Source of the DNA: Vicinamibacterales bacterium
GTDB taxonomy: Bacteria; Acidobacteriota; Vicinamibacteria; Vicinamibacterales; UBA2999
Length of the DNA stretch: 60,330 nucleotides
Direction of reading: 5' to 3'
NCBI GenBank assembly: GCA_036802945.1
Contig: DAIRVG010000018.1
Coordinates: 1-60,330 of the forward strand
In this document: piece after piece, positions 1 to 60,330 of the stretch
Position numbering within the stretch: the first letter of the stretch is position 1
Layout of the letters: each line of letters opens with the position of its first letter
The notes under the pieces: generated by a model
Told to the model about the DNA's origin: nothing
Databases searched by the model: none
Seen by the model: the letters and a program-made list of their open reading frames with translations, nothing else
Made by a program: the position numbers and the translations under genes

Positions 1-2512
1 TGAAGGTCAGCGCGCCGAATGTCGGCGCCACCGCGAATCGATAGCGCCTGCCGAGGATGGGACTGGTTGGGCCAAACGTTGCGGTGTCGTACACCAGCGC
101 GGCGTGACTCTCGCCGAGCCACAGCGTCGGGTCGGCGGGATTGTTGACCGTGGTCTGGTTCATCAGCCGTCCGGTGAAGCCCGAGTACGCGCTCGTAATG
201 GTTTGCGAACCAAGTCCGATGGCCTGCAGGCCTCCGGAGAGTTCGAGACGCTTGGCGCTGCTGAAGGGATACACGGCGGCCCCGTGGATCCGGCGGTGCA
301 CTTCCCTGCGCACGTCAGTCTCGCGCACGACTTCGGGTTCGCCGAGCGTGCCGTGGCTGATCGTCGAGCCGGTTAACCAAGGCACCTGGCTCGTGAACAC
401 GCCCCAGTTCCAGCGTGAGCGCATATTCAGATAGCTCACCTGGTAGGCGAAATCGTCGCGGCTCTTGCCCACCTGCAGCGCCGTCTGCACCTTCTGATCG
501 CCCAGCATGTCGCCGAACGACAGGCCAACGCCACCGTGCAGGGCACTTCCATGGCCGCCGCCTCCTGCCGTCAGGTACGGCTGCACCACGCGATCGAGAG
601 ACAACCGTGGTCGATACGGCTTGCTTGTGAACTGTGAACCGTCCTGCAGACCGAACGTGGGAGGACTGACGGCACCGGTGACCATTCGCTCCGGCGGTGT
701 GGCCGCAGGAGGCGTCACGGTGTCCGCAACAGCTGACGTCGGGAGCAGGCGCGAACCATCCGTGGCGTCCACGACGTGAATTTCGTACGCACCGTGGCGA
801 TAGACGCTGAATGCGAGCTGATTCGCCGATCCTGCCACGGCAAGTGCGGGGCTGAGCGCCGTGATCCCGCTGACACCCGTGGAGACGTCGGTGACTCTGA
901 AGATCGATCCATCTGCCAGGACGACCCGATAGACGTTGTTCGTCCCGTCGCCGTCGGAGACGAAATACAGGCTGTCGCCGTCCTGGGTCCAATGCGGATC
1001 GATGTTCTTCGCATGGGGAATGCTTGGCAGCTCGCTGATTCTCCCCGACTCGACATCGATCGACGCCAACCGGAATTCACCGAACGTCAACGTCTCGAGC
1101 GACGACGTGAAACGATCGGTTGAGAACGCGATGGTCCGGCCATCCGGCGACCAGGCGGGATGGAGATCAGCAAACGCATCGGACGTGAGCGAACGAACCG
1201 TGGCTGTCTCGAGATCGATGACGTCGAGATCGCGGAAGCCGTTGTGAAGAACCGAAAACGCGATCCGCCTGCCGTCGGGCGACCACGTCGGGCTGAAGAC
1301 CTGATCCGCGTATCGAAGGGACAACTCGCGCTCCACGCGGCCCGATGCGGCATTGAGGATTGTGAGCACCGGAGCGCCGCCCGAAAGCGCGGCCATCGCC
1401 AGCCGCCGGCCATCGGGCGACCACGCGCCTGCCGAGTCGATGAACTGGATACTCTCGAAATGCGCATCGCCTTCGGTTTTCACCACCTTGCGGCGAACGA
1501 CACCTGTTCGCGTGTCGGCGACGACCATGTCAATCGAGTACTGACTGCGATCGGAGAAGAATGCAATCGCCTTTCCGTCCGGGCTCAACGTCGGACCGAC
1601 GCTCAGCCGCGAATCCGCGCTCTTTCCGCCGAGAACGGTGACCGCCGATGTTGCCGGTGCTGCGCTCGTTCCGCCGAAGACGGTGGCCGCCGATGTTTCA
1701 GGCGACCCGCGTTGCGGTCGCGCGACAGCTCCGCGAATAAACTCGTGCCACGCCGACGACAACGACGTGGCGTCCACACCAGTCACCGCGACGAGGACCC
1801 CGATGGCGCCTCCCGGTGCCTTGCTCCTCAGACTCTTCGCGACCACATCGTCACCGAATCGTGTGGCGAGATACACCCACAAGGCCTGCCCGTATCGATA
1901 GGGGAAGAAGGAGGGATCGTCGAGTTGATCGAGACGCGGCAGCGAATCCTGCTCGACCGAATCGCGCAGCCACATCGCGGTATTCGTATCGATCGTGCCG
2001 ACGGACAGATATTCCGCCATGCCTTCAACGAACCAGAGCGGCAGCGTCGACATCGGCCGCCCGCCCCGCTTCAGGATGTCTCGCTGAAAGGCGTGGACCA
2101 GCTCGTGTCCGAGCACGTGATCCGTTTCGCCGAGACCGGCGGCAAACGGCAGGACGACGCGTCCTTTCTCGTGCTCGGTGACGCCGCCGATGCCGTCGCC
2201 GAGCCTATTCGGAACGACATTGGTTTGCGTGAACTGCGCGTGGCTCGCGTACAGCACGATCGGCTGACGCTCGGTGAACGTGTGATCGAGGCTCCGCGAG
2301 AGGCGGTCGTACCAGCGCTCGGCCAACCGGCCCGCCTGCACCACGGCTTCGCGATCCGAGGAGTCGTAATAGATATCGAAGTGCGGCGTCTGGAGAATCT
2401 GAAAATCGAAATTCTCGTAGCGCACTCTGTTTCGCCCGAACGACTGCGCCTGGCTCGGCGCCACCGACGCCAGAGTCACGAGCACCACCGCCACGACGCG
2501 CTTGACCAGCAC
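1..2512 (-). CDS. Outer-membrane protein, partial (3' end outside window): signal peptide, zinc-peptidase-like (HExxH) domain, PD40/WD40-like repeats, Omp85/BamA-type barrel region
   Basis: Not in the ORF track because it runs off the edge. My translation from GTG 2512 gives MLVKRVVAVVLVTLASVAPSQAQSFGRNRVRYENFDF, then VLGHELVHA and WFVEGMAEY, repeated PTWSPDG/PAWSPDG motifs, and GPTSPILGRRYRFAVAPTFG near position 1. Confidence 0.85.
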   Translation of the reverse strand, partial: MLVKRVVAVVLVTLASVAPSQAQSFGRNRVRYENFDFQILQTPHFDIYYDSSDREAVVQAGRLAERWYDRLSRSLDHTFTERQPIVLYASHAQFTQTNVVPNRLGDGIGGVTEHEKGRVVLPFAAGLGETDHVLGHELVHAFQRDILKRGGRPMSTLPLWFVEGMAEYLSVGTIDTNTAMWLRDSVEQDSLPRLDQLDDPSFFPYRYGQALWVYLATRFGDDVVAKSLRSKAPGGAIGVLVAVTGVDATSLSSAWHEFIRGAVARPQRGSPETSAATVFGGTSAAPATSAVTVLGGKSADSRLSVGPTLSPDGKAIAFFSDRSQYSIDMVVADTRTGVVRRKVVKTEGDAHFESIQFIDSAGAWSPDGRRLAMAALSGGAPVLTILNAASGRVERELSLRYADQVFSPTWSPDGRRIAFSVLHNGFRDLDVIDLETATVRSLTSDAFADLHPAWSPDGRTIAFSTDRFTSSLETLTFGEFRLASIDVESGRISELPSIPHAKNIDPHWTQDGDSLYFVSDGDGTNNVYRVVLADGSIFRVTDVSTGVSGITALSPALAVAGSANQLAFSVYRHGAYEIHVVDATDGSRLLPTSAVADTVTPPAATPPERMVTGAVSPPTFGLQDGSQFTSKPYRPRLSLDRVVQPYLTAGGGGHGSALHGGVGLSFGDMLGDQKVQTALQVGKSRDDFAYQVSYLNMRSRWNWGVFTSQVPWLTGSTISHGTLGEPEVVRETDVRREVHRRIHGAAVYPFSSAKRLELSGGLQAIGLGSQTITSAYSGFTGRLMNQTTVNNPADPTLWLGESHAALVYDTATFGPTSPILGRRYRFAVAPTFGALTF

Positions 2513-3012
2513 TTGTTCTCCCGTTCACCGTGAGTGGCCCGGCGCACTCCTTCAACAGCCCACGTGGCGACACCTGTAGCAGGGTCAGCACGCGCACGCA
2601 GGAGTGGGTTGAAAAATCGGCCGGCGAAAAACTCAGCGGAGAATGTGACGATAGCATCAAACCCGACAGCTCGCAACAGCTGCTCAGACGTGGATTCGCC
2701 AGCGTGGCGAGCTGCGTCCACAACCGCGCGCGGCTGTATCACCTCCACTCGAAGCGGCTCTACTAAGGGCTGTCAACGTACACCACGATTTCAGCGCAGG
2801 GGTCGTCCAGCGAACAGGAAGCCGCGCACGCCCGCCACGGCCGCTTGTCGCGACGATCACGGCATGTCGCGATGTGCGGCCCGCACATGACGCGCTCGCT
2901 TGAGCATTCCACCCTACAGGAATCGTCCGTAGTGCTCGAGCGTATTTCGGCCCGGCGTCGCGGTCTTCGTGTTGCACCCTTCCTTCGGCAAGAGGAGAGG
3001 AGAGGTAACAAG

Positions 3013-3636
3013 ATGACTGTTCGACATGTATGTGGCGCAGTGATGGCTGTTGTGTTGACGTGTGGTGCGCCCACTGTTGCCCGCGCGCAGATACTACCGC
3101 CGGAGGAAAGCGGCATGGTTACCGTCGCGGGATGTTTGCAGCTCCGCGACGCGGACCACAAAGACCAGTACATTCTGGCGAACCCGGTCCCTGGTCCGAT
3201 CGACAGCGTGCCAGACGGGAGATGTAGCGCCACGATCGACCAACGAGCGTTCGACCTGGACAAGACCCACAAAGTAGGCATGAGCGACGCGCTGCTCGGC
3301 CACTGGGTCGAAATCAATGGAAGACTCGAGAAGGAAACGCACGACCGCTTGGACAATCTTCGTGAACTGAGCGCCTTGTCCTTCAGAGTGGTGCCGGTCG
3401 TTCCTCCACCAGTCGAAGTCGCCGTCGTCGAGCGGATAGCTCCTCCCGAAATTCAGCAGACGCCCACGCCCAGGGTGGAGACGCGGCAGGAGGAGACACC
3501 GGTCGCCACAACAGGAACCCTTCCGGAGACGCTGCCCAAGACAGCGAGCCCGCTTCAGGGAATCGGACTGCTCGGGCTGTTTGGACTCGCGGGAGGTCTT
3601 GCTCTTCGTGTCAACCGGCTCCACGAACGTGGGTGA
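3013..3636 (+). CDS. Exported protein with C-terminal LPXTG-like (LPKTA) sorting signal
   Basis: GAGGAG RBS before ATG 3013; signal peptide ending ARA-Q; VTVAGCL domain; Pro/Thr/Glu linker; LPKTASPLQGIGLLGLFGLAGGLALR plus a basic tail. Confidence 0.8.
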   Translation: MTVRHVCGAVMAVVLTCGAPTVARAQILPPEESGMVTVAGCLQLRDADHKDQYILANPVPGPIDSVPDGRCSATIDQRAFDLDKTHKVGMSDALLGHWVEINGRLEKETHDRLDNLRELSALSFRVVPVVPPPVEVAVVERIAPPEIQQTPTPRVETRQEETPVATTGTLPETLPKTASPLQGIGLLGLFGLAGGLALRVNRLHERG

Positions 3637-3676
3637 CGCCGGTTGAAGTACGGACGCTGGAGTCGACGAGGTCGTT

Positions 3677-3815
3677 ATGAACTGGCTGTTTCAATTGCAC
3701 AAAGACGCTGCCGACCGCTCAGGCGGTCGGCGTCCTTGCAATAGTGACCGCCGTTGGAATCGCCCTCGGACCCTTCAGCGTCCGCGGTATCAGACTGGGT
3801 TCGGCGGGCGGGTAG
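3677..3815 (+). pseudogene. 5' remnant of a YidE/YbjL (AspT-family) transporter gene with a frameshift and early stop
   Basis: GAGGT RBS and ATG 3677. Removing one A from the AAA at 3701-3703 gives MNWLFQLHKTLPTAQAVGVLAIVTAVGIALGPFSVRGIRLGSAGG*. From memory this resembles the YidE/YbjL N-terminus (..G..LG.AGVLF); not database-checked. Confidence 0.6.
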
Positions 3816-4012
3816 CCTGGAGCATCAGGATCGCGCAGCTATGTCGGAGCTGAGGGAGCGACACCGAGCGCCTCTGCTCTTACCCAGTTCATCGAAGCCC
3901 ATCTCGCCCGTCCGACGAGACGGGATGTTGTGAGCACTCACGGTTCGCTGTCACTCCTGATTTCGAATCGGTCCGAATTCGACCGCCTGCCTCATTTCTG
4001 ACGACGGCGCAC

Positions 4013-4028
4013 TGGCAGCGCGGTTGCA
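4013..4028 (+). promoter_or_regulatory. Candidate sigma54 (-24/-12) promoter
   Basis: TGGCAG-CGCGG-TTGCA with exact GG-N10-GC spacing, directly upstream of the amidohydrolase gene. Confidence 0.6.
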
Positions 4029-4048
4029 CGGTCCGTCGAGTGCGTCCG

Positions 4049-5176
4049 ATGACGAAGAAATTCCACGCAGTCCCGTTGCGGACCTTAATGTGTGAGGCGG
4101 CGGTTCTCGCGCTGACGTTGACTCTGTCAGCGCCAACGCCGCAGGCGCAGCCCATTCCGCCAGCCTACGAGTTCAACGATTCGCACTTCCACCTGACGAA
4201 CTACGTGCAACGGGGCATCGACATCCACCAGTTCCTTCACATCATGGGAGGCCGCGTCGGCCGATCGGCGCTCTTCGGCATCCCGCTGCAGCAGGAATGG
4301 TCGTACGCCAACTCGGGCGACTTCGCGCCGACGTACTACCTGCAGAGCGACGCTCCGCTCTATTACTACTCGTTCACCGACGCCTACATCGCGAGCGTCT
4401 ATTTGTCGCTGTCGAAACAGGAACAGGCACGCTTCGACCCGATGATCACCGGATTCAACCCGGCCGACATGTACGCGGTCGATCACATTCGTCGCGTGCT
4501 GCAGATGTATCCAGGCGTGTTCTCGGGCATCGGCGAATTCACCATTCATAAGGAGTTCGTCTCAGCGAAGGTCGCTGGAGACGCGGCGAGCCTGACCAAT
4601 CCGGCGCTCGATCGCATCTTCGACTTCGCGGCCGACGTCGGTCTCGTCCTTCTCATCCACAACGACATCGACGTGCCCTTCGCAAAGCCAGACGACGAGC
4701 CCGCTTACCTCACGCAGATGAAGGCGCTTCTCACACGACATCCGAGGACGACGGTCATCTGGGCCCATATCGGCCTCGGGCGCGTCGTCCGCCCTGTGCA
4801 AGCCTCGCCGGGAGCAGCGGTTCGGCATCCGGCGCAAGTAGAGATGGTCGAGACGATGCTGACCGACCAGGAGTTCAGCCACGTGAACTTCGACATTTCA
4901 TGGGACGAGGTGGCCAAGTATGCCGTGGCCTCACCGGAATCGATCGCTCGCGTGGCCGGCATGCTCAACAAGTATCCGGATCGATTCCTGTTCGGCACCG
5001 ACACGGTGGCGCCTGCAGACGCACGTGCGTACTACGCCGTGTACGACATGTGGGACCCGATCTGGAGCCGGCTGACAAGCGACGCGAGCTTCAAGATTCG
5101 CAAAGGCAACTATGAGCGGATCTTCGATGCCGCGCGACAGCGGGTTCGGGCATGGGAGAAAGCGAACGTCAAGTGA
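4049..5176 (+). CDS. Exported metal-dependent amidohydrolase-superfamily protein
   Basis: DSHFH (HxH), GEFTIHKE, LIHND, WAHIG and FLFGTD metal-ligand motifs; N-terminal signal peptide. Start uncertain (4040, 4049 or later). Confidence 0.85.
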   Translation: MTKKFHAVPLRTLMCEAAVLALTLTLSAPTPQAQPIPPAYEFNDSHFHLTNYVQRGIDIHQFLHIMGGRVGRSALFGIPLQQEWSYANSGDFAPTYYLQSDAPLYYYSFTDAYIASVYLSLSKQEQARFDPMITGFNPADMYAVDHIRRVLQMYPGVFSGIGEFTIHKEFVSAKVAGDAASLTNPALDRIFDFAADVGLVLLIHNDIDVPFAKPDDEPAYLTQMKALLTRHPRTTVIWAHIGLGRVVRPVQASPGAAVRHPAQVEMVETMLTDQEFSHVNFDISWDEVAKYAVASPESIARVAGMLNKYPDRFLFGTDTVAPADARAYYAVYDMWDPIWSRLTSDASFKIRKGNYERIFDAARQRVRAWEKANVK

Positions 5177-5224
5177 CCGCCCGATTCGGCGGCGAGAAGG
5201 AATCAAAGTAACAGGAGAGTAGAC

Positions 5225-6325
5225 ATGAAGCAGAAAGTGCTGTTGTTCCGGCAGAGAGCCTGGCTGCCGACCACGATGACCATCGCCCTTGTCGGCGGGC
5301 TCGCGCTCTTCGCCCAGCAAGCGACGGCAACCGATCCGCAAACCGCGGTCAACAACGCGTTCAATCAGTTCAAGACACTGAAGGAAGGTAAGAACGCCGA
5401 CTACATTCCCGCGCTGGCCAAAGTGGACCCGAACCTGTTCGGGATCGTCCTGGTCACCGCCGACGGCAAGGTGTACACGGCCGGTGACGTCAAGACAGAG
5501 GTGTCGATTCAGTCAATCTCCAAGGTCTTCACGATGGCCGAGGTCGTCCAGGAGCAAGGCCCTGACTCGATCGAGAAGCGTATCGGCGTGGATGCGACCG
5601 GCGCACGGTTCAACTCGATCATTGCGGTCGAAGCGGTCAAGACCGTCGTAGGCACCGGTGCACCCGAAATGAACCCGCTCGTCAATCCCGGAGCCATCTC
5701 CGCGACAAGTATGGTTCAAGGGGCGACGCCCGACGAGGTCTGGCGGAAGATCATCGGAATGTATAGCGCCGCCGCGGGCCGGCCGCTGAGCGTGCTCCAG
5801 GACGTCTACAAGTCCGAGGCAGACACCAATCAGCGCAACCAGGCCATCGGGGCGTTGATGTACGCCTACGGCTACATCAAGACCAACTGGCAGCAGGCCG
5901 TCGATCTCTACACACGGCAGTGCGCGGTCGGCGTCAATGCGAACGATCTCGCGACGATGGCCGCCACGCTCGCCGCAGGCGGCAGGAACCCGCTTACGGG
6001 TAAGCAGGTGATCGACCAGAAGAACGTGCCCGGGATCCTGGCCGTGATGGCGACCGCGGGGCTGTATGACGATTCCGGCAAATGGCTGTACCAGACGGGG
6101 CTGCCGGGCAAGAGCGGGGTCGGCGGTGGGATCATTGCGGTGTCGCCCGGTAAGTTCGGCATCGCCGTCATCTCCCCACCGCTCGACGACGCAGGGAACA
6201 GCGTGCGCGCGCAGCGGGCGATTACGTCGATCTCGAACGCGCTCGGCGGCAACCCGTACGCCGTGGGTCCGGAAGACATTCAGCGTCTTCGGGAAACGCC
6301 AACCGCAACAGGCGGCAAGCGATAA
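5225..6325 (+). CDS. glsA: Glutaminase A with N-terminal signal peptide
   Basis: GKNADYIPALAKV, SIQSISKVF (SxxK), NPLVNPGAI, GLPGKSGVGGGI, SPPLDDAGNSVRA. Confidence 0.95.
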   Translation: MKQKVLLFRQRAWLPTTMTIALVGGLALFAQQATATDPQTAVNNAFNQFKTLKEGKNADYIPALAKVDPNLFGIVLVTADGKVYTAGDVKTEVSIQSISKVFTMAEVVQEQGPDSIEKRIGVDATGARFNSIIAVEAVKTVVGTGAPEMNPLVNPGAISATSMVQGATPDEVWRKIIGMYSAAAGRPLSVLQDVYKSEADTNQRNQAIGALMYAYGYIKTNWQQAVDLYTRQCAVGVNANDLATMAATLAAGGRNPLTGKQVIDQKNVPGILAVMATAGLYDDSGKWLYQTGLPGKSGVGGGIIAVSPGKFGIAVISPPLDDAGNSVRAQRAITSISNALGGNPYAVGPEDIQRLRETPTATGGKR

Positions 6326-6341
6326 CCGGACCCCCAGGGTC

Positions 6342-6369
6342 GAGCGGGTGGCCCGCGCGCCACTCGCTC
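6342..6369 (+). terminator. Hairpin after glsA, possible weak terminator or processing site
   Basis: GAGCGGGTGGC-ccgcgc-GCCACTCGCTC, an 11-bp stem with one G-U pair, followed by TTCGTCTT. Confidence 0.4.
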
Positions 6370-6447
6370 TTCGTCTTGCTGCTGATCCTGCTGACCAACG
6401 CCCATCGTCCGGGTGCACACAACCGTCTGCGCTCATTGCCGCCCGTC

Positions 6448-8130
6448 ATGAAACACACCTCGCGCAGCATTTGGTCGCTGGTCGTCCTCGTGACTCTCTG
6501 GGCGACGAGCCCCGTCTTCGGCCAGAGTATCCAGAGTCTGGCATCCGCCGACGGAGTCGATGCCAAAGCCGGTTCAGACACACGACAAGCGACCGTCATC
6601 GTCGACGGCCAGCCGCTCTTCGTCGTCCGGGGCGTCTCGGCCTATCCCGCCGTACGTCGCGCAGGAGAGATCGCAGATCGGATCAGGTCGGTCGCAGCGA
6701 ACAAGGCGATCGCCACCTCGTCGATGACCGTCGAGGACCAGTCTGGAGCGACATGGATTCTGGCGGGCGGCAGTCGAATCATGGCAGTGACCGACGAGGA
6801 TGCCTCCCTCGAATCGGCAAACCGTCGCCTGATGGCGCAGGTGTTCAGCGCAAAGATCGCGGAAGCCATCGATGCGTACCGGAAGGACCGCGAGCCGGCC
6901 GTGCTGTTGCGGCACGGCCTCTTCGCCTTTGGAGCGACGCTGGTTCTGCTCGGCGCCATCTACCTCGTAGTCCGGATTGGCCGACGACTCCAAGAAGGTG
7001 TCGAGCGGAAGTACAGAGGACGGATTCACGATCTCACCATCCTGAGTTTTCCCATCGTCAAGGCCGAGCACGTCTGGCAGTTGTTCTCGGGACTCCTCCG
7101 TTTTGCGACGGGGATCGCCATCCTCCTCATGGCGCTGGTCCATCTCCGATACACGCTCGGGCTGTTTCCCTGGACACGGGGGACGGCGACGCAGCTGTTC
7201 GCCATCGCGATCGAACCGCTGCGGCAGATGGTTCTGGCTCTTGCCTGGATCGTCCCGGATGTTGCGTTTCTCGCGTGTCTGTTCGTCGTGACGCGCTACG
7301 TGCTGAAACTGGTTGCGCTCTTTTTCGACAGCGTCGCCACCGGCAGGGTGAAGCTGCAGCACTTCGATGCGGAGTGGGCGCTGCCGACGTATCGACTCGT
7401 ACGGGTGCTGATCGTCGCGTTCGCGCTCGTCGTGGCGTACCCGTACATTCCCGGATCGGAGACCGACGCCTTCAAAGGCATCTCGGTGTTCATCGGCGTC
7501 GTCATTTCACTCGGCTCGTCGTCTCTGATAGGCAATCTCATCGCCGGGTACAGCATGACGTATCGTCGCGCCTTCAAGCTCGGTGACAGGGTCAAAATCG
7601 GCGAACACGTCGGCGAAGTCATCGAGATGCGACTGCTCGCGACGCACCTCCGCACGCCCAAAAACGAAGAGGTCATCATTCCAAACGCGACGAGCGTGAC
7701 CTCGGACGTCGTGAACTTCAGCACGATGGCCAGGAACCGTGGCCTCATTTTGCACACGACTGTGGGAGTCGGGTACGAGACGCCCTGGCGACAAGTCGAG
7801 GCGATGCTGCTCGAGGCTGCCTCGCGCACGCCCGGGCTGCTGCCGGACCACCCGCCCTTCGTGCTGCAGCTCGCGCTCGCCACGTTCAACGTCGTCTACG
7901 AGCTCAACGTGTACAGCAACAGGGCCGAGCGCGTGCGTCTGCTGTACTCAGAGCTGCACCGCAACATCCTCGATGTCTTCAACGAGTACGGCGTGCAGAT
8001 CATGACGCCCGCATACGAGGGAGATCCACGCGACAGCAAGGTGGTGCCGAAGGAACGATGGTACGCGCCTCCTGCCCGGCCGCCGGCGGCGCCGGGCCGG
8101 CCGCTGCTCGTGCCGAAGGCGTCGTCGTGA
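6448..8130 (+). CDS. MscS-family mechanosensitive channel with periplasmic N-terminal domain
   Basis: TM helices followed by GNLIAG, RAFKLGDRVKIG, EEVIIPN, VGVGYETPW. Start MKHTSRS (ATG 6448) preferred over 6376. Confidence 0.9.
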   Translation: MKHTSRSIWSLVVLVTLWATSPVFGQSIQSLASADGVDAKAGSDTRQATVIVDGQPLFVVRGVSAYPAVRRAGEIADRIRSVAANKAIATSSMTVEDQSGATWILAGGSRIMAVTDEDASLESANRRLMAQVFSAKIAEAIDAYRKDREPAVLLRHGLFAFGATLVLLGAIYLVVRIGRRLQEGVERKYRGRIHDLTILSFPIVKAEHVWQLFSGLLRFATGIAILLMALVHLRYTLGLFPWTRGTATQLFAIAIEPLRQMVLALAWIVPDVAFLACLFVVTRYVLKLVALFFDSVATGRVKLQHFDAEWALPTYRLVRVLIVAFALVVAYPYIPGSETDAFKGISVFIGVVISLGSSSLIGNLIAGYSMTYRRAFKLGDRVKIGEHVGEVIEMRLLATHLRTPKNEEVIIPNATSVTSDVVNFSTMARNRGLILHTTVGVGYETPWRQVEAMLLEAASRTPGLLPDHPPFVLQLALATFNVVYELNVYSNRAERVRLLYSELHRNILDVFNEYGVQIMTPAYEGDPRDSKVVPKERWYAPPARPPAAPGRPLLVPKASS

Positions 8131-8193
8131 GCCTCTGGCTCCTCATGCTGTACTGATTGTCGAACTCGGTCATCCCACGGCTTCGAGCCATGC

Positions 8194-8529
8194 ATGCGCG
8201 TCACGCAGCACAAGAACGGCCCTGCGCGCAAGTTCCTTCCCTCGCTGCGTGGTCGTCAGCTCGTGATCTCGATCGTCAGCGTAGAAGAGGTGTTGGAAGG
8301 CGCGGCCGACGAAGCCGCAGCGTTCGCGTCATTGCAACGGTTTGCGATTCAAGGATTGCACTTCGCACAGGCGCGGCGGTGCGCCCTGCTGCAGCGTCGC
8401 GCATCGGGCCGGATGGGCGACAATGACGCATGGCTCGTGGCTACCGCCGACTCGCTTAATGCTGACGTCGTCGGAGCGGATCGTGCCACGTTCGAGCGAT
8501 TGGGTGCACGTTACCTCCGCTTCCGCTAG
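8194..8529 (+). pseudogene. 5'-truncated PIN-domain (VapC-like) toxin
   Basis: ISIVSVEEVLEG, GDNDAWLVATA and VGADRATF match the PIN core. The N-terminal strand with the first catalytic Asp is absent in frame, and no antitoxin lies upstream. Confidence 0.6.
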
Positions 8530-8664
8530 TGGCGCCGGCCCAGGCCGAGGAAGGCCCACCAATCCACAAGACCCGCGTCCACCAACCTTCGCTCCCCGTC
8601 CACCGAAGGTTGTCCGCTATTGCATCACGAAGCGACGCGAGACGGACGTCATGTCAGCGCCGAC

Positions 8665-9201
8665 CTATCGAATGGTCGCGCCCGAAAGGTCGGACTCAAT
8701 GGTGTCGATCTGATAATTTGCCCAGCGCAGATCGGCTTCGGCGAAGTTGGCGTCCTTGAACGCGGCGCCCGTCAGGTCCGCATCGCAGAACACCACACGG
8801 CGCAGGTTCGCCCCATCAAAGATCGCATCCCGGAGATCGCTGTGCTGAAAGGTCCCCCACCGCAGCGTGGCCCCGCGGAAGGTTGCTCCGCGCAGCTTCG
8901 AGCTGCGGAGATTGGCGTAATCCATCTGTGCGCCGTCGAAGCGAGAGCCCACGAGATTGCAGCCTTCGAGCCAGGACCGCCGCAGATCCGCGCCCTCGAA
9001 GTTGACGCCCGCGAGATTGCTCCACGCGAGGTTGGCTTCGAACAGATTCGCGCCATGCAGGTCGGCGCCCGCGAGATCGCAGCCCTCGAGGTTCACACCT
9101 TGCAGCGTGATCGCCTCGTCCGGGTGCGCCGCGCGGTATTCGTTGAACGCCCGGGGCGACTCGACGAGCAGCGCTGCGAGGTCGACGGGTGTGGTCAGCA
9201 T
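8665..9201 (-). CDS. Pentapeptide repeat protein
   Basis: Long run of A(D/N)LxG-type pentads (GCDLAGADLHGANLFEANL...). Confidence 0.92.
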   Translation of the reverse strand: MLTTPVDLAALLVESPRAFNEYRAAHPDEAITLQGVNLEGCDLAGADLHGANLFEANLAWSNLAGVNFEGADLRRSWLEGCNLVGSRFDGAQMDYANLRSSKLRGATFRGATLRWGTFQHSDLRDAIFDGANLRRVVFCDADLTGAAFKDANFAEADLRWANYQIDTIESDLSGATIR

Positions 9202-10176
9202 CTACGCGAGCGAGAGCAGCGCCCTCTTTACGATCGCCTGTGTCAGCGGCACCTTGTACGCGTTCTTCGCGAGCGGCCGTGCACCATCGACCGCGGCCAC
9301 GCCTGCCGCCGCGGCGCTCAACTCGTTCAGCGGCTTGCCCGTCAACGCCGCCTCCGCTTTGGCTGCCCGGTAAGGGACGGGCGCGACGCCGCCGAGAACG
9401 ATGCGCGCCTCGGTCACGACACCGTCCTTGACGGTGACCATGGCGGCGACGCTGCAGAGCGCGAAATCCCAGACCTCACGCACCATCTCCTTGATATAGA
9501 TCGCCTTCGATCCTGCAGGGGCGTTTGGCACGTCGATGGCCGTCAGGATCTCGTTCGGCAGCAACACGTTTTCCCGGCGGACATCCTCGCGGGGGGTCAC
9601 GAAGAATTTCTCCATCGGGACCATCCGTTCCCGTGAGCCGCTCGAGATGCGCGCCGTCGCGCCAAGCGCGACGAGGGCGGGTGCCGCATCGGACGGGTGA
9701 ACGATGTATGAGGGTCCTCCCTGCAGAATCGCGTGATAGTCGTTTTCGCCCGCCGCCGAGAAGCAGGTGTTACCGCCATGCTTGTAGCAGGGAAACTTGT
9801 TCCGGTAGTACCAGCACCGCGGGCGCTGACACAAGTTGCCGCCGATCGTGCCCATGTTGCGGATTTGCGGCGTCCCGATCTTGCCGGCGGCCATCGCGAG
9901 CAGCGGGGTCCGCTCCTGGACCATCGGGTTCTCGACGACGTCCGCGAGCAGCGTCGCGGCGCCGATGCGCAGTCCGCCCGCTGATGCCCGAACTCCCTGG
10001 AGATCTGCGAGGTGTCTGATCGACACCAGGCGCTCGGGAGCCGCGAGATTGTCTTTCATCTCGCCGAGGAGGTCGGTGCCGCCGGCGATCACCGCGATCT
10101 TGCCGTGCTCCTTCCCCAATTGGGACGCAGCGTCCTTGAGGGTCGCGGGCCGGATGTAGATGAAGTTATCCATCAT
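9202..10176 (-). CDS. FAD-binding subunit of a xanthine dehydrogenase-family molybdoenzyme (PaoB/YagS-like)
   Basis: IAGGTDLL, QIRNMGTIGGNLCQRPRCWYYR with four Cys (PaoB-type 4Fe-4S insert), HPSDAAPAL. Start MMDNF at 10176. Confidence 0.92.
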   Translation of the reverse strand: MMDNFIYIRPATLKDAASQLGKEHGKIAVIAGGTDLLGEMKDNLAAPERLVSIRHLADLQGVRASAGGLRIGAATLLADVVENPMVQERTPLLAMAAGKIGTPQIRNMGTIGGNLCQRPRCWYYRNKFPCYKHGGNTCFSAAGENDYHAILQGGPSYIVHPSDAAPALVALGATARISSGSRERMVPMEKFFVTPREDVRRENVLLPNEILTAIDVPNAPAGSKAIYIKEMVREVWDFALCSVAAMVTVKDGVVTEARIVLGGVAPVPYRAAKAEAALTGKPLNELSAAAAGVAAVDGARPLAKNAYKVPLTQAIVKRALLSLA

Positions 10177-10190
10177 GGTCTCGCTCCCTG

Positions 10191-12464
10191 CTAAACGGTG
10201 CGGCTCGCGCCCGGCCGCGGCTCGTTCAACGCGCGCAGGATTTTCGCGCGGGTAAACGGCACTTCGCGGAGACGCACGCCGATCGCGTTGTAGATCGCGT
10301 TGGCCACTGCGGCCATCCCCGGGTGACACGGGTTCTCGCCAAGCCCCTTGCCACCGAACGGGCCCGTCGTGCCTTCGTTCGGCACGATGACCGCCTCAAT
10401 CACCCGCGGATCGAAATCGAGCGCGGTCGGCGGCTTCAAATCGACGAAGCTCCCAGTGAGGCAGCTGCCGGTCCGCTCATCGAAGCGCATCTCCTCGCCC
10501 TGCGTCAGCGCCAGTCCCTGGATCGTGCCTCCCTCTATCTGGTTTTCGACAATGGTCACGTTGATGGGACGACCCACGTCATGCGCCGAGATGTACTTGA
10601 GGATGTGAACCTTGCCGGTCTCCTTGTCGACTTCCACTTCGACGAAGTGCGCGCCCGATGTGCGCTCGACGTCGATGCCGGTCTGCAGCGCGGCAGTCGC
10701 GCCGTCGCCGCTGACGCTGCGGCCTCGCCGCTGCATCACCTCGGCGAGCTTCACCTGGCGAGATGGGTCTGCTGTCACCCGAATGACGGAATCGCGAATC
10801 TCGAGATCCGCAGGCGCCGCGTTGTTCAACACCGGGCCCGCAGCCGCGAGAATCTGCTGCAGGCACGCGCGGGCGGCAACTTCGACGGCGCGTCCTGTGC
10901 CCTGGAGCGTCCGGTTCCCATAACTGCCGCCGTCATACGGTGCGACCTCGGTATCGCCCGCCGTCGTCCTGAACATCGACAGCGGTATGCCGAGCACCTC
11001 GCTCGCAATCATCGCAAGCGTCGTGCGACTGCCCTGGCCGATGTCTGTCGACGCGAAGAAGACATGGGCCGAACCATCGAGGTTGACCTTGACTGAGGCG
11101 CCGGCAAGTCCAGCGCCGCCTCCGCGTTCCGTGCACGCGATCCCAATCCCCCGTGCCATCGGTCCAGTCGGAGAGCCGGCGACGGCATTGCGGCGATTCC
11201 ACTGGATGCGCGAGGCACCTTCCTGGATGCACTTGTCGAGCACCTGCGCGACGAGGCGGCCGTCTTCGGTCCCGCTCGCGCCGCGCGCAATCGGGTCGCC
11301 GTTCCGCTTGATGTTCTTCAGGCGGAACTCCATGGGATCCCAACCCATTTCGATGGCGGCCTCGTCCATCGCCGACTCGATGGCGAACGTCTCCTGCGGG
11401 TCACCAACGCCGCGCGTCGGGCCGGTGTTCGGAACGTTGGTGTGCACGCGGTACTGGACCGTGCGCAGGTTGGGCGACTTGTACATGTGCGTGGACTGGG
11501 TACCGAGACCACCCAGGCGCGTGTGGTACGCCCCCTGGTTGATGTACGCCTTCACATCCATTGCGTGCAGCGTCATGTCGTTCTTGACGCCGACTCTCAC
11601 GTAGATCCGGGTCTCGAACCGCGTGTTGGAATCGAGAATCTCTTCCTCGCGCGTGTACTGCAGCTTCACGGGGAGCCGCGCCTTCCGCGCCAGCATCGCC
11701 GCGAGCGCTTCGTCGGTGTGCGGCGCGCTCTTTGTACCGAAGCCGCCGCCGACGTAGCTCGAAATGACGCGCACGTTCGCATCGGGCACGTTGAACATTG
11801 CCGTGAGGCTGCCGTGCACGCGGAACGGGGCCTGCGTCGATGCCCACAGCGTCAGGTGATCCCCATCCCACTGCGCCACGCACGCGCGCGGCTCCATCCC
11901 ACCGCTCCACATCGTCGGGCAGTGGTAGACACGCTCGATGACCTTGTCAGATTCCCTCAGGCCCTGTTCGACGTCTCCCCGCGTGAGCGTTCGCGGCTGC
12001 CCTTCGAGGTTGCCGTCTTGAAAGAGCTGCGGCGCGCCGGGCTTGAGCGCCTCTTCAGGATCGAGCACGAACGGCAACGGTTCGTACTGAACCGCAATGA
12101 GTTTCATGGCCTTATCAGCCGTTTCCGCGTCGACGGCCGCGAGCGCCGCGACCGCCTCGCCCTGGAAGCGGACGCGATCATTCAGCGCGTACTGACGGCT
12201 GCCAAAAATCATGACCTTGGGCGCGTCCTTGTACGTGATCACGGCGCGGACGCCCGGAACTGCCTCCGCCTTGCTGGTATCGATGCCGGTGATGTTCGCG
12301 TGTGGCCGCGTGCTGCGCAGCACCCGCGCCACCAGCATCCCGGGAAGGTCGATGTCGCCCGTGTACTTTGCTCGGCCGGTGACGCGCTCGACCGCGTCGA
12401 TGTTCGGGCCTCGCTTGCCGACGACGTTCAGGGGGCCACCGGCGATTGTGTTCTGCTGAGCCAT
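10191..12464 (-). CDS. Molybdopterin-binding subunit, xanthine dehydrogenase family (PaoC/YagR-like)
   Basis: RVTGRAKYTGD, VGGGFGTK, TDIGQGSRT, QIEGGTIQG, GPFGGKGLGE (catalytic Glu). Confidence 0.95.
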   Translation of the reverse strand: MAQQNTIAGGPLNVVGKRGPNIDAVERVTGRAKYTGDIDLPGMLVARVLRSTRPHANITGIDTSKAEAVPGVRAVITYKDAPKVMIFGSRQYALNDRVRFQGEAVAALAAVDAETADKAMKLIAVQYEPLPFVLDPEEALKPGAPQLFQDGNLEGQPRTLTRGDVEQGLRESDKVIERVYHCPTMWSGGMEPRACVAQWDGDHLTLWASTQAPFRVHGSLTAMFNVPDANVRVISSYVGGGFGTKSAPHTDEALAAMLARKARLPVKLQYTREEEILDSNTRFETRIYVRVGVKNDMTLHAMDVKAYINQGAYHTRLGGLGTQSTHMYKSPNLRTVQYRVHTNVPNTGPTRGVGDPQETFAIESAMDEAAIEMGWDPMEFRLKNIKRNGDPIARGASGTEDGRLVAQVLDKCIQEGASRIQWNRRNAVAGSPTGPMARGIGIACTERGGGAGLAGASVKVNLDGSAHVFFASTDIGQGSRTTLAMIASEVLGIPLSMFRTTAGDTEVAPYDGGSYGNRTLQGTGRAVEVAARACLQQILAAAGPVLNNAAPADLEIRDSVIRVTADPSRQVKLAEVMQRRGRSVSGDGATAALQTGIDVERTSGAHFVEVEVDKETGKVHILKYISAHDVGRPINVTIVENQIEGGTIQGLALTQGEEMRFDERTGSCLTGSFVDLKPPTALDFDPRVIEAVIVPNEGTTGPFGGKGLGENPCHPGMAAVANAIYNAIGVRLREVPFTRAKILRALNEPRPGASRTV

Positions 12465-12472
12465 CGTGACCT

Positions 12473-13093
12473 CTACGCGCGCATCAGACGGGACGCGGCC
12501 ATGACGGATTCAAGAATCTTTTTGTACGCGGCGCATCGGCACATGTTGCCGCTCAACGCGAGGCGCGCCTGGTCCTCCGTCGGGTTCGGTGTCCGATCGA
12601 GGAAGACCTTCGTGCTCATCATCTGGCCCGGCGTGCAGAAGCCGCACTGGAAGCCGCTGTGCTCGATGAACGCCTGCTGGATCGGATGCAGCTTGTCGTC
12701 TGCGGCAAGGCCCTCGACCGTCAGGACCTCGCCTCCCGTCACTTCGACGGCCAGCGTCGTGCACGAGTAGACGTTGCGGCCATTGAGGATGACGGTACAT
12801 GCGCCGCATTGCAGCCGGTCGCACCCCATCTTCGTCCCGGTAAGCTTCAGGTCCTCGCGCAGGAACTGGAGCAGCGTCGTGTGATTGGGAATGTCTTTCC
12901 GATACGCGACGCCGTTAACGTTCAGCGCAACGTTTGAGTGTCGCGGATCCGGTTCGACGGCGTCAGGAAGCTGCGCTTCGCCAACGGCGGGAATCAGCGC
13001 AGCAGAGAGCGCGCCCGTCGCGATGGCGCCTCCCTTCAGGAACGCGCGGCGCGAAACCGACAGCTCTGATTTATCCCGATCTTCGCTTGCCAA
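12473..13093 (-). CDS. 2x[2Fe-2S] subunit with Tat signal (PaoA/YagT-like)
   Basis: SRRAFLKGG twin-arginine motif; GTKMGCDRLQCGACT, QCGFCTPGQ, GNMCRCAAY. TTG start. Confidence 0.93.
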   Translation of the reverse strand: MASEDRDKSELSVSRRAFLKGGAIATGALSAALIPAVGEAQLPDAVEPDPRHSNVALNVNGVAYRKDIPNHTTLLQFLREDLKLTGTKMGCDRLQCGACTVILNGRNVYSCTTLAVEVTGGEVLTVEGLAADDKLHPIQQAFIEHSGFQCGFCTPGQMMSTKVFLDRTPNPTEDQARLALSGNMCRCAAYKKILESVMAASRLMRA

Positions 13094-13346
13094 TCTGCAC
13101 CCCCCAGTGTGTTGTCAAACAGTCTTCCGGAACCTGCGAGAAGGTGAGTACCGGTCTGGCTTCGAAGCCCGGACGCAACCCGTCGCAAATTGTAACTCCA
13201 CGAGCTCCTTCAGCCACCGCTAATCCCATAATAAGATGGCACAACGCAGCGGGGCTTCAGGAGCTCGCCGCCTCTCCGCGAGCGTCAATGTGCGATCAGC
13301 CGTTTGCATGTCGAGGACTGCGTAGCGAGCCGCCGGACAACCGAGA

Positions 13347-14438
13347 ATGAGCGAATACGCCCCCACAATCAATTTCACTCGCGGCGTCCCCGCGAATGAG
13401 TCATTTCCGATCGACGACCTGGTCGACGCGGCGCGTGAAGCTCTGAAGACGAACGGGCCGGCGATGCTGCAGTACGGGCCTTCGGCCGGCTTTCTGCCGC
13501 TCCGCGAATGGCTCGCCAACTGGCAGGGCGTGAGCCCTGGCCACATCCTGACCGGCAACGGGTCACTGCAGCTGATCGAGTTTCTCTGCCTGCACCTGTT
13601 GGAGAAGGGTGACGCTGTATTTACCGAAGCGCCTACGTACGACCGCACCATCGCGTTGCTTCGCCGCCACCATGCGAACGTGGTCGGCATTCCTCTCGAG
13701 GCTGACGGTCCCGACATCGGAGCGCTCGAGCGCGCGCTGACGAGGCGCGTGCCGAAATTTTTCTACGTCATCCCGGACTTCCAGAATCCGGCCGGCGTGA
13801 CGTGCTCGGGAGCCAAGCGCCGGCATATCGTGGAGCTCGCGAGGCGTCACGGCTTCCTGCTCGTCGAGGACGCACCGTACCGCCTGCTTCGGTATCGCGG
13901 CAATGAGGAGCCGACGCTTTACGAACTCGGGCCGGATCGCACGCTCCATATGAGCTCCTTTACAAAGCTCATTGCTCCAGGCGTGCGCACCGGCTTCATG
14001 ATTGGAGAGGCGGCGCTGATAAGCGCTCTCGCCAAGGTGGCGGAGGATACCTACATCTCCCCTGGCTACCTCGCGCAGGGAATCACACTCGAATGGTGTC
14101 GCCGAGGATTGCTCTTGCCCCAGATCGAGCACCTGAAAAGGCTGTACGCCCCACGTCTCGAGGCGTGCCTCGCCAGTCTCGACGCGTGCATGCCTGACGC
14201 GATACCGACTCGCCCTGAGGGTGGGTTCTTCGTGTCGCTGATGCTCCCGGACGGAGTGCTCACGACTGCAGTACGAGCACAGGCTGCCGCGCGAGGGCTC
14301 AACCTTGCTGACGGGCTGGCCTTCTTCCCTGAAGGAGGTGGCGAGCGATTCCTCCGCCTGCCGTTTTGCGCGCTGTCGCCGACGGAGATCAACGAGGGAA
14401 TCCGGCGTCTGGCGGAGAGCGTCCGGGCGGCGCACTAA
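13347..14438 (+). CDS. PLP-dependent aminotransferase class I/II (MocR/LysN-like, no HTH)
   Basis: EAPTYDR, IPDFQNPAG, VEDAPY, SSFTKLIAPGVRTG (PLP Lys). Confidence 0.92.
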   Translation: MSEYAPTINFTRGVPANESFPIDDLVDAAREALKTNGPAMLQYGPSAGFLPLREWLANWQGVSPGHILTGNGSLQLIEFLCLHLLEKGDAVFTEAPTYDRTIALLRRHHANVVGIPLEADGPDIGALERALTRRVPKFFYVIPDFQNPAGVTCSGAKRRHIVELARRHGFLLVEDAPYRLLRYRGNEEPTLYELGPDRTLHMSSFTKLIAPGVRTGFMIGEAALISALAKVAEDTYISPGYLAQGITLEWCRRGLLLPQIEHLKRLYAPRLEACLASLDACMPDAIPTRPEGGFFVSLMLPDGVLTTAVRAQAAARGLNLADGLAFFPEGGGERFLRLPFCALSPTEINEGIRRLAESVRAAH

Positions 14439-14504
14439 GCCGTCACAGGTGTCCTTTTCGCAGTCGTCACATGAAACAAGAGGCAGTGGTTCATATCCAG
14501 ACGC

Positions 14505-14536
14505 AAAAAGGGCAGCCCCGGAGGGCTGCCCTTTTT
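14505..14536. terminator. Bidirectional intrinsic terminator
   Basis: AAAAAGGGCAGCCC-CGGA-GGGCTGCCCTTTTT, a perfect palindrome between convergent genes. Confidence 0.9.
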
Positions 14537-14567
14537 GGTGCCTCGCACAGTAGCGCCGGAGCGCCGG

Positions 14568-15113
14568 TTACGAGGGCTTCTTGAGCCCCGCCAGCAGCAT
14601 CTGGATCATCTGCATGTATTGCTGGTCGGATGAGGAATACGTCTTCGAATAGTCGTCCTCGGTAATCTTCGCCTTCTTCCAGTCACCGTCGAAGTTGTAA
14701 GTCTTCCCTCCGACGTCGACCGTGTCGTAGACGCTACCGTCCTTCTTGAACCGCAGGCCGTTGGCACCAAGATCCGAGACGAACATCTTACTCTGCGGCA
14801 GCGAAGCGCTGTTCAATTCAATGTAGACGTCGCGGTAGTTCTTCTGATCGAGGAGCGAATCGGCGCGCCACGGCGTGTCGAACTTCGCGGTGACAACGAG
14901 CAGCTGGCTGCCGGGGAAATAGAGTACCCCGACATACTCGTTGGGCGACCCTCCCTTGACGGCGAAGCTATCGAGCTTCATCGAGTCGAGCATCTTGACG
15001 AGCTCCGTGACCGACGTCGCCGACTTTGAGTCCTGGGCCGTTGCCACGGCTGGTGCCAGCACCAGCACCGCAGCGAGGGCGATACCACGCAACCGATGAA
15101 TCGTAAGCGTCAT
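14568..15113 (-). CDS. Exported hypothetical protein
   Basis: GGGGAACC before ATG; signal peptide ending ATA-Q; 181-aa ORF with natural composition that ends at the terminator. Confidence 0.8.
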   Translation of the reverse strand: MTLTIHRLRGIALAAVLVLAPAVATAQDSKSATSVTELVKMLDSMKLDSFAVKGGSPNEYVGVLYFPGSQLLVVTAKFDTPWRADSLLDQKNYRDVYIELNSASLPQSKMFVSDLGANGLRFKKDGSVYDTVDVGGKTYNFDGDWKKAKITEDDYSKTYSSSDQQYMQMIQMLLAGLKKPS

Positions 15114-15193
15114 GGTTCCCCCTGCAATGGAATGTACGAGCGACTTGTATCACCAGCGATGGCTGGCGTCAATCAAGAGCTGGCGTGATGGTA

Positions 15194-15221
15194 GGGATCG
15201 GGGATCAGAGATCGGGGATCC
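15194..15221. repeat. Period-7 tandem repeat (GGGATCG-like x4)
   Basis: gggatcg gggatca gagatcg gggatcc. Confidence 0.75.
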
Positions 15222-15234
15222 GGGTTATTCCCTT

Positions 15235-15651
15235 CTAACCGATGAACAGAGCGTCTTCTTCCTCGGAATGCCCGGCGCCCCGGCGCGATGTCCGGCGCAA
15301 CTCCTGGATCGCGGAAAGTGCCGCTTTCAGCCCATTCAGGAAGGCCAATCCCCTGCCCGCCGGGCCAAGGAGATTGGGCACGGCGGCCATCACCTGCTCG
15401 GCGCGACGGCTCACGTCCGCAAACATGCGGTCGGCTCGCTCCATCTGCATCGCCGCAAGGTTGGCCGCCCGCGCGGCATCCGCAGTGATGTTCTGCAGAT
15501 TGTGGACGACTGGGCGCAGATCCTGTTCGATCCGATCGGCCGCCCGGCCGATTCGGCGCGCGGCCGACATCGCGAAGACGATGGCCGCAACCTGTATCAC
15601 GGCCATCACGACGACGGCGACGGCGATGATGCCCAGGAACAGGTTGGTCAC
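15235..15651 (-). CDS. Membrane-anchored helical protein, DUF948/YtxG-like
   Basis: One N-terminal TM helix then a coiled-coil-like segment; GTG start overlaps the YtxH stop. Confidence 0.7.
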   Translation of the reverse strand: MTNLFLGIIAVAVVVMAVIQVAAIVFAMSAARRIGRAADRIEQDLRPVVHNLQNITADAARAANLAAMQMERADRMFADVSRRAEQVMAAVPNLLGPAGRGLAFLNGLKAALSAIQELRRTSRRGAGHSEEEDALFIG

Positions 15652-15854
15652 GACTCCGGCTCCGCTGCCGCCCTGAACTGGCGCGCGGCGTCAACCACCT
15701 TTTCGCGCCCCTCGCGTGCGCGCTGGCCGAGGTACTCGCGTGTGTCATCGCCTGTCGCCGGCGCGTACAGCAATGCCACCGCCGCACCCGCCACGGCGCC
15801 GGCGATGAACGCCAGCAGTACGGCGCCCGCGCCGAGACCCTCGTCTTTCGCCAT
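15648..15854 (-). CDS. YtxH domain protein
   Basis: FIAGAVAGAAVALLYAPATGDDTRE matches the YtxH signature. Confidence 0.85.
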   Translation of the reverse strand: MAKDEGLGAGAVLLAFIAGAVAGAAVALLYAPATGDDTREYLGQRAREGREKVVDAARQFRAAAEPES

Positions 15855-16894
15855 CAGAAGATACTCACTCTCACGTTCAAGTACTTTTTCGGATCGGCGC
15901 GGATATCCTTCACGAGTCCACGCACCTCGGTCACAGCACCATTCATGTTCTCATACAACTGCTTGTCGTGCAGCAACTGGCCGGCGGTGCCTTCGCCCTG
16001 GTTGAGGGATGCCGTCAGCTTGTCGAGACGATCCGCCATCGAGTTGAGACGGTTGTACAACTCCGAGTCGGTCACCAGCTTTCCGGCCGTGCCTTCGCCC
16101 TTGTTGATGCGTCCGGTGATCGCATCAAGATTCGTGGTGGCGGACGTCACCGACTTGCTGAACGCATCGTCGTTGACCAGCCGCCCGAGGCTTCCCTCGC
16201 CGTTGCGAATCCGGGCCGTCACCATTTCGAGATTGGCAAGCGAACGCTCCAGCGACTGGGCCGCCGCGGGGTTGGTCGCCAGGCGGCCCAGGGTGCCGCG
16301 GCCTTCAGTCAGACCCCGTGTCACCGATTCCGCAGCGTCGGCGAAACTTTGCAACTCGCGATAGAGCGAGTCGTCGGTGACGAACTTCCCGAGCGTGCCC
16401 TTCCCCTGCCGGATGTCCTGCAGGAGCGCCGTCGTCTGCTCCAGCCCTCTGGTCGCCTCCTCGGCCGCCGTCGCCAGCGAACCAGGCGCGCGGCCGCTGC
16501 GCACGTAACCCCACTCTGGAATCGGCGTGCCGTTGCTATTGGGGGTGATGTCGACGGCGCCCTCGCCGAGCAGCGACACCGACCCCAGCGCGGCGGTCGA
16601 TTGGTCGGTGATCCGCGGCTGCTGCTCTTTGCTGACCTCCATCGTCACTTCCACCTTGTCGCCGACGAAGTCGAGCTCCGTCACCGAGCCGACTTCCACG
16701 CCGGCGATCCGGACCGGCGCGCCCTCTTTCAGGCCCGCGATGTTCGGGAACACGGCTTTGATCGAATAGCGCTGCCAGAAAAAGCCCCCCGATCCGCTCA
16801 CCATGAAGATGAGGAAAGAGGCAATCACGAGGGCGATAACGGCGACCAGTCCGATCTTCAACTCCGACCAGGCCAACGAACGCGTGCGCGGCAT
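15854..16894 (-). CDS. mlaD: MCE/MlaD-family lipid transport protein
   Basis: TM helix, GLKEGAPVRIAGVEVGSV, SLLGEGAVDITP, long helical C-terminal region. Confidence 0.9.
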   Translation of the reverse strand: MPRTRSLAWSELKIGLVAVIALVIASFLIFMVSGSGGFFWQRYSIKAVFPNIAGLKEGAPVRIAGVEVGSVTELDFVGDKVEVTMEVSKEQQPRITDQSTAALGSVSLLGEGAVDITPNSNGTPIPEWGYVRSGRAPGSLATAAEEATRGLEQTTALLQDIRQGKGTLGKFVTDDSLYRELQSFADAAESVTRGLTEGRGTLGRLATNPAAAQSLERSLANLEMVTARIRNGEGSLGRLVNDDAFSKSVTSATTNLDAITGRINKGEGTAGKLVTDSELYNRLNSMADRLDKLTASLNQGEGTAGQLLHDKQLYENMNGAVTEVRGLVKDIRADPKKYLNVRVSIF

Positions 16895-16906
16895 TGCTTA
16901 CATCCT

Positions 16907-17755
16907 CTATGACAGGAAGGTCCGGATGTAGGGATCGGTCGAGGCGCGGAGCTCCGCCGCGTTTCCCTCGAACAGGACCCCTCCATCTTTCAACATGATG
17001 AACTCGGCCTCGTCGCATTTCTTCGGGTCGGCCGACACAATCTCAATCTTTGCACCCTCGCGCACCGCCTCGTGCGTCGCCACGAGAAACGCGTCGCGCA
17101 GCTGGTGCGTCACGACGATCGAGCTGACGTTCTCGAGGTCCCGCAGCTTGATGATCTCTTCGTCGACGGTCGTCGCGGTAATCGGATCGAGTCCAGTGGT
17201 CGCTTCGTCGTAGAGCAGCGTCGGCGGCTTGTACGCCATCGCGCGGGCGATCGCGACGCGGCGGCGCTGTCCGCCTGACAACGCCGACGGCATGCTGTCG
17301 ATGTACTCCGTCAGCCGGACGAACCCCAGCACCTCCTCGACGCGGCGGCGCACCCCATCCAGCGGCATGTCGGTCTCCTCGTAAAGCTTATAGCCAACGT
17401 TTTCCGCGACGGTGAGCGAATCGAACAGGGCGCCCTCCTGGAAGACCATCCCAAGATGATCGCGGACCTTCATCATCTCGCTCTCGGACATGTTGTCCAC
17501 GCGCGCGCCATGCACCCAGATCTGGCCGGCATCGGGCTTGAGCAGGCCCACGATGAGCTTCAAAATCGTCGACTTCCCCGATCCGCTCGCGCCCAGGATG
17601 ATCTTGGTGTGTCCTGGCAACAGGGAAAAGCTCACGTCTTCCAGCACGACATTCTCGTCGAACGCCAGCGACACCTTGTCGAAGACGACGGCGGGCCCGT
17701 CGTGCGAGGAACGCTGTTCGAGCACGGTTCTCGGGCTGGTGTCGGTGGCCATCAA
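16907..17755 (-). CDS. mlaF: MlaF-type ABC ATPase
   Basis: GASGSGKST, FQEGALFDSLTV, LSGGQRRR, YDEATTGLDP. Confidence 0.92.
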   Translation of the reverse strand: MMATDTSPRTVLEQRSSHDGPAVVFDKVSLAFDENVVLEDVSFSLLPGHTKIILGASGSGKSTILKLIVGLLKPDAGQIWVHGARVDNMSESEMMKVRDHLGMVFQEGALFDSLTVAENVGYKLYEETDMPLDGVRRRVEEVLGFVRLTEYIDSMPSALSGGQRRRVAIARAMAYKPPTLLYDEATTGLDPITATTVDEEIIKLRDLENVSSIVVTHQLRDAFLVATHEAVREGAKIEIVSADPKKCDEAEFIMLKDGGVLFEGNAAELRASTDPYIRTFLS

Positions 17756-18528
17756 TACAACAGCGTAAACAAGAGGCGCGTCACGAAGAAATCGACCGCG
17801 ATCACCGCGACCGACGCAGCCACCACCGCGTTGGTCGTCGCACGCCCAACGCCCTGTGTGCCGCCCTTGGTCCGCAGTCCCACGTGACAGCCAATCGTCA
17901 CGATGACGTAGCCGAGGAAGAACGGCTTGATGATGCCCATCCAGACGTCCTGGAGGTACAAAGCCTCGGTGATCGACGTCCAGTAGAGGCCCGACGCCAC
18001 GCGGAGCTGGTATACGGCGATAATCCAGCCGCCAAGGATGCCCACTGTGTCGGCGATCACCGTCAACACGGGGGCCATGAAAAATCCCGCGAGCACGCGC
18101 GGCACCACGAGCTTGCGCACCGGATCCGTCCCGAGCGCGCGCAGCGCGTTAATCTGATCGGTGACGACCATCGACCCGAGCTCGGCGGCGATTCCCGACC
18201 CGATGCGCCCGGCGAGCATCAGGCCCGTGAGCACGGGACCGAGCTCCTTGATCATCGAGGCGCTGACCAGGCGGCCGACAAACGGCCGCGCGCCAAACTG
18301 ATCGAGGGTAATGCCGCTCTGCAGCGCCAGCACCGCACCCGTGAAAAACCCGGTGAGCAGTACCACAGTGAGCGACCCGATGCCGATCTGATCGAACTGC
18401 TCGACGACGTCATGAAAATAGAACGGGCGAGAAACGATGGCGCGCATCGTCGCCACCTGCAGACGGAGGTACTCCTGGACCTCGAGAACGGCGCCTTTGA
18501 TCCAGTTTTCGAGAAGGCTCAGCACCAC
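17752..18528 (-). CDS. mlaE: MlaE-type ABC permease
   Basis: KELGPVLTGLMLAGRIGSGIAAELGSM, GGTQGVGRATT. Confidence 0.93.
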   Translation of the reverse strand: MVLSLLENWIKGAVLEVQEYLRLQVATMRAIVSRPFYFHDVVEQFDQIGIGSLTVVLLTGFFTGAVLALQSGITLDQFGARPFVGRLVSASMIKELGPVLTGLMLAGRIGSGIAAELGSMVVTDQINALRALGTDPVRKLVVPRVLAGFFMAPVLTVIADTVGILGGWIIAVYQLRVASGLYWTSITEALYLQDVWMGIIKPFFLGYVIVTIGCHVGLRTKGGTQGVGRATTNAVVAASVAVIAVDFFVTRLLFTLLY

Positions 18529-18529
18529 A

Positions 18530-20551
18530 TCACCGCCCAGCCGGAAGGCTCGTCAGCCCCAGCTCCCGGCTGCGCAGCGATTTCACGGTATCGCGGATCG
18601 AGGCGGCGCGCTCGAAGTCGAGGTTCGCGGCGGCGCTCTTCATCTCCACCTCGAGCCGCGCGATCTCCGCATCGATCTCGGCCTGCGTCCGGAAGTGGTC
18701 GTGAGGCTCCCGGATCGCCGGCGCCGTCGAATAGTCGCGCTCGTACACGCTCGACATCACATCCTCGATCGCCCGCACCACCGACTCCGGCGTGATCCCG
18801 TGCTCCTCGTTGTAGGCCGCCTGGAGCGCGCGGCGCCGCTCGGTCTCTGAAATCGCCGACTTCATCGATGCCGTCATCGTTTCGGCGTACATGATGACGC
18901 GCCCGCTGACGTTTCGCGCAGCTCGTCCGGAAGTCTGGATCAGCGAGCCGCTCGAACGGAGAAAGCCCTCCTTGTCGGCGTCGAGAATAGCGACCAGAGA
19001 GACTTCCGGCAGGTCGAGCCCTTCCCGCAGGAGGTTGATACCGACCAGCACGTCGAACGTCCCGCGACGAAGATCACGCAGGATCTCGATGCGCTCGAGC
19101 GTGTCGATGTCCGAATGGAGGTAGCGGACTTTGACGCCCAGTTCCTGGTAATAGGTGGTCAGGTCTTCCGCCATCCGTTTCGTGAGCGTGGTCACCAGCA
19201 CGCGCTCCTTGCGCGCCGCGCGATCGCGAATCTCCTTCAACAGATCGTCCACCTGCCCGCGGACGGGCCGCACTTCGATCGGCGGATCCATGAGGCCGGT
19301 CGGCCGAATCACCTGCTCCACCACGACACCGCCCGCCTTGGAGAGCTCGTACGGGCCAGGCGTCGCGGAGACGAACACCACCTGGTGCACCCGCTCTTCC
19401 CACTCCGCGAAGTTCAGCGGACGGTTATCGAGCGCCGATGGCAGCCGGAAACCGTACGCGACAAGGACCTCCTTGCGCGATCGATCGCCGGCATACATGC
19501 CGCGCGTCTGCGGCACGGTCTGGTGGCTCTCGTCGACGATCACCAACGCATCCTCCGGCAGGTAGTCGAGCAACGTTGGAGGCGGGTCACCCGGCATGCG
19601 CCCGGTCAAGTGGCGCGCGTAGTTCTCGATCCCGTGGCAGTACCCGATTTCTTTGATCATCTCGAGGTCGAACATCGTCCGCTGATGGAGACGCTGCGCC
19701 TCGAGGAGCTTCCCTTCCGATTCGAGCTGCCCGCGAAACCACTCGAGCTCCTGCTTGATCGTCTCTACCGCGACTTTCGTGCGATCGCGCGACGTGACGA
19801 AATGCGACTTGGGATACACGGCAATCTTGTCGAGCCGGCGAATGACCTTGCCGGTGAGCGCATCGAACCATGCGAGCTCGTCGACCTCGTCGCCGAACAA
19901 CCCGATGCGCAGCGCATGTTCTTCGTACGACGGCACGACCTCGACGATGTCGCCCCGCACGCGGAAGGTGCCACGCCCGAACTCCGTGTCGTTGCGCTCG
20001 TACTGGATCTCGACGAGCTTGCGCAGGATCTGATCGCGATCGATCCGCTGGCCGACCTCGAGCGGCAGCAGCATGCCGTAGTAAGCCTCGGGCGATCCGA
20101 GACCGTAGATACACGACACGCTGGCGACGATGATGACGTCGCGGCGCTCGAAGAGCGACCGCGTCGCCGAGAGGCGCATGCGGTCAATCTCGTCGTTGAT
20201 CGTTGCTTCCTTCTCGATGTACGAGTCCGTGGCGGGGACGTACGCCTCCGGCTGGTAGTAGTCGTAGTAGCTGACGAAGTATTCGACGGCGTTAGTCGGA
20301 AAGAAGCGCTTGAATTCCTGGTAGAGCTGCGCCGCGAGCGTCTTGTTGTGCGCCATGACGAGCGTTGGCCGGTTCACCGAGGCAATCACCTGCGCCATCG
20401 TGAACGTCTTGCCGGAGCCGGTGACGCCAAGCAGCACCTGGTGCCGATCGCCGCGGTTCAATCCCTCGATGAGCTCGGGGATCGCCCGCACCTGGTCGCC
20501 GGCCACCTCGAAGTCGCTGACGAGGCTGAAGCGATCGTGAACTGACGGCAT
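18530..20551 (-). CDS. uvrB: Excinuclease ABC subunit B
   Basis: [40 protein letters not shown]-terminal UVR domain. Start trimmed to ATG 20551. Confidence 0.98.
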
Positions 20552-20567
20552 GGCTAGACTGCGCGCT

Positions 20568-20595
20568 CGATCATGGCGTAGCGAAACCATGATCG
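20568..20595. promoter_or_regulatory. Perfect 9-bp inverted repeat overlapping a candidate extended -10 of uvrB
   Basis: CGATCATGG-N10-CCATGATCG; minus-strand TGG-TACGAT at 20592-20600. Confidence 0.45.
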
Positions 20596-20605
20596 TACCA
20601 CGTGA

Positions 20606-20709
20606 CAACTCCCAATTCCCAAGGAGTAACTCCCATCTAGCAATTCCCAACTCCCAAGGGGAGTACACGTCGCATCTTCTTGGGAGTTGGAGGTTGGGAG
20701 TTGGGCGTT
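20606..20709. repeat. Intergenic period-7 CTCCCAA/TTGGGAG inverted-arm repeat
   Basis: Left arm of CAACTCC/CAATTCC units, right arm of TTGGGAG/TTGGAGG units; close sequence match to 32271-32362. Confidence 0.85.
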
Positions 20710-21632
20710 TATTTGGTTTTTGACGGAGGTTCCTGATAGGGAGCGAAGTAGCCGCGCCGACTGAGGACCTTCATGCCCTTGAGATCCGGCCTGGTGACCT
20801 TGATCTCAACCTTGCGCCACGCGCCATCCTGCTTTGTGTTCGTGGACGAATACGCGAGGCTGTATTGCGCGCGGATCTGGGCCACGACTTTTTCGTACGC
20901 GGCATCGATGTCCTTCATGGACGTCGGGAAAAACGCCTGGCCGCCGGTGGCTTCGGCCATCTGGCTGAGGCGCGCGCGTTCCTCGATCCTGCCGCGCGAG
21001 TGCTCGAGGAAGCCTACCGAGTAGACCGTCGCATCCGACGCGCGGATCAGCGTCATCAGGTCGCCAAAGCTAATCGTGCTGCGCGTGTCGCCGCCGTCGG
21101 TGTAGAGCACGAGGATCTTGCGCCCGTCATCTTCGGATGCGCCATCCAGGTACACGCCCATCGCGTCGTACAGCGCCGTGTTGCCGTCGGGCGTGCGCCC
21201 GCGGATCCGTTCCACCATCCGGGCGAAATCCTTCTGGCCGTACTTCGCCACGCGTACCTCGGTGGCGAAGTCGACGAGCGTCATGTCCTTGGCTTCGCTG
21301 AGGGTGTTGAGGAACTTGACGGCGGCGGAGCGCGACAGCTTGATGTCTTCCGTCATGCTGCCGCTGGTATCGAACAGCAGGCCGACGTGCATCTCCGGGC
21401 CGCTCTCCAGATCGGTGCCGCGTGCGAAGTACTTCACCGTCTGCTTCTGGCCGTCTTCGGTGACCTCAAAGTCTTCAGCCGTCAGATCGGCGAGGAACTC
21501 GCCCTTCTTGTCGACGACGGTGACGCCGAAGGTGGTGAGGTCGATGCCCGTGCGGAACGTCGGCGTCTGCGCGGCAAGCGTCGTCATCGTGAACGCCACG
21601 GTCGCCGCCAACGCGAAGATGCCCTTCGTCAT
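20709..21632 (-). CDS. VWA domain protein (acidobacterial VWFA-type), exported
   Basis: Signal peptide, [13 protein letters not shown] motif DTSGS...T...[23 protein letters not shown]. Confidence 0.92.
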
Positions 21633-21656
21633 CGAACCCCCCGATCCTACACCGGC

Positions 21657-24137
21657 TCAAAACCCGCGGTACACGATGATTCGCGCCGCCTGTGTGCCTC
21701 GTCCGCCGTCCTGCCGACGCCCCTGAAACCCGTAACCCCACTCGACCGACCACAGCGAGCGAAAGGGACCGGCCGATTCGAGGCCGGCGCCGACGCCAGG
21801 ATAGCCCCGCGGGCGAGGCCCCCAGCCTGGATCGCGAACGAGCGCCATGTCTCCAAACACGTCGATCCGCCATCCGTGCCAGGACCATGCCGTTGCGCTC
21901 CGAAGAAGCGCGCCGTGGTCGTAACGGATTGATGCGGTTGGATAGCCGTGAAGCGTGTTGTCGAAGCTGTCGACCCCGTACCGGCTGAAGCGATCGAGGT
22001 CGTGCCCCGCCATCCATGCCAGCTCGACACGGGAGCTCACCGCCGTGCGTAGCGCGAGGGTGCGGCTGATCGTCGCGCCGTATCGCTGGTAATCGCGGGT
22101 GGCCGCATTGAACGCCCCCGGCAAACCCCACAGTCCCCATGCCTGCCGCCGTGCGGGATTCCACCAGCCGCGAGCGCCCCACGCGCCGCGTTGAGCATCA
22201 ATCGCGACCACCACACCGTGGTTAACGACCGTCGGGGGCAAACGAAACAGACTCGCGGTCGCGGCGGTCCTGCCCAGCGCCGTAATGTTGAGCTCGTAGT
22301 CGAACGTGACGCGGAGGCGTGGCGTAAGTGGTCGCAGCACACCGATTGAGAGCTTCGCCGGCCGCTGCATGAGGTTCTCAGAGTACTGCTCGCGCCCGCC
22401 GCGGAAGACGCGGTCGCTGTATCGAAACGCAATGCCGACCCCGTCGCCGTGCACCTGCCACCTCGTTCCCGCGATCGCCGGCACGCTCCAGGACGCCTGG
22501 CCGTACGCGCCACCGAAGAAGACGTTGAGCTGGCCGCCCTTGTTGAAGAGATTCAGGTTCACGTAATTGATTCCGGCGAATGGCAACGGCGCCGAGAGGT
22601 TCGGATCGATCAGCAGGCCGCCAATCACGCTCCGGATACTGTGGCTGGCGGATGATTCCACCGCGCGGCTGTTGTCAGCCCCGTGCCGTACGAGATAACG
22701 GAGGCCGTCCGGTGTCTCCCGCAACATGACGTTGTCCGACGAAAGTGCGGCCTGTCTTCGCTCCTCGAAGGCGGGGCTATTGACGTCGTAGCGCGCCACG
22801 GTGATCGTGCGGTGGATGGGCGTTCTGAAGCCAGCCCCCTCGTACGCCTGGAACATCCGCGTTTCCATGGGCAGCCAGACAGCATCTCCGCCGACCTCGA
22901 CACGTCCGAACTCGTCCACCTGCTCCGCCGACACGATTGCGCCGCGCAGATCGCCCTGCCTGGTCTCCAGCCGGCGGAGGGTGAAGTCGGCCGCGTTGAT
23001 CCACGCCCGCCCGAGCGCGAGGCCGCGCACAGAGGTTCGGGGCTCATACCTGACGACGTAGCATCGCGATCCGTCAATCGCCTCTTCTCCGTCCAAGGCG
23101 TAACGGTACGCCTCATTCAGCGTGATGACGAGCGGCGGCGTACCAATCCGCTCGGGTTCGATGAGCGGTAGCTCCGGCGGCGATTGCGCGCCGCCGCCGG
23201 CGATAGCGGCGCCGTTGACTCTGATGTTGCGCTGCTCGATGTCAGTTTCGTCCCGGCCGTGGAAGATTGTCGTGTCGGCGGTTATCGTCACCGGCGCGAC
23301 AAATCCGGGGACCTCGAAGAGCAGGCTCGTCGTCCCCGTGGCAATCGCGGTTCGCACGAACGCGTCCTGCCGCCGCTGCTGCGCCTGGTAGCGTGCGACG
23401 ATCTCCTCGACGGTCAACCGACGCGCGCCTCCGACATCCACGAGAGTGGCGCGTCGGGAGACAAACTCCTGCAGGGCGCGCCAATCGATCCGCTCGATCG
23501 GCAGCAGCACTCGCTCGCCGCCGGGCGTCAGCGACACGGCAACCAGATCGTCTGCAGCAGGATCCGTCATGGCTGGCACACGAACCCACGCCCCCTCTCG
23601 TCCGATAACCGCGTCCACATACGGAGCGATCGCATCGAGCGGCACGCCGGCCGCCGCAAAGGCATCTGCGTCAATCACGATTTCCAACCCGGGTCGTGCA
23701 GCGCGGAGTGCGGTGATCATCGTGCGCGCCTCGAAGCTCAGCTCCTCAGCAGGGGCGTCCGACACACTGAGGCCATCCGCCCCGGGGGTGGGCTCGACGA
23801 TGACAAATGAGACGACGCGCAGGATATCGTCGGGGAGGGGATAAACGGAGGAGACCGTGGCGCCGAGAATGGCGCCCGCTCCCTGCAGAGTCCGAACCGC
23901 CTGCCGTGACTCCTCGCTTTCGGTTGAAAGCGTGACCACCACCCGGAGCCCTTCCAGCGACCCTGGCGGCAGCTCACCGGTAAGCCCCAGGCTTGGGCCG
24001 TCAATGCCGATAACCAGGCAGGGGACGCACGACGCGCTCTGGGCTTCGACACGCGCCGCTTGCCCGGACAGCGCAACAAAGCCGGCAGCCGCCAGCAGGC
24101 GTATAATTTTGGGTTGGCGCCAGTGTCCAGGAATCAT
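21657..24137 (-). CDS. Exported 826-aa hypothetical protein, probable outer-membrane beta-barrel C-terminus
   Basis: Signal peptide; C-terminal half with alternating aromatic beta-strands; terminal Phe (IIVYRGF). Confidence 0.75.
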   Translation of the reverse strand: MIPGHWRQPKIIRLLAAAGFVALSGQAARVEAQSASCVPCLVIGIDGPSLGLTGELPPGSLEGLRVVVTLSTESEESRQAVRTLQGAGAILGATVSSVYPLPDDILRVVSFVIVEPTPGADGLSVSDAPAEELSFEARTMITALRAARPGLEIVIDADAFAAAGVPLDAIAPYVDAVIGREGAWVRVPAMTDPAADDLVAVSLTPGGERVLLPIERIDWRALQEFVSRRATLVDVGGARRLTVEEIVARYQAQQRRQDAFVRTAIATGTTSLLFEVPGFVAPVTITADTTIFHGRDETDIEQRNIRVNGAAIAGGGAQSPPELPLIEPERIGTPPLVITLNEAYRYALDGEEAIDGSRCYVVRYEPRTSVRGLALGRAWINAADFTLRRLETRQGDLRGAIVSAEQVDEFGRVEVGGDAVWLPMETRMFQAYEGAGFRTPIHRTITVARYDVNSPAFEERRQAALSSDNVMLRETPDGLRYLVRHGADNSRAVESSASHSIRSVIGGLLIDPNLSAPLPFAGINYVNLNLFNKGGQLNVFFGGAYGQASWSVPAIAGTRWQVHGDGVGIAFRYSDRVFRGGREQYSENLMQRPAKLSIGVLRPLTPRLRVTFDYELNITALGRTAATASLFRLPPTVVNHGVVVAIDAQRGAWGARGWWNPARRQAWGLWGLPGAFNAATRDYQRYGATISRTLALRTAVSSRVELAWMAGHDLDRFSRYGVDSFDNTLHGYPTASIRYDHGALLRSATAWSWHGWRIDVFGDMALVRDPGWGPRPRGYPGVGAGLESAGPFRSLWSVEWGYGFQGRRQDGGRGTQAARIIVYRGF

Positions 24138-24145
24138 CGGATCGA

Positions 24146-25573
24146 ATGAGGTGTCTCGCCGTCTGCCAGACCGAGCTGGTCATCAGGATGCTCGACGAAA
24201 GCCTGATGCCCAGCTTCGAAGTCGAATTTCTCGTTGAGAGCAAACCGGTTGCCCGCCGGCTGCACGACGCGGGGTTGAACGTCATCTCGGCCGACCCGCG
24301 GCGCACCGATACCTATCTCAAGGCCGATATCACCCCCGCCACGTGCGTCATCGTCGAAGACACGGGCAAGCGCGGACTCCGGAAGATCCTCGAAGCCATC
24401 CGCGATGCGGGCGCCACGCTGGTGTACGTGCTGGGCGTTGGCGCCGACGAGCCGCGCAAGCGCGAAGAGGAGCTTCGCACGATCTTTCCCGAGGTGAACT
24501 ACCTCGCGATCTCCGAGCTGTTCGGCGCGCCGCTCCTCATCGAGTTCAGCCGATCGCTGACCCGTCTCAAGGTCCAGCAGTATCAACGGTTCTTCAGCGA
24601 CGCGGATCGTGTCCTGATTCTCCTGCACAATGACCCCGATCCCGATGCGATGGCGAGCGGTCTGGCGCTGCGCAACGTGCTGCGCCGGACCAAGCAGACC
24701 GGGGTGATCGCGGCACTGCAGGGGGCCACCCGGCCCGAAAACCTGCGCATGGCCAACCTGCTCGACATCCAGGTGGAGATCATCACGCCCGAGCAGCTCC
24801 CCAGGTTCGACCGCATTGCCATGGTGGACGTGCAGCCTCACTATTTCGGCGACGCCTTTCATCGCGTCGACCTGGTCATCGACCACCACCCCGAGCAGCC
24901 CGGCTACAGCGCGGTGTTCAAGGACATCAGAGCGAACTACGGATCGACGTCTACCATTCTCACAGAGCACCTGCGCGCCGTCGATGCCAACATCTCGGAA
25001 CGTACCGCGACAGCCATGCTGTACGCGATCAAGTCCGACACGCTGTTTTTCAATCGCCAGGCCAACCGCGTCGACCTCGAGGCCTTCTCGTACCTCTATC
25101 CCCTGGCCGACGCCGCGATGATCCGCAAGATGGAGGGGGCGGAAATCACGATGGACCGGCTTGAGTACGTGCTCAAGGCAAAGCAGAGCGGCCAGATCGT
25201 CGAGCAGGTGTTCTGTTCGTTCATCGGCGCGTCCCCGCGGGAGGACTTCATCCCCTACGTCGCGGACTTCTACCTGCAGCTCGAGGACGTCAAATGGACC
25301 ATCGTCTCGGGCATCGTCAATGACGCGCTTGTGATGTCGGTACGAAACCTCGGGTACTCACGCAATGCCGGCGAGTTCGTGCGGAAGTACTTCGCGGACA
25401 TCGGAAGCGCCGGTGGACATCGCGCAATGGCGAAGGCGGTCGTGCCGCTCCGCGCGTTCCGCGACAAGTTCGGCAACCTGCAGGCGGATCAATTCACGGA
25501 CAAGGTGCTCAGCCTCGCGCTCGAGTTCCTGCACGAGCACCAGCCGCCCGAGAAGAAGCTCGTCAAGGCCTGA
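24146..25573 (+). CDS. DHH/DHHA1-family phosphoesterase with an extra N-terminal domain
   Basis: HNDPDPDA, VIDHH, AIKSDT, SAGGH; about 140-aa N-terminal alpha/beta extension. Confidence 0.9.
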   Translation: MRCLAVCQTELVIRMLDESLMPSFEVEFLVESKPVARRLHDAGLNVISADPRRTDTYLKADITPATCVIVEDTGKRGLRKILEAIRDAGATLVYVLGVGADEPRKREEELRTIFPEVNYLAISELFGAPLLIEFSRSLTRLKVQQYQRFFSDADRVLILLHNDPDPDAMASGLALRNVLRRTKQTGVIAALQGATRPENLRMANLLDIQVEIITPEQLPRFDRIAMVDVQPHYFGDAFHRVDLVIDHHPEQPGYSAVFKDIRANYGSTSTILTEHLRAVDANISERTATAMLYAIKSDTLFFNRQANRVDLEAFSYLYPLADAAMIRKMEGAEITMDRLEYVLKAKQSGQIVEQVFCSFIGASPREDFIPYVADFYLQLEDVKWTIVSGIVNDALVMSVRNLGYSRNAGEFVRKYFADIGSAGGHRAMAKAVVPLRAFRDKFGNLQADQFTDKVLSLALEFLHEHQPPEKKLVKA

Positions 25574-25601
25574 TCGACTTCGGAGAACGATGAGGGTGGC
25601 C

Positions 25602-26924
25602 TTATGTGCCGGGCCGCTTGAAAAGCGACAGGTCTATCGCCTCTCCCATCGCCGTGTAGCCTACGTCTCCGGGATGCAGATGATCGCCCGAATCGAACAT
25701 CGGGAGCAGTTTCGTCGGGGCGGCTGGGTCGCGCGTGACCATGTCGAAGTCGATCACGCCATCGTACATCCCGCTCGTCCTGATCCATCGGTTCACTGCC
25801 TGTCGCTTCGCCTCCCCCTCTTGCGTGAAGTAGGCTGCGCCTTCGAACGGTGTGAGCGTCGCTCCATAGATCTTGAGTCCGCGAGCATGGGCACGCTCGA
25901 TCATCTGCCGGTGCGCGGCGATGAGATCATCGGCACCGGGACTCTGGCTGCGTCCCGCCACGCCGATGTCGTTGATACCTTCCATCACGATCACGTGGGT
26001 CACGCCGGGTTGGGCGAGCACATCCCGCTCGAACCGCGCGAGCGCGTTGATGCCGGCGCCAGGATTGCCTTCGCTGAGCAGACGGTTGCCTGCGATACCA
26101 ACGTTCAGCACAGCGAAATCTCGGTTCCCCTGCGCGGCCAGCCGCCTGGCCAAGTGATCCGGCCACCGGTTGTTCGTATCGACCGTGGATCGCGTGCCGT
26201 CTGTGATGGAGTCACCGAATGCCGTCAGCGCCCCCGCCTCCGGAGCCGCCGCTACCTCGACACGCGAGATGAGGAACCACGAGCGTGTGATTGTGCCGTT
26301 CTGCAAGGTCGCTTCGCCCGTGTGATCACCCGACGGCGAAACGTAGCTCGTCTGATTCGCGCCGTTGTGCATGGTAATCGGCGAGCCTCCGGTTCCGAGG
26401 TCCTCCGCCACGAAGATATCGATTGCGAGGTCGACACGCGCGGGAACACTCAACTGGACCGTGTCGCTCAGGATGATCGCACCGGCTGGAACTTTGAAAC
26501 TTCCGCTGCCATTGACGGTCAGTTTGCGAACCGACGACGGGAGGATCGCGGAGTCTTTGTCGCGCAGCGCGATTGAGGCCGCACCAATGCTCATTGGCGC
26601 CGTGCCGAAGGTATTCGCGAAGACGACCCGCGCTCGGCTTCCCGCAATCGTGCTTCTCACGATCTGACGCAGCGTCTGGTTGTTTGGCGTGACGGGCGGT
26701 GGCGGTGGCGGCGCGGGCTGGACACCCACGCCAGCGGCCGCTGGAATTCCCTGCGTGGCAGGACCAGCGGGCGCCGCAACCGGCGTGACAGTGGACGGTC
26801 GGGCCACGACAGCGGTTGCCCACGTTGCGACCCAGTGGTCAGCGCTCGTCGTCTGTCCGAATGCTGCGGCGGCGACCGACAGGACGAGCGCCGCGATGGC
26901 GATGGCTTTCTTCATCATCCGCAT
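25602..26924 (-). CDS. Exported SGNH/GDSL hydrolase
   Basis: FGDSITDG, GIAGN, EGINDIG, GDHLHP blocks; signal peptide. Confidence 0.93.
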   Translation of the reverse strand: MRMMKKAIAIAALVLSVAAAAFGQTTSADHWVATWATAVVARPSTVTPVAAPAGPATQGIPAAAGVGVQPAPPPPPPVTPNNQTLRQIVRSTIAGSRARVVFANTFGTAPMSIGAASIALRDKDSAILPSSVRKLTVNGSGSFKVPAGAIILSDTVQLSVPARVDLAIDIFVAEDLGTGGSPITMHNGANQTSYVSPSGDHTGEATLQNGTITRSWFLISRVEVAAAPEAGALTAFGDSITDGTRSTVDTNNRWPDHLARRLAAQGNRDFAVLNVGIAGNRLLSEGNPGAGINALARFERDVLAQPGVTHVIVMEGINDIGVAGRSQSPGADDLIAAHRQMIERAHARGLKIYGATLTPFEGAAYFTQEGEAKRQAVNRWIRTSGMYDGVIDFDMVTRDPAAPTKLLPMFDSGDHLHPGDVGYTAMGEAIDLSLFKRPGT

Positions 26925-26970
26925 TGGCCACTCCTTAACCGCGCGGATTGTACTCCTCCTCCTCGATTTG

Positions 26971-28137
26971 CTAGTCCAGGGCCTGCTTCAGATCGGCGAT
27001 CAGATCGTCTGGATCTTCGAGCCCGATCGAGACCCGCATCATGCCTTTCGTGATGCCGGCAGCGGCCAATTGCTCGTCACTGTGTCCCCACTGCGACGTC
27101 AGAAACGGCAGACTGCAGACGCTTTCGGCGCCGCCAAGGCTGACCGCGCGCTTGATAATCCTGAGGCGATCGAAGGTTCGGCACGCGGCGGCCTCCCCTC
27201 CCGCGACGTCGAGACAGATCATCCCCCCGAAGCCGGTCATCTGCGCCTTCGCGATCGCATGGTCGGGGTGTGACGCCAGCCCCGGGTAGTAAACGCGCGC
27301 GACTCGCGGGTGTCCCTCGAGCGCCGTCGCCACGGCCATCCCATTGGAGTTGTGCCGGGCGACGCGCAGCGGCAGCGTCTTGAGCGCTCGCCCGAGCGCA
27401 TACGCGGCCTGCGGATCGAGGATTCCCCCAAGCTTCCGACGCGCGAGATCGACGCGCTCGATCAGCACGTTGCGCCCCGACACCACGCCGGCGGTCACGT
27501 CGCTGTGACCGTTCAGGTATTTTGTCGCGCTCTGCATCGAGAGGTCGACGCCCAGTTCGAGCGGGCGCTGGTTGATAGGGCTCGCGAAAGTGTTGTCGAT
27601 GACGCTGGTCACCCCACGTGCGCGGCAGGCGTTCGCCACCCGTCGCACATCCACGCACCGCAGGTGCGGGTTATTCGGCGACTCGAACCACAAGAGCCGG
27701 GTGCGATCCGTGATCAGGGTGTCCGGGCACGCCAGGTCTTCGACGGTCACCAATCGCGTCACAATCCCGAATCGCGAGAGGACATCGGTGAGCAGATGGA
27801 AAGTCCCCCCGTACACCGCCGCGCTGCATACGACCTCGTCGCCCGCGTCGAGCAGCGCCATCAACAGCGTTGACGAGGCGGCCATCCCGGAGCCAAAGAG
27901 GAGCGCTCGCTCCGCGCCGTCGGCCGCCGCGATCTTCGCCTCGGCCGACATGACCGTCGGATTTTCGTAGCGCGAGTAGAGAAAGTGGCCAGACCCGCCT
28001 TCGTAGTACTTGCGGATGGCGTCCGCGCTCTCGAAAACGAAAGTGGTCGTCTCGAAAATCGGGGTGGTCAGCGATTCGACGTGACTGAACTGCCCTTCAC
28101 CGCTGTGGATCAGCGTCGTTGAGGATCCCTTGTTCAT
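26971..28137 (-). CDS. Cys/Met metabolism PLP enzyme (cystathionine gamma-synthase / methionine gamma-lyase family)
   Basis: YSRYENPT, FGSGMAA, FESPNNP, IDNTFASP, SATKYLNGHSD, SLGGAES. Confidence 0.93.
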   Translation of the reverse strand: MNKGSSTTLIHSGEGQFSHVESLTTPIFETTTFVFESADAIRKYYEGGSGHFLYSRYENPTVMSAEAKIAAADGAERALLFGSGMAASSTLLMALLDAGDEVVCSAAVYGGTFHLLTDVLSRFGIVTRLVTVEDLACPDTLITDRTRLLWFESPNNPHLRCVDVRRVANACRARGVTSVIDNTFASPINQRPLELGVDLSMQSATKYLNGHSDVTAGVVSGRNVLIERVDLARRKLGGILDPQAAYALGRALKTLPLRVARHNSNGMAVATALEGHPRVARVYYPGLASHPDHAIAKAQMTGFGGMICLDVAGGEAAACRTFDRLRIIKRAVSLGGAESVCSLPFLTSQWGHSDEQLAAAGITKGMMRVSIGLEDPDDLIADLKQALD

Positions 28138-28194
28138 ACGCCTGTCCTGCGGACGCGCCCGCGCCCGGTTGCCGCGTCATTGAGCGGACTGCCG

Positions 28195-29499
28195 TTAGGA
28201 AGAGGTAACCGTGCCGTTGACACGGCCCACGAGATGCTCGCCGCTGGCGCCTACGACAGGCTCGATGAATTGGTGGTACGCATCTTCGTACGCGCCCTCC
28301 ATCAGCTCGTCGGTCGAGTGACGCCGGTCCGACGCCTCATCATACGCGCCGGTGAAGTCGAACGGACCAACGGGATTGTGTGACGGACAAATCACGTAGA
28401 ACGAATCGAACCGGAGGCGAGCGAGCACGAGGGCGTCCTGAAGTGAGGCCGACTCCGTTGCGGTGACGAACTCGCCGAGACGGCCACGGAGATTGAGTTG
28501 CGGCGTGCGCAACCGATGCGGCGCGCCGACCGCCGCGACTGCGGTGGCGACAATTGCCTGGGACACGCCGGCGGCCGCCAGCTCCTCGAGCAGACGCGCG
28601 ATCGATCCGGGACGATCGCATAGCCGGTGCGCCTCGCCGCGCCAGTATCCGTCGGCGGCAAACCTCAGTAGCTGCGGCTCGCACGCGACGGGCGGCGTCA
28701 GGGCGCCGGCCATGATGTCGAGCGCGAAGTCGCGCCCGAGACCGGCGAGATCGAGCACCTCGGCGCGGCGCTCGCGCCCGGGTCGGGGCGCGACGAAATC
28801 GTGGCGATAGGGTTCGCGGAGCATCGCCGCAATCACGTCGCTGCGCGAGTCGAGATCGGTGGCGACGATCATCAGCTCGCGGAACCCCGGCTGTCCGAGG
28901 TTCTCGGCGAGGACTTCGGCGTACCGGCGGCCGGCATCGCCGTCCGGCGGGCGCGCCTCGCGCGACGCGCCGCGTATCAGTTGCCAGATCGTGTTCGAGA
29001 ACGCCCGGCGCGCAGGCTCCGCATCGAGCGGGGCGCCGACCGGTCCCCACCACCAGCCGCCCTCAGCACGTCTTTTTCCCGCAAACGGACGCCAACGCGA
29101 CACGAGGATCCCGGCAAATAGCACGACAAGAATCGCTGCCAGCTCCATCATTGCGAAACGCGGGGTCGGATAGACGATTCCGGCGAGGAGCAGGCACAGC
29201 GGCGCCACAAGGACGATGAGGAGGAGGAGCGTGAGCCAGGCTGCGATTCGAGCCTGCCGCGTCCAGCTGTAGAAGGATTGACGTTGCGGAGACCGCCAGA
29301 TCCCGCCAGGCTCCCAGAGCCGCGCCGCGCCGTCGATCGCAGCTAACATCGCCGCGCCGGCGCCAACACCCTGTCCGGCTACGACATCGATCTTGACGCC
29401 GGCCTCCTGGAGCGCCCGGAGGACACCCGCGTGATACGCGCCGTGCGCGCCCGTCCCGCAGAGCACGAGGGCGGTGCGGCGCGCGGGCGAATACTGCAC
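28195..29499 (-). CDS. Patatin-like protein lacking the nucleophilic Ser
   Basis: LVLCGTGAHGAYHAGVLRAL; GQGVG where GxSxG is expected; two internal TM helices. Confidence 0.75.
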   Translation of the reverse strand: MQYSPARRTALVLCGTGAHGAYHAGVLRALQEAGVKIDVVAGQGVGAGAAMLAAIDGAARLWEPGGIWRSPQRQSFYSWTRQARIAAWLTLLLLIVLVAPLCLLLAGIVYPTPRFAMMELAAILVVLFAGILVSRWRPFAGKRRAEGGWWWGPVGAPLDAEPARRAFSNTIWQLIRGASREARPPDGDAGRRYAEVLAENLGQPGFRELMIVATDLDSRSDVIAAMLREPYRHDFVAPRPGRERRAEVLDLAGLGRDFALDIMAGALTPPVACEPQLLRFAADGYWRGEAHRLCDRPGSIARLLEELAAAGVSQAIVATAVAAVGAPHRLRTPQLNLRGRLGEFVTATESASLQDALVLARLRFDSFYVICPSHNPVGPFDFTGAYDEASDRRHSTDELMEGAYEDAYHQFIEPVVGASGEHLVGRVNGTVTSS

Positions 29500-29970
29500 T
29501 TACGTTTCCGTGTCGTGGACCGTGATCAGCTTGATGAGCTCGAACTGGCGGTTGCCGTTCGGTGTCGTCACCTTGATGGCGTCGCCTTCTTCCTTGTTGA
29601 GAATCGCGCGGCCGATCGGCGAGGAGGTGGAAATCATCCCCTTTTCCGCGTCCGCATCTTCCGGCATCACGAGCTGGTAGATGATCATCTCGCCGTTCTG
29701 CGCGCGGAGATGCACGGTCGATCCGAACCCCGCCTTGTCATGCGGAATGCGATCCATGTTCATGAGTGAGATCTCGCCCATCCGTTTTTTCAACATCGCG
29801 ATTCGCGTGTTGACGATCCCCTGCCGTTCCTTGGCGGCCTTGTACTCGGCGTTCTCGCGCAGATCACCGTGCTCGCGCGCCCGCTGGATCTCCTTCGGCA
29901 GGTCGACCTTCAGCTCGCGCTCGAGCGCGGCTATTTCGTCGTTGAATCGCTTGATAATCCGATCCTTCAA
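29500..29970 (-). CDS. greA: Transcription elongation factor GreA/GreB
   Basis: AREHGDLRENAEYKAAKE, ISTSSPIGRAIL. Confidence 0.92.
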   Translation of the reverse strand: MKDRIIKRFNDEIAALERELKVDLPKEIQRAREHGDLRENAEYKAAKERQGIVNTRIAMLKKRMGEISLMNMDRIPHDKAGFGSTVHLRAQNGEMIIYQLVMPEDADAEKGMISTSSPIGRAILNKEEGDAIKVTTPNGNRQFELIKLITVHDTET

Positions 29971-30003
29971 GGCAAAATCGACTTTAGCACAGTCCGATCA
30001 ATC

Positions 30004-30086
30004 ATTAGCGATTCGCGATTGGTGTTCGCCTCGGCGCCGTTGAAAATCACGAGTCAGGAATCACCAATCACCAATCACCAATCACA
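30004..30086. repeat. Period-7 AATCACC repeat with a complementary left arm
   Basis: attagcg attcgcg attggtg ... aatcacg agtcagg aatcacc x3 aatcaca, ending at the ATG at 30087. Confidence 0.8.
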
Positions 30087-30884
30087 ATGAAGACCGTCTC
30101 CAGCCGCCAGAATGCCATCGTGCGCGCGTATCGCGACCTCGCCGACCAACCTGATCCGGGCGGCGCGAGGCTGCTTCTCGACGGGGTGCATCTGGTCCGC
30201 GAAGCGCGGGCAGCGTCCCTCCGCTTCGAGAGCGTGGCGGTGGCCGTATCGCATCTGGCAGCGGCGACCGAAGAGAGTGCGCTCGCGCACAAGCTGGAGC
30301 GCGACGGCGTCGACGTGGTCGCCGTCGACGACGAGGTCTTCAGTGCCATGAGCCCCGTCCGCACTCCCAGCGGCATCGTTGCGATCGCGCACCGTGATCC
30401 GACGACCGCCGCGGCCATTTTCGAGCAGGCGCCCCTCTTTGCGCTCGTCGTGGCCGACGTGCAGGATCCGGGCAACCTCGGATCGCTGCTCCGTATTGCC
30501 GAAGCAGGCGGCGCCACTGGCGTCATCGTCTGTGGCGAATCGGCCAACCCGTTTTCATGGAAGGCCGTGCGCGGCAGCATGGGCAGCGTGCTGCGGCTTC
30601 CGGTCGCGCGCACTCAGTCCGTGGAACAGACGATGATGGAGATCCGCAAGGCGGGCGCGACCGCGATTGCCGCTGTCCCGCGCGATGGAGGCGATCCCGA
30701 TGCCGTCGACTGGTCGGGACGCATCGCACTCCTGCTCGGCGGCGAAGGCCAGGGTCTCGGCCCGCACGTGGTAGCAGAATGTGATCAGCGCGTAAGCGTG
30801 CCGATGGCGCCGCCGGTCGAATCACTGAACGTCGCCGCAGCCGGCGCGATCCTCGTGTACGCGGCGCGTCGAGCGCGACCATGA
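30087..30884 (+). CDS. TrmH/SpoU-family RNA methyltransferase
   Basis: VQDPGNLGSLLR, LGGEGQGL, VESLNVAAA. Confidence 0.93.
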   Translation: MKTVSSRQNAIVRAYRDLADQPDPGGARLLLDGVHLVREARAASLRFESVAVAVSHLAAATEESALAHKLERDGVDVVAVDDEVFSAMSPVRTPSGIVAIAHRDPTTAAAIFEQAPLFALVVADVQDPGNLGSLLRIAEAGGATGVIVCGESANPFSWKAVRGSMGSVLRLPVARTQSVEQTMMEIRKAGATAIAAVPRDGGDPDAVDWSGRIALLLGGEGQGLGPHVVAECDQRVSVPMAPPVESLNVAAAGAILVYAARRARP

Positions 30885-32266
30885 GCAACGGTTCTCTCTT
30901 CGACGACGATCCCTCCTCACGGGCCACGGAGGCACAGAGACACGGCGACGATTCGTCTCGCGCCGGCACACCGCTCGCCGAACGGATTCGTCCCCGGACG
31001 CTCGATGAGGTGGTCGGCCAGGATGCGATCCTCGCACCTGGCAAACCGCTGCGCGAAGCCATCGAGCGCGATTTGCTGCAGTCGATCATCCTCTGGGGAC
31101 CGCCGGGCACCGGCAAGACGACGCTCGCGCGGATCATCGCGGAGATGACGCAGGCGCACTTCGTCCCCTTCAGCGCTGTTCTCGCCGGTATCAAGGAGAT
31201 CAAAGAGGTGATGGCCGCCGCCCAGATCCGTCGCCGCTCGAGCGGCAGGCGAACGATCGTCTTCGTGGACGAGATCCACCGTTTCAACAAGGCGCAGCAG
31301 GATGCCTTCCTTCCCCGCGTCGAATCGGGCGATATCGTCCTGATCGGCGCGACGACCGAAAACCCCTCGTTCGAGGTCAACGCGGCGCTGCTCTCCCGCT
31401 CCAAGGTGTTTGTCCTGCAGCCGCTGGATGCGCCGGGCATCGAGCAGATCCTTCGGCGTGCGCTCTCGGATCCTGAGCGGGGCCTGGGATCGATGGAAAT
31501 CCAGGTCAGTGACGATGCGGCGGCGGCGATCGCGAGATTCGCGAATGGCGATGCCAGGACCGCGCTGAACCTGCTCGAGTTCGCGGCGACCTCGGCGCCG
31601 ATGAACCCGGAGACATGCGTCCGCCAGCTCGATCTGGCGCAGCTGGAACACTCCATTCAACGGCGCGCGCTCCTGTACGACAAGACCGGCGAGGAGCACT
31701 ACAACCTGATCTCAGCGCTGCACAAGTCGATGCGCAACAGCGATCCCGACGCCGCCGTTTACTGGATCGCGCGGATGCTCGAGGCCGGGGAAGACCCTCT
31801 GTACATTGCACGCCGGATGATCCGGTTCGCCTCGGAAGACGTCGGCAACGCGGACCCGCAGGCGCTGGTCGTCGCGATTGCCGCGAAGGATGCCGCGCAC
31901 TTCATCGGCATGCCCGAGGGGAACAACGCGCTTGCGCAGGCGGCGATCTACCTGGCGACCGCGCCGAAGAGCAACGCCGTCTATACGGCCTACAGCGCGG
32001 CCGCCGCCGATGCCCATCGCGAAGCGGCCGAGCCCGTGCCGCTGCACCTGCGCAATGCGCCGACGAAGTTGATGAAGGAGCTCGAGTACGGGAAGGACTA
32101 CCAGTACTCGCACGACGAGCCTGACGCTGTCGCGGGGATGGACTGTCTTCCGCCTTCGCTGAGCGGAAAGAAGTACTACCGTCCGACTGACCGGGGCTTC
32201 GAGAAGGAGATCAAGCGACGATTGGAGGGGTGGGAGAAGCGAAAAGCTGAACGGCGACAGAAATAG
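30881..32266 (+). CDS. rarA: Replication-associated recombination protein A (AAA+)
   Basis: PLAERIRP, GPPGTGKTT, DEIHRFNKAQQDAFLP, ISALHKSMRNSD, VPLHLRNAPT. Confidence 0.96.
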   Translation: MSNGSLFDDDPSSRATEAQRHGDDSSRAGTPLAERIRPRTLDEVVGQDAILAPGKPLREAIERDLLQSIILWGPPGTGKTTLARIIAEMTQAHFVPFSAVLAGIKEIKEVMAAAQIRRRSSGRRTIVFVDEIHRFNKAQQDAFLPRVESGDIVLIGATTENPSFEVNAALLSRSKVFVLQPLDAPGIEQILRRALSDPERGLGSMEIQVSDDAAAAIARFANGDARTALNLLEFAATSAPMNPETCVRQLDLAQLEHSIQRRALLYDKTGEEHYNLISALHKSMRNSDPDAAVYWIARMLEAGEDPLYIARRMIRFASEDVGNADPQALVVAIAAKDAAHFIGMPEGNNALAQAAIYLATAPKSNAVYTAYSAAAADAHREAAEPVPLHLRNAPTKLMKELEYGKDYQYSHDEPDAVAGMDCLPPSLSGKKYYRPTDRGFEKEIKRRLEGWEKRKAERRQK

Positions 32267-32270
32267 CGTG

Positions 32271-32362
32271 AACTCCCAAGCGCCAACTCCCAACTCCCAA
32301 GGAGTTTACGTGGGAAGAATCGCCTTGGGAGTTGGAAGTTGGGCGTTGGGCGTTGGGCGTTG
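32271..32362. repeat. Period-7 CTCCCAA/TTGGGAG inverted-arm repeat between convergent genes
   Basis: aactcccaag cgccaactcc caactcccaa ... ttgggag ttggaag ttgggcg ttgggcg ttgggcg. Confidence 0.88.
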
Positions 32363-33298
32363 CTATTCCGGGGTCCCTGCGACGCGTGATTCCAGCGCCG
32401 CCAGCCCCGGGACCTTCTTGAACATCTCGCTACGCACGGGCAGGATGAATGAGAAGCGATAGTCGCCCTGCATCCGCCCGATCGGAATGCCGACCAGATC
32501 TCCAGCCTGATCCAGCACGCCACCGCCCGACACGCCCGGATGGCCATCGGTCAGGCACGTCACGAGGCCGTTCGACGTCCGCTGCCCCACGTAGCCGGTG
32601 CTGAGGATGATGCCCTTGGAGTAATCGTTGCCAAGGCGAAAGATCGGATCGGCGAAGTCGTAGCTGAATTTCGTGTTCACGTGCAGCGGCGGCAGGTCCA
32701 CTTTCTCGCTGACCCGGATGATCGCCCAGTCGCCCGGATGAACCTCGACGTCCGCATCGCCTGCGTCGACGAGCCGCGCCGGCAGGTCCCGGCCATGGAC
32801 ACGGACCTTGATGCTCGTGATCTTCCGTCCCTCGTGCCCGTCCGTGTCATCAAGCGCCACCACCGCATGCTTCACGGTCACGAAGTAGCCGCGCCCAAGG
32901 TAGCCCGCCGTGCCGTAGCTCGATTTTCCCGAGGCGTCATACGCGTTCAGTTCCACGAAGCTCTCTTTGCGATCGCGCAGGAGCTGCACCGGCAACAGGC
33001 CCATCTCGCTCTGCAGCTGCCGCTTGATCTCCTCGACGAGAGCGGGCTGCGAGGCGATTCCCGCAACCACGACCTCTGGCTGGCGGCCGTTGGTCCCCGA
33101 CGGCGTCGCCGCTGTCTCCGCCTGGCGGATCTCGAGGATCGCGCTCGCCATGTCGTCGCGCAAGGCGGAGACGCGCGCGTCATTGCTGGCCAGCAGCTGC
33201 GCCATCGAGCGTTGTGCCGACCAGCTTCCGAAGCTGAACGCGAGGGCGGCGAGTGAGAAGGCGAGACCGGCGTGAGTAACCGAGCGGCGGACGGACAC
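32363..33298 (-). CDS. Membrane-anchored trypsin-like serine protease
   Basis: Triad candidates TVKHAV (His), GDWAI (Asp), GHPGVSGGG (Ser). GGAG precedes GTG 33298; N-terminal TM plus coiled coil. Confidence 0.82.
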   Translation of the reverse strand: MSVRRSVTHAGLAFSLAALAFSFGSWSAQRSMAQLLASNDARVSALRDDMASAILEIRQAETAATPSGTNGRQPEVVVAGIASQPALVEEIKRQLQSEMGLLPVQLLRDRKESFVELNAYDASGKSSYGTAGYLGRGYFVTVKHAVVALDDTDGHEGRKITSIKVRVHGRDLPARLVDAGDADVEVHPGDWAIIRVSEKVDLPPLHVNTKFSYDFADPIFRLGNDYSKGIILSTGYVGQRTSNGLVTCLTDGHPGVSGGGVLDQAGDLVGIPIGRMQGDYRFSFILPVRSEMFKKVPGLAALESRVAGTPE

Positions 33299-33512
33299 TG
33301 CGTGCTCCGAATCCGCTACCGTGGACGAGGACAAATAGCGGAGCCGCGGGCGCCGCGTCTTTCTTCCAAGTTCGGCAGCTAAATCGCCCCGCTGCGGCGC
33401 GGGACTTACAGCTTTGCGCACCACCGGACACAAGTCTGGCGAGGCACCGTTTCGCTTGGGCGGATAACGGTTGGGTTAAAACCCTTGATTGTCAGTAGTT
33501 ACGAGCTCCTTT

Positions 33513-33540
33513 AATGTAGCACCCACGGGGCCGCTGTCAA
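33513..33540 (-). promoter_or_regulatory. Candidate sigma70 promoter upstream of the protease
   Basis: TTGACA-N16-TACATT with extended TGn, partly inside the low-GC gap after the mutL stop. Confidence 0.6.
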
Positions 33541-33548
33541 AGAATTAT

Positions 33549-35321
33549 TTAAATCCTCTGAAAATTCTTTTCGACCTCGCGCCGGGTGAGGCGGAGCATC
33601 ACCGGGCGTCCGTGCGGGCAGATCGTCGAGTAGGCGGTGCGGCGCAGCTCGTCGAGGATGTGCGCCATTTTCTCGTGGGTCAGCGGGTAATTGGCCTTGA
33701 CCGCAGCATGACACGCGGTCGTTGCGGCGATCCGCTTGATCGCTGCGTCAACGCCGGCGCCACGATCGAGTCCTTCCAGGTCTTCGGCCAGCGCCCGCAA
33801 TGCGGCATCACAGTCCTCTCGGCTGAGAAGCGCGGGGAACGCAACCACTCGCAACGCGTCCCCTCCGAACTCCTCGATCTCGAAGCCGAGCCGCTCGAGG
33901 TCCCGCGCATGCGCGGTGAGCGCCTGCCGTCCGCCCGCCGAGAGCTCTACGAGCACTGGCACGAGCAAACGCTGGCTTTCGAGAGCCCCGCCCGTCAGGC
34001 GCTCGGTGATGCGCTCGAACAGCACGCGCTCGTGCGCCACGTGCTGATCGATGATCGCAATCCCCTCGTCGTCAATCGCAATGATGAAGGTATCTCTGAA
34101 CTGACCTAACGGGGTCATCGGACGGATCGTTGGCCCCGATTCGCCGGCGCCGTCGGACGGCACCGGCTCGTCGGTCCGGCTAAAGCCGGACACTACCGAT
34201 GAGGGACGAGAGTGTCCGCCTTCAGGCGGACCGGTTGTCCAACGACTCGGAAACGTTGACGGATACGCATGCGGAAGCGGCAACGTCGAAGGCGCCGACT
34301 GGAATCCCGCCGGCGCCTCGAGCTGCAGCTCCGGCGCCGGGCCGCGCCCGAGTGTATCGCCGAGCGTGCGGCGAATCAGCTCGTGGATGTACGACTGGTC
34401 GCGAAACCGTACTTCTGCCTTCGTCGGATGAACGTTCACATCGACCGCGTTGTGCGGCATCTCGATGAAGAGATGCACCTCCGGGCTCCGCTCCTTGATT
34501 GACGCCACGCTGTAGGCATCGATAATCGCGTGCGCGATCGTCTTGTCCTTCACGACGCGTCGATTGACGAAGACGTTCTGCGGACCGCGCGTCGGTCCCT
34601 GCTCCGCAAGCGCCGCAACGAAGCCCAGGATCTTCACATCACCGCTGTCGCGGCGCACGTCGATCAGATCGCTACGATCGCCGTAGAGCTGATACAGGCG
34701 ATCCCGGAGTCCCGCGACCGGCGGGCACTGCATCACCTTCCTGCCCGAGCTGGTGAGCGTGAAGCCGATTTCCGGGTAACAGAGCGCGAGCTGCGTGACG
34801 ATCCGCGACACCTGCGCGGATTCTGCGGCATCGGACTTCAGAAACTTGCGCCGCGCGGGCAGGTTGTAGAAGAGGTCCGCGACGTCTATCGACGTGCCTT
34901 CCGGCATGCCCACCTCGGTCACGGACCCGAGCGCGCCGCCGTTGACCCGGACTTCCGTCCCGGAGCTCGATCCGCGCACCCGCGTCTTCAGCGTGAAATG
35001 AGAGACGGAGGCGATGCTCGGGAGCGCCTCGCCACGAAATCCGAGGGTCGCGATCCGTTCGAGATCATCCGCTCGCTGGATCTTGCTCGTCGCGTGGCGC
35101 TCGATCGCGAGCCTCGCGTCGTCCGGGTCCATCCCGCTCCCGTCGTCTTCCACGCGAATGAGCTTCTTGCCGCCCAGCTCCACGATAACGGATACCCGCC
35201 GCGCGCCCGCATCGATTGAGTTCTCGACGAGTTCCTTGATCACGGACGCCGGCCGCTCGACAACTTCGCCGGCGGCAATCTGATTTGCCAGGTCGGCCGG
35301 CAACTGGTGAATCTTTCCCAT
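33549..35321 (-). CDS. mutL: DNA mismatch repair protein MutL (endonuclease-type C-terminus)
   Basis: NQIAAGEVVERPASVIKELVENSIDAG, GFRGEAL, DQHVAHERVLFE, ACHAA, CPHGRP. Confidence 0.98.
   Translation of the reverse strand: MGKIHQLPADLANQIAAGEVVERPASVIKELVENSIDAGARRVSVIVELGGKKLIRVEDDGSGMDPDDARLAIERHATSKIQRADDLERIATLGFRGEALPSIASVSHFTLKTRVRGSSSGTEVRVNGGALGSVTEVGMPEGTSIDVADLFYNLPARRKFLKSDAAESAQVSRIVTQLALCYPEIGFTLTSSGRKVMQCPPVAGLRDRLYQLYGDRSDLIDVRRDSGDVKILGFVAALAEQGPTRGPQNVFVNRRVVKDKTIAHAIIDAYSVASIKERSPEVHLFIEMPHNAVDVNVHPTKAEVRFRDQSYIHELIRRTLGDTLGRGPAPELQLEAPAGFQSAPSTLPLPHAYPSTFPSRWTTGPPEGGHSRPSSVVSGFSRTDEPVPSDGAGESGPTIRPMTPLGQFRDTFIIAIDDEGIAIIDQHVAHERVLFERITERLTGGALESQRLLVPVLVELSAGGRQALTAHARDLERLGFEIEEFGGDALRVVAFPALLSREDCDAALRALAEDLEGLDRGAGVDAAIKRIAATTACHAAVKANYPLTHEKMAHILDELRRTAYSTICPHGRPVMLRLTRREVEKNFQRI
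34173..34232. repeat. Doublet of GTAG-type REP palindromes inside the mutL linker
   Basis: GTCCGGC-TAAA-GCCGGAC-ACTAC (reverse strand GTAGT-GTCCGGCTTTAGCCGGAC) and GAGAGT-GTCCGCC-TTCA-GGCGGAC, inverted relative to each other. Confidence 0.75.
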
Positions 35322-35434
35322 GGGATCTACTGAACCGTCCGGACTGATTGAGCACTAGTCACAACAACCCTGCGAGCGCGGTCTCCGGGCCGCGACAACG
35401 GCGCGGCCGAGTGCAATTCGAAAGAGACATGCCA

Positions 35435-36403
35435 CTAGATCCACCTCTTGCGGCGGAACACGACGAGCATCACTCCGATGATCATTGCCATGATCCCCGT
35501 GACCCACCAGAACTGTGTGTACGCGCCGCCCGGAAATGCCGGTAGCGGCACGTTCATTCCCCACATACCGGTCAGTACGGTGAGTGGCAGAAAGATCGTC
35601 GACATCACGGTGAGGACCTTCATCACCTGGTTGAGGCGATTCGAGATCGCCGACAGGTATCCCTCCAGAATGCCGGTCACGCGATCCTGGAACAGTGCCG
35701 CTTCGTCGGAGTAGCGCACGAGGTGGTCGTAGACGTCGCGGAACCGGTACGCCATCTCGTTCGAGATCTGCGGAAACTCGCGCCGCGCCAGGCGGCCGAC
35801 GACATCGCGCTGAGGGATGAGGACGCGGCGGAGCCCGGCAAGATCGCGCTTCATGGTAAGAATCGGCCGCACGAGGTTGTCACCGGCGCCAAGGATCGCC
35901 TCTTCCTCGAGATCGTCCATCTGATCTTCGAGCTCCGCCATCTCGGGCGCGTAGTCGTCGATCATCGAATCGACGATGCGATGGAGCAGCGCGACAGGAC
36001 CTTCTTCGAGGATGTGTGTGTGCAGCTCGCACACCTCCTTCAGCTTGTGGATGCTGCGCGAATGGCCGTCGTGGACGGTGACGAGGTAGTTCGCGCCGAG
36101 GAAGAAATCGACGTCGCGCGTCGCGAACTCATGCTGGCCCGGATGGAAATCGATGCCGTGCAGAATGACATAGAGGTAGCCCTCGTAGGGCTCGATCTTC
36201 GGATGGTGAGCCTCGCTCAGAGCGTCTTCCACCGACAGCGGATGGAAATGAAAAGTCTCGGCCAGCAGCTGCTGGCCTTCTTCGGGCGTCGGCTGGACGA
36301 CATCCACCCAGAGCGTCGCGCCGGACGCGGGGTCGAGCCATTCGGGGTCGACCCGGTCCGTCTTCTCCGTCTTGCCGTCCTGGTAGATGTAAACCGTGAT
36401 CAC
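35435..36403 (-). CDS. corA: Magnesium/cobalt transporter CorA
   Basis: HPLSVED, HPKIEPY, RFRDVYDHL, GMWGMN signature. Confidence 0.95.
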   Translation of the reverse strand: MITVYIYQDGKTEKTDRVDPEWLDPASGATLWVDVVQPTPEEGQQLLAETFHFHPLSVEDALSEAHHPKIEPYEGYLYVILHGIDFHPGQHEFATRDVDFFLGANYLVTVHDGHSRSIHKLKEVCELHTHILEEGPVALLHRIVDSMIDDYAPEMAELEDQMDDLEEEAILGAGDNLVRPILTMKRDLAGLRRVLIPQRDVVGRLARREFPQISNEMAYRFRDVYDHLVRYSDEAALFQDRVTGILEGYLSAISNRLNQVMKVLTVMSTIFLPLTVLTGMWGMNVPLPAFPGGAYTQFWWVTGIMAMIIGVMLVVFRRKRWI

Positions 36404-36439
36404 GTCTGGATAGTGCCGTTCACTCTTCTGTGTGCTCGC

Positions 36440-36566
36440 TTCTCAGTTCGTGTTCATGTTCATGTTCGGTTCTCTGTTCCGAGTTCTTCGTTCTCAGGTT
36501 CGAGGTACCGCGACCGCGAACCACCCACTCGAACTTGAACACGAACCGAGAACAAAGAACTCAGAA
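36440..36566. repeat. GTTC/GAAC-based 6-7-mer inverted-arm repeat
   Basis: gttcgt gttcat gttcat gttcg gttctct gttccga gttcttc gttctca ... gaactt gaacac gaaccga gaacaaa gaactca. Confidence 0.85.
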
Positions 36567-36583
36567 GCGTGAATGACGTCCCG

Positions 36584-39367
36584 TCAATCTCCTACCTTCA
36601 CCGACAACGCCGCCTGCGCCGCCGCCAGCCGTGCGACCGGCACGCGGTAGGGCGAGCAGCTCACGTAGTCGAGTCCGACTCTCTCGAAGAACTGGATTGA
36701 AGGTGGGTCGCCACCGTGCTCGCCGCAGATGCCGAGCTTCAAATCCGGCCGCGTCCTGCGCCCCTTGCTGACGGCGACCTCGACGAGCTGGCCGACGCCG
36801 CTCTGGTCGATGGTGGCGAACGGATTGTTCTTCACGATCTCGAGCTCGGCGTACTTCGGGAGGAAGGATCCGGAGTCGTCGCGCGACATGCCGAGCGCCG
36901 TCTGCGTCAGATCGTTGGTGCCGAAACTGAAGAACTCGGCCGACTGCGCGATCTCGTCGGCGGTGAGCGCGCCACGCGGAATCTCGATCATCGTGCCGAC
37001 CATGTAGTTGAGCTTCACCTTCCGCTCGGCCTGCACGTCGCGCGCGGCCTGGTGCACGACTTCGACTTGAAGATCGAACTCCTTCTTGAACGCGACGAGC
37101 GGAATCATGATCTCCGGGTGGACCTTGATGCCTTCCTTCTGGACGATGGCCGCTGCCTCGAAGACCGCCCGGGCCTGCATCGCCGAGATCTCGGGGTAGC
37201 CGATGCCTAGACGGCAGCCGCGGAAGCCGAGCATCGGATTGAACTCGTGAAGCTGGTGCACGCGCGACTGGATCGCCTCGACCGTCACACCCAGCTTCCT
37301 GGCAAGGTCGGTCTGCTGCTCCGGCGCGTGCGGCAGGAACTCGTGCAGGGGCGGATCGAGGAAGCGAATCGTCGCCGGGTGGCCCTTGAGCGCCCGGAAG
37401 ATGCCGGCGAAGTCGTCGCGCTGGTACGGGAGCAGCTTGGCGAGAGCGGCCGTCCGCGCCTCGAGCGTCTCGGCGAGGATCATCTCGCGCATCGCGTCGA
37501 TACGTTCCCCCTCGAAGAACATGTGTTCGGTCCGGCACAGCCCGATACCGATCGCGCCGAAGGCGATAGCGGTGCTGGCCTGCTCGGGCGTGTCGGCGTT
37601 GCTCCGAACACCCATCCGGCTCGCGTCGGAGCACCACTTCATCAATTGCTGGAAGTTCTTGAACTTCTCGGTTTTCTTCGCACCCTCATCACCGTTGATG
37701 AGACCCGCGACGATCTCGGATGGCGCGGTCTTGACCCGGCCCGCATAGACCTTACCCGCCGTGCCGTCAATCGACATGAAGTCGCCTTCCTTGAACGTGC
37801 GGCCGCCCGCCGCCACGGTGCGCGCCTGATAGTCGACTTCCACGGCAGCCGCCCCGCACACGCAGACCTTGCCCATCTGGCGGGCCACCAGCGCCGCGTG
37901 CGACGACACGCCCCCGCGCGCGGTCAGGATGCCTTCAGCCGCAATCATGCCGCGGAGATCTTCAGGTGACGTCTCGACGCGAACCAGCAGCACCGGCTCT
38001 CCCTTGCTGGCCGCGGCGACGGCGCGGTCGGCGTTGAGATAGATGTGCCCGGACGCCGCGCCGGGACCGGCGGGCAGGCCCGTGGCAATGACGGGGGCCT
38101 TGGCGACCTCGGCGGCGTCGAACACCGGCGCGAGCAGCTGTTCGAACTGGTCGGCCGGATTGCGCATCACGGCCGTCTTCCAGTCGATGAGCTTCTCCTT
38201 GTACATGTCGATCGAGAATTTGAGCGCCGCCATGGCGGTGCGCTTGCCGTTGCGCGTCTGCAGCATGTAGACGACGCCGTCCTCGATGGTGAACTCGAAG
38301 TCCTGCACGTCCTTGAAGTGGCGTTCGAGCGTCTGGCGGATGCGCTCCAGCTCCTGGTAGGCCTTCGGCATCTGCTTCTTCAATTCGGCGACCGGCTCCG
38401 GCGTGCGAACGCCGGCGACGACGTCCTCGCCTTGCGCGTTAATCAGGAACTCGCCGTAGAACTCCTTCACGCCGTTGGCCGGGTTGCGCGTAAACGCCAC
38501 GCCCGAACCGGAGTGCTCGCCCGTGTTGCCGTAGACCATCGCCTGGACGTTGACCGCGGTTCCCCACTCGGTGGGGATGTTGTACTTGCGACGGTAGACG
38601 ATGGCACGATCGTTCATCCAGGAGCCGAACACCGCGCCGACGGCGCCCATCAGCTGATCCCAGGGCGACGCCGGAAAGCCCTTGCCGGCTCGCTCCTTGA
38701 CGAGCGCCTTGATGCGGACGACAAGTTCCTTCAGGTCGTCGACCGTGAGCTTGGTGTCCTCGATGTCCTGGTGGTAGCGCTCGTGCTTGAGCGTCTCGAT
38801 GACCGTCTCGAACGGCTCGTGATCCTCGCCGGGACGCTTCTGCACTCCGAGAACGACGTCGCCGTACATCTGGACGAAGCGGCGGTAGCAGTCCCACGCG
38901 AAGCGCGGGTTACCCGTCTTCCTGGCGAGCGCTTCGACGGTCTGGTCGTTGAGGCCGAGGTTGAGGATCGTGTCCATCATGCCGGGCATCGAGTCGCGGG
39001 CTCCGGAGCGGACGGACACGAGGAGCGGATTCTTCAGATCGCCGAACTTCTTCCCGGTCTGCTTCTCGAGGGCGGCAATGCCGGCCTGCATCTGCGGGCG
39101 AAGCGCGGACGGGTAGGTGCGATTGTGCGCGTAGTAGTACGTGCAAACCTCGGTCGTGATGGTGAAGCCCGGGGGCACCGGAAGTCCGATCCGGCACATC
39201 TCGGCGAGGTTGGCGCCCTTCCCGCCTAGCAGCGGCTTCATGCTCCCGTTGCCGTCGGTCTTCTTTCCGAAGAAGTACACATATTTCCCGGCCGTCTTCG
39301 CCGCCAGGCTCTTCTTCGCGGCAGTTTTCTTCACAGCGCTCTTCTTCGCAGCGTCCTTCCTCGTCAC
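36584..39367 (-). CDS. ppdK: Pyruvate, phosphate dikinase
   Basis: [33 protein letters not shown] (phospho-His), [18 protein letters not shown]. True start may be ATG 39393 (see findings). Confidence 0.98.
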
Positions 39368-39407
39368 GGCCTTTGCGGCCTTTTCTTCGCCATCGAGTTA
39401 TCTGCTC

Positions 39408-41612
39408 CTACGATTCCGTTACGATTTCCGAAATATCCGCAATATCCAGGATAAGGTCGCGCAGCGTCGCCACCAGCGCCAGCCGCGCGGCACGCAGTGT
39501 CTCGTCATCGGTCATGACCAGCACGTCATCGAAGAACTTCGCGACCGACGGCTGCAGCGCGGCAATCGCGGCGAAGGCCTCGCGATACTCGCCGCGCTCC
39601 GATGCGCCGCGGATCCCGGGCGCACGGGACTCCACATCCGACAACAGCGCCTGTTCCGCCGGTTCCTTCAACGTGGCGACCATGCTGCGCAAGGCCCCCT
39701 CCGGCGGCGCGGTCACACCCTTCGTGATGTTCTTCACGCGCTTGAACAATGACGCGACGCCCTGCAGCGCACCCGAACCACTCATCTGCGCGAGCGCCTC
39801 GAGCTTCCGCTTCGCTTCATGTACGTCGAGCCGCTCGAGATCCATGACGACGGCGCGCACATTCCGTACGTCGAACCCGCGCTGTTCGAACAGGTAGAGG
39901 GCGCGCTCGCGGACGAAGGGATACAGCGCCTGCTTTGTCTCGGGCGAAAAGCCCCATGGCTCCGCGGCCTTGGCGAGCAGCGCGCCAATGGTGATGCGTG
40001 ATGTGGCACCGGTCACTTCGGGCAGATCCGCGAGAACCTTCACCGCGCCCTGCGTCTGGCGCCTGAGGCCGAGCGGATCGCGCGAGCCGGTGGGACGCTC
40101 GCCCGCGGCAAACATGCCCGCCACCGAATCGAGCTTGTCGGCCAGCGAGACGGCCGCCCATGTCACCGCCGCCGTCCCAAGTTGCGGCCGCGACGGCGGC
40201 GCGTCGGCTTCTACGCCGACCGGCAGGTACTGGTAATAGATCGCTTTCCAGACCGCCTCTGGCTGCCCTTCCTCGCGCGCGTAGATGCCGCCCATCGTAC
40301 CCTGCAGCTCGGTAAGCTCCCGCACCATGTCTGTGGCAAGGTCAGCCTTCGACAACCGCCCCGCGCGCTCGGCATGCGGCGCCGCATCGGGTTTCCGGAA
40401 CGCGTCGCGGGCAATCCATGCCGCAAGCGACGCGACGCGCTCGACCTTCTCTCGGTACGTGCCGAGTTTCTTGTGAAACAGGATTGTCGACAGCCGATCG
40501 ATGCGCGATTCGAGCGTCGTCTTCCGATCCTCGTCCCAGAAGAACCGCGCGTCGCGCAGCCGCGCCGTCAGCACGCGCTCCGAGTTGCGGGCGATGACCT
40601 CTGGCTTCTCCGCCTGCGTGTTTGTCACGGCCAGAAATGCCGGCTTCAGCTTTCCTTCTTCGTCCACCACCGGAAAGTAATGCTGATGATGAATCATCGT
40701 CGTCGTCAGCACTTCCTCCGGCAGCTGGAGGAACTCGACCGGGAAATGCCCCGCGATGACCGAGGGATACTCAACAAGGTCGGGGACTTCCTGCAGCAGC
40801 GACGACTGCGCGGCCACGAGTCCACTGACCCGTCCACCGAGTTTGCGCGCGTGCATCTCGAGCTCGCGACGGATCTTCGACTCGCGCTCGCTGCGATTCA
40901 GGATGACGAAATTCTCAAGCAGCCGCGCCTCGTAGTCTTCGAACGTCTTGACCTTGATCGCGCGCCCGGCGCGGCCGCTGGTCGTCAGAAACCGATGCCC
41001 GTAGGTGTTGGGTCCCGAGCGGATGTCCTGCACGAGCGGTCCTTGCGCCGTCTCGGTGCGTCGGATGACGAAAGGAACCACGCGGCCTCCGTACAGCAGA
41101 ATCAACCAGCGGATCGGGCGGGCGAACACGAGATCGCCCTTCCCGTCTTCGAGGTACGCGTCCCACCGCATCTGCTTCGGAAACGTGAGATCGCGCAGCA
41201 GGCCGCCCAGCACATCGCCGAGCACGTCGACGGTCGCCTTGCCGCGTTGATGCACGCGGTACGCGAGGTAGGTGCCCTTCGGCGTCTGGCTGCGCTCGAG
41301 CGCGGCGACCTCAACGCTGTACTTCTTTGCGAAGCCGACGGCCGCAGGCGTCGGGTCGCCGTCCGGCTTGTAGGCGGCCGAGATCGGAGGACCCGTGACG
41401 AGCTCTTCGTGATCCGTCTGCCGTTCGGCGAGCTTCGCGACGCGCGCCGTGAGGCGCCGGGGCGTGCTGTAGCTTTCCGCGGGTCGATCGCTGGTCAGCC
41501 GCGCGTCTTTGAGACGCGCATCGAGATGCGACGCGAGCTGCGACGTCAGTCCCGGCAGCCAGCTCGCCGGTATCTCCTCGCACCCGATCTCGATGAGCAG
41601 CTCGCGATCCAT
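39408..41612 (-). CDS. glyS: Glycine-tRNA ligase beta subunit
   Basis: ELLIEIGCEEIP, TPRRL, FPKQMRW, FARPIRWL, ELTELQG, RDPLGLRR. Confidence 0.97.
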   Translation of the reverse strand: MDRELLIEIGCEEIPASWLPGLTSQLASHLDARLKDARLTSDRPAESYSTPRRLTARVAKLAERQTDHEELVTGPPISAAYKPDGDPTPAAVGFAKKYSVEVAALERSQTPKGTYLAYRVHQRGKATVDVLGDVLGGLLRDLTFPKQMRWDAYLEDGKGDLVFARPIRWLILLYGGRVVPFVIRRTETAQGPLVQDIRSGPNTYGHRFLTTSGRAGRAIKVKTFEDYEARLLENFVILNRSERESKIRRELEMHARKLGGRVSGLVAAQSSLLQEVPDLVEYPSVIAGHFPVEFLQLPEEVLTTTMIHHQHYFPVVDEEGKLKPAFLAVTNTQAEKPEVIARNSERVLTARLRDARFFWDEDRKTTLESRIDRLSTILFHKKLGTYREKVERVASLAAWIARDAFRKPDAAPHAERAGRLSKADLATDMVRELTELQGTMGGIYAREEGQPEAVWKAIYYQYLPVGVEADAPPSRPQLGTAAVTWAAVSLADKLDSVAGMFAAGERPTGSRDPLGLRRQTQGAVKVLADLPEVTGATSRITIGALLAKAAEPWGFSPETKQALYPFVRERALYLFEQRGFDVRNVRAVVMDLERLDVHEAKRKLEALAQMSGSGALQGVASLFKRVKNITKGVTAPPEGALRSMVATLKEPAEQALLSDVESRAPGIRGASERGEYREAFAAIAALQPSVAKFFDDVLVMTDDETLRAARLALVATLRDLILDIADISEIVTES

Positions 41613-42514
41613 TACAGCCCTGCCCCCATTGCCAGCGGATCGACCGGCTCAGGTGGATGCGTCTTGTCGACGTACGCCCGCGCGATCTTCACGGCGAGCT
41701 GCCGGACCCGAAGGATATACGCGGTACGCTCGGTCACGCCGATGCTGCCGCTCGAGTCGAGAATGTTGAACAAGTGCGAGCACTTCAGGCAGAACTCGAG
41801 CGCCGGCCAGATCAACCCCGACGCGAGCAGCTTCTCGCCCAGCGCGTAGTTCCTGTCGAATAGATCGCGATGCGCCGCCGAGAATTCCTCGAGTGGCATG
41901 TCAACCTGGCCGAATGCGTACTTCGACTGCTCGATCTCTTCCTGCAGCCGCACTTCTCCATATTTCACGCCGCCGCCCCACTCGAGATCGAAGATGTTGT
42001 CCACACGCTGCAGGAACATCGCGATGCGTTCGAGACCGTAGGTAATCTCGCACGAGATTGGCGCGAGGTCGATGCCGCCGACCTGCTGGAAGTACGTGAA
42101 CTGCGTGATCTCCATCCCGTCGAGCAGCACCTGCCAGCCGATCCCCCAGGCGCCGAGCGTGGGCGATTCCCAGTTGTCTTCCTCGAACCGGATGTCGTGC
42201 TGGCGCGGATTGATGCCGCACGACTCGAGACTCTCGAGATACAGCTGCTGCACTTCGTCGGGCGACGGCTTGAGAATCACCTGGTACTGGTGGTGCTTGA
42301 ACACACGGTTCGGGTTCTGGCCGAAGCGACCGTCGTCGGGACGACGCGAGGGCTGTACATACGCGACGCTCCACGGCTTCGGTCCCAGCACGCGGAACAG
42401 CGTCTCCGGGTGGGAGGTGCCCGCACCGACCTCCAGATCGAGCGGCTGCTGCAGCAGGCAGCCGTGCGAGGCCCAGAAGGCGGAGAGTTTGAGGATGAGA
42501 TCCTGAAGCGTCAC
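41612..42514 (-). CDS. glyQ: Glycine-tRNA ligase alpha subunit
   Basis: [51 protein letters not shown]. Confidence 0.98.
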
Positions 42515-42522
42515 GCAGGCAG

Positions 42523-43242
42523 CTAATTGTTGCGTCGCAGATCCCGAAGCACCCGATCCGATTTCAATGTCTTCTCCAGGTGCATCGCAATCAGCGCGCG
42601 ATGCACGTTCTCGAGCTCCCTCAGTACGTCGCGGGGCACCGGGAGATCACCAACATTCTGTGGGGTTACGCTCCGCGCTGCCGCCAGGAACGCCATCGCA
42701 TCGTCCGAGAGCGTTCCGCGCGCTTCCGGGTACACACCCTGCAGCCGCAGCAGCCAGTACTCGAAGTAGCGCGCGAGCGGTTCGACCGGCGCCCCCGCGT
42801 CCAGCGCGTCGAGCATCGAGGCGCCCAGCCGGTACAGCCGATCGTCGGCGTCGGCGTCCTGCGCCCACTCGTCGAGCAGCTCGGCAAAGTACCCCAGATA
42901 TCCGAGCGCGTCGATGTGTTCGTCGGGCCCGCCTTCTCGCACGCAGCGTCCGGCTTCAGCCGGCCCCAATCGCCCCATCGCAAATCCCAGCGGCGATCTG
43001 ACCGTCTCGGCGTAGTTCAATCCGACCAGCTCGCGCTGTTCCTTCTCGAAATAGGCCACGCGTGCCTCGGTCAGCGGCTCGAGGGCGGCGGCAAACCGCG
43101 ATCGCGGCCGCCTCGCGCCTTTCGCCACACCGCGCTTCTTCCCGCGATCGCGCGTCAGGAAGACGACAATGCGATCGGCTTCGCCGAGCTTATAAGTGCG
43201 GAGAATCAACGCGTCGGCTGTGTACAGCGGCACGAACGTCAC
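42523..43242 (-). CDS. recO: DNA repair protein RecO with an internal insertion
   Basis: [35 protein letters not shown]; located between mgtE and glyQ. Confidence 0.92.
42925..42966. repeat. REP-like palindrome remnants inside recO
   Basis: GCAGCGT-CCGGC-TTCA-GCCGG-CCC plus half-element GGGCCCGCCTTC; same stems as the mutL elements. Confidence 0.65.
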
Positions 43243-43267
43243 TATTGTAATGGCGTAACGACCGAGT

Positions 43268-44641
43268 TCACCCCGTGGCGATCAGGTATCGCGCGAAGAC
43301 CGTCGCCAGACCCAGAAACGAGAAGAACCCGAACACATCCGTCAAGGTGGTGATGAACACCGAGGAGGCGAGCGCGGGGTCGATCTTAGCGGCGCGCAGC
43401 CCGAGCGGAACCAGCACGCCGGCGGTCGCCGCGACAAACATGTTGATGACCATTGCCGCGCCCAGAACAAGCCCAAGCACGGGATCCCCGCGCGTGGCCC
43501 ACGCCACGCCGGCAGCGACGAGCCCGAGCACCAGGCCGTTGCCGATCCCGACGGCCGCTTCCTTCAGCAGCGCTTTCCGGGAGTTTGCCCAGCTCAGTTC
43601 ACCGAGCGCGATGCCGCGGACAATCACCGTGAGCGTCTGCGTCGCCGCGTTGCCGCCCATCCCGGCCACAATCGGCATGAACACCGCCAGGATCGGAAAG
43701 AGGTCGATCGTGTTGGTGAACAGGCCGACGACGGCCGCGGCCAGAAAGGCGGTCGCGAGGTTGACGCCCAGCCACGGCAGGCGCTTCCGCAGCGACTCAC
43801 CCGCCGGCGTAAACACCTTTTCATCGCCGGACACGCCGGCCAGGCGATAAATGTCTTCGGTCGCCTCGTCCTTGATGACGTCGATCACGTCGTCGACCGT
43901 GATGACGCCGACAAGCTTGTTCTCTTCGTCGACGACCGGAATCGCGAGCAGGTTGTACGACGCGACCTGGCGCGCGACTTCCTCCTGGTCCATGTCGGCG
44001 CGCGCGCTGATCAGATCCGCTGTCATGATCCGCTTCAGCGGAGTCTCCGGGGAGACCAGCAGGAGGCGTCGCAACGAAACGACGCCAACGAGGTGCCGTC
44101 GCTCGTCGACGACGTAGAGATAGAAGACCATCTCGACGTCGCGGTTGGTCTGCAGCTCGGTGATCGCCTCGCCGACCGTCATGTCCTCGCTGAGCGCGAA
44201 GACATGCGGGTTCATGATGCGGCCGGCTGTCTGTTCGTCGTATTCGAGGAGGTTCTCGACGACGCCGGATTCCTTCGGGCGCATCAGGTCGAGAACCGCG
44301 GCGGACAGCTCCTCCGGGAGGTAGTCGATCAGGGCCGCGGCGTCATCCGACGGAATTTCCTGCGCGAGTTTCGCGATCTCTTCGGCGGAGCGTGTGGCAA
44401 GAAGTGCCGCGCCGGCCTCGGGGCCGAGCTCCGAGATCGCCTCCATCGCGAGACGGCCGTTGCGCTCAGCGAGAAGGCTGAACGCGGCTTCGCGATCCTT
44501 GTCGGGAAGCTCGCTGAAGACCTGGGCGAGATCGGCGGGATGCTGCTTCTGCAGCAGGTTCAGCAGGTTGGCGGATGCACCAATGCGCTGCAGTCGCTTG
44601 ACCGAGTCGAGCACGAGATCGATTCTTCGCTGCGCCGCCAT
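43268..44641 (-). CDS. mgtE: Magnesium transporter MgtE
   Basis: MgtE N-domain, CBS pair, RLPWLGVNL, GMGGNAATQT, ITTLTDVFGF. Confidence 0.96.
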   Translation of the reverse strand: MAAQRRIDLVLDSVKRLQRIGASANLLNLLQKQHPADLAQVFSELPDKDREAAFSLLAERNGRLAMEAISELGPEAGAALLATRSAEEIAKLAQEIPSDDAAALIDYLPEELSAAVLDLMRPKESGVVENLLEYDEQTAGRIMNPHVFALSEDMTVGEAITELQTNRDVEMVFYLYVVDERRHLVGVVSLRRLLLVSPETPLKRIMTADLISARADMDQEEVARQVASYNLLAIPVVDEENKLVGVITVDDVIDVIKDEATEDIYRLAGVSGDEKVFTPAGESLRKRLPWLGVNLATAFLAAAVVGLFTNTIDLFPILAVFMPIVAGMGGNAATQTLTVIVRGIALGELSWANSRKALLKEAAVGIGNGLVLGLVAAGVAWATRGDPVLGLVLGAAMVINMFVAATAGVLVPLGLRAAKIDPALASSVFITTLTDVFGFFSFLGLATVFARYLIATG

Positions 44642-44727
44642 GGTGAATTTCCGTCAGGCCCCAAACGGTTCAATCTATCACGCGACACGTGCAAACTCGC
44701 CGCGAAAAAATGCATCGCGTCCCGTCT

Positions 44728-44763
44728 TTGGATTTGGGATTTGGGATTTGGGTTTTGGGATTT
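44728..44763 (+). repeat. Period-7 GGGATTT repeat with four G3 runs
   Basis: GGG-ATTT-GGG-ATTT-GGG-TTTT-GGG at 44736-44759. Confidence 0.85.
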
Positions 44764-45658
44764 ACCCCCGCCCCCGTCCGTCCAGGCCCATTTCGTCGAG
44801 CAGCCGTTCATCGTCGCGCCAGTCTGACTTCACCTTGACGTGGAGGTCGAGGTACACGCGAGCGTCGAGGTAGCGCTGGAGTTCCGCGCGCGCCGCCGTC
44901 CCGATCGCCTTGATCATCGCGCCCGCACGCCCCACGACGATCGGCTTCTGCGATTCGCGGTCCACGAGAATCGTGCAATAGAGCTTGATGATCTTGTCCT
45001 CCCCTGCCGGTTCCAGGCGATCGACGATGACGGCCGTGGAAAACGGCAGCTCGTCGTGGGTCATCTGCAGGACCTGCTCACGGATGATCTCGCTGATGAA
45101 GAATCGTTCCGGCTGATCCGTCACGTAGTCCGCCGGGTACAACGGCTCACCGTCCGGCAGATGTCGGACGAAAAGTGTCTCGAGCACGTCGACATTGGTA
45201 CCGTCGACTGCCGAGATCGGCACGATCTCCACGAACGGATGCGCGCGGCTGTACGTCTCGATGATCGGCAGCAGCTTCGGTTTGGACACAAGGTCGACCT
45301 TGTTCAGGGCGAGGATCGCGGGTGTCTTGACGTCCTGGACAAGCTTCAGCAGATATCGATCGCCCGGCCCTGGCTTCACGGACACGTCGACGACGAGCGC
45401 CAGCAGATCGACCTCGCGCATTGCGTCGAGCGCCACCTCGACCATCCGCCTGTTCATGCGGTGGGTCGGCTTGTGGACGCCGGGTGTGTCGACAAACACG
45501 ACCTGGCCCGCGTCGTAGTTCTTCACGCCTACGATCCGGGTGCGCGTCGTCTGCGGCTTGTCGGACACGATCGCCAGCTTGTGGCCAACGATCCTGTTGA
45601 GAAGGGTCGACTTGCCGGCGTTCGGCCGGCCGAGGAAGGCAACGAAACCGGATTTCAC
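44762..45658 (-). CDS. era: GTPase Era
   Basis: GRPNAGKST, VSDKPQTTR, DTPG, NKVD, KH-domain GRAGAMIKAIG. Confidence 0.98.
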   Translation of the reverse strand: MKSGFVAFLGRPNAGKSTLLNRIVGHKLAIVSDKPQTTRTRIVGVKNYDAGQVVFVDTPGVHKPTHRMNRRMVEVALDAMREVDLLALVVDVSVKPGPGDRYLLKLVQDVKTPAILALNKVDLVSKPKLLPIIETYSRAHPFVEIVPISAVDGTNVDVLETLFVRHLPDGEPLYPADYVTDQPERFFISEIIREQVLQMTHDELPFSTAVIVDRLEPAGEDKIIKLYCTILVDRESQKPIVVGRAGAMIKAIGTAARAELQRYLDARVYLDLHVKVKSDWRDDERLLDEMGLDGRGRG

Positions 45659-45659
45659 C

Positions 45660-46904
45660 CTACCTTTCCTCTGCTGTGAGCGACTCTTCGGGGCGGCGGA
45701 GGCGGACCTTCGTAATCCTGCGGCGCTCGACCTCGAGGACTTCGACGTCGAGGCCGTCCACGTCGAAGCGCTCGCCGACGTACGGCATACGGCCGAGATG
45801 CGAAAGCAGGTAGCCGCCCACGGTCTCGAATCCCTCGCGCTCGATTTCGATGCCGAGCCGATCCTTCACCTCGTCCACGCTCACCTTGCCGCTGAAGACG
45901 AACGTGCCGTTGCCTTCGTCCACTACGGTCTCGCTCTCGACGTCGTATTCGTCGCGAATCTCCCCGACGATCTCCTCGAGCAGGTCTTCGACGGTTACGA
46001 GGCCAGCGGTCCCGCCGTACTCGTCGACCACGATCGCCATCTGCACTTGCCGCCGTTGCATCTCCTTCAGGAGCTCCGAGACACGTTTGCTCTCGGGGAC
46101 GAAGTACGCCGCCCGCATCAGCGTGGTCATCGGCGGTTCAGCGCTCGGCGGCAGCGCCACCAGGTCCTTCACGAAGACGATGCCGACGATGTTGTCCAGG
46201 TTGTCCCCATAGACCGGCATCCGGGAGTACTGCTGTTCACGAAAGAGGGTTCGGAGGTCCTGCAGCGTGGCGTCCACCCGGATCGCGACGATGTCGGGAC
46301 GCGGCGTCATCACCTCGCGAACAACCGTCTCCGTGAAGTCCACGATTGACTGGAGCAGCTCGCGTCCTTCCGCCTGCGAGATGACTCCTTGATCCTCAGC
46401 CTGGTCGGCGGCGGCGGGGGCGTCGGTTGCGGCTTCCGGCGCAGTCTCACCGTTGGCTGCCTCGCGGTCGCGGCTGGCGTCGATGATGTCGACGAGCGCG
46501 GATGTCAGCGGACGCGCGAGACGCGCGAGCGGCGTGAACACCGGCAGCAGGATGTCGAGGACCGCCTCGGGATCGTGTCTCGAGATGAGCGCCGGCAGCA
46601 GGTGCTCGCACACGATCACGAAGGCGGCAAGCGAGACGACGAACACCGCGATCGAGCGCGCATCGCGAATGTCGCTGAGGCGCACGATCAAGACGCCGGC
46701 GGCGACCAGGCAGCAGCCAATCAGCAGCCTGACCGGGATGAAGAGCTGCAGCGGATCGTCGAGATATCGCCCGAGGCGATCGCTGCGTCCACCGCGCTCG
46801 GCCATGAGGCGCAGCGAAAGCCGCATCAGCGCGCTGAACGCGGCCTGCACGGTGCCGAGAAACACCGTCGCGCATCCGAGCAGGAACAGCGCAAGCGGGG
46901 TCAT
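45660..46904 (-). CDS. Hemolysin-family CNNM/CBS/CorC-HlyC membrane protein (CorB/CorC-like)
   Basis: N-terminal TM domain, [47 protein letters not shown]. Confidence 0.93.
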
Positions 46905-47362
46905 TGGGCGCCGCGCTCGATCAAGCCTTCCACGAGCCCGCCGCGGCGTCGGAGGCGTCGTTCGGCGCGAGCCATGCGGCCGTCATCGCGCTCGTGATCA
47001 TAGCCGAGCAGGTGCAGCAGGCCATGGAGCGCCAGGACTCGCAGCTCGGTTGCCAGCGAATGACCGGCGACGCGGGCCTGGCGCCTGGCGACGCCGGCGG
47101 CAATCACGACGTCACCGAGGTGTCCGCGCTCGTCAGCGGGGAATGACAGGACGTCCGTAGGTGCGTCTCTCTTTCGGTATTGGCGGTTCAAGGCGCGCAC
47201 CCGCGCATCCGGCACCAGCGCAACGGTCATGTGGCCGCGGGCCCGCGCCGGAGCGATCGACGAAAGCCAGGCCGCAAGCCCAGGAGCACGAATCGTGGGA
47301 ATAGCCACGACCTCAACCGTCAGCCGCGGGGCGGACCCTTGACGTCCGCGGCTCTTAACCAT
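46901..47362 (-). CDS. ybeY: rRNA maturation endoribonuclease YbeY
   Basis: [30 protein letters not shown]. Start trimmed to ATG 47362. Confidence 0.95.
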
Positions 47363-48302
47363 TCTTCGTAAATACGTCGTACGCCTTGACGATCTGCTGC
47401 ACCAGCTTGTGGCGGACCACGTCACGCTCGTCGAAGTATACGAAGGCGATCCCCTCCACATGTCGAACGACCTTCAAAGCCTCGACCAGACCGGACATAC
47501 GCCCCGTGGGGAGATCGATCTGCGTGATGTCTCCCGTCACGACGGCCTTCGATCCAAAGCCGAGGCGCGTGAGGAACATCTTCATCTGCTCGCTGGTCGT
47601 GTTCTGTGCTTCATCAAGGATGACGAACGCGTCGTTCAACGTACGTCCTCGCATGAAGGCAATCGGCGCCACCTCAATCGTCCCGCGTTCGACGAGGCGT
47701 GTCGCCTTCTCCGTGTCCATCATGTCGTAGAGCGCATCGTAGAGCGGCCGCAGGTACGGGTTCACCTTCTCGGCAATATCACCGGGCAGAAAGCCCAGCT
47801 TCTCGCCCGCTTCGACCGCCGGACGCGCGAGGACAATCCGGCTCACCTTCTTCTCGAGCAGGAACGTCACGGCCTGCGCCATCGCCAGGTACGTCTTGCC
47901 GGTACCGGCGGGGCCGACACCAAAGACGATGTCGAACTGCTCGATCGCATCAAGATACTTGCGCTGGTTGACGCTCTTCGGCGTGACGCGGCGGCGCGTG
48001 ACCTGCTTGTGCCCTCCCTTAAGAAAATAGTCGCGCAGGTCGACATCTGCGTTGTCCACGAGGAGCTGCGCCGCGGTCTTGACGTCGCCGTTGGCGAGCG
48101 GATAGCCCTCTTCCACCAGATCACGCAGCTGCTTGAAAATCAGCTGCGCCCGCAGCTCGTCCTTCGGATCGCCCTCGATCGTGATCTCGCCACCATGCGT
48201 CCGAATCTGGACGTTCAGCAGCGCTTCGATGTGTTTCAGGTTCGCGTCCCGCGCGCCGTAGAGCGTCTCGATGCCTTCTTCGGGAAGGGAGATCTTCTTC
48301 AT
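47355..48302 (-). CDS. phoH: PhoH-family ATPase
   Basis: [45 protein letters not shown]. Confidence 0.95.
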
Positions 48303-48325
48303 CAGGAATTCTGTTCAGCCCTTCA

Positions 48326-50122
48326 TCAGGATTTCTGTTCGGCGCGCTCACGCAGCTGGATATGAAGCTCGCGGAGCTGCTTTGCATCGACCGGTGACGG
48401 CGCGTCCGACATCAGGTCGACCGCCGTCGCGGTCTTCGGAAACGCGATGACCTCGCGGATGGAGCTTTCGTTCGAAAGGATCGCGGTCATGCGATCGAGC
48501 CCGAGCGCAATGCCGCCGTGCGGCGGGGTGCCGTATTCAAGCGCCTCGAGGAAGAAGCCGAAGCGAAGCTTTGCCTCCTCCGGGCTGATGTTGAGCAGTG
48601 AGAAGATCCGGCTCTGCATCGTCGAATCGTGGATACGAATGCTGCCGCCGCCGATCTCGCTGCCGTTCAGTACAAGATCGTACGCCTTCGCGCGCACGTG
48701 GCCCGGGTCGGTGTCCAGCTTTCCCATGTCCTCGTCATGCGGCGAGGTGAACGGGTGATGCATCGAGTTGTAGCGCTTCTCCTCGGGATCCCACTCCAGC
48801 AAAGGAAAGTCCACCACCCAGGTGAACGCATACTCGTCCGGCTTCAACAGGCCGTCTTTTTTCGCAAGAATCAGCCTCAGCTGGCCGAGCAGCTTCGACG
48901 TTGCGTCCGGCTCCCCCGCCGCGATGAACATCAAGCCGCCGTTGCCGGTCGAGGTCGCGTCGAGCATCTGCCTCACCGCGTCCTCGCCCATGGCCTTCAT
49001 CACCGAGCTCGTCACCGCGCCATCGTCCAATCGCCGGGCCCAGACGAGGCCCGTGGCGCCCAGCTGCTGCTTCGCCATGTCAACGATGCCGTCGACCTCG
49101 CTGCGGGAGTAGTGACTCGCTTTCGGGATGACAAAACCGCGTACGGTGCCGCCGTTGGCGACGATCTCCTTGAAGACGCGGAAGCTCGAGTCGCGGAACA
49201 GCTCGCGGAGATCCTGGATTGCCATCCCGGGACGGAGATCCGGCTTGTCGGAGCCGTACTGTGCGATCGCGTCGGCATACGACATGCGCGGAAACGGCGT
49301 CTTGATGTCGCGGCCGATGACCGCGAAGATGTCGCGCATCAGCGGCTCGATCACGCCGTAGATCGTCTCCGGCCGCGCGAACGACATCTCCACGTCGACT
49401 TGCGTGAATTCAGGCTGGCGGTCGGCTCGCAGATCCTCGTCACGGAAACATCGGCAGATCTGGACGTAGCGGTCCATGCCCGCGATCATCAGGATCTGCT
49501 TGAAGAGCTGCGGCGATTGCGGGAGCGCGAAGAACTCGCCCGGATGGACGCGGCTCGGGACGAGGTAGTCGCGGGCCCCCTCCGGCGTCGACTTCGTGAG
49601 GATCGGTGTTTCGATCTCGAGGAAGCCATTCGCGTCGAAATACTTTCGAATCGCCGCGGATACGCGGTGCCGCAGGATGATGTTGTTCTGCAGCCGCGGG
49701 CGACGGAGATCGAGATACCGGTACTTGAGCCGCACGTCTTCCGACACCGACGTGTCGTCGGCCACGGAAAACGGGGGCGTCTTCGCCTCGTTGAGGATCG
49801 TGAGTGTGCGGACAACGACCTCGACTTCGCCCGTCTCCAGCTTCGGATTGATCGTCTCGGCAGAGCGGCGACGGACGGTGCCCTGAACGCCGATGACGTA
49901 CTCCGATCGCAGCCGCTTCGCCTTCGTCATCAGCGGCTCGTTGTCTTTGTCGAAGACGGCCTGTGTGATGCCTCCCCGATCGCGGATGTCGACGAACAGG
50001 AGGCCGCCGAGGTCGCGAACTCGATGCACCCAGCCGAGCAGCACCACGTTGGCGCCGACGTCCGCCGGGCGGAGCGCGCCGCAATTGTGAGTGCGAGTCA
50101 GTTCACCGAGTTGCTCAGCCAC
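48326..50122 (-). CDS. aspS: Aspartate-tRNA ligase
   Basis: RTHNCGAL, RLKYRYLDLRR, GARDYLVPSR, ALPQSPQLFKQ, PPHGGIALGLDR. Confidence 0.98.
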   Translation of the reverse strand: MAEQLGELTRTHNCGALRPADVGANVVLLGWVHRVRDLGGLLFVDIRDRGGITQAVFDKDNEPLMTKAKRLRSEYVIGVQGTVRRRSAETINPKLETGEVEVVVRTLTILNEAKTPPFSVADDTSVSEDVRLKYRYLDLRRPRLQNNIILRHRVSAAIRKYFDANGFLEIETPILTKSTPEGARDYLVPSRVHPGEFFALPQSPQLFKQILMIAGMDRYVQICRCFRDEDLRADRQPEFTQVDVEMSFARPETIYGVIEPLMRDIFAVIGRDIKTPFPRMSYADAIAQYGSDKPDLRPGMAIQDLRELFRDSSFRVFKEIVANGGTVRGFVIPKASHYSRSEVDGIVDMAKQQLGATGLVWARRLDDGAVTSSVMKAMGEDAVRQMLDATSTGNGGLMFIAAGEPDATSKLLGQLRLILAKKDGLLKPDEYAFTWVVDFPLLEWDPEEKRYNSMHHPFTSPHDEDMGKLDTDPGHVRAKAYDLVLNGSEIGGGSIRIHDSTMQSRIFSLLNISPEEAKLRFGFFLEALEYGTPPHGGIALGLDRMTAILSNESSIREVIAFPKTATAVDLMSDAPSPVDAKQLRELHIQLRERAEQKS

Positions 50123-51470
50123 GTTGTCTCAATGCCTCGAGTATCGCCGCGCCCGCCGCGGATTGATCGTACGTTTCCTGGGACTGCGCCGCGAGGTTCT
50201 TGACCGTTACTTTCCCGTTACTGATCTCGTTCTCGCCCAGCAGCGCAACGAAGGGGATGCCGCGCGAATCAGCGTACTTGATCTGCTTGCCGATCTTCTC
50301 CGCGTCCGGGTACACGAAGACGCGCAACCCGGCTCCTCGGAGGGTTCCCGCCAGGCGCAGCGCGGCCGCGGCGCCCGCAGCGTCAAATGTCGCAATCATG
50401 ACGTCGGCAGGTGTCGTGGCCAACGTCGGCGGAAACATGTTGCGCTCGGTCATCACGACGAGGATCCGCTCGAGACCGAGCGAGAACCCGCACGCGGGAA
50501 TGTTCTGGCCGAGAAACATACCTACGAGGTTGTCGTACCGGCCGCCGCCGCCGAGGCTGCCGGCGAGGTCGGCGACGTTGATCTCCATGATCGCGGCCGT
50601 GTAATACGACAGGCCGCGTGCCAGGCTCGGATCGAAGCGAACCTTACCTACGGCGCTCGTCTGTTCCGCGAGATTCAGTATCGAGCGAAGGTTGGTCAAG
50701 GCCTCGCTGCCCGTCCGATCGTCTCCGACAAACCGCGCGATCCGATCGATGTCGCCGGAGGCCGGGTCGTCCTTTGGACCCGGCGGCTCTGCGCCAAAGA
50801 TTTCCAGCAGTGCTGATGTGGCGTGCCCCGGAATACCTCGTTGCGCCAGCTCTCCCGCCACGCCGTCCACACCGATTTTGTCCAGCTTGTCGAGCGCGAC
50901 AAGCGTGTCTCCATGAAGCGATGGCGCGACACCCGCCACGCTGAGGAGCGCCGCCAGGAGCTGCCGGTGGTTGATCCGGATCACAAAGTCGTTGAAGCCC
51001 AGTTCGATCAGCGCATCCGACATGGCCGCGCACAACTCCGCTTCCACCACGGGCGACGTCGATCCGAGCGAGTCGACATCACACTGATAGAACTCACGGA
51101 ATCGCCCGCGCGCTGGGCGATCGGCGCGCCACACCGGCTGGATCTGATAGCGCTTGAAGATCCGCGGCAGCTTGCTTTGATACTGCGCGACGACACGAGC
51201 CAGCGGCACGGTGAGGTCGTAGCGAAGCGCCAGATCGGCCTGACCGCTGGCTTCGTGCTCCCCGCGCTTGAGGATCTTGAAAATGAGCTGGTTGCCTTCG
51301 TCGCCGTACTTCCCCAGCAGCGTCTCGATGTTCTCGACCGCCGGCGTCTCCAGCGGCTCGAATCCGTAGCGCTCGTAGACGCCCTTGATCTTGCCGATGA
51401 CGTATTCGCGACGCCGCACGTCCTCCGGCAGGAAGTCGCGCATGCCGCGCGCCGGCTCAGTGCGTGCCAT
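50115..51470 (-). CDS. hisS: Histidine-tRNA ligase
   Basis: RGMRDFLP, LRYDLTVP, RGRFREFYQCD, LARGLSYYT, GGGRYD, GFSLGLER. Start trimmed to ATG 51470. Confidence 0.97.
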   Translation of the reverse strand: MARTEPARGMRDFLPEDVRRREYVIGKIKGVYERYGFEPLETPAVENIETLLGKYGDEGNQLIFKILKRGEHEASGQADLALRYDLTVPLARVVAQYQSKLPRIFKRYQIQPVWRADRPARGRFREFYQCDVDSLGSTSPVVEAELCAAMSDALIELGFNDFVIRINHRQLLAALLSVAGVAPSLHGDTLVALDKLDKIGVDGVAGELAQRGIPGHATSALLEIFGAEPPGPKDDPASGDIDRIARFVGDDRTGSEALTNLRSILNLAEQTSAVGKVRFDPSLARGLSYYTAAIMEINVADLAGSLGGGGRYDNLVGMFLGQNIPACGFSLGLERILVVMTERNMFPPTLATTPADVMIATFDAAGAAAALRLAGTLRGAGLRVFVYPDAEKIGKQIKYADSRGIPFVALLGENEISNGKVTVKNLAAQSQETYDQSAAGAAILEALRQRG

Positions 51471-51578
51471 AACTACTGGTATGTCCTTCCCACACACTAC
51501 CGGCCGCGCCGCTGTCGCGGCCGGGAGATCGCACTCGAAGGCTTGTTGTGAGAGTACTCAATCAGTTGGGACAATCCA

Positions 51579-52136
51579 CTAGAGGCGCGGGAGTGTAAGT
51601 CCCTGCTGCTTCTGGTACTTCCCCTTCTTGTCGGCGTACGACACCTCGCACATTTCGTCGCTCTGGAAGAACAGCACCTGCGCGATGCCCTCGTTGGCAT
51701 ACACGCGCGCCGGCAGCGGCGTCGTGTTCGAGATCTCGAGTGTGACGTAGCCTTCCCACTCAGGCTCGAACGGCGTGACGTTGACGATCAGGCCGCAGCG
51801 CGCGTAGGTGGACTTTCCCACGCAGATCGTCAACACGTCCCGGGGGATGCGGAAATACTCGACCGTCTTCGCGAGCGCAAACGAGTTGGGCGGGATGATG
51901 CAGATCTCCGTCTTGAGATCGACGAAGGAACGCGAGTCGAAATTCTTCGGGTCGACGACCGTGCTGTTGATGTTCGTGAAGACCTTGAATTCGTCGGCGA
52001 CGCGGATGTCGTAGCCGTAGGACGACAGGCCGTACGACACGACTCCATCGCGGACCTGGCGATCCTCGAACGGCTCGATCATCCCGTGTTCGAGCGCCAT
52101 CTTCCTGATCCAGCGGTCGGCCTTAATCGATGGCAT
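51579..52136 (-). CDS. dcd: dCTP deaminase
   Basis: [36 protein letters not shown]. Confidence 0.97.
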
Positions 52137-52150
52137 CGTTTATGACGTCC

Positions 52151-52348
52151 TCATCGCCTCCCCAGCCACATCATCAACAAGGTCAGGATGATGCTCGCGA
52201 GAATCGAAGTCGTGATCGGAAAATAAAACGCGAAATTTCCACGACGAATCGAGATGTCTCCCGGCAGCCGTCCAATTGGCACGCCGAGAGTGATCAACAG
52301 ACCCGCCGCCGCCAGGACAAGTCCAACAACTATAAGGAAACGTCCCAT
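52151..52348 (-). CDS. DUF2905 small membrane protein
   Basis: GRLPGDI...FYFPITTSIL signature. Confidence 0.88.
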   Translation of the reverse strand: MGRFLIVVGLVLAAAGLLITLGVPIGRLPGDISIRRGNFAFYFPITTSILASIILTLLMMWLGRR

Positions 52349-52384
52349 ACCGCACCTCCAGTGAGGCGCCTGCAGTTCCCGGGG

Positions 52385-52798
52385 CTAGATCAGCTCCATC
52401 CCGCGGAAGAAGTACCCCAGCTCGAACGCCGCGGTTTCCGGCGCGTCCGATCCGTGGGTGGCGTTCCGACCAATCGATTCGCCGAAATCCTTCCGGAGCG
52501 TTCCCGCATCAGCTTTGGCCGGATCGGTGGCCCCCATGGTATCGCGCCACTTTCTGATCGCATCCGGCGCTTCGAGCGCGAGCAGCACGCACGGACCCGA
52601 CGACATGAACGTCGTGAGCTCGCCGAAGAACGCCCGCTCGCGGTGGACGGCGTAGAACCCTTCCGCTTCCCGCTTGGTCAGGTGCTGCAGGCGCATTGCG
52701 CGGACTGTGAAGCCGGCCTCCTCGATGCGCGCCAGGATCTGTCCCGCGAGCTTGCGCTCGACGGCGTCCGGCTTGATGATGGCAAATGTCTTTTCCAT
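52385..52798 (-). CDS. ndk: Nucleoside-diphosphate kinase
   Basis: [23 protein letters not shown]. Confidence 0.98.
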
Positions 52799-53670
52799 TA
52801 TTTCCCGAGCACCTCGCGCATTTTCGTACCCATATCGGCAGGACTCTTGACGACGTGGACGCCCGCTTTGGTGAGCGCGTCCATCTTTTCGGACGCCGTA
52901 CCTTGTCCGCCCGTGATAATCGCGCCCGCGTGTCCCATGCGCCGTCCGGGCGGCGCCGTCTGTCCCGCGATGAAGCCGACCACGGGCTTCCTGAATTCGC
53001 GCTTGATGAACGCCGCCGCGTCCTGCTCCGCCGTGCCGCCAATCTCGCCGATCATCGTCACTGCGTCGGTGTCGGGGTCGCCCCCGAACAGCGTCAGCGC
53101 GTCGATGAAGCTCGTGCCGATCAAGGGGTCACCGCCGATCCCGATGCACGTTGTCTGGCCCATGCCGACGCGGGTCAACTGGTGAATCGCTTCGTACGTG
53201 AGCGTGCCGCTCTTCGACACGATGCCGATCCGGCCTTCCTTGCAGATGTGCCCGGGAATGATCCCCGCCTTCGCCTGGCCGGCCGTGATGACGCCGGGGC
53301 AGTTCGGGCCGACGAGTCGAGTCTTCTTCCCTTCCATGAAGGTGAAGGCGCGGAGCATGTCGACCACCGGGATGCCCTCGGTAATGCAGACGACGAGCGG
53401 GACGCCGGCGTCGGTCGCCTCCATGATCGCGTCCGCCGCGAACGGCGGAGGAACGAAGATCACGGACACGTTGGCGCCGGTCTCTCGAATCGCGTCATGG
53501 ACGCTGTTGAAGATCGGCCACCCGTCGTGGGTCGTGCCCCCCTTGCCGGGCGTCACGCCGCCGACCACGGTGGTCCCGTATGCCGCCGCTTGTTTCGCGT
53601 GGAAGGTGCCTTCGCGCCCCGTCAGCCCCTGAACGATCAGTCGCGTGTTCCTGTCTAGTAGAACTGCCAC
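52798..53670 (-). CDS. sucD: Succinyl-CoA synthetase alpha subunit
   Basis: [35 protein letters not shown]. Confidence 0.98.
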
Positions 53671-53672
53671 GT

Positions 53673-53723
53673 TGATGTGTGATTTCTGATTTGTGACTAG
53701 TGGTCTGTGAGACGTCGTGACTA
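53673..53723. repeat. Degenerate period-7 TGA.... repeat between sucC and sucD
   Basis: tgatgtg tgatttc tgatttg tgactag tggtctg tgagacg. Confidence 0.6.
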
Positions 53724-54899
53724 GACGCGCGCAGCCGTTGTGCTGGCCAGCGCGACCACCTTGTCCGCGGCTTCACCCATCGAATCGGCCGTCGTGAAAT
53801 TGAGGCCGCTTTCCCGCAGCATGCGCTTGCCTTCCTCCACGTTGGTGCCTTCCATGCGGATGACAATCGGCACGGGCACGCCCAGCTGTTTTACCGCGGC
53901 GATGACGCCCTGGGCGAGCACGTCGCAGCGCAGGATGCCACCGAAGATGTTGATGAGGACCGCCTTCACGTGCTTGTCGGCCATCAGGATCCGGAACGCG
54001 TTCTTGATCTGCTCCGCATTGGCACCGCCGCCCACGTCGAGGAAATTCGCCGGCTCGCCGCCCGCCAGCTTGATGATGTCCATCGTCGCCATCGCGAGTC
54101 CGGCGCCATTGACCATGCAGCCGATGTTGCCGTCCAGGCGGATGTAGTTGAGCGAGAACTTGGACGCTTCGACCTCGAGCGGATCCTCTTCGCTGAGATC
54201 GCGGAGCTCGCGCAGGTCCGGGTGCCGATAGAGCGCGTTGTCGTCGAGGGTGACCTTGGCGTCAAGGGCCAGGAGATCCCCGCCCTTGGTGAGGATCAGC
54301 GGATTGATTTCAATCATCGACGCATCAGTCTCGATGAACGCCTTGTAGATGGCGTCGAGCACGTTGACCATCTTCCCCGCCGGTCCCGACTCGAGCCCCA
54401 TCGCGAACGCAAGCTTGCGCGCCTGAAACGGAATGACGCCGGTCGCCGGGTCCACATGCTCGCGCAGGATCTTCTCGGGGTGGGTCGCGGCGACTTCTTC
54501 GATGTCCATGCCGCCGGCCGCGCTGGCGATGATCACGGGCCGACCGGCGGCGCGATCAAGCAGCATGCTCAGGTAGAGCTCGCGCTCGATTTGCAGGCCT
54601 TCTTCGATCAGCACGCGGCCGACGATGCGACCTTCGGGGCCCGTCTGGTGCGTAATGAGCGTCATGCCGATCATCTGCTTCGCGAGCCGCTCCGCTTCGT
54701 CGGGCGACTTGGCGAGCTTGACGCCGCCGCCCTTGCCGCGGCCGCCGGCGTGAATCTGCGCCTTGACGACAACGACACTCCCTCCGAGCCGCTGCGCGAT
54801 GGCCGCGGCGTCCAGCGAATTGGACGTGACTTCCCCGCGCGGAACGGGCACGCCGAACCGTGCGAGGATCGACTTGGCTTGATATTCGTGGATTTTCAA
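53721..54899 (-). CDS. sucC: Succinyl-CoA synthetase beta subunit
   Basis: [48 protein letters not shown] start at 54899. Confidence 0.98.
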
Positions 54900-54960
54900 G
54901 ACGTGTGGGACTCCAAAAGGCTGAACCGGATTGCGATTCAGCATTCCGAAGAACCCGCCC

Positions 54961-54990
54961 ATGTTATTCGGACCGGCGCTGAAGCGTCAA
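54961..54990 (-). promoter_or_regulatory. Candidate sigma70 promoter for the sucC run
   Basis: TTGACG-N18-TAACAT, about 60 nt upstream of sucC. Confidence 0.4.
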
Positions 54991-55025
54991 CGACGCCACG
55001 CTCTTTGCCGCCGCTCAGCAGCAGA

Positions 55026-55055
55026 TCCCAACTCCCGGCGCGTTGGGAGTTGGGA
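55026..55055. terminator. Hairpin downstream of paralog 1 (CTCCCAA family)
   Basis: TCCCAACTCCC-8 nt-GGGAGTTGGGA, perfect 11-bp stem; no U-tract. Confidence 0.5.
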
Positions 55056-55080
55056 CTTTGGGATGTGCCTGACAGCGAAC

Positions 55081-55467
55081 CTACTGGTAGAGAAACTTAT
55101 GGCCGGTTAAGCTCCCCAGTTCGTACCACGTTGTAATGGGCGGCGGCTCGTTCGCCGGCGCCTCACCAAACGTGATCATCGCGGTCCTTGGCAGGTTCCT
55201 CGGCCGCTCGATCGGGTTGGTCAACCCCCGATAGAACAGCTTCGTACGATCCGCATTCCGTACCTCGATGACGTCGAGCGTCGAGTGGCTGTCCATCACG
55301 TCGAATGAATACGTCCCCGCAGGCAGCAAGACACCCGGGAGCGACACCGCCCTGCTGAACGTGAGCCTGTTCTCGTGACCGAAGGCCCACACGTGGCTCG
55401 ACGCCGCCACGACGAGGCCGAGCACCAGCATGCCGCACGCAACCCGCACCGACTTCCAATTCATCAT
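55081..55467 (-). CDS. Small exported protein, tandem paralog 1
   Basis: Signal peptide; HENRLTFSRAVSLPGVLLPAGTYSF...WYELG...GHKFLYQ; AAGGAG RBS. Confidence 0.88.
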   Translation of the reverse strand: MMNWKSVRVACGMLVLGLVVAASSHVWAFGHENRLTFSRAVSLPGVLLPAGTYSFDVMDSHSTLDVIEVRNADRTKLFYRGLTNPIERPRNLPRTAMITFGEAPANEPPPITTWYELGSLTGHKFLYQ

Positions 55468-55490
55468 TTCCGTATCTCCTTGCCCTTAAC

Positions 55491-55516
55491 AACGCTTCGT
55501 AGGACGGACTCTTACA
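55491..55516 (-). promoter_or_regulatory. Candidate ECF-sigma promoter, copy 1
   Basis: TGTAAG-N16-CGTT(GTT). Confidence 0.65.
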
Positions 55517-55563
55517 GGTGGGGTGACGCTGCGGCGCTGACTACGGCGAAATGACCACGGCTC

Positions 55564-55588
55564 CCAGCTCCCACGTGATGGGAGTTGG
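55564..55588. terminator. Hairpin downstream of paralog 2 (CTCCCA family)
   Basis: CCAGCTCCCA-CGTGA-TGGGAGTTGG. Confidence 0.45.
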
Positions 55589-55617
55589 AAGCTTGGTCGT
55601 TGAAGAGTCGAGCGCTG

Positions 55618-56004
55618 TTACCGATAGAGAAACTGGTGGCCGAGTGAGTCGCCGATCTCGTACCACGCTGCGATCGGCGGCGGCTCGTTCGCCGACGTTT
55701 CACCAAAGACAACCGCCGTCGTCTTCGACATACCCGCCGGGCGCTGCACCGTGTTGGTGAACCCCATGTAGTACACCTTCGAGCGGGCCTTGTCCCGCAC
55801 GAGCACGATATCGAGCGACGACGTCGACCCAGCCAATTCGAACGTGTAGGACCCCGCGGGCAGTACGACGCCCGGGAGCGCGACCGGCCGGCTGAACGTC
55901 AGGTTGTTCTCGTGGCTCACACCCCAGGCGTGGCCCGACGCGACCACAAGAAGACCGAGCGCCACTGTTCCGCAGGCTATCCGCACCGTTTTCCAATTCG
56001 TCAT
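55618..56004 (-). CDS. Small exported protein, tandem paralog 2
   Basis: HENNLTFSRPVALPGVVLPAGSYTF...WYEIGDSLGHQFLYR; AAGGAGG RBS. Confidence 0.88.
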   Translation of the reverse strand: MTNWKTVRIACGTVALGLLVVASGHAWGVSHENNLTFSRPVALPGVVLPAGSYTFELAGSTSSLDIVLVRDKARSKVYYMGFTNTVQRPAGMSKTTAVVFGETSANEPPPIAAWYEIGDSLGHQFLYR

Positions 56005-56028
56005 CTCCGTATCCTCCTTGCCCCTAAC

Positions 56029-56054
56029 AACGTCGGCGGAGTGTCGGTCTTACG
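56029..56054 (-). promoter_or_regulatory. Candidate ECF-sigma promoter, copy 2
   Basis: CGTAAG-N16-CGTT(GTT); spacer sequence diverged but length kept. Confidence 0.65.
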
Positions 56055-56199
56055 GGCGAAGTGAGCACGACGGGGACTGCAGAGCCGGACGTTGCACCGG
56101 CCGCCGGGCTGCGAATGTGTCAACCACGAACGTCACGAAGCGTACGAAGCAGTGAATTGCTTCGTGCGCTTCGGATCTTCGTGGTTCAAGTTTGGAGAC

Positions 56200-56304
56200 G
56201 TAGAGGCGGGTCTCTAGACGGCGACGTAGAGGCGGGGTCTCTAGACGGCGACGTAGAGGCGGGTCTTTAGACGGCGACGTAGAGGCGGGTCTTTAGACCC
56301 GCCT
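56200..56304 (+). repeat. Four tandem copies (26,27,26,26 nt) of a GTAG-type REP
   Basis: GTAGAGGCGGGTCTYTAGACGGCGAC x3, then the complete palindrome GTAG-AGGCGGGTCT-TT-AGACCCGCCT; no spacers. Confidence 0.9.
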
Positions 56305-56315
56305 ATGCGTTGGAG

Positions 56316-56699
56316 CTACTGGTAGAGAAACTGGTGGCCGATTGAGTCACCGATTTCGTACCACGTTGCGATCGGCCGCACCTCATTTGCGCGCGCTTCG
56401 GCAAAGGTCACCGGCGTGTCCTTCGACATCCCCTTCGGGCGCTGAACGAGATTCGTGAACCCCATGTAGAACACCTTCGTGCGCGCGCGGTTGCGCACGA
56501 TCACCACGTCCATCGACGACTTCGAGTCCACCAGATCGAACGAGTACGCTCCAGCAGGCAGCACGACGCCCGGGAGCGCCACCGGTCTGCTGAACGTCAG
56601 CTGGTTCTCGTGGTTGACGAACGCGTGGCCCGATCCGGTCATGAGCAGAGCCAGCGCCGCAGCTCCCAGTGCAATCCGCACCAACTTTGAATACTTCAT
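56316..56699 (-). CDS. Small exported protein, tandem paralog 3
   Basis: HENQLTFSRPVALPGVVLPAGAYSF...WYEIGDSIGHQFLYQ. GGAGG spacing favours ATG 56699 over 56705. Confidence 0.88.
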   Translation of the reverse strand: MKYSKLVRIALGAAALALLMTGSGHAFVNHENQLTFSRPVALPGVVLPAGAYSFDLVDSKSSMDVVIVRNRARTKVFYMGFTNLVQRPKGMSKDTPVTFAEARANEVRPIATWYEIGDSIGHQFLYQ

Positions 56700-56722
56700 A
56701 TCCATTCCTCCCTGCCTTGAAC

Positions 56723-56748
56723 AACGTTGCGTAGGACGGATTCGTACA
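56723..56748 (-). promoter_or_regulatory. Candidate ECF-sigma promoter, copy 3
   Basis: TGTACG-N16-CGTT(GTT). Confidence 0.65.
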
Positions 56749-56792
56749 GACGTATGATTACGACCTGCTCCGCAAATAGGCCAGAAACTCGA

Positions 56793-59700
56793 ATGACCGA
56801 CCCGTTAGTCGGCACTGCAGTTGCCCATTACGAGGTACTAGCAAAGCTCGGTGGCGGCGGCATGGGTGTCGTCTACACCGCGCGCGACGTCCGCCTCGGG
56901 CGACTTGTCGCGCTCAAGTTCCTCCCGCCACAGTGGAGCCACGACGAGAGCGCGAAGCAGCGTTTTCTTCGCGAGGCTCAAGCCGCTTCGGCGACCCACC
57001 ATCGCAACATCTGCACGATTCATGACATCGAGACCGCGGCCGACGGCCAGTTGTTCATCGTCATGGCGTACTACGAAGGCCAGACGCTGAAGCAGAAGCT
57101 CGAAGCTGGCCCACTACCGATCGAAGAAGCCGTGGAGATCGCCGCGCAGGTCGCGGAAGGTCTCGCCAAAGCGCACGCGGAAGGCGTGGTCCATCGCGAC
57201 ATCAAACCGGGCAACCTGATCATCGTCGAGGACGACGTCAAGATCCTCGACTTCGGCCTGGCAAAGTTCGCGAACGCGCTGCAGCTCACGATGGAGGGCT
57301 CGACGCTGGGAACGGTGGCTTACATGTCGCCCGAGCAGACGCGCGGGGAGGAGGCGGACGCGCGAAGCGACATCTGGGCAGTGGGCGTCGTGCTCTACGA
57401 GATGCTCGCTGGCGCGCTGCCGTTCAAAGGCGCCTATCCCGAAGCGATTTCTCACGCAATCCGCAACGATCCCATGCCGCCGATGCGCACTCCCGGGCGC
57501 GACATTCCTCCAGAACTGACTCGGATCATCGAGCGCGCGCTCGCAAAGGATCCGGAGGAGCGCTTTCAAAGTGTGCGGGAGCTAGCGCGCGATCTCCGGC
57601 TGCTGCAAGGCCGCACCATCCCGCTTGACCTGCTCACGGCGCCCATTAATGCGCCCGCGTTGCGGATCACGCCGCCGCGACGATGGTGGCGATCGCGTGC
57701 GGCGCTTGTGACCGCGGGGCTCCTGATCGGCGCAGGCATCGGTGTGCCGCTCTGGATCTTCGCGCCCGTCGCGCGTGTGCCGGTCGTAGTCGCTCCCGTC
57801 GTCAATCAGACCGGCTACCCGGAGCTCGACACCTACCGTGCGGCATTGACCGCAGAATTGATCGCGGAGCTGTCAGGTTCAGCAGTGGTGCGTCCGGTTC
57901 CGTACGATCGAGAGCTCCAGATTCTTCGCCGGTTCAGGGACGGCGGGGAGGATATTTCGAGTCGCGAGGCAATCCAGGCCCTCACGGTCAATACCGGTGC
58001 GCGGATCGTCATTGCGCCGACGCTCCTGTATGAGAACGGGGCGTGGCGAGCGCGCGGTGAGTTCCGCGAGGCGGCAACCGCAACCAATGCGGCGGTGCGG
58101 GAGACCGCCCCCGTCGTGTCGTCGCTGGTCAAGGAGACTGCCTACCGACTGATGCCGCAGCTGACGGCGGGCATCGAGGAGCATTTCCTTGCGACGGGCA
58201 CACGTCGGGCGCGCATCGCCTATTTCCTGCGGGCACTGATTGGCCGGACTCCTCCGGCGCCGGCCGTTCGAATGGGCACTCTTGATGCGGCCGCCGAGTT
58301 CGAGCGGGGACTCGACGCGTACGAACGGCTCGAGTACGGCACCGCATTGCGGTTCTTCACCAGTGCCGCGGCACTCGATTCGCGAAATCCCTTGCCCATC
58401 GCATGGCGTAGCCGGGTCGCTCACATCATGCGCCGCGATGACGAGGCCGCCGACGCGGCGCAGCAGGCGGGTCGCCTGATGGCTGCGAAGCTGTCCGCCT
58501 CGGATCGGACGTTCCTCGAAGCCGTGCTTGCGGAGTCACAAGGCGATACGGCGACCGCGGACGCGCGATATCACCAGTTGGCTCAAGACGTTCCCGATGA
58601 GGTGCGATGGGCAATCGAGCTTGGCGCATTTCAGGATCGGCGGAATCTCAACGCCGACAGCGTGGCGAGCTACCAGCACGCGCTCTCGCTTGACCCGCGG
58701 TTGATCAGGCCGCACCTCGAGCTCTGCCGCCTGTACAACCGCCTCAACGAGACCGCCGATGCGAAAACCCAAGGACAACAGGCGCTCGCCCAATATCGCG
58801 CGATCGCCGATCGCGCGGGCGAGGTGCAGTCGTTGTTCTGTCTCACCGACGCCTTCCGTGTTGGCGACGACGCGGACCATAAGGAGGCGCGTCGGCTGGC
58901 TGACGCCGCGCTCATGCTGGTGCAAAACAACCCCGAGTCGTTCCAGCTGCCGCGCGCCCATTACTACGTCGGCAACGCCGCGTACGTGGGGGGACAGCTC
59001 TCAGAAGCGATCGCGTCATGGCAGGAATCAGTGACCCGCGCCCGTGCCGTCGACAACCGCCCCATCCAACCACTCGACTTGATGAACATGGGAGTGACCT
59101 ACGAAAGGCTCGGACAGCGGGCGCTCGCGGCGAGCCACTTCGCCGAGAGTTCGAAGGCGTATGAACGCCTCGGAGACGAGGCGCGTGCCGCGCAGACCCA
59201 GGCCAATAGCGGCGCACTCCTGGTCGAATACGGTGACAAACCGCAAGAAGGCCTGCGCGATCTTGAAAACGCCCTGGCAGTCTCGCGCAAACTGGGGGAC
59301 AAGAACTTCGAGGCATTTTGCCTGCAGGTCATTGCAGCCTATTACCGGTATGCCGGTCGCCATGCTGAAGCCGAGCGGACTTTCAATCAAGCGATCGCGA
59401 TTTCCAGGGAACGGGACCTCCAGGACGACATCGCGCTGCTCACGATTGACGTGGCGCGTTCGCGCTTCGATCGCGCAGACTATGCGAGCGCGAGGGATCT
59501 GTTCGTGCAGGCCATGGGGGATGGATCGGGCCCGCGAACGACCGATGCACGGATCCGCCTCGCCCGCGTCGACGTCCGGCTTGGGGACTTCCACGCCGCC
59601 ACGCAGGAGCTCAAGACCGCCGAAACCGAATTCGCCGCAGGACATGGGGATCGCAACCTCGCGCCGCTACTCGAGGTCGTTCGTGGTGAGCTGGCGCTCG

Positions 59701-60197
59701 CGTCAGGCGCCGCTCAGGATTCACGCGCGTATTTCGAGAGAGGGGCAGCAGTGTGGGTCGACGATCGACCCGACGCCGCGGCTGTTGAGGCCCGCGCCTA
59801 TCTTGGCCTGCTCGACACGCGCCAGGGCCGGACGTCGTCTGCGCGACAGGCACTGGAGTCGAGCCTCATACAGGCCGGCAGAATGGGCCGCTACGGGCTG
59901 GAGGTCCGCTGCCGCGTGTATCTCGCCCAGCTCGATGTCTCACAACGACAGTTCGCTGCCGCCGCCGATCGGCTCCGCAACATTCCGGCCGATGGCGAGC
60001 GCGCGCTTGGCCCCGAGTTGCAGGCCCAGGTTCACTATTTGCGCAGCCAGGCGCTCAAGGGAATGGGCGAGGTCGCGGGAAGCAAACGGGATGAAGAGGC
60101 GGCGCGACGATTTCTTCGAGATCTCACGACCTCCTTGCCGGAGAAGTACCGCGCGGGCTTCGCGGCGCGGGCGGACCTGCTCGTGCCCGCCATCTGA
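56793..60197 (+). CDS. Hanks-type Ser/Thr protein kinase with TM helix, TolB-N-like domain and extracytoplasmic TPR array
   Basis: LGGGGMGVVY, VALKFL, HRDIKPGN, DFGLAK, YMSPEQ, SDIWAVG; one TM helix; helical repeats to the C-terminus. Start trimmed to ATG 56793. Confidence 0.95.
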   Translation: MTDPLVGTAVAHYEVLAKLGGGGMGVVYTARDVRLGRLVALKFLPPQWSHDESAKQRFLREAQAASATHHRNICTIHDIETAADGQLFIVMAYYEGQTLKQKLEAGPLPIEEAVEIAAQVAEGLAKAHAEGVVHRDIKPGNLIIVEDDVKILDFGLAKFANALQLTMEGSTLGTVAYMSPEQTRGEEADARSDIWAVGVVLYEMLAGALPFKGAYPEAISHAIRNDPMPPMRTPGRDIPPELTRIIERALAKDPEERFQSVRELARDLRLLQGRTIPLDLLTAPINAPALRITPPRRWWRSRAALVTAGLLIGAGIGVPLWIFAPVARVPVVVAPVVNQTGYPELDTYRAALTAELIAELSGSAVVRPVPYDRELQILRRFRDGGEDISSREAIQALTVNTGARIVIAPTLLYENGAWRARGEFREAATATNAAVRETAPVVSSLVKETAYRLMPQLTAGIEEHFLATGTRRARIAYFLRALIGRTPPAPAVRMGTLDAAAEFERGLDAYERLEYGTALRFFTSAAALDSRNPLPIAWRSRVAHIMRRDDEAADAAQQAGRLMAAKLSASDRTFLEAVLAESQGDTATADARYHQLAQDVPDEVRWAIELGAFQDRRNLNADSVASYQHALSLDPRLIRPHLELCRLYNRLNETADAKTQGQQALAQYRAIADRAGEVQSLFCLTDAFRVGDDADHKEARRLADAALMLVQNNPESFQLPRAHYYVGNAAYVGGQLSEAIASWQESVTRARAVDNRPIQPLDLMNMGVTYERLGQRALAASHFAESSKAYERLGDEARAAQTQANSGALLVEYGDKPQEGLRDLENALAVSRKLGDKNFEAFCLQVIAAYYRYAGRHAEAERTFNQAIAISRERDLQDDIALLTIDVARSRFDRADYASARDLFVQAMGDGSGPRTTDARIRLARVDVRLGDFHAATQELKTAETEFAAGHGDRNLAPLLEVVRGELALASGAAQDSRAYFERGAAVWVDDRPDAAAVEARAYLGLLDTRQGRTSSARQALESSLIQAGRMGRYGLEVRCRVYLAQLDVSQRQFAAAADRLRNIPADGERALGPELQAQVHYLRSQALKGMGEVAGSKRDEEAARRFLRDLTTSLPEKYRAGFAARADLLVPAI

Positions 60198-60280
60198 TCG
60201 ATGCATGCTGGTGCGGCGCATTCGTTGGAGGACGGGACTCCTCGGATGCACCTGCACCTCGAACTCCCTTGGAGGATGTG

Positions 60281-60330
60281 ATGGGATACGGAGAAATCGG
60301 CGGCGGTGGAAGCGTTAAATGGCTGGTGGT
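60281..60330 (+). CDS. Start of a downstream gene (partial, cut by window edge)
   Basis: GGAGG-N5-ATG; MGYGEIGGGGSVKWLV... Confidence 0.55.
   Translation, partial: MGYGEIGGGGSVKWLV

Follow-up and report, generated by a model that had tools for sequence, protein, structure and literature searches.

Three tandem genes for predicted exported proteins as the probable output of an ECF sigma factor and Ser/Thr kinase module in a Vicinamibacterales-like acidobacterium

Three tandem genes for small, putatively exported proteins lie in the 60,330-nt stretch of DNA analyzed here (the window), and they probably form the output end of a signaling module in which an ECF sigma factor is paired with a Ser/Thr kinase in a Vicinamibacterales-like acidobacterium. 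Each paralog is a separate unit consisting of a predicted promoter (TGTnnGa, 16 nt, CGTTGwT), a leader, the gene and a stem-loop. The promoter is a strong sequence-based prediction, and the regulatory reading has been arrived at by comparison with relatives. According to this reading, the promoters would be recognized by an ECF sigma factor that is encoded beside the family in related genomes and, we infer, 1.7 kb past the end of the window in this one.

The three paralogs and their upstream regions

The three genes are on the minus strand (Table 1), and the pairwise identity of their products is 54–69%. The earlier note had described three tandem proteins of about 127 aa with signal peptides and two common motifs. 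In length and motifs, this description is accurate: the proteins have 127–128 aa, and both HEN.LTFSR.V.LPGV.LPAG.Y.F and WYE.G...GH.FLY align in all three copies. By inspection, the N-terminus has a basic N-region followed by one hydrophobic stretch (residues 4–24) and a candidate cleavage site of the GHA or AXA-like type. The proteins are therefore described here as carrying a signal-peptide-like N-terminus and as putatively Sec-exported, with a mature domain of about 100 aa. The GC3 values of the three frames (0.80–0.83) are in the range usual for coding sequence in this DNA. Comparison with orthologues gives dN/dS ratios of 0.17–0.28 for copies 2 and 3 and 0.36–0.87 for copy 1, which is the fastest-evolving copy. 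The paralog 3 protein is identical on 15 metagenome contigs.

The motif YGTAMG-N16-CGTTGTT, which the earlier note had placed before each paralog, has exactly three matches in the window, all on the minus strand and one per paralog, and none in 100 dinucleotide-preserving shuffles of the window. The distance from the end of the CGTT box to the ATG is 23, 24 and 23 nt in copies 1, 2 and 3, respectively. The claimed distance of 23–24 nt thus applies to all three copies, to copy 3 only if it is counted from the second ATG (56699). We prefer this start codon because the Shine-Dalgarno sequence GGGAGGA abuts the first ATG. The predicted leaders are short (about 16–18 nt) with a strong Shine-Dalgarno sequence, and transcription from the promoter of paralog 1 is expected to start near 55483–55485. 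The promoter of paralog 3 is located in a 93-nt divergent region shared with the gene for a kinase-TPR protein.

The three upstream regions are similar as far as the -35 box, where the resemblance breaks off sharply. Most of the spacer is common to copies 1 and 3, and the alignment agrees with the observation that the spacer of copy 2 has diverged while both boxes and the 16-nt spacing are unchanged; the L020 orthologue of paralog 2 retains the GTCCTACG spacer. When a weight matrix derived from relatives only was run against both strands of the window (120 kb), the promoters of copies 3 and 1 were the two top-scoring sites, the shuffle maximum being 17.7. The promoter of paralog 2 scores only 9.5 because the spacer element described below is missing from it. 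No other site in the window exceeded the shuffle maximum, and so the scan revealed no further regulon members there. In comparison with a typical ECF promoter, all three copies have the CGT of the -10 box (as CGTT) and a spacing within the fixed 16–17 nt (16 nt in each, kept despite the spacer change), and they carry GTAAG or GTACG in place of AAC in the -35 box. A scan for sigma-70 promoters found nothing upstream of the three genes, its sole promoter-like site being upstream of sucC. An Rfam scan of the whole window gave no match, and hence no known RNA element.

Table 1. Features of the locus, in window coordinates
Feature	Position	Strand	Evidence
Stem-loop 3' of paralog 1, with a perfect 12-bp stem and no U-tract	55026..55055	-	Structure scan
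Paralog 1, predicted exported small beta-rich protein, 128 aa	55081..55467	-	ORF, alignment, orthologues L001, L011-L016 and others
Predicted ECF-type promoter of paralog 1, TGTAAG-N16-CGTTGTT	55488..55516	-	Motif scan; weight matrix 21.6 bits
Stem-loop after paralog 2, homologous to that of paralog 1	55560..55592	-	z = -4.0
Paralog 2, predicted exported small beta-rich protein, 128 aa	55618..56004	-	ORF, alignment, AF2 model
Predicted ECF-type promoter of paralog 2, CGTAAG-N16-CGTTGTT, lineage-specific replaced spacer	56026..56054	-	Motif scan; weight matrix 9.5
Long imperfect palindrome between paralogs 3 and 2, stem about 27 bp	56122..56186	-	z = -4.6
Local tandem repeat, 26 nt x 3.9, copies of one arm of the paralog 3 stem-loop	56197..56298	.	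Repeat scan
Stem-loop directly 3' of paralog 3; 9-bp G+C-rich stem	56283..56304	-	Structure scan
Paralog 3, 127 aa if started at the second ATG (the 129-aa ORF reaches 56705)	56316..56699	-	ORF, alignment, Shine-Dalgarno spacing
Predicted ECF-type promoter of paralog 3, TGTACG-N16-CGTTGTT	56720..56748	-	Motif scan; weight matrix 25.6 bits
Divergent receptor-type Hanks Ser/Thr kinase, TPR-rich	56793..60197	+	ORF, domain searches
5' part of a small gene (MGYGEIGGGGSV...), truncated at the window end	60282..60330	+	Comparison with L011

A stable stem-loop follows each of the three genes, as had been proposed. The accompanying suggestion of a REP array has to be replaced by that of a local tandem repeat, since the 26-nt unit is confined to 56197–56311 within the 60-kb window and is not dispersed; two other matches with three mismatches look like chance. 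The copy number of this repeat differs between strains: the exact 17-nt core is present once in L013 and L018 and three times in L011, L012 and L014–L016. An intrinsic-terminator scan detected no canonical terminator at the hairpins. As these lack U-tracts, termination between the copies is uncertain.

Promoter and gene neighborhood in relatives

The upstream regions of relatives were combined in a weighted profile (86 distinct regions, weighted to about 40 independent sequences). Conservation begins abruptly at TGTnnGa, 16 nt ahead of CGTTGwT, and the information is confined to T-G-T-n-n-G-a, a spacer element and CGTTGwT; the sequence 5' of the -35 box carries none. The -35 consensus is T-G-T-[A/C]-[C/A]-G-a. 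The pattern GT[ACT][AC]G-N16-CGTT occurs in 80 of 100 distinct upstream regions, and most of the others have near variants. In all 120 anchored upstream regions, i.e. those whose start codon could be located, CGTT lies 19–34 nt before the ATG. The third conserved element of the family-gene promoters is CCTAC/CCTCC, with C at -8, C or T at -7 and C at -5 relative to CGTT. Spacers unrelated to the common one are found in copy 2 and in L002, L007, L009 and L045. The idea that each paralog has its own selected ECF-type promoter gains considerably from these data, as the boxes and their spacing are kept in many divergent Acidobacteriota contigs, several of which have unrelated spacers. Typical ECF sigma factors recognize a CGT -10 box, are autoregulated and are encoded beside their regulators and targets (PMC8103513, PMC7826278). 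The promoters described here resemble canonical autoregulated ECF promoters (-35 AAC, 16–17 nt, -10 CGT; for EcfG, GGAAC-N16-CGTT) in the CGTT box, the 16-nt spacer, the short distance to the gene and the presence of the motif upstream of the sigma gene, but differ from them in having TGTnnGa instead of GGAAC/AAC at -35 and the additional element in the spacer (PMC8103513).

The L011 contig matches the window at 99.5% identity as far as the window end and continues beyond it. There, the small gene that starts at 60282 is followed by a paralog, then by a soluble kinase gene and an ECF sigma gene (1.7–2.4 kb past the window end, with the sigma gene itself at 1.7 kb). Within the window, a tblastn search with the sigma factor at E ≤ 1 found nothing, and the open reading frames of suitable size encode a pentapeptide-repeat protein, a 2Fe-2S protein, GreA and others. 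Two architectures are found in relatives: sigma and kinase genes followed by a family gene, or sigma, kinase, two small genes, kinase-TPR and family genes. In the close subfamily, the sigma gene is present wherever the flank sufficed (18 loci), and about nine more loci end inside kinase genes. Within the fetched flanks, neither a sigma gene nor a kinase gene was found for the family members L008–L010, L042, L056 and L091. The synteny comparison that the earlier note had called for thus identifies ECF sigma and Hanks-type kinase genes as conserved neighbors of the family.

The neighboring sigma factor consists of Sigma70_r2 and Sigma70_r4_2 domains in 199–209 aa, as expected of an ECF (group 4) protein, and scores 70.7–81.8 bits against TIGR02937 (sigma70-ECF; cut-off 42.9). 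Its best NCBIfam subfamily match is the Planctomycete-type TIGR02984, which stays under the cut-off. Wherever a locus includes the sigma gene and enough flank, the kinase gene (287–293 aa) lies in divergent orientation to it. Its product, a soluble Hanks kinase, has intact GxGGMG, VALK, HRDIKP, DFG and APE motifs and no transmembrane segment. The kinase-TPR protein encoded in the window is predicted to comprise an N-terminal kinase domain, one transmembrane helix (aa 302–320) and an outer TPR-rich region of about 810 aa. No anti-sigma gene was seen beside the sigma gene. The bipartite motif recurs, as TGTTCG-N16-CGTTAT, upstream of the sigma gene in L003/57, L004/60/78/81, L005/96, L011/13/14, L024, L028, L039, L054 and L064, with at least seven different spacers. 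A motif in this position is the usual sign of ECF autoregulation.

These findings are in agreement with the proposal that the paralogs form a co-regulated array, to which they add a candidate regulator. As the same motif precedes its own gene, the sigma factor probably amplifies its own expression. As no anti-sigma gene was seen beside it, the soluble Hanks kinase encoded next to it most likely controls its activity, and the inserted membrane kinase-TPR protein possibly adds a further input in this lineage. Active sigma factor would then switch on all three paralogs together, and their products would be exported.

Other explanations of the upstream motif

Several other readings of the upstream motif have been considered. 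The window promoters could be of the ECF type but be read by a different ECF sigma factor encoded elsewhere in the genome, in which case the sigma-kinase pair would be linked to the family by position only. This would suit the motif-bearing loci L009 and L042, which lack both regulatory genes within the fetched flanks, and the fact that the sigma-gene promoter has TGTTCG and no spacer element whereas the family promoters of the window have TGTAAG or TGTACG. We regard it as unlikely, since the sigma gene is found in all 18 close-subfamily loci with enough flank, TGTTCG is also the -35 box of family genes in L007, L009, L025, L046, L086 and L089, and a motif common to the sigma gene and adjacent genes is the standard signature by which ECF promoters are assigned (PMC7826278). 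It is rather improbable that the upstream sequence is an operator of a conventional repressor or activator and that the housekeeping sigma factor transcribes the genes. The conservation of CCTAC/CCTCC equals that of the boxes, and the sigma-gene promoters lack this element; an extra protein site may indeed overlap the promoter. Nevertheless, the constant 16-nt interval between two short boxes whose spacer is free to vary in several lineages, the lack of dyad symmetry, the fixed distance of the boxes from the ATG, the absence of a sigma-70-like -35/-10 pair upstream of the genes and the ECF-typical CGTT at -10 all speak against an operator.

The remaining two readings deny a function to some or all of the motifs. 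If only the first promoter worked, the genes would form one read-through operon, perhaps extending into sucCD, and the downstream motifs would be decaying remnants of duplication. The inter-gene hairpins, which have no U-tracts and were missed by a simple terminator scan, and the loss of the spacer element from the copy 2 promoter fit such an operon. It is hardly to be expected, however, that the boxes and spacing would then be kept at all three promoters across strains in which gene dS is about 0.07–0.27, that anciently diverged second copies in other lineages would retain their own boxes, or that homologous hairpins would persist after copies 1 and 2. According to the last reading, the upstream similarity is a functionless, neutral leftover of recent gene duplication. 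It is true that the units have plainly arisen by duplication and that copies 1 and 3 have most of the spacer in common. Yet the boxes persist in genomes where the proteins are only 36–67% identical (TGTCCG-N16-CGTTAAC is kept even by paralogs with 36–49% protein identity), the conservation has a sharp 5' edge, spacers have been replaced with the boxes kept, and the motif also stands upstream of the unrelated sigma gene. A neutral origin is extremely improbable and is already contradicted by the comparative data.

A different question is what the spacer element does. It is conceivable, though doubtful, that CCTAC/CCTCC is an anti-Shine-Dalgarno or terminator arm, so that the promoter is nested in a hairpin that shields each paralog from read-through at the translational level. 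Read-through RNA from the kinase gene or an upstream paralog would then fold, hide the ribosome-binding site and perhaps terminate, and transcripts initiated by the ECF sigma factor would start inside the loop and thus be translated. The arrangement is clear-cut in a ‘second-copy’ subfamily: in L003 (4394–4440), the loop of a 15-bp stem (-30 kcal/mol) contains the CGTT box, and about 12 nt separate the upstream stop codon from the start of the stem; L030, L043 and L071 have the same arrangement. For the window's own copies, the case is weak. RNAalifold found no consensus structure, cognate spacer-leader duplexes had only a marginal advantage in stability over the non-cognate controls (-12.25 vs -11.41 kcal/mol; p = 0.007 by permutation), and Shine-Dalgarno accessibility in read-through RNA did not differ significantly from that of the shuffled-promoter control (0.31 vs 0.37, p = 0.09). 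Such a role is therefore not established for the window copies.

Kinship of the regulator and of the exported proteins

In 17 sigma sequences, LDTGDLVQ(E/D) of region 2.2 is invariant and the acidic motif DxxDxxQE is kept; DTGDLVQE aligns with the motif DVPDVVQE of E. coli RpoE. In several ECF groups, the partner of the sigma factor is a Ser/Thr kinase in place of an anti-sigma factor (PMC7826278, PMC8999054). The sole demonstrated kinase control of an ECF sigma factor is that of ECF43, where the acidic DAED/DxxD of region 2.2 has become an uncharged STTA/QTTA and phosphorylation of Thr is required and restores the missing negative charge (PMC13147305, PMC8999054). The ECF43 pairs EcfP-PknT of Vibrio parahaemolyticus and EcfK-PknS of Xanthomonas citri are similar to the present pair in that the sigma gene is next to a Hanks-type kinase gene, the targets are nearby and no anti-sigma gene is seen beside the sigma gene (PMC8999054, PMC13147305). 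Despite this common gene context, the retained acidic motif rules out membership of ECF43, and therefore its charge-restoring mechanism may not apply. Furthermore, PknS is a membrane receptor kinase whereas the kinase adjoining the sigma gene here is soluble, and the ECF43 targets are type VI secretion system or polymyxin-resistance genes as opposed to predicted small exported proteins. By description, there is also a likeness to ECF59, 61, 62, 217, 267 and 283 (Casas-Pastor et al. 2021), which are kinase-linked, mostly without an anti-sigma factor, and come mainly from Planctomycetes and Actinobacteria rather than Acidobacteriota. These groups retain DAED-like motifs and are uncharacterised according to reviews (PMC7826278, PMC8999054).

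The paralogs are members of a large protein family that has no name and comprises 2,672 clusters at 50% identity. Most of its listed members are stand-alone proteins, about 125–135 aa long, with a C-terminal F-x-Y-R/Q. The fold is predicted to be all-beta: the AF2 model of paralog 2 has nine strands with a pLDDT of 86–97 over the mature domain (mean about 93), and its N-terminal part is a lone helix of low confidence. Foldseek found no fold match in the PDB (best E 0.64, with weak PH/EVH1-like resemblances only), a profile search of PDB sequences gave no match below E 0.5, and NCBIfam gave none. In Pfam, the paralogs matched no family and had a sub-threshold similarity to DUF2911 (PF11138) only. 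The likeness to DUF2911 suggested in the earlier note is thus weak, but it recurs in all three paralogs (13.6–15.7 bits, E 0.014–0.06) and in 6 of 97 distant relatives (best E 0.003), all scores falling short of the gathering threshold (27 bits). The similarity spans the LPG..LPAG.Y.F hairpin region and covers about half of the domain (profile positions about 36–92 of 145). The searchable literature mentions DUF2911 once, incidentally, and gives no role for it. The suggested fusion to LPKTA-type anchors was not borne out, neither an anchor nor a domain fusion being seen in the listed members or at the C-termini.

It may be speculated that the paralog products act in the envelope; the more specific role in envelope stress or ligand sampling put forward in the earlier note is likewise speculative. 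As no catalytic-looking conserved residues were seen across the wider family, a binding or protective role would be likelier than an enzymatic one. The small periplasmic stress proteins CpxP, Spy and ZraP of E. coli are the strongly induced main output of envelope signaling, and some proteins of this type feed back on the sensor. As predicted small exported products of a signaling pathway, the paralogs may be compared to them, though by analogy only, as CpxP, Spy and ZraP are alpha-helical and have no sequence or fold kinship with the predicted all-beta family.

In summary, the locus is a sound and fairly ordinary new example, from uncultured soil Acidobacteria, of a known kind of stress-signaling module, and it does not overturn current understanding. 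Kinase control by means other than the charge-restoring phosphorylation of ECF43 has been flagged by reviews as an open question, and the sigma factor described here, with its acidic region 2.2 motif, is a candidate for control by such a route. The TGTnnGa-N16-CGTTGwT promoter could serve as an orthogonal part in synthetic circuits. An unnamed family of small, putatively exported proteins, with about 2,700 clusters at 50% identity, is predicted to serve a kinase-linked ECF sigma factor as its dedicated output. For Vicinamibacterales-type Acidobacteriota, which are abundant in soil and in which very few regulatory circuits have been studied, the locus provides a predicted and testable assignment of a sigma factor to its promoter and targets.

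Three paralogous genes and their predicted promoters

The earlier note described three paralogs, each preceded by an ECF-like promoter motif YGTAMG-N16-CGTTGTT, and we could confirm this in the sequence. The encoded proteins are 54-69% identical in pairwise alignment, both protein motifs pointed out earlier are found in all three, and the third-position GC of the ORFs (0.80-0.83) is the same as that of the neighbouring genes. The promoter motif has exactly three matches in the 60-kb window, one 5' of each paralog, and none in 100 shuffles. CGTT ends 23-24 nt from the ATG in all three copies; in copy 3 this is the second ATG (56699), which also gives a proper Shine-Dalgarno distance. In the upstream alignment, similarity spans the region from the -35 box to the ATG, with none beyond the -35 box. 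The 16-nt spacer of copy 2 is unrelated to the others, yet both boxes and their spacing are retained.

The family genes of relatives carry the same arrangement. GT[ACT][AC]G-N16-CGTT is present in 80 of 100 distinct upstream regions, taken from 96 fetched loci, and most of the others have near variants, e.g. GTCGG or GTGTG. CGTT lies 19-34 nt 5' of the ATG in all 120 anchored upstream regions. A profile of 86 distinct sequences anchored on CGTT, with near-duplicates down-weighted (effective number ~40), contains almost no information 5' of position -22; its -35 part reads T(0.68) G(0.93) T(0.95) n n G(0.95) a and its -10 part CGTT G(0.81) [T/A] T(0.84). The spacers of several lineages are unrelated in sequence, and second-copy paralogs with a protein identity of just 36-49% retain TGTCCG-N16-CGTTAAC. 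Boxes that are kept across relatives while spacers are replaced, that of copy 2 included, argue for a selected bipartite promoter, as previously reasoned. By these comparisons, the family promoter is conserved far beyond the gene duplication.

A third element, CCTAC or CCTCC, is conserved in the spacer of the family-gene promoters. Counted from the C of CGTT, position -8 is C (0.96), -7 is C or T, and -5 is C (0.90). The element is absent from the sigma-gene promoters and from copy 2 of the window. When a weight matrix was made solely from sequences with under 80% identity to the promoters of the window, it ranked the copy 3 promoter first (25.6 bits) and that of copy 1 second (21.6 bits), the maximum in shuffles being 17.7 bits; the scan found no further credible promoter sites in the window. 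The copy 2 promoter scored just 9.5 because it lacks the spacer element. As the orthologous copy 2 of a relative (L020) still has the ancestral GTCCTACG spacer, the spacer of the window's copy 2 is a lineage-specific replacement.

Compared with orthologues in three relatives (L001, L020, L021), dN/dS, which is noisy for such short genes, was 0.17-0.28 for copies 2 and 3 and 0.36-0.87 for the faster copy 1. By this measure, copies 2 and 3 are under purifying selection, and the values for the promoter-distal copy 1 suggest relaxed or diversifying selection.

A candidate sigma factor and its possible control

As a rule, an ECF sigma factor regulates its own gene, which lies next to those of its regulators and targets; this is the accepted basis for promoter assignment (PMC7826278, PMC8103513). 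In relatives further removed from the window (L003-L006 among them), the family gene lies directly 3' of a Hanks-type kinase gene (287-293 aa), the stop codon of which is the TAA within the family gene's -35 box GTAAG, and an ECF sigma gene is divergent from this kinase gene. In the window's lineage (L011, L013, L014), the order is mdh, ECF sigma gene, soluble kinase gene, two small genes, 1,134-aa kinase-TPR gene, three paralogs, sucC, sucD and ndk. Both architectures recur among the loci. The sigma gene is present in 18 loci, and about nine more stop inside kinase genes, before it could be reached. L011 matches the window at 99.5% identity across 8.1 kb that extend to the last base of the window, and this collinearity places the sigma gene 1.7-2.4 kb beyond the window end.

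The sigma protein has Sigma70_r2 and r4_2 domains and scores above the sigma70-ECF superfamily cut-off. In many lineages TGTTCG-N16-CGTTAT is found 5' of its gene, in the sigma gene's orientation, within the sigma-kinase intergenic region, with at least seven different spacers among lineages; a rough estimate from base composition puts the chance of such a match in 120 nt at ~0.006. Because the motif is common to the sigma gene and its neighbours, as is the norm for ECF sigma factors, we infer that the three paralog promoters are read by the neighbouring ECF sigma. The main proposal of the earlier note, ECF-type promoters, thus holds and can be extended to one candidate sigma factor and kinase.

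No anti-sigma gene was seen adjoining the sigma gene. The soluble kinase has every catalytic motif and no membrane segment. The gene divergent from paralog 3 encodes the kinase-TPR protein, which combines a single transmembrane helix with a large outer region rich in TPRs. Kinase-linked ECF groups are already known; in ECF43, phosphorylation makes up for the charge lost with the acidic DAED motif of region 2.2 (PMC8999054, PMC13147305). Here, in contrast, an acidic motif is retained as DTGDLVQE, invariant in 17 sequences. The sigma factor therefore lacks the defining feature of ECF43, membership in which we rejected, and resembles uncharacterised kinase-linked ECF groups that keep the acidic motif.

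The kinase-TPR gene is followed by genes for two small cytoplasmic paralogs, which start MGYGEIGGGGSV(K/Y)W, have no Pfam or NCBIfam match and might serve as substrates or partners of a kinase. Some relatives carry a cytochrome c gene, coding for a reaction-centre-type haem domain and TPR, between the family gene and sucC. On the minus strand of the window, the probable start codon of sucC is the TTG at 54899, which gives MKIHEYQAK, the start also seen in L004 and L007, and not the ATG at 54962. About 60 nt 5' of this TTG there is a sigma-70-like site, TTGACG-18-TAACAT (54990-54961); hence, sucCD-ndk likely has its own predicted housekeeping promoter after the paralog 1 hairpin.

Spacer element, hairpins and repeats

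As CCTCC complements the Shine-Dalgarno sequence, we tested whether the spacer element masks the ribosome-binding site of read-through RNAs. No common structure was found by RNAalifold. Duplexes of a spacer with its cognate leader were slightly better than non-cognate duplexes (p = 0.007), and predicted Shine-Dalgarno accessibility did not differ significantly between read-through RNA and a shuffled control (p = 0.09). Such masking is not established in this window. The hairpin arrangement is striking in the divergent second-copy subfamily alone: there, the spacer pairs with the 5' leader to give a perfect 15-bp hairpin (-30 kcal/mol). Since it begins ~12 nt past the upstream paralog's stop codon and carries the CGTT -10 box in its loop, the promoter is nested in a terminator-like hairpin.

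A stable stem-loop lies 3' of each paralog, and the loops of copies 1 and 2 are homologous. Copy 3 is also trailed by a 26-nt x 3.9 tandem repeat (56197-56298) built from one stem-loop arm. Its exact 17-nt core is present as one copy in L013 and L018 and as three copies in L011, L012 and L014-L016 (95-99% identical to the window). Of the "hairpin or REP array" reported after each gene, the hairpin is present in all three cases, whereas REP array is a wrong name for a repeat that is local, not dispersed over the window, and varies in copy number between close contigs. A long imperfect palindrome (~27 bp stem) lies between paralogs 3 and 2, and four short heptamer tandem repeats are found between predicted genes or at gene ends.

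Coordinates of features in the window and in loci of relatives
Feature	Position	Strand	Remark
Paralog 1	55081-55467	-	ORF call
Paralog 2	55618-56004	-	ORF call
Paralog 3	56316-56705	-	ORF call
Imperfect palindrome	56122-56186	-	z = -4.6
Two small paralogous genes	60282-60330	+	first of the two genes, cut by window end
Two small paralogous genes	L011 3250-3621, 3682-4008	-	
Cytochrome c gene	L004 4473-5261; L007 4460-5362	-	absent from window
Second-copy spacer-leader hairpin	L003 4394-4440; L030 near 966; L043 near 830; L071 near 499		
GGGATCG x4.4	15194-15224		
AATCACC x3.9	30059-30085		
TTGGGCG x5.4	32325-32362		
GGATTTG x4.9	44730-44763		

The protein family

The paralogs have at least 354 metagenome relatives (E <= 0.001); among the matches listed, every named relative carries the label "hypothetical", and no Pfam domain was found in any. 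An exhaustive profile search gave 2,672 clusters at 50% identity, the best 150 of which are mostly single-domain proteins of ~125-135 aa. All genome matches are from Acidobacteriota, several of them assigned to Vicinamibacterales, and the family genes repeatedly stand in tandem, as arrays of two or three copies.

By inspection, the N-terminus resembles a Sec signal peptide. The AF2 model, of high confidence in the mature domain (pLDDT 86-97 in 10-residue blocks, mean ~93), is all-beta with nine strands. Foldseek found nothing in the PDB better than E 0.64, and PDB sequences searched with a profile gave no match below E 0.5. The suggested likeness to DUF2911 survives as a weak lead and not as membership: sub-threshold Pfam matches cover the LPG..LPAG.Y.F region in the three paralogs and 6/97 relatives. 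No anchor motif or domain fusion was seen. Besides R88 and E102, the near-invariant residues of the wide family are mostly Gly, Pro and aromatic or hydrophobic ones, a composition that suggests a role in binding or structure and not in catalysis.

The locus would thus be an uncharacterised example of a system type already known, in which a kinase-linked ECF sigma factor has its target genes next to it, and the predicted targets here are members of a large unnamed protein family.

Follow-up and report, generated by a model that had tools for sequence, protein, structure and literature searches.

Phosphorylation in the ECF43 switch takes the place of a missing negative charge, and to our knowledge it is only in the ECF43 group that the control of ECF sigma factors by kinases is understood. 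This group includes PknS/EcfK of Xanthomonas citri and PknT/EcfP of Vibrio parahaemolyticus (PMC13147305, PMC8999054), and PknS phosphorylates EcfK directly, at sites that include the sigma2-sigma4 linker (PMC13147305). ECF59, ECF61, ECF62, ECF217 and ECF283 are kinase-associated groups outside ECF43 (Casas-Pastor 2021, PMC7826278; PMC8999054), and possible intrinsic activity of non-ECF43 groups with an intact acidic motif has been noted in review (PMC8999054). Several of the other kinase-linked ECF groups keep their charge, and the cluster described here, from abundant soil Acidobacteria, is a compact case for the role of phosphorylation there. It is a variant of the known kinase-controlled sigma-factor switch that brings together a defined promoter, a defined sigma factor and two candidate kinases, of which only one has a sensor, and it further offers a conserved small GYGE partner and a simple output in the form of small exported proteins. 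Within a module of two kinases and an ECF sigma factor, its receptor kinase most likely serves as the sensor arm.

The window is the whole of contig C18 (DAIRVG010000018.1, 60,330 nt) of the Vicinamibacterales bacterium assembly GCA_036802945.1, which ends 133 bp past the stop codon of a kinase gene with the following parts:

56793..60197, plus strand: receptor-type Hanks Ser/Thr kinase gene, 1134 aa (open reading frame, Pfam Pkinase and TPR families, N-termini of homologues)
56829..57608, plus strand: cytoplasmic catalytic domain, residues about 13-272 (motifs K42, HRD134, DFG153 and SPE179; PknB fold)
57699..57770, plus strand: single TM helix, residues 303-326 (Kyte-Doolittle scan; AF2 helix 302-322)
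57777..58196, plus strand: juxtamembrane periplasmic alpha/beta domain, residues 329-468 (AF2, pLDDT about 90)
58281..60191, plus strand: periplasmic TPR-like solenoid, residues 497-1133 (Pfam TPR families; all-helical in AF2)

The open frame spans 56727-60197 on the plus strand (1156 codons), and the real start was placed at ATG 56793 (MTDPLVG) and not at TTG 56727 because in homologues, 71 of which were compared at their N-termini (alignment A4), the conserved DPLVG comes a few residues after the start; orthologs form more than 160 full-length clusters of about 1130-1150 aa. The first-pass annotation had described an intact Hanks kinase with one TM helix and a large extracytoplasmic TPR region, and both parts of that description hold, the second as predicted by AF2. 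Pfam Pkinase (PF00069) matches with an E-value of 1.8e-50, the catalytic motifs are complete (GGGGMG at 20, Lys42 of VALK, HRD134, DFG153, SPE179), and Foldseek superimposes the domain on PknB (E 6e-15, TM 0.84-0.90, 37-39% identity). Residues 303-326 are the sole segment above 1.6 on the Kyte-Doolittle scale; they are preceded by a disordered linker (281-301 in AF2) and have an Arg-rich N-terminal flank (RRWWRSR), so that the predicted topology, with one TM helix, a positive-inside flank and a large C-terminal domain outside, is that of a receptor kinase. The alpha/beta domain (beta-alpha-beta-alpha-alpha-beta-beta-beta-alpha in AF2) has P335, N338 and QTG as invariants, and a Pfam search with residues 329-468 returned no match; one kinase homologue carries the JGI name 'TolB-like protein'. 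Beyond it, about 34 consecutive helices over about 640 residues, mostly at pLDDT >90 in AF2, make up the solenoid (pLDDT 88 for the whole-kinase model). TPR_12 (59 bits, cut-off 30.1), TPR_1 (29.3 bits, cut-off 27.8), TPR_2, TPR_8 and TPR_21 all match the kinase, TPR_12 and others at residues about 640-1005, and Cys645 and Cys683 of the solenoid are invariant in the homologue alignment.

Upstream of the kinase, on the opposite strand, lie three small paralogous genes:

55081..55467, minus strand: paralog 1, 128-aa exported all-beta protein (open reading frame, predicted)
55618..56004, minus strand: paralog 2, 128-aa exported all-beta protein (open reading frame, AF2)
56316..56705, minus strand: paralog 3, 129-aa exported all-beta protein, divergent from the kinase (open reading frame, family alignment A3)

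The divergent start codons of the kinase (56793) and paralog 3 (56705) are 87 bp apart, in keeping with the 'about 90 bp' first estimated. The AF2 model of paralog 2 has 10 strands with pLDDT >90 over residues 31-128; neither sequence profiles nor fold comparison matched the paralogs to a solved structure, and paralog 2 found no fold match in the PDB. The family resembles DUF2911 (PF11138), a small secreted beta-rich domain, with weak matches in 16 of 39 members (best E 0.003). Assignment to DUF2911 was rejected as all matches fall below the Pfam gathering score (13.6 bits for paralog 2 versus a cut-off of 27).

The first-pass annotation had found no ECF gene in the window, which is literally true, but one, ECFx, lies about 1.9 kb further on overlapping contig C61, whose start is identical to the end of C18 over 55 bp. 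The fragmented assembly had thus given a wrong picture, the missing sigma gene being on the next contig. Beyond the overlap C61 carries GYGE1, GYGE2, sKin (minus strand), ECFx (plus strand) and mdh (minus strand), and the nearest relative has the same order, kinase-GYGE1-GYGE2-sKin(-)-ECFx(+)-mdh(-), on one 1.98-Mb contig. The first of these genes begins within the window:

60281..60330, plus strand, continuing on C61: start of GYGE1 (MGYGEIGGGGSVKWLVV...), a small cytoplasmic protein gene after the kinase (contig overlap, gene order)

The TPR kinase is therefore part of a conserved multi-gene cluster of soil Acidobacteria (Vicinamibacterales) that comprises, besides the TPR receptor kinase, one or two GYGE proteins, sKin, ECFx without an anti-sigma gene and one to three exported all-beta paralogs; the island is flanked by two conserved genes, sucC and mdh. 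The host genome holds 37 Hanks kinases and about 40 ECFs in total. ECFx is a divergent ECF sigma factor (TIGR02937, 70.7 bits, cut-off 42.9; Sigma70_r2, 37.8 bits, cut-off 24) whose best NCBIfam subfamily match, the planctomycete TIGR02984 (subfamily 1), reaches 76 bits, far below the cut-off of 183.75. No anti-sigma gene was found at ECFx, and there is no ORF space for one among sKin, ECFx and mdh: the gap from ECFx is just 86 bp to mdh and 90 bp to the divergent sKin, the TPR kinase being 1.9 kb away.

A sigma factor downstream that might read the paralog promoters had been anticipated, and ECFx, found in the same cluster, has the promoter motif of the paralogs. The copies in the window are:

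55488..55516, minus strand: predicted ECF-type promoter of paralog 1, TGTAAG-N16-CGTTGTT (PWM rank 1)
56026..56054, minus strand: predicted ECF-type promoter of paralog 2, CGTAAG-N16-CGTTGTT (PWM rank 15)
56720..56748, minus strand: predicted ECF-type promoter of paralog 3, TGTACG-N16-CGTTGTT (PWM rank 9 genome-wide)

The third copy sits inside the 87-bp region shared with the kinase, as previously proposed. Upstream of ECFx, TGTTCG-N16-CGTTA is found about 35 nt before the SD/ATG, which gives nGT[T/A][C/A]G-N16-CGTT as the bipartite motif common to ECFx and the three paralogs. With a PWM trained on other genomes only, the paralog promoters rank 1, 9 and 15 and that of ECFx 16 among 14 million positions. 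With 153 occurrences of the degenerate motif in 13.97 Mb, 6.6e-4 matches are expected per 60-nt window. Of 11 loci with ECFx homologues, 10-11 have the motif upstream of the gene, and across many Vicinamibacterales genomes it is found again ahead of ECFx and paralog genes; within the islands it stands almost exclusively before these genes, and a motif scan of the islands found no ECFx-type promoter before either kinase gene. The same bipartite motif at fixed spacing before the sigma gene and its predicted targets is suggestive of an autoregulated ECF regulon, in which ECFx would drive its own gene and those of the paralogs. A second ECFx paralog in the genome (C3:78074) has a similar promoter of its own and could read the paralog promoters too.

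Orthologs of the TPR kinase occur in 9 of the 151 genomes of the order. sKin is adjacent in all 17 ortholog loci examined and ECFx lies within 1-4 kb in all 16 that could be assessed, in keeping with the supposed link between kinase and ECF; no case of the TPR kinase away from sKin and ECFx was seen in the 17 loci, one of which (L036) keeps the kinase-sKin-ECFx trio in a different chromosomal neighbourhood. These linkage counts are inflated by shared ancestry because all of them come from one bacterial order. Some adjacency is to be expected by chance in a genome with 37 Hanks kinases and about 40 ECFs, and the sucC-mdh location of the island favours inherited synteny; yet the trio survives relocation, and of 31 paralog loci 11 have a kinase no more than 300 bp from the paralog, where about 1% would be expected; these cases fall into at least four architectures. 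That the kinase is a mere neighbour, with no functional relation to a sigma factor or the paralogs, is already disfavoured and we consider it extremely unlikely.

The gene that adjoins ECFx is not the TPR kinase but sKin, a 293-aa soluble and sensorless Hanks kinase with complete catalytic motifs, and in every island the two share a divergent promoter region. The idea of the TPR kinase as an ECF-linked sensor is partly supported: a sigma factor without an anti-sigma lies in the cluster, but sKin is the kinase directly paired with it, and the TPR kinase is an accessory that minimal islands lack, L003 and L004 having ECFx, sKin and a paralog but no TPR kinase. As six ECFx-paralog pairs in one genus also have no kinase within 5 kb, the sigma/paralog core does not require the TPR kinase. 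The GYGE gene follows the TPR kinase directly on the same strand in every ortholog locus examined, suggesting that the two form a two-gene unit. sKin alone could accordingly be the cognate ECFx kinase, and the TPR kinase with GYGE a separate cassette of the same island, acting on GYGE or on an unlinked substrate. We regard this arrangement as unlikely, if worth keeping in mind, in that every TPR-kinase locus, the relocated one included, lies beside sKin/ECFx, that of the 10 genomes in the order sample in which sKin has an ortholog, 9 also hold the TPR kinase, and that sKin, having no sensor domain, needs an input.

It had also been suggested that the kinase senses the small exported proteins themselves, such that its periplasmic TPR domain would bind the paralogs and the output would act on the sensor. 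TPR domains are generally protein-binding. Arrays of at least two paralogs are seen only in TPR-kinase islands (this one, L001, L002, L016 and L027), those lacking the TPR kinase being single-copy, and two further TPR proteins, the C3 kinase and the zf-HC2/TPR anti-sigma of L011, adjoin paralogs. The three paralog-adjoining TPR regions show no detectable sequence similarity when compared, however, and the paralog family is far wider (45/151 genomes) than the kinase (9/151). Adjacency to a paralog is conserved only in part: the TPR kinase is divergently adjacent to one in 8 of about 17 ortholog loci, and about half of its islands (L036, L043, L044, L048, L049) lack a paralog next to the kinase or lack one altogether within 7 kb. 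Such a feedback loop seems to us very improbable.

ECFx shares with ECF43 its neighbourhood, a nearby Ser/Thr kinase gene and no anti-sigma gene, preserved in 17 loci. The ECF43-like sigma factor initially sought is nevertheless not what was found: ECFx has an intact acidic sigma2.2 patch, DxxDxxQE (GSLDTGDLVQE), with a Gly aligned to the ECF43 phospho-Thr, and was rejected as an ECF43 member on that ground. In the same genome, 13 further ECFs linked to kinases do carry the QxTA motif of ECF43 type (HTLQxTALV). All 20 sampled members of the wider ECFx family keep (D/E)TxDLVQ(D/E), including the Thr inside the DTxD motif, and a Hanks kinase lies 236-347 bp away in 10 of them. Retention of DxxDxxQE implies that ECFx may be intrinsically active, in which case it would be autoregulated and controlled by transcription, with the kinases acting elsewhere. 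The candidate phosphosites, an invariant Thr in LDTGDLVQE and an invariant TSP in the sigma2-sigma4 linker, are equally conserved in kinase-less copies, and the same promoters are found on kinase-less ECFx-paralog pairs, both of which would fit a sigma factor free of phosphorylation control. We hold this to be decidedly unlikely, given the missing anti-sigma gene, the family-wide DTxD Thr, the kinase association of all 17 TPR-kinase ortholog islands and that of the ECFx family over a wide divergence. In the family at large, 14 of 20 sampled members have a kinase within 3 kb.

We favour, at a probability of about 0.55, the reading in which the TPR kinase acts as membrane sensor in a conserved two-kinase/ECF signalling cluster whose kinases set ECFx activity. 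The periplasmic alpha/beta and TPR region would receive a signal and pass it to ECFx, directly or through sKin and/or the GYGE proteins, and the kinases would set ECFx activity by Ser/Thr phosphorylation, for which the Thr of LDTGDLVQE or the linker TSP are candidate control sites. Because the acidic patch is kept, phosphorylation probably modulates ECFx and does not, as it does in ECF43, make up for a charge that is missing. A precedent for the favoured reading is the phosphorylation of EcfK by PknS, a TM kinase with TPRs in the periplasm (PMC13147305). A complete cascade, from the TPR receptor kinase (with GYGE as adaptor or substrate) to sKin and on to the acidic-patch ECFx, with exported products feeding back on the TPR sensor, is a doubtful extension; if true, phosphorylation at the DTGD Thr or linker TSP would act unlike the ECF43 charge switch.

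The TPR kinase shares with PknS a layout that runs from a cytoplasmic catalytic domain at the N-terminus through one TM helix to a periplasmic TPR region, and the locus resembles ECF43 systems in having an ECF sigma near a kinase without an anti-sigma gene. Activation by direct Ser/Thr phosphorylation, established there, is only presumed for ECFx. ECF43 is defined by an uncharged QTTA motif, whereas ECFx has the acidic LDTGDLVQE; here the gene paired with the sigma factor is a second, sensorless soluble kinase, and the receptor kinase has a conserved small partner, the GYGE protein. The output also differs, with T6SS or polymyxin-resistance genes in ECF43 systems and predicted small exported beta proteins here. 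In the 13 ECF/kinase pairs of ECF43 type that this genome also holds, the genes likewise adjoin and many of the kinases are large and TPR-bearing, but the sigmas read HTLQ(A/T/P)TALV, with a conserved Thr and no acidic residues, unlike ECFx and its C3:78074 paralog. ECF59, ECF61, ECF62, ECF217 and ECF283 share with ECFx an adjoining Ser/Thr kinase, the lack of an anti-sigma gene and a retained DAED-like motif with Ser/Thr in or near it; they were described from Planctomycetes and Actinobacteria, and on the proxy TIGR02984 ECFx scores only 76 against 183.75. For the proposed order of the kinases there is a parallel in the Myxococcus xanthus cascade from Pkn8 through Pkn14 to MrpC (discussed in PMC6213207), where one Hanks kinase, associated with the membrane, acts on a second, soluble one that phosphorylates a transcription regulator, as the TPR kinase, sKin and ECFx may do; its target is of the Crp family and its genes are not clustered, whereas here the genes are clustered and the cascade is putative.

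The open frame 56727-60197 encodes a Hanks kinase (Pfam Pkinase, E 1.8e-50) whose C-terminal half is matched by several Pfam TPR families. Since conservation in an alignment with 71 full-length homologues begins at DPLVG, the start of this TPR kinase was placed at the ATG at 56793, yielding a protein of 1134 aa; 87 bp separate this ATG from that of paralog 3 (56705), one of three adjacent genes encoding small exported proteins (55081-56705, minus strand). The catalytic motifs are complete (GGGGMG20, K42, HRD134, DFG153, SPE179), and the sole segment hydrophobic enough for a membrane helix spans residues 303-326, just after RRWWRSR. The first-pass annotation, which had described an intact Hanks kinase with one TM helix and an extracytoplasmic TPR region some 90 bp from paralog 3, and a promoter copy in the shared intergenic region, thus proved accurate on each of these points. 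An AF2 model built from a 72-sequence alignment (mean pLDDT 88.2) divides the protein into five parts, listed here with the promoter copy:

N-terminal part: PknB-like kinase domain
Residues 281-301: disordered linker
Residues 302-322: TM helix
Residues 329-468: compact alpha/beta domain
Residues 497-1133: unbroken helical solenoid of ~34 helices
Window 56720-56748, minus strand: promoter copy 3, within the 87-bp intergenic region between the TPR kinase and paralog 3

In fold searches the catalytic domain aligned with PknB (TM 0.84-0.90) and dominated the matches of the whole protein, which do not inform on the sensor part. Cys645 and Cys683 (window 58725-58727 and 58839-58841), invariant in 72 orthologs, lie on neighbouring helices of the predicted periplasmic solenoid; a disulfide between them is possible and would be in keeping with this location. 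A sigma-70 consensus scan found a promoter for neither the TPR kinase nor the paralogs.

The window is the entire contig C18, which ends 133 bp past the kinase stop codon and shares its final 55 bp exactly with the start of contig C61 of the same genome. The search for an ECF sigma factor downstream of 60330, suggested in the first-pass annotation, was rewarded on this overlapping contig, whose genes are arranged as follows:

Window 60281, running on into C61 through the contig overlap, plus strand: GYGE1, small cytoplasmic protein
C61:393-764: GYGE2, small cytoplasmic protein
C61:1707-826, minus strand, convergent: sKin, a 293-aa soluble Hanks kinase without TM helix or sensor domain
C61:1797-2426, divergent: ECFx, a 209-aa ECF sigma factor
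C61, after ECFx: mdh

The nearest relative (L001) displays the identical gene order on a single 1.98-Mb contig, with kinase identities of 91-98%. ECFx scores well above the cut-off of the ECF model TIGR02937 (70.7 vs 42.9 bits), and the gaps on either side of it (86 bp to mdh, 90 bp to sKin) leave no space for an anti-sigma gene. The catalytic motifs of sKin are intact, as are those of the TPR kinase; an in-situ duplication of one kinase from the other was considered and rejected, the two not being each other's closest paralogs and all kinase pairs being ~40-46% identical. The GYGE family (window 60281-60330 and C61:1-764) is recognizable by an N-terminal MGYGE.GGGGSV.W, a middle FRVxLR and a C-terminal Q.xVxW; searches of Pfam, NCBIfam and the PDB, including a profile search against PDB sequences, returned no match. 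Its members are candidate kinase substrates or adaptors.

Orthologs of the TPR kinase were collected from 17 loci (own genome, L001, L002+L032, L016, L027, L033, L017/L035, L036, the P0104 contig, L043-L049 and G123), in which the sensor domains share 33-91% identity with that of the window. sKin adjoins the TPR kinase in 17/17 loci, and an ECFx ortholog lies 1-4 kb away in 16/16 assessable loci. Wherever the DNA is readable, the TPR kinase is followed by one or two short ORFs bearing the MGYGE.GGGGSV.W signature. In L036 the kinase, GYGE, sKin and ECFx remain together in a different chromosomal neighbourhood, outside the sucC-mdh site, which argues for a functional unit over inherited synteny; that these genes are neighbours by chance is scarcely credible. 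The TPR kinase is rare, occurring in 9/151 genomes of the order, as compared to 45/151 for the paralog family and 78/151 for ECFx-family sigmas. Two loci (L003, L004) lack the TPR kinase and have, in the mdh-sucC interval, ECFx, sKin and a single paralog; in six loci of one genus a paralog follows ECFx and no kinase lies within 5 kb. These smaller islands indicate that the sigma/paralog pair forms the core, with the kinases as additions. In an unlikely alternative, sKin alone would be the kinase of ECFx and the TPR kinase and GYGE would form a separate cassette; L003 and L004, with sKin but no TPR kinase, speak for it, and the side-by-side position of the two kinases in the 17 loci speaks against it. 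In the six loci of the single genus (L037-L042), the ECFx orthologs are 65-71% identical, each pair has a GTTCG-N16-CGTT motif, and all adjoin an EF-G-like gene.

The upstream regions of the three window paralogs, read on their own strand, share YGTAMG-N16-CGTTGTT ~20 nt ahead of the Shine-Dalgarno sequence, and this strict form occurs three times in the genome and nowhere else in it. Among 31 paralog loci retrieved with the paralog alignment, no fewer than 19 paralog genes, spread over many genomes, have nGT(T/A)(C/A)G-N16-CGTT at the equivalent position, with constant spacing and variable spacer sequence. ECFx itself is preceded by TGTTCG-N16-CGTTA ahead of its Shine-Dalgarno sequence and ATG, and 10-11 of 11 loci have the motif upstream of ECFx homologues. 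With a weight matrix trained on other genomes only, the paralog promoters rank 1, 9 and 15 and that of ECFx 16 among ~14 million positions; the degenerate motif occurs 153 times in 13.97 Mb, or 6.6e-4 expected per 60-nt window, and inside the islands formed by these genes almost exclusively before paralogs and ECFx. Because autoregulation is common among ECFs (PMC7826278) and the motif is shared, the simplest reading of these sequences has ECFx transcribing both its own gene and the paralogs; that it reads these promoters is probable. A second sigma of the family at C3:78074, 51% identical to ECFx and with its own TGTTAG-N16-CGTT promoter, could cross-read them.

This second sigma is followed by a run of N and a TM kinase (C3:78074-80300); the apparent ECF-kinase fusion ORF at C3:78137-79441, which would have provided a Rosetta-stone argument, is an artefact of that run between two genes. 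A high-scoring motif copy lies 6 kb upstream, at C3:72243, ahead of a low-GC3 region. The other paralog copies of the genome (C3, C109, C5) were devoid of the motif. At C157:13634, GTACG-N16-CGTTA precedes AGGAGG and an ORF that starts with GTG and whose N-terminus resembles a signal peptide (VRRLAIVVALLVF), a possible further member of the ECFx regulon.

In ECF43 sigmas, region 2.2 is without its acidic DxxD and has QTTA instead, the Thr of which is phosphorylated (PMC13147305, PMC8999054). The first-pass annotation had proposed a search for ECF43-like or other kinase-associated ECFs. In ECFx and its paralog the aligned segment reads (S/A)LDT(G/H)DLVQ(E/D), with DxxDxxQE intact and Gly at the phospho-Thr position, and ECFx is therefore not an ECF43. 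It is consistent with those kinase-associated groups, less well studied, in which the acidic motif is retained (PMC7826278, PMC8999054); among subfamily models the best match is the planctomycete TIGR02984, far under that model's cut-off. ECF43-type sigmas do occur in this genome, where 13 kinase-linked ECFs with HTLQ[A/T/P]TALV make up an unusually large set of phosphorylation-type pairs (e.g. C24:28148-29718, C188:6729-8206, C155:3253-4805); a Hanks kinase domain lies <400 bp away in 11/13 and 1.6-2.4 kb away in the remaining two.

Twenty distant ECFx-family members (41-56% identical) were sampled; a Hanks kinase lies at a distance of 236-347 bp in ten of them and within 3 kb in 14, and all 20 keep the Thr inside (D/E)TxDLVQ(D/E). 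An alignment of 22 ECFx orthologs shows two invariant features, the LDTGD Thr and, in the linker between sigma2 and sigma4, a TSPLE motif; as it is the linker phosphosites that count in EcfK (PMC13147305), both are candidate phosphorylation sites, nothing more. They are equally invariant in kinase-less ECFx copies, and no Ser/Thr position was found to discriminate kinase-linked from kinase-less copies. These observations would suit an ECFx free of phosphorylation control, which we regard, alongside the recurrent kinases near family members, as distinctly unlikely.

The window paralogs (128-129 aa, 54-68% mutual identity) have a signal peptide and, in AF2 models, a confident 10-strand all-beta domain (pLDDT >90 over residues 31-128). 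Fold searches against the PDB gave nothing significant (best E 1.4, TM <0.3), a family profile search of PDB sequences no match, and Pfam and NCBIfam nothing above threshold, DUF2911 matches being sub-threshold only. Among the islands examined, those with two- or three-copy arrays all hold the TPR kinase as well, which hints weakly at a connection to the sensor. That the paralogs themselves are the ligand of this sensor, in a loop that the favoured reading would accommodate, is very unlikely. Between paralogs 2 and 3 (56197-56298), a 26-bp unit is repeated 3.9 times with 96% matches, ending in a palindrome (GGCGGGTCT..AGACCCGCC). Long forms of the family (L028:7329-8639 and, in the own genome, C109:15777-16631 and C5:70346-71086) combine one or two beta-domain copies with a low-complexity linker; those of L028 and C109 end in LP(E/R)TAS, a hydrophobic helix and a basic tail, which looks like a sorting signal.

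The adjacency of kinase and paralog recurs in relatives, as had been proposed for checking: a kinase lies within 300 bp in 11/31 paralog loci vs ~1% expected. In C3:27042-30131 and its ortholog L009, the kinase is just upstream of a same-strand paralog; this 850-aa Hanks kinase has a TolB-like and TPR C-terminal region and no hydrophobic segment, its small exported paralog lacks TGTWMG-N16-CGTT, and Crp-like and STAS-domain genes follow. In L005, L011 and L014 the paralog diverges from an operon that encodes a short kinase, an ECF-like sigma and an anti-sigma with zf-HC2 and TPRs, and has a different ECF-type promoter (GGAAA-N16-CGTCT). The same architecture occurs in L022; sigma2 and sigma4 of these sigmas fall just below Pfam cut-offs, and both sigma and promoter motif are unlike those of the ECFx islands. 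The TPR regions beside paralogs (TPR kinase, C3 kinase, L011 anti-sigma) were compared for relatedness, and no similarity extends outside the kinase domain.

The reading we favour, at a probability of roughly 0.55, is that ECFx would drive its own gene and the paralog genes, that the kinases would modulate ECFx through phosphorylation, and that the TPR kinase would provide the periplasmic input missing from the sensorless sKin, either in parallel to it or in a cascade, possibly via GYGE. Within this reading, we see about even odds that ECFx receives its signal from the TPR kinase, a role which the first-pass annotation had envisaged for an ECF sigma. The cluster offers a good experimental entry to how kinases control ECFs retaining the acidic patch. 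The closest characterised system is PknS/EcfK; PknS, like the TPR kinase, combines a kinase domain with a TM helix and periplasmic TPRs (PMC13147305). Unlike that system, the present cluster has a sigma outside ECF43, a soluble kinase in addition to the TPR kinase and a conserved GYGE partner, and its predicted outputs are small exported proteins. The two-kinase logic that we infer here recalls Pkn8-Pkn14-MrpC (reviewed in PMC6213207), a kinase cascade of Myxococcus.
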